From: an uncultured Collinsella sp.
GTDB taxonomy: Bacteria > Actinomycetota > Coriobacteriia > Coriobacteriales > Coriobacteriaceae
Direction of reading: 5' to 3'
DNA: 34,395 bases
Assembly: GCA_902465465.1 (NCBI GenBank)
Contig: CABQNF010000001.1
Coordinates: 1-34,395, forward strand
Made by a program: the position numbers and the translations under genes. The notes under the pieces are model-generated. The model searched no databases. It was not told where the DNA came from and saw nothing but the letters and a program-made list of their open reading frames with translations. This document shows positions 1-34,395 of this stretch, piece after piece; the first letter of the stretch is position 1; the number at the start of each line of letters is the position of its first letter.

Positions 1-23
1 CCGAGCCGTACGCTTGAACTGAG

Positions 24-55
24 AAGGGGGAGGCCTCGCGGCCTCCCCCTTTTTT
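24..55 (+). terminator. Intrinsic terminator of the gene ending upstream of or at the window start
   Basis: Stem AAGGGGGAGGCC (24-35) / GGCCTCCCCCTT (40-51), 4-nt loop, T-tract to 55. Confidence 0.9.
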
Positions 56-105
56 GCGTTTACGGGCTTTTGTCTCACATAGTAGCTGTGTTTTATAACC
101 CTCGT

Positions 106-135
106 TTGTCGCATCTTCTGTGAACGGGCTACAAT
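106..135 (+). promoter_or_regulatory. Putative sigma-A promoter of the acpS operon
   Basis: TTGTCG (106-111)-N18-TACAAT (130-135), about 30 nt upstream of the acpS start. Confidence 0.55.
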
Positions 136-164
136 AACTTAGTCTGTGCGATATGGAGGTGAAC

Positions 165-704
165 ATGGCTGAAGCTGGTATCGGCGTTGATATCGTCGAG
201 ATTTCCCGTATGAAATCAATACTTGAAAAGACGCCGTCGTTTGCTCGGCGTGTGTTTACCGAAGAAGAGCGTGCGTATTGTGATGCATCATCGCGTCCCG
301 CTGCTCACTATGCCAGCCGCTTTGCTTCGCGCGAGGCGGTACTTAAAGCTCTCGGCACGGGTTTTAGTCAAGGCGTTGGTCGCAAGGATGTTTCGGTTAC
401 GCGTGATAAACTCGGCAAACCGAAAGCGCTGCTTTCGGGCCGTGCTCTCGAGATCGCTCAAGAGCTGGGTGTTGTTGAGGTCGCTCTTTCCATTACGCTT
501 ACAGGAGACTTAGCCGTTGCGAATGCCATCGCGATTACCGAAGATGCTCGGCCTAAGCCAAAAGAGGAAAAGGTGAGTACCAAGAAACGCGTAGCGCAGA
601 CATTTAAAGAGGCTCGCTCTGTTTTAGATGAGCTTGAGCAGCTGCAGAATTCAGCATTGACGGAGCACCTGGGCGATGCTTCGCAAGATACGCTAGGAGC
701 ATAG
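165..704 (+). CDS. acpS: Holo-[acyl-carrier-protein] synthase with C-terminal extension
   Basis: GIGVDIVEI, RVFTEEE, ASRFASREAVLKALGTG and GKP motifs. GGAGG RBS at 155-159 favours ATG 165 over 153. Confidence 0.93.
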   Translation: MAEAGIGVDIVEISRMKSILEKTPSFARRVFTEEERAYCDASSRPAAHYASRFASREAVLKALGTGFSQGVGRKDVSVTRDKLGKPKALLSGRALEIAQELGVVEVALSITLTGDLAVANAIAITEDARPKPKEEKVSTKKRVAQTFKEARSVLDELEQLQNSALTEHLGDASQDTLGA

Positions 705-2321
705 ATGAAACCGGTTTTGAGTACCGAAGAAGTCGTTCGTCTCGAGGATATCATCGAACGCGAAGGGACTTCGAAGGCCGAGCTTATGGAGCTAGCGGGT
801 GAGTTTGCCGCCAACGAGGTCTTGAAGCTCAATTCCGATCGGGTTCTCGTTCTGGTCGGTTTTGGTAATAATGGCGGCGACGGTTGGGTTGCCGCCGATA
901 TCCTGAGCCATAAGGGCGTGGACGTCGATATCGTTTCTCCGGTTGAGCCGGATGAGATTCCTGCTGCTCTGGCACGTCATGTTGCTCGTCGTACTGCCGG
1001 CCGCGATGTACACGTTTGCGTTGGCCCCTCGCGTGACGAACTCGAGGTTTTGATCGATAAGGCCGATGTTGTTGTCGATGCCATTTTTGGTACCGGTTTT
1101 CACGGGAATCTGCGTGCGCCGTTCTCCATCTGGATTCCTACGGTCAATGAATGCGCCGATTGTGTCGTATCCATTGATGTCCCCTCGGGCCTGAATGCCG
1201 AGACGGGCGTTGTTGATGACGACTGCATTCGTGCCGAGCATACGGTGACGATGATTGCGCCCAAGATTGGTTTGTATAGCGCTGATGGCCCTGAGTATGC
1301 TGGCGATTTGATCTGCGGCAATCTTTACGACCGTCTTGACGAGGTCATCGATGATGTCGACCACGCCGCCGAGATTGTCGAGCCCGGTGACTTAGTTGAT
1401 TACTTTGCTCCACTACCTACGAATATCGATAAGTATTCCCGTGGCTCTGTGCTTATTGTCGCCGGATCTGCGCAATATCCTGGTGCTGCCATTATGGCGG
1501 CCAAGTCTGCAGCTCGCGCGGGTGCTGGTTACGTGGCAGTCGCGGCTCCTGACGCCTGCGCCAATCTTATTCGCATGGCACTTCCTTCGATTCCCGTCTT
1601 TGCTATTCCGTCTGATTCCCGCGGCTCCTTTGGCGCCGCTGCGCGCATGACGGTGTGCGAGATTGCAAAGAAGTACAGCTGTGTACTGTGCGGTCCCGGT
1701 ATGACGACATCTGCCGGCGCTATGCAGGTGGTTTCGGGCTTGCTCGAGCTTGATGTGCCGCTTATCTTGGACGCCGATGCACTCAACTGCCTTGCTAAGA
1801 TTGCCATTGACGGTATTGATAGTAATCCCGAGATGTATCGTCGCGAGCAGCCGTTGGTTATGACGCCGCACTATCGTGAGCTTTCGCGTCTGGTTGCCGG
1901 TGACGAGGTGAACGACCTTGGTACCGCGATTGCGGCCGCGCAGAAGGTTGTCTGGGCTGCGGGCTCAGACAATCTGGTGGTCATTGCCAAGGGCCCGACG
2001 ACGGCTATCTGTGGCGTTGAGCGTGTGCTGCTGCCGCTCTCGGGTCCGGCTTCTCTGGCAACTGCCGGTTCGGGTGATGTTCTCGCGGGTATTTTGGCCG
2101 GCACGCTTGCCACCATGCGCGACGAGATGGATCGTTGGGAGTTGCTGTATTCGTACGCCGTCGCACTTCACAGCTACGCCGGTTTTGCCGCGGCGACGGA
2201 GTATGGTGAGAAGAGTGTCATCGCGACCGATCTTATCGACTTGATCGGTCCTGCCATGGAACTGGCGGCAAAGGATGCGCTCGAAGATCTGGGAATCATG
2301 GACGAAGGGTCGGATGACTAA
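705..2321 (+). CDS. nnr: Bifunctional NAD(P)H-hydrate epimerase/dehydratase (YjeF)
   Basis: GFGNNGGDG, DAIFGTG, DVPSG (epimerase); KYSRGSVLIVAGS..YPGA, GPG, DADAL, TPH, LATAGSGDVLAG (dehydratase). Confidence 0.95.
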   Translation: MKPVLSTEEVVRLEDIIEREGTSKAELMELAGEFAANEVLKLNSDRVLVLVGFGNNGGDGWVAADILSHKGVDVDIVSPVEPDEIPAALARHVARRTAGRDVHVCVGPSRDELEVLIDKADVVVDAIFGTGFHGNLRAPFSIWIPTVNECADCVVSIDVPSGLNAETGVVDDDCIRAEHTVTMIAPKIGLYSADGPEYAGDLICGNLYDRLDEVIDDVDHAAEIVEPGDLVDYFAPLPTNIDKYSRGSVLIVAGSAQYPGAAIMAAKSAARAGAGYVAVAAPDACANLIRMALPSIPVFAIPSDSRGSFGAAARMTVCEIAKKYSCVLCGPGMTTSAGAMQVVSGLLELDVPLILDADALNCLAKIAIDGIDSNPEMYRREQPLVMTPHYRELSRLVAGDEVNDLGTAIAAAQKVVWAAGSDNLVVIAKGPTTAICGVERVLLPLSGPASLATAGSGDVLAGILAGTLATMRDEMDRWELLYSYAVALHSYAGFAAATEYGEKSVIATDLIDLIGPAMELAAKDALEDLGIMDEGSDD

Positions 2322-2323
2322 TC

Positions 2324-3469
2324 ATGAATAAAGCCGATTTGACGCGCTGGTCCTGGGTCGAGATCGACCGTGGGGCGCTCCGTCGTAACACGAGGGCCTA
2401 CAAGAACTTGCTGAATCCACGTCAGCGCCTGTGCTGCGTGGTCAAGGCCGATGCTTATGGCCATGGAGCTGTTGAGTGCGCCAAGATCATGTATTCGGCC
2501 GGTGCCGACATGTTTGCCGTGGCGACGGTTAACGAGGGCGTTGAGCTCCGACAGGGCGGGATTACGAAACCCATCCTCATCCTAAGCGAGCCGCCTATCG
2601 AGGCCATTCCGACGTTGCTCGAGTTTGATATCATGCCCTCGGTCTATACGTCTGACTTTGCTCTTGCGTATGGCGAATGTGCCGTCGCGGCGGGCAAAGT
2701 GGGCAAGTATCATCTCGCCATCGAGACGGGCATGAATCGTATCGGCGTTCACTACACGCAGGTGCTCGACTTTGTCCGCGGTATAAATTTCCATCGCGGT
2801 ATTCAGTGCGACGGCGTATTTACGCACTTCGCCACGGCCGATGAACCTTCGGGCTGGGACTACAAACTGCAGTGTCAGCGCTTTACCGAGGCCGTTCAGG
2901 CCATTAAGGATGCGGGCTTTGAGTGCGGTATCGTGCACTGCGCCAACACGCCGTCCTCGATGCTCGACCCTTCGATGCATTTTGATATGATTCGCGCCGG
3001 CGTTGGCTTGTATGGAATGCAGCCGTGCGAGCTGAGTGGCCGCGTGATGCAGCTTGATCCCGTTATGAGCGTCCATGCGCGTGTGACGCGCGTGGCACAC
3101 CCTGCGATGGGTGAGGGCGTGGGCTACGGTTTTACCTACCGCGTACCGCGTACGCGCGTTCAGATCTGCACGCTGCCGATCGGTTATGCCGATGGCCTAT
3201 CGCGTACGCTTTCCAATCGTATGGATGTGCTGTATCGCGGCGAGCGCGTGCATCAGGTTGGCAATATCTGCATGGACCAGTTTATGGTCGCCATTCAGTC
3301 CAACCCGGCACACGAGATTCCCGAGGCCGAGTATGGTGACGAGATGATTATTGTCGGCCGCGATGGCGATGCCGAGATCACTATGGACGAGATGGCCCGA
3401 CTGCGCGGAACGATTAACTACGAGGTCGCCTGCGGCTTTGGCATGCGTCTCGACAAGGTCTACGTGTAG
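2324..3469 (+). CDS. alr: Alanine racemase
   Basis: PLP-lysine motif VVKADAYGHG, ETGMNRIG, FTHFATAD, PIGYADG, GNICMDQ, GTINYE. Confidence 0.97.
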   Translation: MNKADLTRWSWVEIDRGALRRNTRAYKNLLNPRQRLCCVVKADAYGHGAVECAKIMYSAGADMFAVATVNEGVELRQGGITKPILILSEPPIEAIPTLLEFDIMPSVYTSDFALAYGECAVAAGKVGKYHLAIETGMNRIGVHYTQVLDFVRGINFHRGIQCDGVFTHFATADEPSGWDYKLQCQRFTEAVQAIKDAGFECGIVHCANTPSSMLDPSMHFDMIRAGVGLYGMQPCELSGRVMQLDPVMSVHARVTRVAHPAMGEGVGYGFTYRVPRTRVQICTLPIGYADGLSRTLSNRMDVLYRGERVHQVGNICMDQFMVAIQSNPAHEIPEAEYGDEMIIVGRDGDAEITMDEMARLRGTINYEVACGFGMRLDKVYV

Positions 3470-3477
3470 GAGCCGCT

Positions 3478-4098
3478 ATGGGCGTCATGCACATCCCCGG
3501 CCATACCCATCAGGCACCACGTGAGGTCGCACTCGAGGAAATTGAGGCCGTTCTGGGCGATTGTCACCTCTGCCAGCTCTACCAGTCGCGTCACAATATC
3601 GTGTTTGGCGTGGGAAACCCCCGCGCTCGTGTGATGTTTATTGGCGAGGCGCCGGGCCGCAATGAGGATTTGCAGGGCGAGCCCTTTGTGGGGGCGGCAG
3701 GCGAGGACCTCAACGGCATTTTGTCGCTGGCGGGGCTCAAACGCGAAGACGTCTACATTGCCAACGTGCTTAAGTGCCGCCCGCCGGGAAACCGCAATCC
3801 ACGTCCCGAGGAAGTGCTGGCTTGCTCGCCGTTTTTGCGTGAGCAGATTCGAAGCATCTGGCCCGATATTATCGTGACGCTCGGCAACCCCGCGACGCAC
3901 TTTGTGCTTAAGACCGAGATTGGCATTACTAAGCTGCGCGGCAGGTTCCACCAGATGGGGCATTTTGTAGTAATGCCCACGTTCCATCCGGCAGCAGCGC
4001 TACGCAATCCGGCGTGGCAGGAACTGCTGGAGGAAGACTTTAAGATGCTGGGCGACTATCTGGAGCGACATCCCGCACCAGAGGACGCCTCGGAATAA
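3478..4098 (+). CDS. Uracil-DNA glycosylase, family 4 (4Fe-4S)
   Basis: CHLCQL, FIGEAPG, PFVG, NVLKCRPPGNR, TFHPAA motifs. Confidence 0.93.
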   Translation: MGVMHIPGHTHQAPREVALEEIEAVLGDCHLCQLYQSRHNIVFGVGNPRARVMFIGEAPGRNEDLQGEPFVGAAGEDLNGILSLAGLKREDVYIANVLKCRPPGNRNPRPEEVLACSPFLREQIRSIWPDIIVTLGNPATHFVLKTEIGITKLRGRFHQMGHFVVMPTFHPAAALRNPAWQELLEEDFKMLGDYLERHPAPEDASE

Positions 4099-4110
4099 TA
4101 AGGAGCATAT

Positions 4111-4617
4111 ATGTCCCTGGAGCGCCTGGGGGTAGGTACTTATAAAACGACTTGCGCTGCCGATACGGAGTACTTTGGCGAGCTAATTGCACCGTGCCTT
4201 GAGGACGGCGATGTGCTCATCCTGACCGGTGGCCTGGGGGTGGGCAAAACTCACTTTACCAAGGGCGTCTCGCGCGGGCTGGGCGATGAGCATATGGTTA
4301 CGAGCCCTACGTTTGCGCTCATGGCCGTTCACGATCAAGGCCGTATTCCGCTGTTTCACTTTGATCTATACCGTCTGGAGCATGCCTACGAGCTCGAGGA
4401 TACGGGCATTTTCGATGTGCTGGGCTATGAGGGTGCTTGCCTGCTGGAATGGGGCGAACAATTCCAAGACGAGCTGACGGATGAGTATCTTTCGGTGACG
4501 CTCAAGCGTGATGAGGGCGACAGTGATGTGCGAACAATAACGCTCGAGGCGCACGGTGACCGCGCAATGGAGCTTTCCCATTTGATTGATAAGGCTGTAC
4601 AAGATGAGCTTGCATAA
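4111..4617 (+). CDS. tsaE: tRNA t6A biosynthesis ATPase TsaE
   Basis: Walker A GGLGVGKT, VTSPTF, HFDLYRL, LLEWG. Confidence 0.96.
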   Translation: MSLERLGVGTYKTTCAADTEYFGELIAPCLEDGDVLILTGGLGVGKTHFTKGVSRGLGDEHMVTSPTFALMAVHDQGRIPLFHFDLYRLEHAYELEDTGIFDVLGYEGACLLEWGEQFQDELTDEYLSVTLKRDEGDSDVRTITLEAHGDRAMELSHLIDKAVQDELA

Positions 4618-6988
4618 CGACAACGCGCTGGTGGTGGCGCTCGATACCTCGACCGACATGCTTGCCTGCGCGGCAAGCTGGATTGATGGGCAGACGGGCG
4701 AGACGAAGCTCGTGAGTGGCGACCACATGTGTCGCCGTCACGCCAACGTTGAGCTCGTGAATACCGTTGATGGCGTGCTGGCTCAAGTCGGTCTGGATCG
4801 CAGCGATGTTGGTTGCTACGTGGTCGGCCGCGGCCCGGGGTCGTTTACGGGTGTGCGCATCGGCATCTCCACTGCCAAGGGCCTCGCGCGCGGTGCCAAT
4901 GTTCCGCTGCTGGGCGTGTCGACGCTCGACGCTTGCGCTTGGACGGCGTGGAAGGCTGGCGTGCGCGGCAAGCTTGGTATCTTGGCCGATGCCATGCGCG
5001 GTGAGGTATATCCGGCACTATATATGCTGGGCGATGAGGGTCCCGAGCGTCAATTTGAGCGCGAACACGTGGTCAAGGCCGCCGTGGCGCTCGATGAGTG
5101 GCGCCGAGCAGCGGACTGGGACCAGGTTCAGCTGACCGGTGACGGTCTCGTGCGCTATGGCAAGCTGCTGGGTGAGGACGAGACCGCCCGCTGCGTGGAG
5201 CGCGACCTGTGGTGGCCTTCGGGCGAGGGCTTGCTGCTCGCGCACGCTGCGGGTGACGGCGATCCGGCTCGCGTCCTGCCGATTTACACGCGCCTTTCGG
5301 ATGCCGAGGAAAACGAGCGCAAGCGTCTTGGTCTTGCCGAGAGTGCGCAGAGCGAAATTACGGGCGTTGCCGATGAGCTCGCCGGTCGTCATCTGCAGTT
5401 CCGTCCCATGGGCGCGGCGGATGCCGAGCGCGCGAGCGCGCTAGAGGCTGCCTGCTTTGAAGGTGCCGGACACGAGGCGTGGACGCCGGGCATGTTCCTG
5501 TCCGAACTGGGCGAGGACGTCGCTGCGCCGCGTAGTTGGTGGGTGGCACACGACGACGGCAAGCTGCTGGGCCTTGCCGGCGGTATGGTCGTGGACGGTG
5601 ATGTGCAGATTCTGGATGTCGCCGTCGACTCGGCACATCGCCGTGAGGGCATTGCCCGCAAGCTGCTGTCGCATGTGAGCTATGATGCCCAGATGCTCGG
5701 CTGCACCACGGCTTCGCTCGAGGTCGAGGACGGCAACGAGGGCGCGATTGCGCTCTATGCCGCTCTGGGCTTTACCGAGGTGGGTCGTCGTCGTGGCTAC
5801 TACGGTGTCGGCAAAGACGCCATCGTCATGACGGCCCCACTTCCCCTCGTACTTCCGGTCGACAATGCTTCGCCCGAGCCGACGGCGGCAGAGCAGCGCG
5901 TATGGCCGCTGCCTGCGCCCGGGCGCTCCGAGGGGGAGCGTGCCGAAATTGAGCGCCGCCGCCTAGTGCTCGCTATCGAGAGTTCCTGCGACGAGACGGC
6001 CGTGGCGATTATCGATGCGGATGGCAATATGCTGGCCAACCAGGTGTCGACGCAGATTGATTTCCATGCCCGTTTTGGCGGCGTGGTGCCCGAGATCGCC
6101 TCGCGCAAACACGTTGAGGTGATTGTGAGTGTCGTGGATGCGGCGCTCGAGGATGCCGCAGCATCGCTTGGTCTTGAGGGTGGGGCCATTGCTCCCAGCG
6201 AGCTTGCCGCCGTGGGCGTGACACAGGGTCCGGGCCTGGTGGGCGCCCTCGTGGTGGGCGTCGCCTTTGCCAAAGGCTTTGCCTACGCTGCCGGTAAGCC
6301 GCTCGTATGCGTCAACCATCTGGAGGGGCACCTGTTTGCCAACTTGCTGGCGCAGCCCGACCTCAAGCCGCCGTTCATCTTCACGCTTGTCTCGGGCGGG
6401 CACACCATGCTCGTGCACGTGAAGGCATGGGGCGACTACGAGGTACTTGGTGAGACGCTCGACGACGCTGTGGGCGAGGCCTTCGACAAGGTGGCCAAGG
6501 CGCTGGGCTTGGGCTATCCCGGTGGCCCCATCATCTCCAAGCTGGCCGAGACGGGCAATCCCCGCGCGATCGATTTCCCCCGTGCGCTTAACAGCAGGGG
6601 AGACTATCGCTTCTCGCTTTCGGGCCTCAAGACGGCGGTGACGCTCTACATCGAGCAAGAGACCAAGGCCGGGCGCACGATTCACCTTCCCGATCTGGCG
6701 GCTTCGTTTGAGGCAGCTGTCTTTGACGTGCAGTACAAGAAGGCCAAAAACGCATTGCACGCTACCGGATGCAAGGAATACTGCATTGGTGGCGGCGTCT
6801 CGGCCAACCCGCATCTGCGCGAGATGATGATCAAGAAGCTTGGGCGTCAGGGGATTCGCGTAACGGTGCCGCCCTTGTCTGCCTGTACCGATAACGCAGC
6901 CATGATCGCGGAGGTCGCTCGCCGTAAATTCGACCGAGGTGAAATCTCGCCGTTCGACGTCGACGCCGATCCAAACATGACGCTGTAG
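4604..6988 (+). CDS. tsaD: TsaB-RimI(GNAT)-TsaD triple fusion protein
   Basis: N-terminal TsaB (ALDTST, GRGPGSFTGVRIG); middle GNAT (ILDVAV..HRREGIA, LEV...N..AIALY...GF..GRRRGYY); C-terminal TsaD (LAIESSCDET, GGVVPEIASRKH, NHLEGH, VSGGHT, DDAVGEAFDK, CTDNAAMI). ATG 4604 overlaps the tsaE end. Confidence 0.93.
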   Translation: MSLHNDNALVVALDTSTDMLACAASWIDGQTGETKLVSGDHMCRRHANVELVNTVDGVLAQVGLDRSDVGCYVVGRGPGSFTGVRIGISTAKGLARGANVPLLGVSTLDACAWTAWKAGVRGKLGILADAMRGEVYPALYMLGDEGPERQFEREHVVKAAVALDEWRRAADWDQVQLTGDGLVRYGKLLGEDETARCVERDLWWPSGEGLLLAHAAGDGDPARVLPIYTRLSDAEENERKRLGLAESAQSEITGVADELAGRHLQFRPMGAADAERASALEAACFEGAGHEAWTPGMFLSELGEDVAAPRSWWVAHDDGKLLGLAGGMVVDGDVQILDVAVDSAHRREGIARKLLSHVSYDAQMLGCTTASLEVEDGNEGAIALYAALGFTEVGRRRGYYGVGKDAIVMTAPLPLVLPVDNASPEPTAAEQRVWPLPAPGRSEGERAEIERRRLVLAIESSCDETAVAIIDADGNMLANQVSTQIDFHARFGGVVPEIASRKHVEVIVSVVDAALEDAAASLGLEGGAIAPSELAAVGVTQGPGLVGALVVGVAFAKGFAYAAGKPLVCVNHLEGHLFANLLAQPDLKPPFIFTLVSGGHTMLVHVKAWGDYEVLGETLDDAVGEAFDKVAKALGLGYPGGPIISKLAETGNPRAIDFPRALNSRGDYRFSLSGLKTAVTLYIEQETKAGRTIHLPDLAASFEAAVFDVQYKKAKNALHATGCKEYCIGGGVSANPHLREMMIKKLGRQGIRVTVPPLSACTDNAAMIAEVARRKFDRGEISPFDVDADPNMTL

Positions 6989-7000
6989 CTGGTACGGCGC

Positions 7001-7142
7001 GGTCCCCGGACGGAGGGGCCGGATATAAAGTTTCCTGCTCTACAGTCCTGCGCAAGACGAAGGCCACATTAAGTGGCCTTCTTTGCGTGCGGAACTCGCG
7101 ACAAACCAAAACCATCTCGCCAGCCCAGCGACCATGGGGTCC
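7001..7142. repeat. Long imperfect inverted repeat (REP/MITE-like element or structured RNA)
   Basis: Core stem GAAGGCCAC (7059-7067)/GTGGCCTTC (7073-7081), extending imperfectly over 7044-7096; outer pairs 7016-7022/7120-7126 and 7001-7007/7136-7142. Confidence 0.55.
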
Positions 7143-7152
7143 CAAGGTTTTC

Positions 7153-7185
7153 AAAAAAGCGGTCGGCGCGCAGTGCGCCGACCGC
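7153..7185 (-). terminator. Intrinsic terminator of gyrA
   Basis: 11-bp stem GCGGTCGGCGC (7159-7169)/GCGCCGACCGC (7175-7185); A6 at 7153-7158 gives the U-tract on the minus strand. Confidence 0.88.
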
Positions 7186-7225
7186 CGATATATGGGGTCT
7201 GATGATTTTTACCAGCTAGGGCCTC

Positions 7226-9964
7226 TTACTCGTCTAGGAGATCCTCTGGCATATCATTGCCGTCGACCAGGTCGACTGGGGCCTCTTCGGTGTCGACTGC
7301 GGCCTCGGCGCCCTCGCCTTCGGGTTTCTCTTTGGCGGCCGTCATGCGGGCTACGGCGCAGATGCGGTCGTTGTCGTCGACGGTCATCATCTTGACTCCC
7401 TGGGTGGCGCGGCCAGTCTGGCTGATCTCGTCGGTCTTGACGCGAATGACCGTCGCGCCCTCCGTCACGATGAACAGCTCGTGCTGTGGGCCCACCGTCT
7501 TCATGGCCGCGAGGTTACCCTTACGCTCGGTCATTTGGATGGTGTAGACGCCCTGACCGCCGCGATTCTGCTCCGGATAGTCCGCGACCGGCGTGCGCTT
7601 GCCGTAGCCGCGCTCGGTGATGACGAACAGATCGCCGTTGCCGTTAGTGACTTCCATGCCCAGAACGCTCACGCCGTCCTTCAGACCGATACCGCGAACG
7701 CCGCTGGTATCGCGGCCGGTGGCGCGCACCTGCTCCTCGGAGAACATGATCGCCTTGCCCGCGGTGGTGGCCAGGATAATCTTGTCGCCGTCGCGCACGC
7801 GGCGCACGTTCAGCAGCGCGTCGTCGTCACGCAGGTTGATAGCGATCAGGCCGTCGCGACGGCTGCGGTCATATGCGCTCATCACGGTCTTCTTGACCAT
7901 GCCACTCTTGGTGGCAAACATCAGGTACTCGTCGGCCGGGAACTCGCGGCAGCTGATGACGCTCGCGATCTTCTCGCCCTCCTCGAAAGGCAGCAGGTTG
8001 ACGATCGCGGTACCGCGCGCCTGGCGCGTACCCACCGGCAGCTCGTGCACCTTCAGACGATAGACCTTGCCCTTGCTCGAGAAGAACAGCACGTACTCGT
8101 GCGTGGACGCGATGAACATCTCATCGATAACGTCGTCCTCTTTGAGGTTGACGCCCGACACGCCCTTGCCACCGCGCTTCTGGGCACGGTAGGCGGCCAC
8201 CGGAATGCGCTTGACATAGCCGGTGTGGGTGATGGTCACAACCATATCCTCGTCGGCGATGAGGTCCTCGACATCCAGGTCCTTCTCAACCTGGCTGATC
8301 TCGGTGCGGCGCTTGTCGCCAAACTTCTTGGAGATCTCGCGCATCTCTTCCTTGATGACGCCCAGGATCTTCTCCTCGTGCGCCAGCAGGTCCTCGTAGT
8401 AGGCGATGGCGCGGCGCAGGCCGTCCAACTCTTCTTGGATCTTGTCGCGCTCCAGGCCGGTCAGGCGGCGCAGCTTCATCTCGAGGATGGCCGTGGTCTG
8501 CTCGGGCGTAAAGCCAAAACGCTCGATCAGGCGGCTGCTGGCCTCGGAGTCGGTCTGCGAGGAGCGGATAATGCTAATGACCTCATCGATATGGTCAAGG
8601 GCCATCAAGTAGCCCTCAAGGATATGCGCGCGGGCCTGGGCCTTCTTAAGGTCGAAGCGGGTGCGGCGGGTGACGACGTCGACCTGGTGGTCGATATAGT
8701 GCTGCAGCATCTCGCGCAGGCTCAGGCATTTGGGAACGCCGTTGACAAGCGCCAGGTTGTTGGCGCCAAAGGTCGTCTGCAGCGAGGTGTACTTATACAG
8801 GTTGTTGAGCACGACCTGCGGAATGACGCCCTTCTTGAGCTCGATAACCAGACGGATGCCCTTCTGGTTGGACTCATCGCGCATATCCGAGATGCCCTCG
8901 ATGCGCTTGTCGTTGACGAGCTGGGCGATCTTCTCCTGCAGGGTGCCTTTGTTGACCATGTAGGGAATCTCGGTAAAGACCAGGCGGCTGCGACCGGTCT
9001 TGGTGGACTCCACGTGTGCCTTGGCACGCACGGTAATGGAGCCGCGGCCGGTCTCGTAGCTCTGCTTAATGCCGGCGCTGCCCATGATGATGGCGCCGGT
9101 GGGGAAGTCCGGACCGGGCATGATCTGCATGAGCTCGTCGACGGTGGCGTCGGGGTTGTCGATCAGGTAGCAGGTGGCCTCGATCGCCTCGGCGAGGTTA
9201 TGCGGGGCGATGTTGGTGGCCATGCCGACGGCGATGCCCTGGCTGCCGTTGACCAGCAAATTGGGGAAGCGCGCAGGCAGTGCCACGGGCTCGGCGAGCG
9301 ATTCGTCGTAGTTGGGCTGCCAGTCGACGGTATCCTTCTGCAAGTCACGCAACAGTTCCATGGCGGGCTTTGCCAGGCGGCTCTCGGTGTAACGCATGGC
9401 CGCCGCGCCGTCGCCGTCGATATTGCCGAAGTTGCCGTGACCGTCGATGAGCGGCGTGCGCATGGAGAACCACTGCGCCAGGCGGACCATGGCTTCATAG
9501 ACCGCGAAGTCGCCATGCGGGTGGTACTTACCGATAACTTCGCCGACCGTCCAGGCCGACTTCTTATGTGGGCGGTTGGGGTAGATGCCGCTCTCGTTCA
9601 TCGCATACAGGATGCGGCGGTGCACCGGCTTTAAGCCGTCGCGCACGTCCGGCAGGGCGCGCGCCGTGATAACCGACATCGAATACTCGATAAACGACTG
9701 CTTCATCTCGCGACCGAACTCCGAAATCTGGAGCTGACCGCCGTTGATATCCTCGCCGGCCGAGGCGCCACGGTCGACTTCGCCAAAGCTCTCCTCGAGC
9801 TCGGCGTCGTCTTCTTCCTCATCATCATCGGCATCGGGGTTATAGGCGTCCGGATCGCCGTCCTCGCCCTGCTCAGCACGGGCAAGCAGGCGTTTCAGAT
9901 CATCGGGCATACCGGCATCGCCGGCCTCGCCCATACCCTCGTTATTGTTGATATCGTCTGCCAC
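7226..9964 (-). CDS. gyrA: DNA gyrase subunit A
   Basis: [29 protein letters not shown] catalytic Tyr, GyrA-box QKRGGKG, C-terminal pinwheel repeats; GTG start after a GAGGAGG RBS. Confidence 0.98.
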
Positions 9965-9975
9965 GTTACCTCCTC

Positions 9976-12048
<2,073 letters not shown>

Positions 12049-12055
12049 TTATCGT

Positions 12056-12085
12056 AAAAAAATACCCTCGGGAACGAGGGTATTT
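12056..12085 (-). terminator. Terminator-like hairpin between dciA and gyrB
   Basis: AAATACCCTCG (12060-12070)/CGAGGGTATTT (12075-12085), 4-nt loop, T7 tract on the minus strand. Confidence 0.75.
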
Positions 12086-12111
12086 GGCTCTACAAGGCCA
12101 CCAGATGCGAT

Positions 12112-12675
12112 TTAAGGCTCTTTTTTGCTTTGCACGCCCTTGGCCCACTCGGCACTGGCTCTCATGGCGTTCTCGAGGGCCTCGCGCAGTTTTTGGTCTT
12201 CGATGGGCGCCACCTGGCGCTCAATCTCGGTGCGCTCGGCCTCACTTAGGTCGGCGTGCGGGGCCGACGGGCACTCGGTCGTCGCCGGGCGCAGGCGCTC
12301 CTTAGCGGCGGGCGGCGTGTGACCGGGTGCGGTGGTTTTGAACACCAGGCCGTCCACATGAGCACCGGCGCGCTCCATGCGCGCGCGGATGATCTCACGC
12401 AACAGCGTCATTTCCTGCGTCCACGAGGGCGAATCGAGATATACCAGCAGCTCATTGGACTCGGGCAGGTAGCGCAGACCCGTCACATGCCGCCCCTCGC
12501 GCGTGCCCGAGCACACCGCGTTCCACGCGCGATAGACCGCGCGCGACTCCTCGGCAGCCTCCATCTGTGCACGGCGCTCAGGTGTCGCGGCCGCCAGGAT
12601 GCGCTGGCGCTCTGCGTTCAAAAACCCACTGAAGGCGACCGTTTCGCTCTCGCGCTCGTAATTAGCACGTCTCAC
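12112..12675 (-). CDS. dciA: DciA (DUF721) family helicase-operator protein
   Basis: Canonical position between recF and gyrB; W..V.G....H.......L.V..DSPSW.QEM..L...I pattern. Confidence 0.75.
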   Translation of the reverse strand: MRRANYERESETVAFSGFLNAERQRILAAATPERRAQMEAAEESRAVYRAWNAVCSGTREGRHVTGLRYLPESNELLVYLDSPSWTQEMTLLREIIRARMERAGAHVDGLVFKTTAPGHTPPAAKERLRPATTECPSAPHADLSEAERTEIERQVAPIEDQKLREALENAMRASAEWAKGVQSKKEP

Positions 12676-13768
12676 CCATGCTCACCACCCTGGCTCGATC
12701 AAGCAGATCATCGGTAAAGTACCCCAGGTTGGTCGTGGTTATGACCGTCTGGATATCATCGCCGATCAGCCGCAGGAAAGCACCGCGGCGTTCGCCGTCG
12801 AGTTCGCTCATCACGTCGTCCAAAAGCAGCAATGGGGCGGTGCCCAGGACATCGCGAGCCACGGCCACCTCCGCCACCTTCCAGGCCAGAACCAACGTTC
12901 GCTGCTGACCTTGGCTGGCAAATGAACGGGCGGAGCGACCCGCCACGGTAAACTCAATCTCATCGCGATGCGGTCCCACCAACGTCACGCCGCGGCGAAT
13001 TTCCTCGTCGGCGTGCTCATCAAGGGCAGCCAGCATGCGCTCGTACGCCCAGCCCTTCAGCTCTTCGCGATCATCGACCTGGGGCAAATCCCCCAGCGTG
13101 GACGTATAGGTCACGTTGGCAGCCTCACCGGATGCCACTTGCCCGTAGGCAGTGTGCACATGGCCCGCCAGCCGGTCGAGCAGAGCCAACCGGTGCACAA
13201 GCAGAGCCGAGCCCGCGCGGGCAATCGAATCGTTCCACGCGCCGAGCATCTCGCGGCAGCACCAGGTCTCCTTGAGCAAGGCGTTACGCTGGGTCACGCA
13301 GCGCCCATAGGTGCTCGCAAGATCGGCATAGCGTGCGCTCAGTTGCATGCCAAAGTCATCGAGGGCGGCGCGGCGCACACTGGCGCCTCGCTTAACCATG
13401 TCCAGATGGTCGGGGCAAAACAGCACGCTCGGCAGAACCCCGCGCACACCGGCGGCAGAACATCTCTTGCCGTTGCGGCTAAACGAGCGCTTACCGTCCT
13501 CCGCGCTCAACCCCATATCAAGCACGCGGCCGTCGCCCTCGAGCCTCAGCTCGATCTTGCACGAGCCCACGCCGTCATGGACGAGCTCGGCTGCGGTCGG
13601 ATGCCTAAACGAGGCGCCGCTCGTCAGCAGCTGCAGCGCCTCTATGAGATTGGTCTTTCCCGCCGCGTTGGGTCCCGCAAGTATCGTCACGCCCTCGTCC
13701 AGGGTAAGACGATAGCTATCGAAGCTGCGGTAGTGCGCGACGGAAAGATCGCGGGCGAACATGGTCAT
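12662..13768 (-). CDS. recF: DNA replication/repair protein RecF
   Basis: YRSF, GPNAAGKTNLIEA, GPHRDE, SQGQQR, LLLDDVMSELD. Confidence 0.97.
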   Translation of the reverse strand: MTMFARDLSVAHYRSFDSYRLTLDEGVTILAGPNAAGKTNLIEALQLLTSGASFRHPTAAELVHDGVGSCKIELRLEGDGRVLDMGLSAEDGKRSFSRNGKRCSAAGVRGVLPSVLFCPDHLDMVKRGASVRRAALDDFGMQLSARYADLASTYGRCVTQRNALLKETWCCREMLGAWNDSIARAGSALLVHRLALLDRLAGHVHTAYGQVASGEAANVTYTSTLGDLPQVDDREELKGWAYERMLAALDEHADEEIRRGVTLVGPHRDEIEFTVAGRSARSFASQGQQRTLVLAWKVAEVAVARDVLGTAPLLLLDDVMSELDGERRGAFLRLIGDDIQTVITTTNLGYFTDDLLDRARVVSMGETC

Positions 13769-13777
13769 GGCGCAACG

Positions 13778-14881
13778 CTAGATACGGACCGGCATGACCA
13801 GGTACAGGTAGTTGATCTTGTCGTAGGACTTGAAGATGCCCGCCTGCGAGTAGCTCTTGAGCTCCAGCGTGATCTCCTTCTCCTTGGACAGGGCATTGAG
13901 ACAGCCGAAGATGTAGTGGTAGTTGAAGGCGATGGTACCCGACTCGCCCTCGGCCTCGACATCGATCGTCTCCTGCGCAAGGTCCTGGTCATTGGAAATG
14001 GAGGACAGGCCCATCTGCCCGTTCTCGACATCGATCTCGAACTTGACGGCGGGGTTGGCGCTCGCGATAACGGCCACGCGCTTGAGGGCGGCGTTAAAGG
14101 CGGCGACGTCGATCTTGACGCTCGTCACGCACGAATCGGGGATGAGCTGCTTGTAGTTGGGGTACACGCCCTCGATGCGGCGCGACACGTAGGTGGTATT
14201 GCCGGCCTCAAAGACGACCTGGGTGTCGGTAGCCCCGATCATGATGGTCGCCTGGCTGGCCATGATGTTCAGCGCGTCGTTAAAGGCGTCAGCCGGAACG
14301 TTGAGCTCAAAGGAGCCTTCGAGGGTCGATGTCTCGACCTGCGTATCGCACACGGCCAAACGGAAGGAATCGGTCGCCACCAGGCGCACGGTGTTGTTCT
14401 CGACCTTCATGTGCACGCCAGCCAGGATGGGGCGGGCCTTGTCGGTCGAGGTGACGCGCCACACGCGGCCGACCATTTCGGACAAGATATCGGTCGGCAG
14501 TTCCACGGCGCTCTCGATGGCATAGGCCGGAAACTCGGGGAAGTCATTGGCATCGAGCGTGTTCAGGCGGAAAGAGCTCTTCTCGCAACTGATCAGCACC
14601 TGGCGCTCGGACAGCTCAAAGGTGACCGGGGCATCGGGGAGGGTCTTGGTGATATTGGAGAGCATCTTACAAGGGATAACCATCTCGCCCTCTTCTTCGA
14701 CATGCGCCGCGATGCGATGACGGATCGAGATGGTGTAGTTAGAGGTCTGGAATTCCAAGATGCCGTCTTGCGCCTTGACGAGCACGCCCGACAGGATGGG
14801 AAGGGTGGATGCCGAAGCGACGCCCTTCATAACGACGCCGATGGCTTGTGTAAGCGAGCTCTGGCTGACGGTGAACTTCAT
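13778..14881 (-). CDS. dnaN: DNA polymerase III beta sliding clamp
   Basis: TLPILSGVL, DFPEFP, RPILAG, VATDSFRLA, IEGVYPNY, C-terminal LVMPVR; directly downstream of dnaA. Confidence 0.98.
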   Translation of the reverse strand: MKFTVSQSSLTQAIGVVMKGVASASTLPILSGVLVKAQDGILEFQTSNYTISIRHRIAAHVEEEGEMVIPCKMLSNITKTLPDAPVTFELSERQVLISCEKSSFRLNTLDANDFPEFPAYAIESAVELPTDILSEMVGRVWRVTSTDKARPILAGVHMKVENNTVRLVATDSFRLAVCDTQVETSTLEGSFELNVPADAFNDALNIMASQATIMIGATDTQVVFEAGNTTYVSRRIEGVYPNYKQLIPDSCVTSVKIDVAAFNAALKRVAVIASANPAVKFEIDVENGQMGLSSISNDQDLAQETIDVEAEGESGTIAFNYHYIFGCLNALSKEKEITLELKSYSQAGIFKSYDKINYLYLVMPVRI

Positions 14882-15119
14882 CTTTTAATACCTTTCTATA
14901 GATATAAATATCTTAATAATAGTAATAGTACTGACGAAACTGTTGATTACTCACAAAGACGCAGGTCAGACCCAGAAAGAGAATCGACAGCAACCTGTGT
15001 GCAACGGGGGTGGTTTTCCACGTTCAAAACCTGCGCAAAACTTTTCATCACCGCGGGTTGGGTTTTAAACACCTTATGCCCGTGGTTTCGACAAGTTTTC
15101 AACAGGTGTCTCCATTTCC
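14882..15119. other. oriC: oriC unwinding region (dnaA-dnaN intergenic): AT-rich DUE, DnaA-trios, degenerate DnaA boxes
   Basis: AT-rich 14882-14931; trio run TAA TAA TAG TAA TAG TAC (14914-14931) next to box-like TGACGAAAC (14932-14940) and TGTTGATTA (14941-14949); further boxes TTTTCCACG 15014, TTTTAAACA 15063, GTTTCGACA 15085, TTTTCAACA 15096. Confidence 0.85.
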
Positions 15120-16844
15120 CTACGAGCGCAGTGTAATTTTATCGCGCAACGATTTGAGATCTTCGGTGACGGTGCGGTCTTCCTGGATCATCTTCTGGAC
15201 CTTTTTGTAGCTCGTGCTGACGGTCGAGTGGTTGCGGTTGCCAAATTCGGCGCCCACCGCCGTGGTCGTCATCTCGCACATCTCGATGGCCAGGTAGATA
15301 GCGATATGGCGTGCTTTGGCGATATTGGCGTTGCGACGCGGGCCGATGAGCTCCTCGTGCGTCACGCCGTACTGCTCTTCGATGACGGACTGAACCGTCT
15401 GAACGTTGATTTTTTTGGCCGATGTGTCGAAGTACTGGCTGGCGATGGCGTCGATATCGTCAAAGGTGAGCTCCCCGCCCTCGCGCTCGCGGTCGCCCGC
15501 CTCGCCAGCGCAGCGCTCGCAAAAGCTCTCGAGTTCGCGGATGTTGGTGCCCGACACCTCTGCCATGTGCTTAAAGTGCTCATCGGTCAGGTGCCCGCCG
15601 TCGCCCCCATATGCCGCCAGCAGCGAGTCGTCGCCTGCCTCGGGAGCGGCGACGATGGTGCTCTCGTAATAGCGCTGCAAGATCTTGTATTTCATCTCGT
15701 AGCTGGGCTCTGCGACCAGGCAGAGCATGCCGGCGTTGAAGCGGCTGGTCAGACGCTCGTCCATGCTCAGGTCCTTGGGGGCGCGGTCTGCCGCGATGAC
15801 GACCTTCTTGTTGTTGCGGATGAACTCGTCCATGAGCTGGAAAAAGTAGTCCACGCTCGCGCGCTTGCCGATGATGTTTTGGATGTCATCGATGATGAGC
15901 ACGTCCACGCCGTGGTACGCCTGCATGATGGGGGCGTTGCTCTTCTTTTGACGGTCGAACTCGGTCATCAGGTCGTCCAGATATGCCTGGGAGTTGGCAT
16001 ACTTGACCTTGATCTCGGGCGACTTCTCGGCGAGCTCGTTTTTGATGGCAAGCAGCAGGTGCGTCTTGCCAAGGCCCGATTTGCCGTAGATGAAAAGTGA
16101 TGTGCATGTGCCGCGCTCGTCCGCGAGGGCGGCAAACTTGAGTGCCGAGCGATAGGCATGGCTGTTCTCGGGGCCGTAGACAAAGTTCTCAAAGGTGAAT
16201 TTTGAGTTCGCGGCGAGCGGGGCTCCATCCGTATTCTGCTCGGCCGGCACGGTCGGTGCTGGCATGGGTGAAGCGGGGGTCGCAGCTTGCGTGGATTTAG
16301 TCGGCGCTCCGCCCTTCATCTGGTTCATCATGCGGCGAAAATCGTCGGCTGAGAGCGTGTTCTTGATTGCAATGCCCGAATCCGCGCCCGCCGCTGCGTC
16401 GTGAGCGATGGGCATGTGCGTGACGGGTGCGTTCGTTGACGTCGCCGCCGCGGTCGGCAACGGTGCCATGGTTTCACGGGAAACATCGCTGTGCTGGTGT
16501 TCGACCGTCGACGCGTCGCCTGCGGAGGCCGGCACCGCCGGGGAAGCAGCGGGAGCCGTGGCGGGCGCCGTGGCGGCAGCGGATTCCGTCGCGGCGCCTT
16601 GTGGTGCCACGATGTCGAGCGCAATCGGTGCAAAGGCGATTTCTTCCAGATAGGCCTCAATAGTCGGCTGATGCTTTTTGAGCTGCGCGATGGCAAAGCG
16701 CGAGGGGGCCTCGATCGTGAGCGTATCTTCGGTCAGGCTTATGGCGCGCGATTGCCCCAGCATGTTGATGAGGCGTGCATCTTGGCCGTCGCGCTGGCAA
16801 AAGGCGATGGCATCCCCCAGGATGATGCTTGCTTCCTCGTCCAC
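15120..16844 (-). CDS. dnaA: Chromosomal replication initiator DnaA with long domain II
   Basis: FTFENFV.G..N, Walker A GKSGLGKT, Walker B LIIDDIQ, ERLTSRF, NIRELE, domain IV FGNRNHSTV. Confidence 0.97.
   Translation of the reverse strand: MDEEASIILGDAIAFCQRDGQDARLINMLGQSRAISLTEDTLTIEAPSRFAIAQLKKHQPTIEAYLEEIAFAPIALDIVAPQGAATESAAATAPATAPAASPAVPASAGDASTVEHQHSDVSRETMAPLPTAAATSTNAPVTHMPIAHDAAAGADSGIAIKNTLSADDFRRMMNQMKGGAPTKSTQAATPASPMPAPTVPAEQNTDGAPLAANSKFTFENFVYGPENSHAYRSALKFAALADERGTCTSLFIYGKSGLGKTHLLLAIKNELAEKSPEIKVKYANSQAYLDDLMTEFDRQKKSNAPIMQAYHGVDVLIIDDIQNIIGKRASVDYFFQLMDEFIRNNKKVVIAADRAPKDLSMDERLTSRFNAGMLCLVAEPSYEMKYKILQRYYESTIVAAPEAGDDSLLAAYGGDGGHLTDEHFKHMAEVSGTNIRELESFCERCAGEAGDREREGGELTFDDIDAIASQYFDTSAKKINVQTVQSVIEEQYGVTHEELIGPRRNANIAKARHIAIYLAIEMCEMTTTAVGAEFGNRNHSTVSTSYKKVQKMIQEDRTVTEDLKSLRDKITLRS
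16470..16485. promoter_or_regulatory. parS: Degenerate parS site inside dnaA
   Basis: GGTTTCACGGGAAACA, 2 mismatches to TGTTTCACGTGAAACA. Confidence 0.6.
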
Positions 16845-16859
16845 TGTCTCTCCCGTTCT

Positions 16860-18212
16860 TTAGCTCTGAGCTCGCACGCGAGCGGCGCCGAGTTCGGTCA
16901 GATGGTATTTCTGGCCATGCTTGATGACCAAGCCGGCCTGCGCCAAGTCATTGAGCGTGCGTGACCAAGTGGGGGCCGAGTTTCCAAACGCCCTCGCCAG
17001 ATCGGTTGCACCGCACGCTTGATTTTGCGCCAGATAGCCCAGCGCGGCGTTGCCGCGATCGCTTACGAACACGTCCGGTTGTGGCTGCACATACTGATTT
17101 GCTGCATTAGGATACATCATTTGAGCTGCTGGTTGTTGAGAACTCTGCACCGGCGGCATTTGCTGTTGAAAACTTTGAGGCCACTGTTGGTAAGGCTGCG
17201 GAGGCATCTGCTGGGCCCAGGGGTTGTACTGCTGCTGCGGCATCTGCTGGTACGGCTGCTGATATCCCTGCTGGTACTGCTGCGGGAACTGCTGGCCATA
17301 CCCCAGTGGCGGCATCTGCTGATATGGATTTCCCTGTTGGTACGGCTGATAGCCCATTTGCTGGCCACCCAGTGCCCCCGTCGCCTGCTGCATTGCTGCT
17401 GCATCCTGATCCGCCAGCGGCATGGCCTCTGGCATGTTTGGCGGCATCGACATCGATGTCGCCTGGAGCTCTTGTGTAGGAAGCATTCCGGGCTGCTGTA
17501 TCTGCCCCACGGGGGGCTGCATCTGCTGCGTTGCCATGGGCTGCTGCGCAAAAGCTCCCGGCAGGGGATATGTGGGCTGCTCCGTCTCGGGCCGCACGGC
17601 AGCACCGCGTCCGCCGGCGCGCTCGATTTCCTGCACGCGTTTAGGGTCCAGGCTTACCGTAACCACGGTGCCGTTGCCCATGTTGTCCTCGATGGATACG
17701 GCACCGCCGGCGTTTTCCAAATACTCCTGCACCATGGGAAACCCTGCTCCGGTTCCACGGATATAGCGCTTCATCTTGCTGTTTGCGCTGGTAACGCCAA
17801 AGTCGAAAGCGCGTTCCTTGTCGTCGATGCCGGGTCCTTGATCAGCAAAGCGGATGGTGTCTCCGCCGTCCAGAATCGAGATGATGGGCTCGGCAAAGTG
17901 CGCGTGGATAAAGTTTTCGATAATCTCGCGGATGACCATGAGCGAGATATGGCCACCTTGTTCTTTCATGCACTGGTAGACGGTGTTGGTCGTCTCTTCC
18001 AAATACGTGCGGACATCTTGCGGATCAATGACGATCACACGCGGTGTCGACAGCATGTCGTCATAGACGGCGATGCGCGCGGCGTACATGGCTTTTGGCG
18101 CCTGCGTGGTCGTCTGCTCGCCTTCCGCACGCTCTTCGCGCACGCCGGTGATGTGCTCGTTGTCGGGTGCCGGGTCTCCGGAATCGACCATGGTGTAAAA
18201 GTCGTCAGACAT
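16860..18212 (-). CDS. Uncharacterised GHKL (HATPase_c) ATPase with Gln/Pro-rich linker and C-terminal winged HTH
   Basis: N-box REIIENFIHA, G1 FADQGPGI, F-box AFDFGVTS, G2 GTGAGF, GTVVTVSL; C-terminal GATDLARAFGNSAPTWSRTLNDLAQAGLV..YHLTELG; ends 15 nt before dnaA. Confidence 0.85.
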   Translation of the reverse strand: MSDDFYTMVDSGDPAPDNEHITGVREERAEGEQTTTQAPKAMYAARIAVYDDMLSTPRVIVIDPQDVRTYLEETTNTVYQCMKEQGGHISLMVIREIIENFIHAHFAEPIISILDGGDTIRFADQGPGIDDKERAFDFGVTSANSKMKRYIRGTGAGFPMVQEYLENAGGAVSIEDNMGNGTVVTVSLDPKRVQEIERAGGRGAAVRPETEQPTYPLPGAFAQQPMATQQMQPPVGQIQQPGMLPTQELQATSMSMPPNMPEAMPLADQDAAAMQQATGALGGQQMGYQPYQQGNPYQQMPPLGYGQQFPQQYQQGYQQPYQQMPQQQYNPWAQQMPPQPYQQWPQSFQQQMPPVQSSQQPAAQMMYPNAANQYVQPQPDVFVSDRGNAALGYLAQNQACGATDLARAFGNSAPTWSRTLNDLAQAGLVIKHGQKYHLTELGAARVRAQS

Positions 18213-18245
18213 GCCGCTCGCAATCTTTCAAAAGGTTTCGGACAA

Positions 18246-18274
18246 ATAGTAGCTCACCGTGCAATGTTTCTCAT
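18246..18274 (-). promoter_or_regulatory. Possible promoter of the ATPase-dnaA operon
   Basis: Minus strand ATGAGA-N17-TACTAT, adjoining the DnaA-box cluster. Confidence 0.35.
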
Positions 18275-18380
18275 CTTTCGACAACTTTTCAAAACCTGTT
18301 GAAAACTTTGGAAAACGGACGAAAAGTTCTCAACATTGCCAACATGACCTGTCGAAAACTCGATGAAATATCGTGAAAAG
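18275..18380. promoter_or_regulatory. Upstream DnaA-box cluster (second origin module or autoregulatory boxes)
   Basis: CTTTCGACA 18275, TTTTCAAAA 18286, TGTTGAAAA 18297, TTTGGAAAA 18307, GGACGAAAA 18317, TTCTCAACA 18327, TTGCCAACA 18336, TGTCGAAAA 18350; spacing mostly 9-11 bp. Confidence 0.75.
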
Positions 18381-18455
18381 TTGCCATGTACCGCTAAATC
18401 GAGCTTGGCTTATGGGGGAACCGTGTGAACTGCGCAACCTTTTACCTTTGATTTC

Positions 18456-18485
18456 TTGACATTTGAACATTGATTTCCCTACAAT
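18456..18485 (+). promoter_or_regulatory. Sigma-A promoter of rpmH
   Basis: TTGACA (18456-18461)-N18-TACAAT (18480-18485). Confidence 0.75.
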
Positions 18486-18557
18486 CTTCAAGCTCACGTG
18501 TCTATATCTGCGTCCGCGCTCCCGCGGACACTCGAAATGCAGCAGGAGGAACTTAAG

Positions 18558-18692
18558 ATGAAGCGTACGTATCAGCCTAATAAGCGTAAGCGTGCCAAGA
18601 CCCATGGCTTCCGTGCCCGTATGGCCACCAAGGGTGGTCGTGCCGTGCTCGCCCGTCGCCGCGCCAAGGGCCGCAAGCGTCTCACTGTCTAG
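18558..18692 (+). CDS. rpmH: 50S ribosomal protein L34
   Basis: [53 protein letters not shown]. Confidence 0.99.
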
Positions 18693-18712
18693 CAGCGATA
18701 CACACATCTCGC

Positions 18713-19051
18713 ATGAAGACTATTAAGTCTCGGCAAGATTTCGAGCATGTGTTCAGTCAGGGGCGTCGTTTCAATCACCCTCTGATTCGAATGACCATAT
18801 GTGAATCGGTTGGCGAAGGCGACTCCGGAAGGGTCGCCTTCGTTGGTGCTAAACGGCTCGGTTGTGCAGTTGTGCGCAACCGTTCTAAGCGTGTGATGCG
18901 CGAGGCCGCCCGCAGCTGCGGATTTCCCGTTGCGGGTTATGACATCATCTTGTTCGCAACTCCCAAGACGAGGGTTTCCTCGCCGCAGGAGATGGACAAG
19001 GCATTGCGTTCGCTTGTGAAACGCGCCGGCGTTGCCGGGGAGGAGCGATGA
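18713..19051 (+). CDS. rnpA: Ribonuclease P protein component
   Basis: RNR motif AVVRNRSKRVMRE; synteny with rpmH. Confidence 0.93.
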   Translation: MKTIKSRQDFEHVFSQGRRFNHPLIRMTICESVGEGDSGRVAFVGAKRLGCAVVRNRSKRVMREAARSCGFPVAGYDIILFATPKTRVSSPQEMDKALRSLVKRAGVAGEER

Positions 19052-19272
19052 GCAATCACGTTTTGCGACGTGTTGCCATCGCTCCTATTCGCATATATCA
19101 ACAGGTTATTTCGCCCTTATTGCCTGACGCCTGCATTTATTACCCAACGTGCTCGCAATACGCCGTCCAGGCGATTGAGAAGTACGGTGTTTTGAGAGGC
19201 TGCTGGCTTGCCGTGAGGCGCATCGCTCGCTGCAATCCCCTGCACGTCGGCGGTTATGACCCTGTGCCCTAG
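19048..19272 (+). CDS. yidD: Membrane protein insertion efficiency factor YidD
   Basis: YQQVISP..C.YYPTCSQYA...RIARCNP...GGYDPVP. Confidence 0.96.
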   Translation: MSNHVLRRVAIAPIRIYQQVISPLLPDACIYYPTCSQYAVQAIEKYGVLRGCWLAVRRIARCNPLHVGGYDPVP

Positions 19273-19301
19273 CGGGCACTCGCTATCGGAGGAAAACTTA
19301 C

Positions 19302-20072
19302 ATGTGGGATTGGATCGTTAACATCCTTTTCGAGCTGCTCAAGCTCATCCAGACCTTTGCGGTCGACTGGGGCCTGTCCATCATCATCCTGGTGGTCATC
19401 ATCCGTCTGCTGCTGACGCCGCTTATGCTCAAGTCGACCAAGTCGACGGCTCGCATGCAGGTGCTGCAGCCCAAGATGCTCGAGATCCAGGAGCGCTATG
19501 CCGACGATCCTCAGCGTCAGGCCGAGGAGATGCAGAAGTTCTACAGCGAGAACAAGTTCAACCCCATGGCTGGTTGTCTGCCGCTGTTGATCCAGATGCC
19601 TGTCCTGTTTGCCCTGTTTACGCTGCTGCGTAACCTGCCGCAGTACTTTAACGACGGCACGTTCTCGTTCTTCAACATCCTGCCCGACCTGACCACCACG
19701 CCGAGCGCTTCCTTTGCCGATGGCTTTATGGTTGCGCTGCCTGCGCTGGTCTGCCTGATTCTGTTCGCCGTCCTGACCCTGATTCCGCAGCTCTATATGT
19801 CGCGCAACCAGACCGGCCAGCAGGCTCAGAGCATGCGTATGATGGCTGTTGTCATGACGGTCATGATGCTTTGGATGGGCTGGAGCCTTCCCGTTGGTGT
19901 TCTGCTGTACTACGACGTCTCGTCTGCTTGGCAGGTTATCCAGCAGATTTTTGTGACGCAGAAGGTTATCGAGAAGGCCAAGGCCGATGAGGAGGAGCGT
20001 CTTAAGAACGCGCCGCTGCAGGTTGAGGTCACTCGTCGCGAGAAGAAGCCGCGCCCGCACAAGAAGAAGTAG
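19302..20072 (+). CDS. yidC: Membrane protein insertase YidC/Oxa1 (short Gram-positive type)
   Basis: WGLSIIILVVIIRLLLTPL, LQPKM..IQERY, NPMAGCLPLLIQMP, PVGVLLY, QQ. Confidence 0.95.
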   Translation: MWDWIVNILFELLKLIQTFAVDWGLSIIILVVIIRLLLTPLMLKSTKSTARMQVLQPKMLEIQERYADDPQRQAEEMQKFYSENKFNPMAGCLPLLIQMPVLFALFTLLRNLPQYFNDGTFSFFNILPDLTTTPSASFADGFMVALPALVCLILFAVLTLIPQLYMSRNQTGQQAQSMRMMAVVMTVMMLWMGWSLPVGVLLYYDVSSAWQVIQQIFVTQKVIEKAKADEEERLKNAPLQVEVTRREKKPRPHKKK

Positions 20073-20116
20073 TGGGATATCAATCTTATTTAGGTACCTA
20101 ACTTTTGGAGTACGTT

Positions 20117-20686
20117 ATGTCTGAAGAGATCATCGAGGATATGCTTGAGGAGGTTGCCCCGCAGGTCGCGGGCGATTATCCCGAGATTGCACAGCGCTAC
20201 AAGGCTGGTGAAGAGCTGACCGATGAGGAGCTCGACACCATTGCCGATGTTGCGATTTCCATCCTGCGTTCCATCCTTTCGCACTTCGATGCCGCCAACT
20301 CTCCTATTGATGAGTATGAGGGCGACGAGGGTGAGCTGATTCTGGATGTAACGGCTCCCGACCTTGCTGTTCTCATTGGCCGTCATGGTCGCACTCTTGA
20401 TGCTCTTCAGGTAATGTTCTCTTTGCTGGTGAGTCGCAAGCTTGGCTTTAGGTATCCGGTTGTAGTGGACGTCGAGGGATACAAGAGCCGCCGCCAGGAC
20501 AAGGTCGCCTCCATGGCTCAGTCTGCTGCCGAGCGTGCCATCCGCACTCATAAGAGTGTTTCGCTTCCGCCCATGAATGCCTACGAGCGCCGACTGGTTC
20601 ACATTGCACTTCGTGGCAATGATGCCGTCGATACTCATTCTGAGGGTTCTGACCCTGATCGCCATGTGGTGATTGTTGCTCGATAA
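20117..20686 (+). CDS. khpB: KhpB/Jag/EloR-family RNA-binding protein (KH + R3H)
   Basis: LIGRHGRTLDALQ (KH), LPPMNAYERRLVH (R3H), SEG..PDRHVVI; GGAG RBS before ATG 20117; no obvious N-terminal Jag domain. Confidence 0.9.
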   Translation: MSEEIIEDMLEEVAPQVAGDYPEIAQRYKAGEELTDEELDTIADVAISILRSILSHFDAANSPIDEYEGDEGELILDVTAPDLAVLIGRHGRTLDALQVMFSLLVSRKLGFRYPVVVDVEGYKSRRQDKVASMAQSAAERAIRTHKSVSLPPMNAYERRLVHIALRGNDAVDTHSEGSDPDRHVVIVAR

Positions 20687-20704
20687 TCTACTCGAGCTTA
20701 TGCT

Positions 20705-20736
20705 AAGGGGACGTGGTTTCCACGTCCCCTTTTTTT
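20705..20736 (+). terminator. Intrinsic terminator of the rpmH-khpB operon
   Basis: AAGGGGACGTGG (20705-20716)/CCACGTCCCCTT (20720-20731) followed by a T-tract. Confidence 0.9.
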
Positions 20737-20782
20737 GTCAAAAGTTCTCGATACACTAATTTTTGTCAGAAAGGAGCTTTCG

Positions 20783-21520
20783 TTGTTAGTACTTACTGAT
20801 CAGCAAGCTGACGAGATGTTGAGTCGTCTAACTTCCTATTGCAAAGAGTATTCCTTGAGCGTAACTGATGTTGAGCTGAGGAAATGTATCCAGCATTTGG
20901 ATTTGGTTCTGGAAACAAATAAGACAACGAATCTTACCCGTATCCTTAACGTAGAAGATGCTGCGGTACTTCATATCCTCGACTCACTTGTTTTGCTCCC
21001 CTATATCAATAAGGCTCCTGAGGGAGCTTTGCTCGATATGGGAACAGGTGCGGGCTTCCCTGGTATTCCTTTAACCATAACCGCGCATCGTAAAGCTACT
21101 TATATTGACTCTGTTGGCAAGAAGGTTGATGCTGTTAATTCTTTTGTTCATGCTCTTGGATTGAAACGTGCTCATGCGGTTCATGATCGTCTTGAAGAAT
21201 ATGCTCGAAGCCATAAGAAGCAGTTCTCTGTTGTAACCGCCCGCGCACTGGCCCCTCTACCGATACTTGTTGAGTATGCGGCTCCGTACCTCAAGGATGG
21301 AGGGCTATTTGTTATCACCAAGGGCAATCCTTCGGATGAGGAGCTTGCTTCTGGCATGTCAGCCGCAAAGATTTGCGGCTTCACTTTGCTTCTGAATGAC
21401 GCTATCGATTTGCCTGAGGGCCTGGGCCACAGGGAGTTTATTGTTCTTAAGAAGAGTCATCCAGCATCCGTTTCATTGCCTCGTGCAAATGGCATGGCAA
21501 AGAAGAATCCGCTTGCCTAG
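20783..21520 (+). CDS. rsmG: 16S rRNA m7G527 methyltransferase RsmG (GidB)
   Basis: N..TNLT, HILDSL, LDMGTGAGFPGIPL, VTARALA; AAGGAG RBS at 20771 favours TTG 20783. Confidence 0.95.
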   Translation: MLVLTDQQADEMLSRLTSYCKEYSLSVTDVELRKCIQHLDLVLETNKTTNLTRILNVEDAAVLHILDSLVLLPYINKAPEGALLDMGTGAGFPGIPLTITAHRKATYIDSVGKKVDAVNSFVHALGLKRAHAVHDRLEEYARSHKKQFSVVTARALAPLPILVEYAAPYLKDGGLFVITKGNPSDEELASGMSAAKICGFTLLLNDAIDLPEGLGHREFIVLKKSHPASVSLPRANGMAKKNPLA

Positions 21521-21521
21521 A

Positions 21522-21615
21522 TGTTTCACGTGAAACATAATGGATACTAACAACTTGCAGTGTTTCACGTGAAACATGGCGGTTGATATCGAATCGGAAT
21601 GTTTCACGTGAAACA
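21522..21615. promoter_or_regulatory. parS: Three perfect parS sites
   Basis: TGTTTCACGTGAAACA at 21522-21537, 21561-21576 and 21600-21615, upstream of parA. Confidence 0.97.
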
Positions 21616-21654
21616 TCCTCCGTTTGACAGCTTTAATACACACCAGGAGGGACC

Positions 21655-22455
21655 GTGGGATTTCGCGACGTTAAGCGTTCTAAGAGCGCAAAAGACACGC
21701 GTATCATTGCAATCATCAATCAAAAAGGCGGCGTCGGCAAGTCAACGACGGCTGTAAACCTTGCAGCAGCACTGGGTGAGCAGGGTCGTAAGACGCTGAT
21801 TGTCGATTTTGATCCGCAGGGAAACAGCACCAGTGGATTCGGAATTGAAAAAGAAGACCTTGATCACTGCATCTATGATGCATTGCTGAATGATGTGCCG
21901 GCAGAATCGCTTATCCTTGATACAAATTGCAAAAAGGTATTCGTAATTCCGGCAACAATTCAGCTTGCAGGCGCCGAAATTGAGCTCGTAAGCGCAATTG
22001 CTCGTGAAACCCGCCTCAAAGATTTGCTTGAGCCGATTCAGGACGAGTTCGATTTTATTTTCATTGACTGTCCTCCTTCGCTCGGCTTGCTTACCATCAA
22101 CGCCTTGACCGCAGCAGACAGCGTTTTGATTCCAATCCAGTGCGAGTATTACGCACTCGAGGGCGTTACGAAGCTGCTTGAGTCAATGAAGATGGTCAAA
22201 TCACGTCTGAACAAGGGTTTAGACACCTATGGTGTGCTTATGACCATGTATGACTCGCGTACTTCTCTGTCGAATCAGGTTGTTGAGGAGGTTCAATCGT
22301 ACTTTGGTGACAAGGCGTTTAAGACGCTGATCCCCCGTACGGTCAAAATCTCCGAAGCTCCGTCTTTTGGAGAGCCGGTAATTACCTATGCACCTCAAAA
22401 TAAGGGTGCAAAAGCATATATGAACCTTGCAAAAGAGGTGATCAAGCGTGCCTAG
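21655..22455 (+). CDS. parA: Chromosome partitioning ATPase ParA/Soj
   Basis: NQKGGVGKSTT, DFDPQGN, IDCPPSLG, PIQCEYYALEG, EAPSFG. Confidence 0.97.
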   Translation: MGFRDVKRSKSAKDTRIIAIINQKGGVGKSTTAVNLAAALGEQGRKTLIVDFDPQGNSTSGFGIEKEDLDHCIYDALLNDVPAESLILDTNCKKVFVIPATIQLAGAEIELVSAIARETRLKDLLEPIQDEFDFIFIDCPPSLGLLTINALTAADSVLIPIQCEYYALEGVTKLLESMKMVKSRLNKGLDTYGVLMTMYDSRTSLSNQVVEEVQSYFGDKAFKTLIPRTVKISEAPSFGEPVITYAPQNKGAKAYMNLAKEVIKRA

Positions 22456-23353
22456 TGTAAAGAAACGTGGCGGATTGGGACGTGGACTCAATGCTTTGGT
22501 CTCAGAGGCCGAGTATGAGACCGGTGGTTCGGCTGCATCGGCTTCAAATGCCACATCTGAAACAAAGCTACCTATTGAGGACATCGTTCCCAACCCAAAT
22601 CAGCCACGAATTCACTTTAACGAAACTGAACTTCGCGAGTTGAGCGAGTCAATCCAAGAACATGGCGTTTTGCAGCCACTTTTGGTTCGCAAACATGGAA
22701 ACGGCTATGAGATCATCGCTGGTGAGCGTCGTTACCAAGCGTCAAAGCTTGCAGGTCTTGAGGAGCTGCCTGTCATCATTAAAGATGTTAATGATGAAGA
22801 GATGCTTGCTCTTGCACTTATCGAAAACCTTCAGCGTTCTGATCTGAATCCTGTCGAAGAGGCTAAGGGCTATCGCCAGCTCATAGATGCCAGCGGTATG
22901 ACCCAGGAGGCATTGTCAAAGGCTGTAAGCAAGTCACGCTCTGCAATTACAAACTCGCTACGCCTTCTTGATCTTCCCGAAGTTGTTCAGCAGATGATAT
23001 TTGAGGGCAAACTTACTGCTGGTCATGCACGTGCGATTCTTGCAGTTCCCTATGAGGATGCTCGAATTCGACTTGCTGAGAAGGTTGTTGCAGAGGGCCT
23101 TTCCGTAAGAGCGACAGAAAATCTTGCTCCGTTGTTTTCTGCCGGAGAGACACCTAAGACTCCGAGGCCTGCAACGCCTCAGTCTTTTAAAAAGGCTGCC
23201 CGCGTGCTTCGTCAGGTTTTTAATACCAACGTGCGTGTGAAGAGCTCGCGAGGAAAGAATAAGATTGAGATTGAGTTTAAAGACGAGGAAGAGCTCTCTC
23301 GTATTCTTGGCGAAATGATTCAGTTTGATCAAGGAGGCCAAGATGAGGAATAG
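22448..23353 (+). CDS. parB: Chromosome partitioning CTPase ParB/Spo0J
   Basis: GLGRGLNAL, PNPNQPR, GVLQP, IIAGERRYQA, ENLQRSDL, HTH, GHARAIL. Confidence 0.97.
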   Translation: MPSVKKRGGLGRGLNALVSEAEYETGGSAASASNATSETKLPIEDIVPNPNQPRIHFNETELRELSESIQEHGVLQPLLVRKHGNGYEIIAGERRYQASKLAGLEELPVIIKDVNDEEMLALALIENLQRSDLNPVEEAKGYRQLIDASGMTQEALSKAVSKSRSAITNSLRLLDLPEVVQQMIFEGKLTAGHARAILAVPYEDARIRLAEKVVAEGLSVRATENLAPLFSAGETPKTPRPATPQSFKKAARVLRQVFNTNVRVKSSRGKNKIEIEFKDEEELSRILGEMIQFDQGGQDEE

Positions 23354-23597
23354 AATTTTAACTGCGATTGCATTGGCGACGACTGTCGCGGTTGGTGCCT
23401 TTGCTGGCTATAAGATCGCGACAGACGATGAGCTGCGAGGTCGTTTGCTTCGTAGCGCGCAAGATATTGTCGATACATCCAAGAAGAAAATGGATGTTAT
23501 GACAGAAGATGTTGCCATGCGCACTGCTCAGGTAACGAAGAATCCCAAGATTAATCAAGGTTGGGTTAGCAACCAATGGGAAAATGTAGGCTATTAG
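23343..23597 (+). CDS. Small N-terminally membrane-anchored protein (possibly YtxH-like)
   Basis: AAGGAGG RBS before ATG 23343; hydrophobic ILTAIALATTVAVGAFAGY followed by an amphipathic helix; overlaps the parB stop. Confidence 0.7.
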   Translation: MRNRILTAIALATTVAVGAFAGYKIATDDELRGRLLRSAQDIVDTSKKKMDVMTEDVAMRTAQVTKNPKINQGWVSNQWENVGY

Positions 23598-23722
23598 GTA
23601 CCTAACAATTACTTAGCATATTTTGAGGGGTTCTTGTCTGATTCACGAGGCAAGGACCCCTTATTTTGGCCGTAAAAAATGGGACAGGTAGCAGCTGATT
23701 CAAAATTAAGGCCAATAAATGA

Positions 23723-23759
23723 AACGGCCCCGGTTGCATATCTTGCAACCGGGGCCGTT
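23723..23759 (-). terminator. 16-bp hairpin, likely rlmN (possibly bidirectional) terminator
   Basis: AACGGCCCCGGTTGCA (23723-23738)/TGCAACCGGGGCCGTT (23744-23759); minus-strand tail TTTCATTTATT. Confidence 0.8.
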
Positions 23760-23762
23760 CGA

Positions 23763-23778
23763 TGTTTCACATGAAACG
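23763..23778. promoter_or_regulatory. parS: Degenerate parS site
   Basis: TGTTTCACATGAAACG, 2 mismatches to consensus, intergenic. Confidence 0.75.
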
Positions 23779-23796
23779 TTTTGGGGTGCGACTCCC

Positions 23797-24849
23797 CTAT
23801 GCGTGCTTCTGAACTTTGAAGCGCTGCTTCAGCTGTCCGCAAGCGGCGTCAATATCGTTACCACGGGAGTTACGAATCGTGGTCTCGATGCCACGAGACT
23901 CAAGGCGACGCTGAAGATCCTCAACCTTATGAATCGGCGATGGCTTGAGCGGGCTGCCCTCGATGTCGTTAAGCTGGATCAGGTTAACGTGGCACAACGT
24001 TCCATCGCAGAAGTCGCAGAGCGCCTGCATCTCGGGATTCGTATCGTTGACGCCTTCAATCATGGCATACTCATAAGTCGGGCGGCGGCCAGTCTTCTCA
24101 GTGTAGAGCTGAAGCGCCTCGTGAAGGCGAAGCAGCGTGTACTTCTTAACGCCGGGCATGAGCTTGTTGCGCGTCGACTGGATGGCGGAATGCAGGGAAA
24201 CGGCAAGCGTGAACTGCTCGGGGATGTCGGCAAATTTGCGAATACCGGGAATAACGCCGCTGGTAGAGACGGTGAGATGACGAGCGCCGATACCGATGCC
24301 ATCGGGGTCGTTGAGGATTCGCAGCGCCTTGAGAACCTCGTCGTAGTTGGCAAACGGCTCACCCTGGCCCATGAAGACAACGCTCGTGGCGCGCTCGCCA
24401 AAGTCGTTGGATACATGAAGTGCCTGGTCGACGATCTCTTGAGCGGTCAGCGAGCGCTTGAGGCCGTTGAGACCGGTAGCGCAAAAGGCGCAGCCCATGC
24501 CGCAGCCTGCCTGGGTGGAAACGCAGACGGAAAGCTTGTTACGACGGGGCATACCGACAGTCTCGACGGAAACGCCGTCGTGGTACTCGAGCAGATACTT
24601 ACGAGAGCCATCTTTGGAAACCTGCTTGGTTAGTTCAGTCGGCGTGTCAAAGGCAAAAGCCTCTTTAAGCTGCTCGCGGAAAGCCTTGGGAAGGTTGGTC
24701 ATATCGTCAAACGAACAAACGTTCTTCTCGAAGACCCATTCGATGAGCTGCTTCGCGCGGAAGGCGGGCTGGCCAAGTTCGGCCACGAGCTCGCGAATAT
24801 CGTTTTGGCTCAAGTCGCGAATGTCCTGAGATTTAGTCCTGGGATTCAT
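23797..24849 (-). CDS. rlmN: 23S rRNA m2A2503/tRNA radical SAM methyltransferase RlmN
   Basis: CVSTQAGCGMGCAFCATG, FMGQGEP, TVSTSG, LAVSLHS, DIDAACGQL. Confidence 0.96.
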   Translation of the reverse strand: MNPRTKSQDIRDLSQNDIRELVAELGQPAFRAKQLIEWVFEKNVCSFDDMTNLPKAFREQLKEAFAFDTPTELTKQVSKDGSRKYLLEYHDGVSVETVGMPRRNKLSVCVSTQAGCGMGCAFCATGLNGLKRSLTAQEIVDQALHVSNDFGERATSVVFMGQGEPFANYDEVLKALRILNDPDGIGIGARHLTVSTSGVIPGIRKFADIPEQFTLAVSLHSAIQSTRNKLMPGVKKYTLLRLHEALQLYTEKTGRRPTYEYAMIEGVNDTNPEMQALCDFCDGTLCHVNLIQLNDIEGSPLKPSPIHKVEDLQRRLESRGIETTIRNSRGNDIDAACGQLKQRFKVQKHA

Positions 24850-24934
24850 GGAAGCCTTTCGATTTTGGGGAAACGTAGAGGGTATCGCTACAATATGGTA
24901 TCAGCTGCAGAAATTATAGAGGAGGAGTCTGCCC

Positions 24935-25900
24935 ATGCCGGGTAAAAGCCTAGAGAACATGCACGTAGCGGTCTTGGCGGGCGGTCATTCCGCCGAGCGC
25001 GAGATCTCGCTCAATTCGGGAAAGAACGTTGTGGTGGCACTGAAGGAAGCCGGCTACACCTCGGTGGATCTGCTCGACACGGCCGCTGATGATTTTATGG
25101 TAACCATGGCGACCGGCGGCTTTGATGTGGCGTTTATCGCCATGCACGGTGCCGGCGGCGAGGATGGCGCCATGCAGGGTGCCATGGAGACCCTGGGTAT
25201 CCCCTACACGGCCTCGGGCGTGCTTGCCAGCGCCTGCGGTGCCGACAAGGAAGTCTCTAAGCTCCTGTACGCCAAGGCGGGCATTCCCATTGCCCCCGGC
25301 CTTGCGCTCGAGGTGGGCGATGAAGTCGATATCGATCATATCGTCGAGGTCTGTGGCGAGCACTGCTTTGTGAAGCCGGCCGTCAACGGTTCCAGCTATG
25401 GCATTTCCCTGGTCCATGAGCCCTCCGAGCTGCCCGCGGCAATCGCCAAGGCGTTTGAGTACGGCGACAAAGTGCTGGTCGAGAAGTGCATCGAGGGTAC
25501 CGAGATCACCGTCGGCGTATACGGCGAAGATGACGTGCGCGCTCTGCCGATTGTCGAGATTCGTAAGCCCGAGGACTGCGAGTTCTACGATCTGGACGTG
25601 AAATATGTCGACCCTACGGACATCCATCGCATTCCGGCGCAGATTTCACCCGAGAACTACGCTCGTGCCCAGGAGCTTGCCTGTGCCGCTCACAAGGCCC
25701 TCGGGTGCCTGGGTATCTCGCGCAGCGACTTTATCGTGAGCGAGGACGGCCCCGTTATCCTCGAGACCAATACCATTCCCGGCATGACCGATACGTCGCT
25801 GTATCCGGATGAGATCCGCCACACCGACGACATGACGTTCCCGCAGGTCTGTGACAGTCTGATCCGTATGGGTCTTCGTCGAGCGGGCATTGCATGCTAA
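24935..25900 (+). CDS. ddl: D-alanine--D-alanine ligase
   Basis: GGHSAEREISL.SG, MHG..GEDG, GIPYT, FVKP...GSS.G, FYD..KY, LETNTIPGMT. Confidence 0.96.
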   Translation: MPGKSLENMHVAVLAGGHSAEREISLNSGKNVVVALKEAGYTSVDLLDTAADDFMVTMATGGFDVAFIAMHGAGGEDGAMQGAMETLGIPYTASGVLASACGADKEVSKLLYAKAGIPIAPGLALEVGDEVDIDHIVEVCGEHCFVKPAVNGSSYGISLVHEPSELPAAIAKAFEYGDKVLVEKCIEGTEITVGVYGEDDVRALPIVEIRKPEDCEFYDLDVKYVDPTDIHRIPAQISPENYARAQELACAAHKALGCLGISRSDFIVSEDGPVILETNTIPGMTDTSLYPDEIRHTDDMTFPQVCDSLIRMGLRRAGIAC

Positions 25901-28788
25901 TCGAGGACGCGGTTTCGTCAGGAACGCCGCAGTTTGTCATCGACTCCTATGCCACGCTAGCCGAACGCGCCAAAACGCAGTCCTTCGGCCTCATCGAGGA
26001 AGATGTGATTGTCCTCGATACCGAGACCACGGGTCTTTCGGTGCAGGACAACGAGCTGATCGAGATCTCGGCGGCCCGTCTTTCGGGCCGCGAGGTTATC
26101 GACCGCTTCGATACCTTCGTGCATCCCAAGCAGCTGATTCCTGCCGAGATTACCGAGCTCACGAGCATTACAAATGCCGATGTGGCAGATGCCCCGTCGG
26201 CCGTTGAGGCCGTCGCCGCCCTCGCCGATTTTGTCGGTGGTTGCCCGGTGATTGCACATAACGCCACGTTCGACCGCTCGTTTATCGAGTCGGTCAAAGG
26301 CGGCGTCAATGTGAGCGATATTTGGATCGATTCGCTGGCGCTGTCGCGAATCGCGCTTCCGCGCCTGGCCTCGCACAAGCTGTCTTTTATGGCCGATCTG
26401 TTTGGCTGTGACTCGGTATCACACCGTGCCAATGCCGACGTCGACGCCCTGTGTGGCGTATGGCGCGTGTTGCTTGTGGCACTCACCGACTTGCCCCAGG
26501 GCCTCATGGCGCGCCTAGCCGACATGCATCCGGATGTGCCTTGGTCCTATCGTCCTATCTTCTCATTCTTGGCAGGGCAGAACCCTGGTTCTATCTTCTC
26601 TCTCAGCGCCGCTCGTACTGACGTTCTCAAGGCCGATCGCGCCGACGATCGGGTGGACGCCGACGAACTGCCGGTCCTCAAGATGCCGAGTCGTGAGGAG
26701 ATTGAGGCAGACTATGCGCCAGGTGGCCTGGTCAATCGCATGTATCCCACTTACGAGCCGCGTGATGAGCAGATCGCGATGGCGCTCGAGGTCCGCGATG
26801 CGCTGGTCACGGGCACTCATCGTGTAATTGAGGCGGGCACAGGCGTCGGCAAATCGATGGCCTATCTGGTGCCTTTTGCCGAGGCGGCACGCCGTAACAA
26901 CATCACGGTTGGTATTGCGACCAAATCGAACAATCTTGCAGACCAGCTCATGTACCATGAGCTGCCAAAACTTGCCGAGCAACTGGACGGTGGTCTGTCA
27001 TTTTGCGCTCTCAAGGGCTATGACCACTATCCGTGCCTGCGCAAGCTTGAGCGCATGAGCCGAGGCCAGGTCGAGATTACCACCAAGCGCGATCCGGCGG
27101 ACACGCTCACGGCGGTCGCGGTCATTATGGCGTACGTCTGCCAATCAGCCGATGGCGACCTCGACTCGCTTGGCATTCGGTGGCGCAGCGTCAACCGCCC
27201 CGACTTTACGACGGCCTCGCGCGAGTGTGCTCGCCGCCTCTGCCCGTTTTTCCCTGATAAATGTTTGGTCCACGGCGCTCGCCGTCGTGCGGCGCATGCC
27301 GATGTGGTGGTCACCAACCATTCCCTGCTGTTCCGCAATGTTGCGGCCGAGGGCAGGATTTTGCCTCCGATTCGTCATTGGGTAATCGACGAGGCTCATT
27401 CTATCGAGCGCGAGGCGCGCCGTCAGTGGGCGCGCGTGGTGTCGGCGGACGAATCACGCGTTCTGTTTGAGCGCCTGGGTGGCTCGAGCACCGGTGCGCT
27501 AAGCCAGGTCTCCCGTGATTTGGCAACCTCCGAGGGCTCTACGCTCTATTTGGGCCTTACTGCCAAGGCGACGTCGACGGTTGCGCGCGCGAGCATGGCA
27601 ATCGCCGACGTGTTCGATGGCGTTCGCGAGCTCGGCCGCCGTGCCCGTGGGGGTTATGACAATGCCAATCTATGGATTGGCCCCGAGCTGCGCGAATCTG
27701 ACGACTGGCATGATTTCTTACCGTCGGCCTACACTGCCATCGACGCATTGGAACAAGCTGACAAGAGCGTCGACGCGCTGGTGCAAGCCGTCGCCGCCGA
27801 CAAGCCCGAGGTTGTTGTCGACCTGGGTGATATTTCGCGCCGCCTGCACGAGCTGGCCGAGAACCTCAAACTCATCATTGACGGCACCGATGAACACTAC
27901 GTGTATTCGCTGCAGGTCAATCGCAGGCTGCGTGCCGGCGGAGAGTCAATGACCGCAGAGCGCATCGACATTGGCGAGGCCTTGGCAACCGAGTGGCTGC
28001 CCGAGGTTCACACGGCTATCTTTGCCTCGGCGACCATGACGGTGTCCAAAAGCTTTGAACACTTTAACCACGCGGTCGGTCTCGATCGCATCGGTGCTTC
28101 AACATCCTCGTCGCTGCACTTGGACTCGAGCTACGACTTCGATTCGAACATGGCTGTAGTCGTTGCGGGCGATATCCCCGATCCGCGCGATCGTGAGAGC
28201 TATCTTACAGCGCTCGAGCGCGTGCTGGTCGACGCCCATCTTGCCATGGGCGGATCGGTGCTCACACTGTTCACCAATCGGCGCGACATGGAAGACCTGT
28301 ACGCCCGCGTTGAGCCTAAGATGGCCCGTGCGGGTCTGGAGCTCAGCTGCCAGCAGCGCAACTCATCTCCTCGTCGCCTGCGCGACCGGTTTATCAACGA
28401 GCCGACCTCGTCGCTTTTTGCCCTTAAGGCCTTCTGGGAGGGATTCGACGCCAGCGGCGAGACGCTGCGCTGCGTCATCATTCCCAAGCTGCCGTTCTCG
28501 AGTCCCACGGACCCGCTCTCGTGCGAGCGCAACCTGCGCGAAGACCGCGCTTGGGCGCGCTATTCGCTGCCCGAGGCGGTGCTCGAGGTCAAGCAGGCGG
28601 CCGGCCGCCTTATCCGCTCGTCGACCGATTGCGGCGTGCTGATTCTGGCCGACCCGCGCCTGGTGACGAAGGGCTACGGAAAGAAGTTCTTAACGTCGCT
28701 GCCCACGAGCTCCTACCAGCGCATCGAATCGGCGCAGATCGGGCACTATCTGCAACTGTGGCGCGCACGCCACGAGCGGCGTCGCTAA
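25894..28788 (+). CDS. dinG: DEDDh 3'-5' exonuclease-fused DinG-family helicase
   Basis: LDTETTG, AHNATFD, HRA.AD (exonuclease); R.EQ Q-motif, EAGTGVGKS, IDEAH, SATM, FWEGFD, KLPF, QAAGRLIRS (helicase). Confidence 0.93.
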   Translation: MLIEDAVSSGTPQFVIDSYATLAERAKTQSFGLIEEDVIVLDTETTGLSVQDNELIEISAARLSGREVIDRFDTFVHPKQLIPAEITELTSITNADVADAPSAVEAVAALADFVGGCPVIAHNATFDRSFIESVKGGVNVSDIWIDSLALSRIALPRLASHKLSFMADLFGCDSVSHRANADVDALCGVWRVLLVALTDLPQGLMARLADMHPDVPWSYRPIFSFLAGQNPGSIFSLSAARTDVLKADRADDRVDADELPVLKMPSREEIEADYAPGGLVNRMYPTYEPRDEQIAMALEVRDALVTGTHRVIEAGTGVGKSMAYLVPFAEAARRNNITVGIATKSNNLADQLMYHELPKLAEQLDGGLSFCALKGYDHYPCLRKLERMSRGQVEITTKRDPADTLTAVAVIMAYVCQSADGDLDSLGIRWRSVNRPDFTTASRECARRLCPFFPDKCLVHGARRRAAHADVVVTNHSLLFRNVAAEGRILPPIRHWVIDEAHSIEREARRQWARVVSADESRVLFERLGGSSTGALSQVSRDLATSEGSTLYLGLTAKATSTVARASMAIADVFDGVRELGRRARGGYDNANLWIGPELRESDDWHDFLPSAYTAIDALEQADKSVDALVQAVAADKPEVVVDLGDISRRLHELAENLKLIIDGTDEHYVYSLQVNRRLRAGGESMTAERIDIGEALATEWLPEVHTAIFASATMTVSKSFEHFNHAVGLDRIGASTSSSLHLDSSYDFDSNMAVVVAGDIPDPRDRESYLTALERVLVDAHLAMGGSVLTLFTNRRDMEDLYARVEPKMARAGLELSCQQRNSSPRRLRDRFINEPTSSLFALKAFWEGFDASGETLRCVIIPKLPFSSPTDPLSCERNLREDRAWARYSLPEAVLEVKQAAGRLIRSSTDCGVLILADPRLVTKGYGKKFLTSLPTSSYQRIESAQIGHYLQLWRARHERRR

Positions 28789-29702
28789 AGCGGACAGACG
28801 AGGGTTTTTGCCATATCGCACAGACGCTTTGACAGGGCGGGGTCATCCAAGATGCGGATGGCTCCGCCCGCTGCGATTATCTGGCTCAGTAGCCAACGCT
28901 CGGAGCCGTAATGCACGGTTACCGTTGCCGTGTCTGCCCCGCTGCGCTCGATTAGGGTGATGCCGGCCCAGTCCAGATGCTCCGCCATATCGAATGGCAT
29001 CAGGAGCTTTGCGCTACGCTGCGTCCGGGCAAGGGAATCGTGGAGGGATGCGACATCCGGTGCGTGAGGCACGACGGAGTCTTCCGTCAAGGCGAGTCCC
29101 TCGATTTTATCCATGCGATAGGTGCGCTGTTCATCGACCGCGACATCCCAGGCAATCAGATACGTTTGATCGCCGTTTGTTGTGATGCGCAAGGGGTCGA
29201 CCAAACGCTCGCGCGCTTGTGTGTCATCCATCGAGCGATACGAGATGCGGCAGCGAACGCCGTCCCGAATGGCGCAGCTCAGCTGCTGCCAGTGCGATCC
29301 GTGGGCGACGGTGTCAAAGACGCGCTGGTTGTAACCGAGCTCTTTGGGAAGAAGAGCTCGCCGTATTCGAGCCGCCGCCTGGGGTTCGATCCCCAATGAT
29401 TCAAGTTCATGGTTGAGCACAGCGCCCTCGGCGGCACTCAGGCGTAGCGGCAGCACGCGCCCCGCATCACCGGTGAGGACCACGCACTCGCCGCGGCGTT
29501 CACAGATAATACGTGCGCCCGATTCTCGGTCCGCAAGCGTCGAGACGATCTCGAGAATCTCGTCGAGTGATGCCCCCGTGATATCAAAGCGGCTGCAAAG
29601 CTCGTCTCGTGTCATGCCATTCTCGCCGGCGGCGTAGAGGGCCTCCATGATGTCGATGGCGCGCGAGAGTCTTTGCTCGCTGGTGAGTTTACGCGCGGGC
29701 AT
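28785..29702 (-). CDS. WYL-domain transcriptional regulator, PafC-like
   Basis: N-terminal HTH, PLRLSAAEG, ISYRS....RERLVDP, TYLIAWD....RTYRMDKI, WCX-like C-terminus; ATG 29702 overlaps the upstream partner. Confidence 0.85.
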   Translation of the reverse strand: MPARKLTSEQRLSRAIDIMEALYAAGENGMTRDELCSRFDITGASLDEILEIVSTLADRESGARIICERRGECVVLTGDAGRVLPLRLSAAEGAVLNHELESLGIEPQAAARIRRALLPKELGYNQRVFDTVAHGSHWQQLSCAIRDGVRCRISYRSMDDTQARERLVDPLRITTNGDQTYLIAWDVAVDEQRTYRMDKIEGLALTEDSVVPHAPDVASLHDSLARTQRSAKLLMPFDMAEHLDWAGITLIERSGADTATVTVHYGSERWLLSQIIAAGGAIRILDDPALSKRLCDMAKTLVCPL

Positions 29703-30711
29703 GCTCGTGCACCGTCCTTTCGATGAGGCGATTCCACGCCTGCTTGAGAGCATCGGGGGCGACGGGCTTCATGCCATCCATGGCATGGGCCATGCAAAAC
29801 GAGGCTGCGGCTTCAAAGTCGCGCACGTCAACGGTCCAGGTCCACTCTGCTTCGGTGCGCGTGAGTTCGCCTCGTCCGCGTGTGAGACCGCTGACCATAT
29901 CGGCCTGCGCCTCACGCGCGAACGAGAACGTAGCCGCAACGGGTGGACGGTCGGCAAAATCGAACTCAAAGAATAAGTAATCGTTGAGGTTGAAATCCGC
30001 AGGAATGGCGTAGGCTTTCGAAGGTCTCCAGGCGCGAATGATGCGGTCACAGCGGAATGTCCTGATGTCGTCGGTGGCATTGTCGAGGCCGCAGAAGTAT
30101 GCCGTACCCTCGCGTTCGAACATGCCGTAGACGCAAACGGTCCGCTCGCGTTGTTCACCGCGCCCGTTTTGGTACAAAAAGCGCAGCGCGCAACGCTCGG
30201 CAAAGGCACTCCATACCGCATCGACGGCGGGAGAGCGGCGGATCGGTGCCTCTCCTGTCGTCGACATGCCGGTGAGGTAGGCAATCTTGGAGCGAATGTC
30301 GGCAAGCGGCGCGGCAAAGGCGGATGAGCCTGCCGCGAGTGTCTGGTCGATGGCATTGAGCAGGATGTCGGCATCGTCTGCGGTGATGAGACCGCCCGCG
30401 GCAAACGTATGCTCGCGGTCGATCGTCCACGAGCTTTCCTCGGTTTCCTGCGCTCCGGCAGCGCGAACCTCCCTGATAACGATGCCGCGTTCGAGCAGCT
30501 TGTCGCGATCGCGGCGGAACTTGCGTTTGTCTGAGTCGATATTGCCCGAGCCGTACCCCAAATCGGAATCCAGGACGATTTGCTCGGTCGTCAGCGGTTC
30601 GGGAGAACTGTTGAGTACAAAGAAAAGGTTGAGGATGCGCTGAGCCGTTTTATCGAAACCGGGCTCGGCTGCCCCCTTTTTAATTGTCGCGGTCGTGTCG
30701 CTTGCCGTCAT
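29689..30711 (-). CDS. WYL-domain transcriptional regulator, PafB-like
   Basis: RILNL..., LGY, RKFRRDRDKLLERGI (compare PafB RMFERDK..LR..G), FLY......RTV, AYFCG.D....IRTFRCDRI. Confidence 0.85.
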   Translation of the reverse strand: MTASDTTATIKKGAAEPGFDKTAQRILNLFFVLNSSPEPLTTEQIVLDSDLGYGSGNIDSDKRKFRRDRDKLLERGIVIREVRAAGAQETEESSWTIDREHTFAAGGLITADDADILLNAIDQTLAAGSSAFAAPLADIRSKIAYLTGMSTTGEAPIRRSPAVDAVWSAFAERCALRFLYQNGRGEQRERTVCVYGMFEREGTAYFCGLDNATDDIRTFRCDRIIRAWRPSKAYAIPADFNLNDYLFFEFDFADRPPVAATFSFAREAQADMVSGLTRGRGELTRTEAEWTWTVDVRDFEAAASFCMAHAMDGMKPVAPDALKQAWNRLIERTVHEHARA

Positions 30712-30909
30712 AGAGTCCTCGCATGAGAAGGTGGTTTGCTGCCATGATTTTAGTCCGATATGGAGATTAGGCTATATCCTTGTCCGCTCGGGGCGTTAAG
30801 ATGGCCCGAATTCGGTCGTTTGCGCTCGCTCGGGGTATACTTTCGACTATATACGGTTCTAATGTGCATGCATTGGGCCTATTTGTCGGATTATGGATGT
30901 GGAGCGCAC

Positions 30910-33900
30910 ATGGCGAACACCCAGAACTATATTAACCACCTGCTGCAGAACACCGGCATTACGCCGGCATGCAGCGAAGAAGAGCGCTTGGCTGCCGAGG
31001 ATATCGCTCAGATCTTCCGCAACCACGGCTTTGATCCCGAGGTTCAGGAGTTCAATGCCCCGGCGCCCAGTAGATTGGCGTTTGCCGTTACCGGTATTCT
31101 TGCGTTTGCCGGCGCCCTGCTGATGGGTATCGGCGGCGGTATCGGCTTGGTCGGCACCTTGCTGGCCATTGTCGGTGCCGTTCTTTACGTGCTCGAGCGC
31201 ACGGGCCACCCCGTGGTTTCGCGTCTGGGCAAGACGGGCGTGAGCCAAAATGTCATCGCCTACCACAAGGCCTCGGGCCCGCTCGCGTCTCCGCGCAACC
31301 GCCCGGTGGTCGTTGTCGCACACTACGACTCTCCCCGTGCTGAGCTGCTCGCCCGCGAGCCCTATGCTTCGTATCGTGCGCTCATTGCCAAGCTGTTGCC
31401 CGTTGCCACGGTTGCCCCTGCTGCCGTTGCCATCCTGCGTATCCTGCCGCTCCCCGGCGCGCTCAAGGTTCTGCTGTGGATTGTCGCGATCCTCGCTTCC
31501 CTCGTTGCACTTGCCAACGCGGCAAACATCATCTCTAACCGCCACATTCTTCCCTATACGTCCGGCGCGGTGTGCAACAAATCTTCTGTCGCCGCTATGC
31601 TCGGCGTTATGGACAACGTTGCTCCCTTCCAGGGTGAAAACGAGTTTCCCGACGATGTTCCGTTCGATACCTATTTTGGGGAGCAGAAGCGTCGTGCCGA
31701 GGAAATGGCGCGCGCAGCGGCGGAATATGCCGCGGCCCAGCAGCAAAACGACTACGGCAACACCATCGAGTACGAAGAGCCTACCTACGCCGAGGACGAG
31801 TTCGGTCAGCCGATTGCTCCCGACACTCAGACCGAGCCCGAACAGGGTGAGGCTTTCGACGAGCAGATCGAGGGCTTTGAGGGTGCGTCTGCCGACGAGA
31901 CGCTGATCGGCGCCATCGTGCCCGAGGATCAGAATCAGGCTGTCCAGGCTGAAGAGTTCAATGACGAGGTTTCCGCTGCCGAGCCGGTGGAGGAGCCTGT
32001 CGCGGCCGAGCCCGAGCCCAAGCTCTATCGCAATGCCGCCGGCAACATCCGCTTTGGTTCGGATGCCATCCGTGCGCTCGGAATGCTTCCCGAGTCCTGC
32101 ACGCTCGATTACGAGGAGGGCGAGGAGCCGACGTTTGAGACCGAGCCTGCCCCCGTCGTGACTGCGCCTGCGCCCGCTGTCACCGTGGATGATGAGTCTG
32201 CCGCGGTTGCCGTTGCCGTTGCCGAGCCCGAGGCGGTGTCCGCGATCGATCCCGCGGCAGGACTGGACATTTTGGCTCCCGCCGCGCCGGCGCAAGACGT
32301 TGCGGACGAGTCTGACGACGATTACGTTGAACAGCCGAGGCGCGTGTCTTACGAGAGCGATACTGATTTCTCGGCCGAGATTCCCGCGGCAACGCCCCAT
32401 GCCGACATTGCATCCGCGTTCTCGTCGATTGGCGCCAGCGCTTCCAACTTCTTTAAGGGTGCGCTTGCAAAGGGCAAGAAATTTGTCGACGATTTCGAGG
32501 AGAAGCGCGCTGCCGCACGCGAGGCTGCCGAGCAGGAGGCTATCGCTCAGCAGCAGGCAGCTGAGGCGGCACGTGAGCACGCGGCGCAAGAGTTCGAGCA
32601 GAACGAGGCTATGCAGTCCGCGCCCGTTGACGCCGCCGAAGCTACAACGTCCTTTGAGTCCCAGCAACCGGCGTCCGCGGATGTTGTTGAGGCGACGACG
32701 TCTTTCGAGGCTCAGGAGCACGTCGATAGCACCATGTCGTTTGATGCCGCGCAGTTCGATTCCACGATAACGTTTGAAAAGCAGGGCACCGCGATTGCCG
32801 AGCCCCTTCCTATTTCCGATGAGCAGGGCGACGCGGCAGACGATGACGAGCCTATTGATGCTGCCGAAATCCAAGATGTCGCCGAGGACGAGTCCGTTGA
32901 GGCCAACTCTGACGAAGAGCAATACGCGGCAGCCGATCAAGGTGATTCGACCGAGGTCGAGCAGGAGGAAGTGCCTGCGGTTTCCGAGACTCCCGAGACG
33001 GATGAGTCGAGGCCTTACTCCACGCAGATTTTCACCATGCCGACCCCGAGTGGTTCCGGTGCCACGGTTGCCAATGTCGCTCCCACTCAGGACGAAACGG
33101 TCGATTCCCTTATGGCCCAGATTTCCTCCCAGGCATCGCCGCGTCCGCAGATGAATGTTCCCGATCCGGCGTCGGCACCGTCGCCTGCACCTTCCTCGTC
33201 TCCGCTGGCTTCGGTCCCCGATCCGTCGCTGCCGTCTATGAAGCAGGCAAACGTTGCGTCTCGCACGTCGCTGTTCGACCTTCCCGATCCCTCTGCCCAA
33301 GTCAACGACCCCTTTGCTACCGCCCAAGGTCCCGAACCCACATCGGCACCCGTTGCGCCTCCTATGCCCGTTGCGTCGGGCGCGCAGCCGATCGAGACCA
33401 TTTCGGCTCCCGCCCCGGCGGCACCCAAGTCTCGTAAGCGCGGCCTGGGTGGCCTGTTCGGTCGTAAAAAGAAAAACGAGCAGGACAGCATGAGTGACTG
33501 GCTGGGCGTCGAAGACGATTACGATGCCAAGAAATCCGGTCGCGGTATCGGTTCGTGGGATAACTTCGAGGACGATAACGATGGCTGGAAGGGCGGCGCT
33601 ACGTCTTCCGATGGCGCTTCTTCCGAAGATATGCTCTCGGCTGTCGCCTCTATGGGCGATGATGAGCTGCTCGGTCACGATATCTGGTTTGTGGCAACGG
33701 GTGCCTCGGATTGTGATGGCGCCGGCATGAAGGCCTTCTTGGCTTCGCATCGCGATAAGCTCCGCGGCGTATTCTTTATCAATCTTGAATCCGTCGGCGC
33801 CGGTAGGCTTTCGGTTGTGACGGTCGAGGGCGAACAACAACTGCTCAAGGGCGATCGCCGCATCATGAACCTGGTCAGCAAGGTCTGCAAGTCGTTCCAT

Positions 33901-34107
33901 GTCGATTGTGGCGCGCTCGAGATGCCCTATGCCAAGACCGATGCCTACGCCGCGCTCGAGGCGAGCCGCCGAGCCCTCACCATCGCCGGTGTGGACGGCA
34001 CACGTCTGGCTTGCGCTCGTACCGAGGACGACCTGCCCCACAATGTCAACCCGACGAACATTGCTACGGTATCCGAGGTCGTGACCGAGGTTATCCGCCG
34101 TTCGTAG
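30910..34107 (+). CDS. Large membrane protein with split, degenerate M28 peptidase fold and acidic low-complexity insertion
   Basis: SQNVIA, VVVVAHYDS, GAVCNKSSVAAML, IWFVATGA, FINLESVG, TDA; about 4 TM helices; GGAG RBS before ATG 30910. Confidence 0.8.
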   Translation: MANTQNYINHLLQNTGITPACSEEERLAAEDIAQIFRNHGFDPEVQEFNAPAPSRLAFAVTGILAFAGALLMGIGGGIGLVGTLLAIVGAVLYVLERTGHPVVSRLGKTGVSQNVIAYHKASGPLASPRNRPVVVVAHYDSPRAELLAREPYASYRALIAKLLPVATVAPAAVAILRILPLPGALKVLLWIVAILASLVALANAANIISNRHILPYTSGAVCNKSSVAAMLGVMDNVAPFQGENEFPDDVPFDTYFGEQKRRAEEMARAAAEYAAAQQQNDYGNTIEYEEPTYAEDEFGQPIAPDTQTEPEQGEAFDEQIEGFEGASADETLIGAIVPEDQNQAVQAEEFNDEVSAAEPVEEPVAAEPEPKLYRNAAGNIRFGSDAIRALGMLPESCTLDYEEGEEPTFETEPAPVVTAPAPAVTVDDESAAVAVAVAEPEAVSAIDPAAGLDILAPAAPAQDVADESDDDYVEQPRRVSYESDTDFSAEIPAATPHADIASAFSSIGASASNFFKGALAKGKKFVDDFEEKRAAAREAAEQEAIAQQQAAEAAREHAAQEFEQNEAMQSAPVDAAEATTSFESQQPASADVVEATTSFEAQEHVDSTMSFDAAQFDSTITFEKQGTAIAEPLPISDEQGDAADDDEPIDAAEIQDVAEDESVEANSDEEQYAAADQGDSTEVEQEEVPAVSETPETDESRPYSTQIFTMPTPSGSGATVANVAPTQDETVDSLMAQISSQASPRPQMNVPDPASAPSPAPSSSPLASVPDPSLPSMKQANVASRTSLFDLPDPSAQVNDPFATAQGPEPTSAPVAPPMPVASGAQPIETISAPAPAAPKSRKRGLGGLFGRKKKNEQDSMSDWLGVEDDYDAKKSGRGIGSWDNFEDDNDGWKGGATSSDGASSEDMLSAVASMGDDELLGHDIWFVATGASDCDGAGMKAFLASHRDKLRGVFFINLESVGAGRLSVVTVEGEQQLLKGDRRIMNLVSKVCKSFHVDCGALEMPYAKTDAYAALEASRRALTIAGVDGTRLACARTEDDLPHNVNPTNIATVSEVVTEVIRRS

Positions 34108-34128
34108 ACGGAGCTCTAAGGAGTCAAC

Positions 34129-34347
34129 GTGTTTTCGTATATTAAGCGCCATTGGCCTGTCTACGTGATTTTGACCTTGATTGCCATTGCGTTAGGATTT
34201 GGGGCTGCCTACATCGTGGGTGCAAAGGGCTCGACCCCCGCCTCCGCAATCAGCGAAGAGGTGGAGCAAGAACAGAGCACGGGCGCCGATGGGATTCCTG
34301 AGTCCGAGCAAGCCATCGTTGATGGTGGATCTTCGTCTGCAGAGTAG
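34129..34347 (+). CDS. Small single-pass membrane protein with acidic tail
   Basis: AAGGAG RBS, GTG start, TM segment WPVYVILTLIAIALGFGAAYIV. Confidence 0.75.
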   Translation: MFSYIKRHWPVYVILTLIAIALGFGAAYIVGAKGSTPASAISEEVEQEQSTGADGIPESEQAIVDGGSSSAE

Positions 34348-34377
34348 ATACGGCGATTTACATGATTGAAAGCGGGC

Positions 34378-34395
34378 GAGCCAGGGGACTGGCTC
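34378..34395. terminator. Partial hairpin at the window edge
   Basis: GAGCCAG-GGGA-CTGGCTC, truncated by the window end. Confidence 0.4.

What the first reader, a model, noticed from the sequence alone, without database searches (positions are those of the whole stretch)
16860..18212. Orphan GHKL-ATPase/winged-helix gene placed first in the dnaA operon: candidate new regulator of replication initiation
Seen: a 450-aa ORF sits between rpmH and dnaA, co-oriented with dnaA and ending 15 nt before it. It has intact Bergerat-fold N/G1/F/G2 boxes and a C-terminal wHTH, but no recognisable DHp phospho-His helix, sensor, TM or receiver domain. Established: rpmH and dnaA are normally directly divergent in Actinomycetota and Bacillota, with only DnaA boxes between them. 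Inference: the gene is co-transcribed with dnaA, separates the two DnaA-box clusters, and may be an ATP-dependent oriC-binding factor or a SpoIIAB/RsbW-like kinase acting on DnaA. I cannot assign it to a characterised family.
Basis: partly seen in the sequence, partly recalled or inferred. Interest (0 to 1): 0.8.

Follow-up and report, generated by a model that had tools for sequence, protein, structure and literature searches.

The report
Conserved ATPase-DNA-binding gene heading dnaA operon
A previously uncharacterised gene for an ATP-binding, DNA-binding protein sits directly in front of the replication initiator gene dnaA, is transcribed with it, and keeps that position across several deep branches of the Actinomycetota, which makes it a strong untested candidate for a new regulator of chromosome replication.

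Summary
Window 16860-18212 (minus strand) encodes a 450-aa soluble protein. It has a kinase-type GHKL ATP-binding domain (residues 40-202), a disordered Gln/Pro-rich linker (203-379) and a MarR-like winged helix (380-450). Its stop codon lies 15 nt before the dnaA start, and a Shine-Dalgarno sequence fills that gap. It is not an orphan. Homologues were found in 288 of 299 high-quality genomes of the class and in 91 of 246 of the phylum, including Rubrobacter and Thermoleophilia by source names. In all 34 distant loci examined the gene lies between divergent rpmH and dnaA, on the dnaA strand. DnaA-box-like repeats flank the gene-dnaA pair on both sides. Stranded RNA-seq shows continuous sense coverage from about 18250 through the junction into dnaA. 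No curated family, paper or solved relative assigns a function. My best reading (0.45) is an ATP-switched DNA-binding accessory factor, made together with DnaA, that acts at oriC or the dnaA promoter. The rivals are a SpoIIAB-like protein kinase and a transcription factor unrelated to replication. At least five genomes with an intact rpmH-dnaA locus lack the gene, so it is dispensable in some lineages. The function is inferred, not shown.

The parts
16860..18212 (-). GHKL-wHTH gene, 450 codons plus the TAA stop; first cistron of the operon
   Evidence: homologues; sense RNA
18159..18212 (-). N-terminal acidic peptide MSDDFYTMVDSGDPAPDN (residues 1-18). It is conserved as DDFYPFV(D/E)xG in related families and resembles DFLQRVLEE at the N-terminus of several distant homologues. 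It is disordered in the model.
   Evidence: alignment; ORF translations; pLDDT of about 34
17607..18095 (-). Kinase-type GHKL (Bergerat) ATP-binding domain, residues 40-202, with N, G1, G2 and G3 boxes and a lid
   Evidence: Pfam HATPase_c; invariant columns; model; fold matches
17076..17606 (-). Disordered linker, residues 203-379 (28% Gln, 18% Pro), with a 12/24-nt imperfect tandem repeat at 17226-17294. Distant homologues have about 20-40 residues here.
   Evidence: alignments
16863..17075 (-). C-terminal winged helix-turn-helix, residues 380-450, basic (pI 9.1), MarR-like core
   Evidence: wHTH families below cut-off; MarR-type chains, Z 12-13, rmsd 1.2-2.0 over 70-73 residues
16845..16859 (-). 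15-nt gap between the gene's stop and the dnaA start, with the Shine-Dalgarno-like GGGAGAG at 16848-16854
15120..16844 (-). dnaA (574 aa, GTG start)
   Evidence: Pfam Bac_DnaA E 1e-41 and Bac_DnaA_C E 7.9e-21
18213..18557 (.). rpmH/gene intergenic region. It holds DnaA-box-like repeats at 18275-18358, a putative -10 TACTAT for the operon at 18246-18251 (my reading of the sequence, not a tool result), and the rpmH promoter TTGACA-18-TACAAT at 18456-18485 on the plus strand.
   Evidence: the RNA depth step
14882..15119 (.). dnaA-dnaN intergenic region with DnaA-box-like repeats at 15014-15104 and an AT-rich stretch at about 14895-14950. This is the likely unwinding side of oriC (inference).
13778..14881 (-). 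dnaN, downstream on the same strand with continuous sense RNA coverage
18558..18692 (+). rpmH (44 aa), divergent from the operon

Best explanation
The gene encodes a soluble, single-copy, two-domain protein: a kinase-type GHKL ATP-binding domain tethered to a MarR-like winged helix.

Shown:
- It is the promoter-proximal cistron of a DnaA-box-flanked operon, gene-dnaA(-dnaN).
- It is transcribed together with dnaA.
- It has kept this position by vertical descent through Coriobacteriia, Rubrobacter, Thermoleophilia and further unnamed families.

Inferred:
- The protein is made in step with DnaA.
- It binds DNA in the origin or dnaA-promoter region through the winged helix.
- It uses ATP binding or hydrolysis in the GHKL domain, which probably also supplies dimerisation because the winged helix lacks MarR's dimer helices. 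This would work as a switch that modulates DnaA assembly at oriC or dnaA transcription.
- It would therefore be an accessory regulator of replication initiation.
For: Synteny:
- All 14 distant loci from other genera of the order and all 20 loci from other families of the class or phylum have the gene between divergent rpmH and dnaA, on the dnaA strand. dnaA is seen directly downstream in 13 of 14 and 19 of 20; the other two loci stop at a record end.
- The distance from stop codon to dnaA start is -8 to +18 nt in 7 of 12 near loci and -4 to +18 nt in 15 of 19 far loci. The starts were chosen by a rule.

Spread and copy number:
- Found in 288 of 299 high-quality genomes and 99 of 105 genera of the class.
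- In the phylum the larger families are nearly all-or-none: 19/19, 17/17, 8/9 and 5/7 against 0/18, 0/13, 0/13 and 0/11.
- Most genomes carry one match.

Vertical descent: the GHKL-core tree recovers the same starred clades as the DnaA tree, namely the order, Rubrobacter, Thermoleophilia and the f37+f52, f1 and f6 groups.

Expression (run X24, stranded):
- Sense depth rises from 15 at 18262-18398 to 50, then 94-121.
- It is 195-207 across the junction bins and 100-200 in dnaA.
- RNA-library contigs bridge the junction in X9, X10 and X1.
- A Shine-Dalgarno sequence lies in the 15-nt gap.
- No terminator-like site was found on the minus strand in 14700-18800.

DnaA boxes:
- Clusters lie on both sides in the window.
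- In 33 of 35 loci the rpmH-to-gene interval holds at least twice the shuffled expectation of DnaA boxes.

ATP site: E-x3-N, DxGPG, GxGxG and G..T are invariant or nearly so in 14 and 25 homologues.

DNA-binding part: the winged helix matches MarR bound to operator DNA (5h3r_A, Z 13.0, rmsd 1.2 over 72 residues) and has pI 9.1.
Against: - No experiment or computation here shows DNA binding, ATP turnover or contact with DnaA.
- The gene is dispensable in some lineages. Five genomes lack it although dnaA is present. In four of them rpmH and dnaA are directly divergent (G028; G234, G128, G047). In the fifth, G069, no rpmH or homologue lies in the roughly 2 kb upstream of dnaA.
- About 60% of sampled genomes of the phylum lack it.
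- The recognition-helix sequence differs between the Collinsella group (APTWSRTLNDL) and most other lineages (STAYRDL), so a single conserved DNA target is not evident.
- A five-sequence footprint alignment of the upstream region showed only the rpmH promoter and DnaA-box-like repeats as conserved blocks. No separate operator stood out.
- Sense RNA depth is lower in the first two-thirds of the gene (69-121) than in its last 400 nt and in dnaA (127-207). This may reflect poor mapping of a different strain onto the variable linker, or it may mean an extra internal promoter for dnaA.
Confidence: 0.45

Rival explanations
1. The protein is a protein kinase of the SpoIIAB/RsbW or PDK type: a GHKL Ser/Thr kinase without a DHp domain. 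It would phosphorylate DnaA or another initiation or cell-cycle protein, with the winged helix only tethering it to DNA near its substrate.
For: - The fold matches anti-sigma factor SpoIIAB over nearly its whole length (1l0o_A: Z 10.6, 129 aligned; Z 11.3, 128 of 141 aligned).
- The E-x3-N arrangement of the N box is conserved. From memory, that arrangement is shared by SpoIIAB-type and PDK-type kinases and by GHL ATPases, not by classical histidine kinases.
- Pfam HATPase_c_2 is hit by 5 of 25 members, and TIGR01925 (anti-sigma F) weakly by 9 of 25.
- There is no transducer domain, as in kinases.
- JGI's automatic names include 'anti-sigma regulatory factor (Ser/Thr protein kinase)'.
- The tight coupling to dnaA fits an enzyme-substrate pair.
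Against: - The fold scores for SpoIIAB, histidine-kinase CA domains (ThkA Z 10.6-11.3) and DIP2311 (Z 12.5-13.1) are tied within about 2 Z units, so the fold does not pick kinase over ATPase.
- TIGR01925 scores 24 bits against a cut-off of 135.
- No STAS partner or sigma factor gene lies beside the gene in the window.
- As far as I recall, DnaA phosphorylation is not an established control mechanism.
Confidence: 0.2
2. The protein is an ATP-responsive transcription factor whose targets have nothing to do with replication. It sits in the dnaA operon only because that gives growth-coupled, DnaA-controlled expression.
For: - The MarR/ArsR-like winged helix is the commonest bacterial transcription-factor module.
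- The closest structural match of the GHKL part is DIP2311 (3lmm), whose GHKL region gave that match and which, from memory, carries a wHTH after it. The whole-model Foldseek match covers 186 columns. Its function is unknown.
- The gene has been lost several times without loss of dnaA.
- The recognition helix varies between lineages.
Against: Hitch-hiking does not easily explain a position kept in 34 of 34 loci across classes that separated very early, with near-abutting or overlapping stop and start codons. Gene order this stable in bacteria usually marks proteins that work together; this is general knowledge, not tested here.
Confidence: 0.2
3. The protein is an anti-sigma factor that sequesters a sigma factor, with ATP controlling partner switching as in SpoIIAB/RsbW.
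For: The fold resembles SpoIIAB, and some sources give automatic 'anti-sigma regulatory factor' names.
Against: - No sigma factor or anti-anti-sigma (STAS) gene lies next to it in the window.
- A DNA-binding domain is not part of known anti-sigma kinases (from memory).
- The curated SpoIIAB model is far below its cut-off.
Confidence: 0.05

Closest known systems
SpoIIAB / RsbW anti-sigma factor serine kinases (PDB 1L0O)
   Same: A stand-alone GHKL domain of about 140-160 residues with no DHp and no transducer domain, an extra N-terminal strand and helix before the N box, and E-x3-N. Fold match Z 10.6-11.3 over 128-129 of 141 residues.
   Different: This protein carries a C-terminal winged helix and an N-terminal peptide. 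There is no STAS or sigma partner gene nearby. The curated model TIGR01925 scores 24 bits against 135. By sequence the domain is closer to Pfam HATPase_c than to HATPase_c_2 (25 of 25 members against 5 of 25).
Catalytic (CA) domains of sensor histidine kinases (HK853, EnvZ, ThkA, KinB)
   Same: These are the best sequence relatives: Pfam HATPase_c E 8e-11, PDB sequence hits at E about 1e-3, Foldseek E 3.5e-6 and weaker. The G1, G2 and G3 boxes and a lid of similar length are shared.
   Different: There is no HisKA/DHp domain with a phospho-accepting His, no sensor or membrane part and no adjacent response regulator. Every NCBIfam kinase model is far below its cut-off.
DIP2311 of Corynebacterium diphtheriae (PDB 3LMM), a structural-genomics protein of unknown function
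   Same: It is the best structural match of the GHKL part (Z 13.1, rmsd 3.2 over 157 residues; Z 12.5, rmsd 2.6 over 147). The whole-model Foldseek match covers 186 columns. From memory, it also carries a wHTH after the GHKL domain.
   Different: DIP2311 is 477-492 residues with a large N-terminal domain that is absent here; the match starts at chain residue 220-230. Sequence identity is 13-15%. No Pfam HATPase_c_4 hit was listed for this family. DIP2311 has no known link to dnaA.
MarR-family winged-helix regulators
   Same: The C-terminal 70 residues superpose on the MarR wHTH core, including MarR bound to operator DNA (5h3r_A, Z 12.0-13.0, rmsd 1.2).
   Different: Only the wHTH core is present. 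The N- and C-terminal helices that form the MarR dimer are missing. Pfam MarR and MarR_2 are below their cut-offs.
Known accessory regulators of DnaA or oriC (YabA, SirA, Soj, Hda, DiaA/HobA; the oriC-binding regulators MtrA, AdpA, Spo0A, HP1021). Recalled, not searched by sequence.
   Same: The proposed role is the same: a non-essential, lineage-specific factor that tunes initiation by binding origin DNA or DnaA.
   Different: None of these is a GHKL protein. As far as I know, none is a conserved first cistron of the dnaA operon. No Pfam family of these proteins was hit.

Membership tests
GHKL (Bergerat-fold) ATP-binding superfamily / Pfam HATPase_c | N box with Mg-binding Asn, G1 (DxGxG), G2 (GxGxG) and G3 motifs | tested here: met
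   E96-x3-N100, D124/G126/G128, G153/G155/G157 and G181/T185 are invariant or nearly so. HATPase_c scores 42.8 bits against a cut-off of 26.4 and is hit by 25 of 25 members.
GHKL (Bergerat-fold) ATP-binding superfamily / Pfam HATPase_c | alpha/beta sandwich fold with an ATP lid | tested here: met
   Models have pLDDT of about 90. They match histidine-kinase CA domains, SpoIIAB and DIP2311 at Z 10.5-13.1.
Classical sensor histidine kinase | DHp/HisKA dimerisation domain carrying the phospho-accepting His | tested here: not met
   No HisKA family appears in Pfam scans at E up to 1 or up to 0.1 for 25 members. The models show no helical hairpin before the GHKL domain.
Classical sensor histidine kinase | sensor or membrane part and a cognate response regulator gene | tested here: not met
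   The largest hydropathy value is 1.02. The neighbours are rpmH and dnaA.
SpoIIAB/RsbW anti-sigma serine kinases | match to the curated family model (TIGR01925) or Pfam HATPase_c_2 | tested here: not met
   TIGR01925 scores 24.4 bits against a cut-off of 135 for the first member. It gives weak hits in 9 of 25 members, and HATPase_c_2 in 5 of 25.
SpoIIAB/RsbW anti-sigma serine kinases | partner genes (STAS anti-anti-sigma, sigma factor) in the same locus | tested here: not met
   None lies among the neighbours in the window, and the 34 distant loci have only rpmH and dnaA as direct neighbours. The rest of each genome was not searched for such partners.
SpoIIAB/RsbW anti-sigma serine kinases | overall fold of the stand-alone kinase domain | tested here: inconclusive
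   1l0o_A gives Z 10.6-11.3 over 128-129 residues. This is tied with histidine-kinase CA domains and lies below DIP2311.
GHL ATPases (MutL, GyrB, Hsp90, MORC, Topo VI-B) | transducer (ribosomal S5-like) domain after the GHKL domain, supplying a Lys to the gamma-phosphate | tested here: not met
   A disordered linker and then a winged helix follow the GHKL domain. HATPase_c_3 is hit weakly by 12 of 25 members and MutL models stay far below their cut-offs.
MarR family | wHTH core fold | tested here: met
   Z 12-13 with rmsd 1.2-2.0 over 69-73 residues.
MarR family | dimerisation helices at both ends, and a family model above cut-off | tested here: not met
   Only about 70 residues are present. 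MarR scores 16.3 bits against 24.6 and MarR_2 scores 21.7 against 27.
DIP2311-like proteins (PDB 3LMM) | large N-terminal domain before the GHKL domain, and a Pfam HATPase_c_4 match | tested here: not met
   The match begins at chain residue 220-230 of 492. Here only about 40 disordered residues precede the domain. HATPase_c_4 is not listed.
Any curated NCBIfam protein family | score at or above the curated cut-off | tested here: not met
   For the window protein the best hit is 23 bits against 560. For the compact homologue the best is 31.7 bits against 60.2.

The most novel reading that the evidence does not exclude
This is an ancestral actinobacterial initiation cofactor. It would be a GHKL ATP switch or kinase, produced in fixed proportion to DnaA from the same message. 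It would dock on origin DNA through its winged helix and either gate or remodel DnaA oligomers or phosphorylate DnaA. That would be a class of initiator control not seen in the E. coli, Bacillus or Caulobacter models. It would be retained in Coriobacteriia, Rubrobacteria and Thermoleophilia and lost in the lineage leading to mycobacteria and streptomycetes.
Probability: 0.3. Interest if true: 0.9.

Novelty: new variant of a known kind. Interest (0 to 1): 0.72.

Why it matters
The rpmH-dnaA-dnaN neighbourhood is one of the most conserved and most studied loci in bacteria. Lineage-specific regulators of DnaA are how different bacteria couple replication to growth.

This gene is an extra, uncharacterised member of the dnaA operon. 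It is near-universal in a whole class that includes abundant human gut bacteria (Collinsella, from source names). It is also present in deep-branching Actinomycetota. That gives a concrete, testable handle on how initiation is controlled in these organisms.

It also corrects the assumption that rpmH and dnaA are directly divergent throughout the phylum. If the GHKL domain acts on DnaA or origin DNA, it would add a new biochemical type to the known initiation regulators.

Tried and rejected
1. Complex prediction with the DnaA and the GHKL-wHTH protein of a compact homologue pair (locus L136, alignments A3 and A2) returned 'no answer' (score 0.00, mark 0.32). This says nothing either way. I had trimmed off the conserved N-terminal peptide, so that part was not tested.
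4. The search for related loci on genome contigs returned only near-identical Collinsella records: the best 80 of 537 confirmed. It gave no breadth.
5. I tried to reach another phylum through a record titled 'Oscillospiraceae bacterium' (L030). Its genome is placed in the same phylum and the search re-drew the same phylum: 80 of 201 genomes at E<=1e-12, of which 6 are weak generic kinase hits. Spread outside Actinomycetota is therefore untested. The only hint is that all ESM-Atlas look-alike clusters are labelled 'commonest Actinomycetota'.
6. The strict DnaA-box pattern TTWTCCACA with up to 1 mismatch was not enriched over the whole window: 9 matches against 7.0 expected. The local variant TTTTCNACA was enriched.
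7. The PDB sequence search gave only generic kinase CA domains at E of about 1e-3.
8. Five literature searches and passages of PMC4255298 turned up nothing on this gene.
9. I considered and rejected a spurious ORF (it is conserved, expressed and has a domain above cut-off), a recent horizontal insertion (the tree is congruent with DnaA, and its GC matches the neighbours) and a classical two-component kinase (no DHp).
Full report
**What is there.** The window carries the classical origin neighbourhood. On the plus strand are rpmH (18558-18692), rnpA, yidD, yidC, jag, rsmG and parA. On the minus strand are dnaA (15120-16844), dnaN (13778-14881) and recF (12662-13768). Between rpmH and dnaA, on the dnaA strand, lies a 450-codon ORF at 16860-18212. 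Its TAA stop is followed by agaacGGGAGAGaca and then the dnaA GTG. The gap is therefore 15 nt and is filled by a Shine-Dalgarno-like sequence.

**The protein.**
- Pfam HATPase_c matches residues 93-190 above the curated cut-off: E 8e-11, 42.8 bits against 26.4.
- Residues 385-445 match a dozen winged-helix families, each below its cut-off.
- No NCBIfam model comes near its cut-off.
- The AlphaFold model built on a 14-sequence alignment has four parts. Residues 1-35 are disordered. Residues 40-202 form a confident alpha/beta GHKL domain. Residues 203-379 are disordered (28% Gln, 18% Pro). Residues 380-450 form a confident winged helix.
- No 19-residue stretch is hydrophobic enough for a membrane helix; the maximum is 1.02.
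- The catalytic motifs are invariant or nearly invariant in alignments of 14 and 25 homologues: E96-x3-N100 with H103/A104, D124-Q-G-P-G128, G153-x-G155-x-G157, and G181 to T185.

**Fold comparison.**
- Foldseek finds histidine-kinase catalytic domains (E 3.5e-6 and weaker).
- The full structural scan puts DIP2311 (3lmm_A) first for the ATPase part. It scores Z 13.1 with rmsd 3.2 over 157 residues, and Z 12.5 with rmsd 2.6 over 147 residues with the compact homologue's model (pLDDT 90.5).
- SpoIIAB (1l0o_A, Z 10.6-11.3), ThkA (Z 10.6-11.3) and NifL (Z 10.5-10.8) follow.
- These scores are too close together to choose between a kinase and an ATPase.
- They do agree that this is the short, transducer-less, kinase-type GHKL domain.
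- The C-terminal domain superposes on MarR-type winged helices, including MarR on operator DNA (5h3r_A, Z 13.0, rmsd 1.2 over 72 residues). It lacks the helices through which MarR proteins dimerise.

**Not an orphan: spread.**
- A word-indexed search with residues 40-200 found 2745 proteins at E<=0.001 among 3053 candidates. The best 120 were 98-99% identical over that part, and the one named was 'ATP-binding protein [Collinsella sp.]'.
- Among 41 genomes (G000 and 40 relatives), strong matches (E<=1e-42) occurred in 22 of 24 genomes of the same genus and 11 of 16 genomes of other genera of the order.
- With a profile at E<=1e-15, 288 of 299 high-quality genomes and 99 of 105 genera of the class matched.
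- In a phylum-wide draw at E<=1e-12, 91 of 246 high-quality genomes matched. The larger families were nearly all-or-none: 19/19, 17/17, 8/9, 5/7, 4/4, 4/4 and 3/3 against 0/18, 0/13, 0/13, 0/11, 0/11 and 0/8.
- Source names of identical proteins place two of the positive groups in Rubrobacter xylanophilus and in Miltoncostaea marina / 'Thermoleophilia bacterium'.
- All names are generic: 'ATP-binding protein', 'hypothetical protein', or JGI's automatic 'anti-sigma regulatory factor (Ser/Thr protein kinase)/DNA-binding transcriptional ArsR family regulator'.
- A profile search of 1.84 billion cluster representatives gave 396 clusters at E<=1e-30 and 886 at E<=1e-10. A tail of 60,242 at E<=1e-3 is the generic HATPase_c background.
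- ESM-Atlas look-alike clusters are all labelled 'commonest Actinomycetota'. Other phyla could not be tested directly.

**Synteny.** I fetched 14 loci from other species and genera of the order and 20 from other families of the class or phylum, and located the window's proteins in them by tblastn.
- In all 34 loci the homologue lies next to a divergent rpmH.
- dnaA follows directly on the same strand in 13 of 14 and 19 of 20 loci. The other two loci end at the end of a record.
- All homologues keep the order GHKL, linker, winged helix, and most are 235-300 residues long. The long Gln/Pro linker is therefore a Collinsella-group expansion.
- The distance from the stop codon to the dnaA start is -8 to +18 nt in 7 of 12 near loci. 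The others are 43, 50, 74 and 205 nt, plus one locus with an inserted ORF.
- In 15 of 19 far loci the distance is -4 to +18 nt; in the other four it is 49-84 nt. In one search I chose each start as the first start codon at or after 12 nt before the stop. The conserved DnaA N-terminus begins a few residues later, which bounds the error.
- A tree of the GHKL core recovers the order (100/97), Rubrobacter (100/99), the Thermoleophilia pair (96/89), f37+f52 (98/97), f1 and f6. Except for the order, which does not form one clade in the midpoint-rooted DnaA tree, these clades are also starred in the DnaA tree of the same genomes. The DnaA tree is the quick version because the careful search did not finish. 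L014, L017, L019, L022, L124 and L126 were left out of the trees.
- This pattern is vertical inheritance together with dnaA.

**Losses.**
- Five relatives had no strong match. In four of them DnaA was not found either, so the locus is probably unassembled. In G028 (98% complete), dnaA and rnpA are about 750 nt apart, which leaves about 600 nt between dnaA and the short rpmH that must lie there, and no ORF of 70 aa or more lies in that space.
- Eleven genomes of the class had no match. In six no dnaA was found, and in one dnaA sits at a contig edge. In three (G234, G128, G047) rpmH and dnaA are directly divergent. In one (G069) no rpmH or homologue lies in the roughly 2 kb upstream of dnaA.
- The gene is therefore not universally required.

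**Origin context.**
- The local DnaA-box variant TTTTCNACA with up to 1 mismatch occurs 27 times in the window against 16.3 +/- 3.9 expected; 1 of 100 shuffles reached 27.
- Five copies lie in 15014-15104 (dnaA-dnaN spacer), next to an AT-rich stretch at about 14895-14950. Six copies lie in 18275-18358, upstream of the gene.
- In 33 of 35 loci, the interval from rpmH to the conserved core of the gene holds at least twice the shuffled expectation of TTATCCACA with up to 2 mismatches. The shuffles were mononucleotide, and the intervals include any non-conserved 5' coding part.
- A five-sequence alignment of the upstream region keeps only the rpmH promoter (TTGACA-18-TACAAT) and the box-like repeats as conserved blocks.
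- A TACTAT at 18246-18251 is my candidate -10 for the operon. This is my reading of the sequence only.

**Expression.** One raw-read, stranded RNA-seq run of an isolate with the same species label (X24) was laid on 14700-18800 at 90% likeness or better.
- rpmH fixes the strand convention: depth is 3237-3923 with the first mate on the minus strand, against 52-79 with it on the plus strand.
- In the sense channel for the minus-strand genes, depth is 15 in 18262-18398, 50 in 18125-18261, 94-121 in 17577-18124 and 69-83 in 17166-17576.
- It then rises to 127-207 in 16755-17165, with 207.5 in the bin that holds the junction, and is 100-203 in dnaA and 187-211 in the last two bins, which cover the start of dnaN.
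- Contigs from three other RNA libraries bridge the junction: X9 at 16663-17065, X10 at 16519-16915, and X1 across the whole stretch. A contig does not prove a single transcript, and DNA carry-over is possible.
- The dip in the linker may be a mapping loss of another strain on a variable, repetitive region. Alternatively, the later rise may mark an additional internal promoter.
- No terminator-like site was found on the minus strand.

**Interpretation.** Shown: a real, expressed, conserved gene; its domain make-up; its intact ATP site; its fixed place as first cistron before dnaA behind a DnaA-box cluster; and its vertical inheritance and occasional loss. Inferred: that the winged helix binds DNA near the origin, that the GHKL domain dimerises and switches with ATP, and that the target is DnaA assembly or dnaA transcription.
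- I put 0.45 on this accessory-factor reading.
- I put 0.2 on a SpoIIAB/PDK-like protein kinase.
- I put 0.2 on a transcription factor unrelated to replication.
- I put 0.05 on an anti-sigma role.

**Literature.** Five full-text searches found nothing on a gene between rpmH and dnaA in these lineages: dnaA, rpmH, Coriobacteriia; upstream of dnaA, ATPase, winged helix, Actinobacteria; Coriobacteriia, conserved signature proteins, Rubrobacter; Eggerthella, dnaA, origin of replication, ATP-binding protein; and (rpmH-dnaA phrases). I saw only the listings and abstract starts. For PMC4255298 I saw ten passages, and none mentions it. Subscription-only papers are not covered, so 'not in print' is limited to this library.

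Noticed in passing
window 17076-17606; proteins; open frames: The Gln/Pro-rich linker varies in length between Collinsella strains and species. Proteins that are 98-99% identical over residues 40-200 and carry both domains are 371 to 474 residues long, and open frames of 399-528 aa appear within the genus and family. A 12/24-nt imperfect repeat lies at 17226-17294.
   Followed up: partly
L014 6791-7174 (genome G027): An extra 127-aa ORF lies between the gene and dnaA. It starts with the same roughly 20 residues as that genome's DnaA (MMRMNEESREEAA...) and ends in a second copy of the winged helix. It looks like a tandem duplication across the gene/dnaA junction.
   Followed up: no
L019 6675-7431 (genome G032): Here the homologue is read as two overlapping ORFs: 182 aa for the GHKL part and 85 aa for the winged helix. 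This is either a frameshift or a natural split.
   Followed up: no
window 18159-18212; N-termini of ORFs: A short acidic or aromatic N-terminal peptide is conserved ahead of a variable spacer: DDFYPFV(D/E)xG in the order, and DFLQRVLEE, NYFQRFVEN or NKFLERVLSE in several distant families. It could be a docking motif and was not included in the complex prediction.
   Followed up: partly
window 18506-18507 and 18456-18485: Many RNA molecules of the rpmH strand end at 18506/18507 (236 and 258 molecules). This is about 20 nt downstream of a near-consensus promoter, TTGACA-18-TACAAT, and is probably the rpmH transcript 5' end.
   Followed up: no
L124 5548-6021 (genome G440): The DnaA reading frame chosen from the start after the gene closes after 158 aa, although tblastn matches continue to residue 570. 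This is probably a frameshift in that assembly.
   Followed up: no
L030 (record titled 'Oscillospiraceae bacterium'): A contig 98% identical to the Collinsella locus sits in a genome titled as Oscillospiraceae. The genome tool places that genome in the same phylum as the window, so the title or the binning looks wrong.
   Followed up: partly
window 12968-15136 (+) and 17019-18302 (+): Very long ORFs (722 and 427 aa) run antisense to recF-dnaN and to the GHKL gene. They look like shadow ORFs of GC-rich coding DNA, not genes.
   Followed up: no
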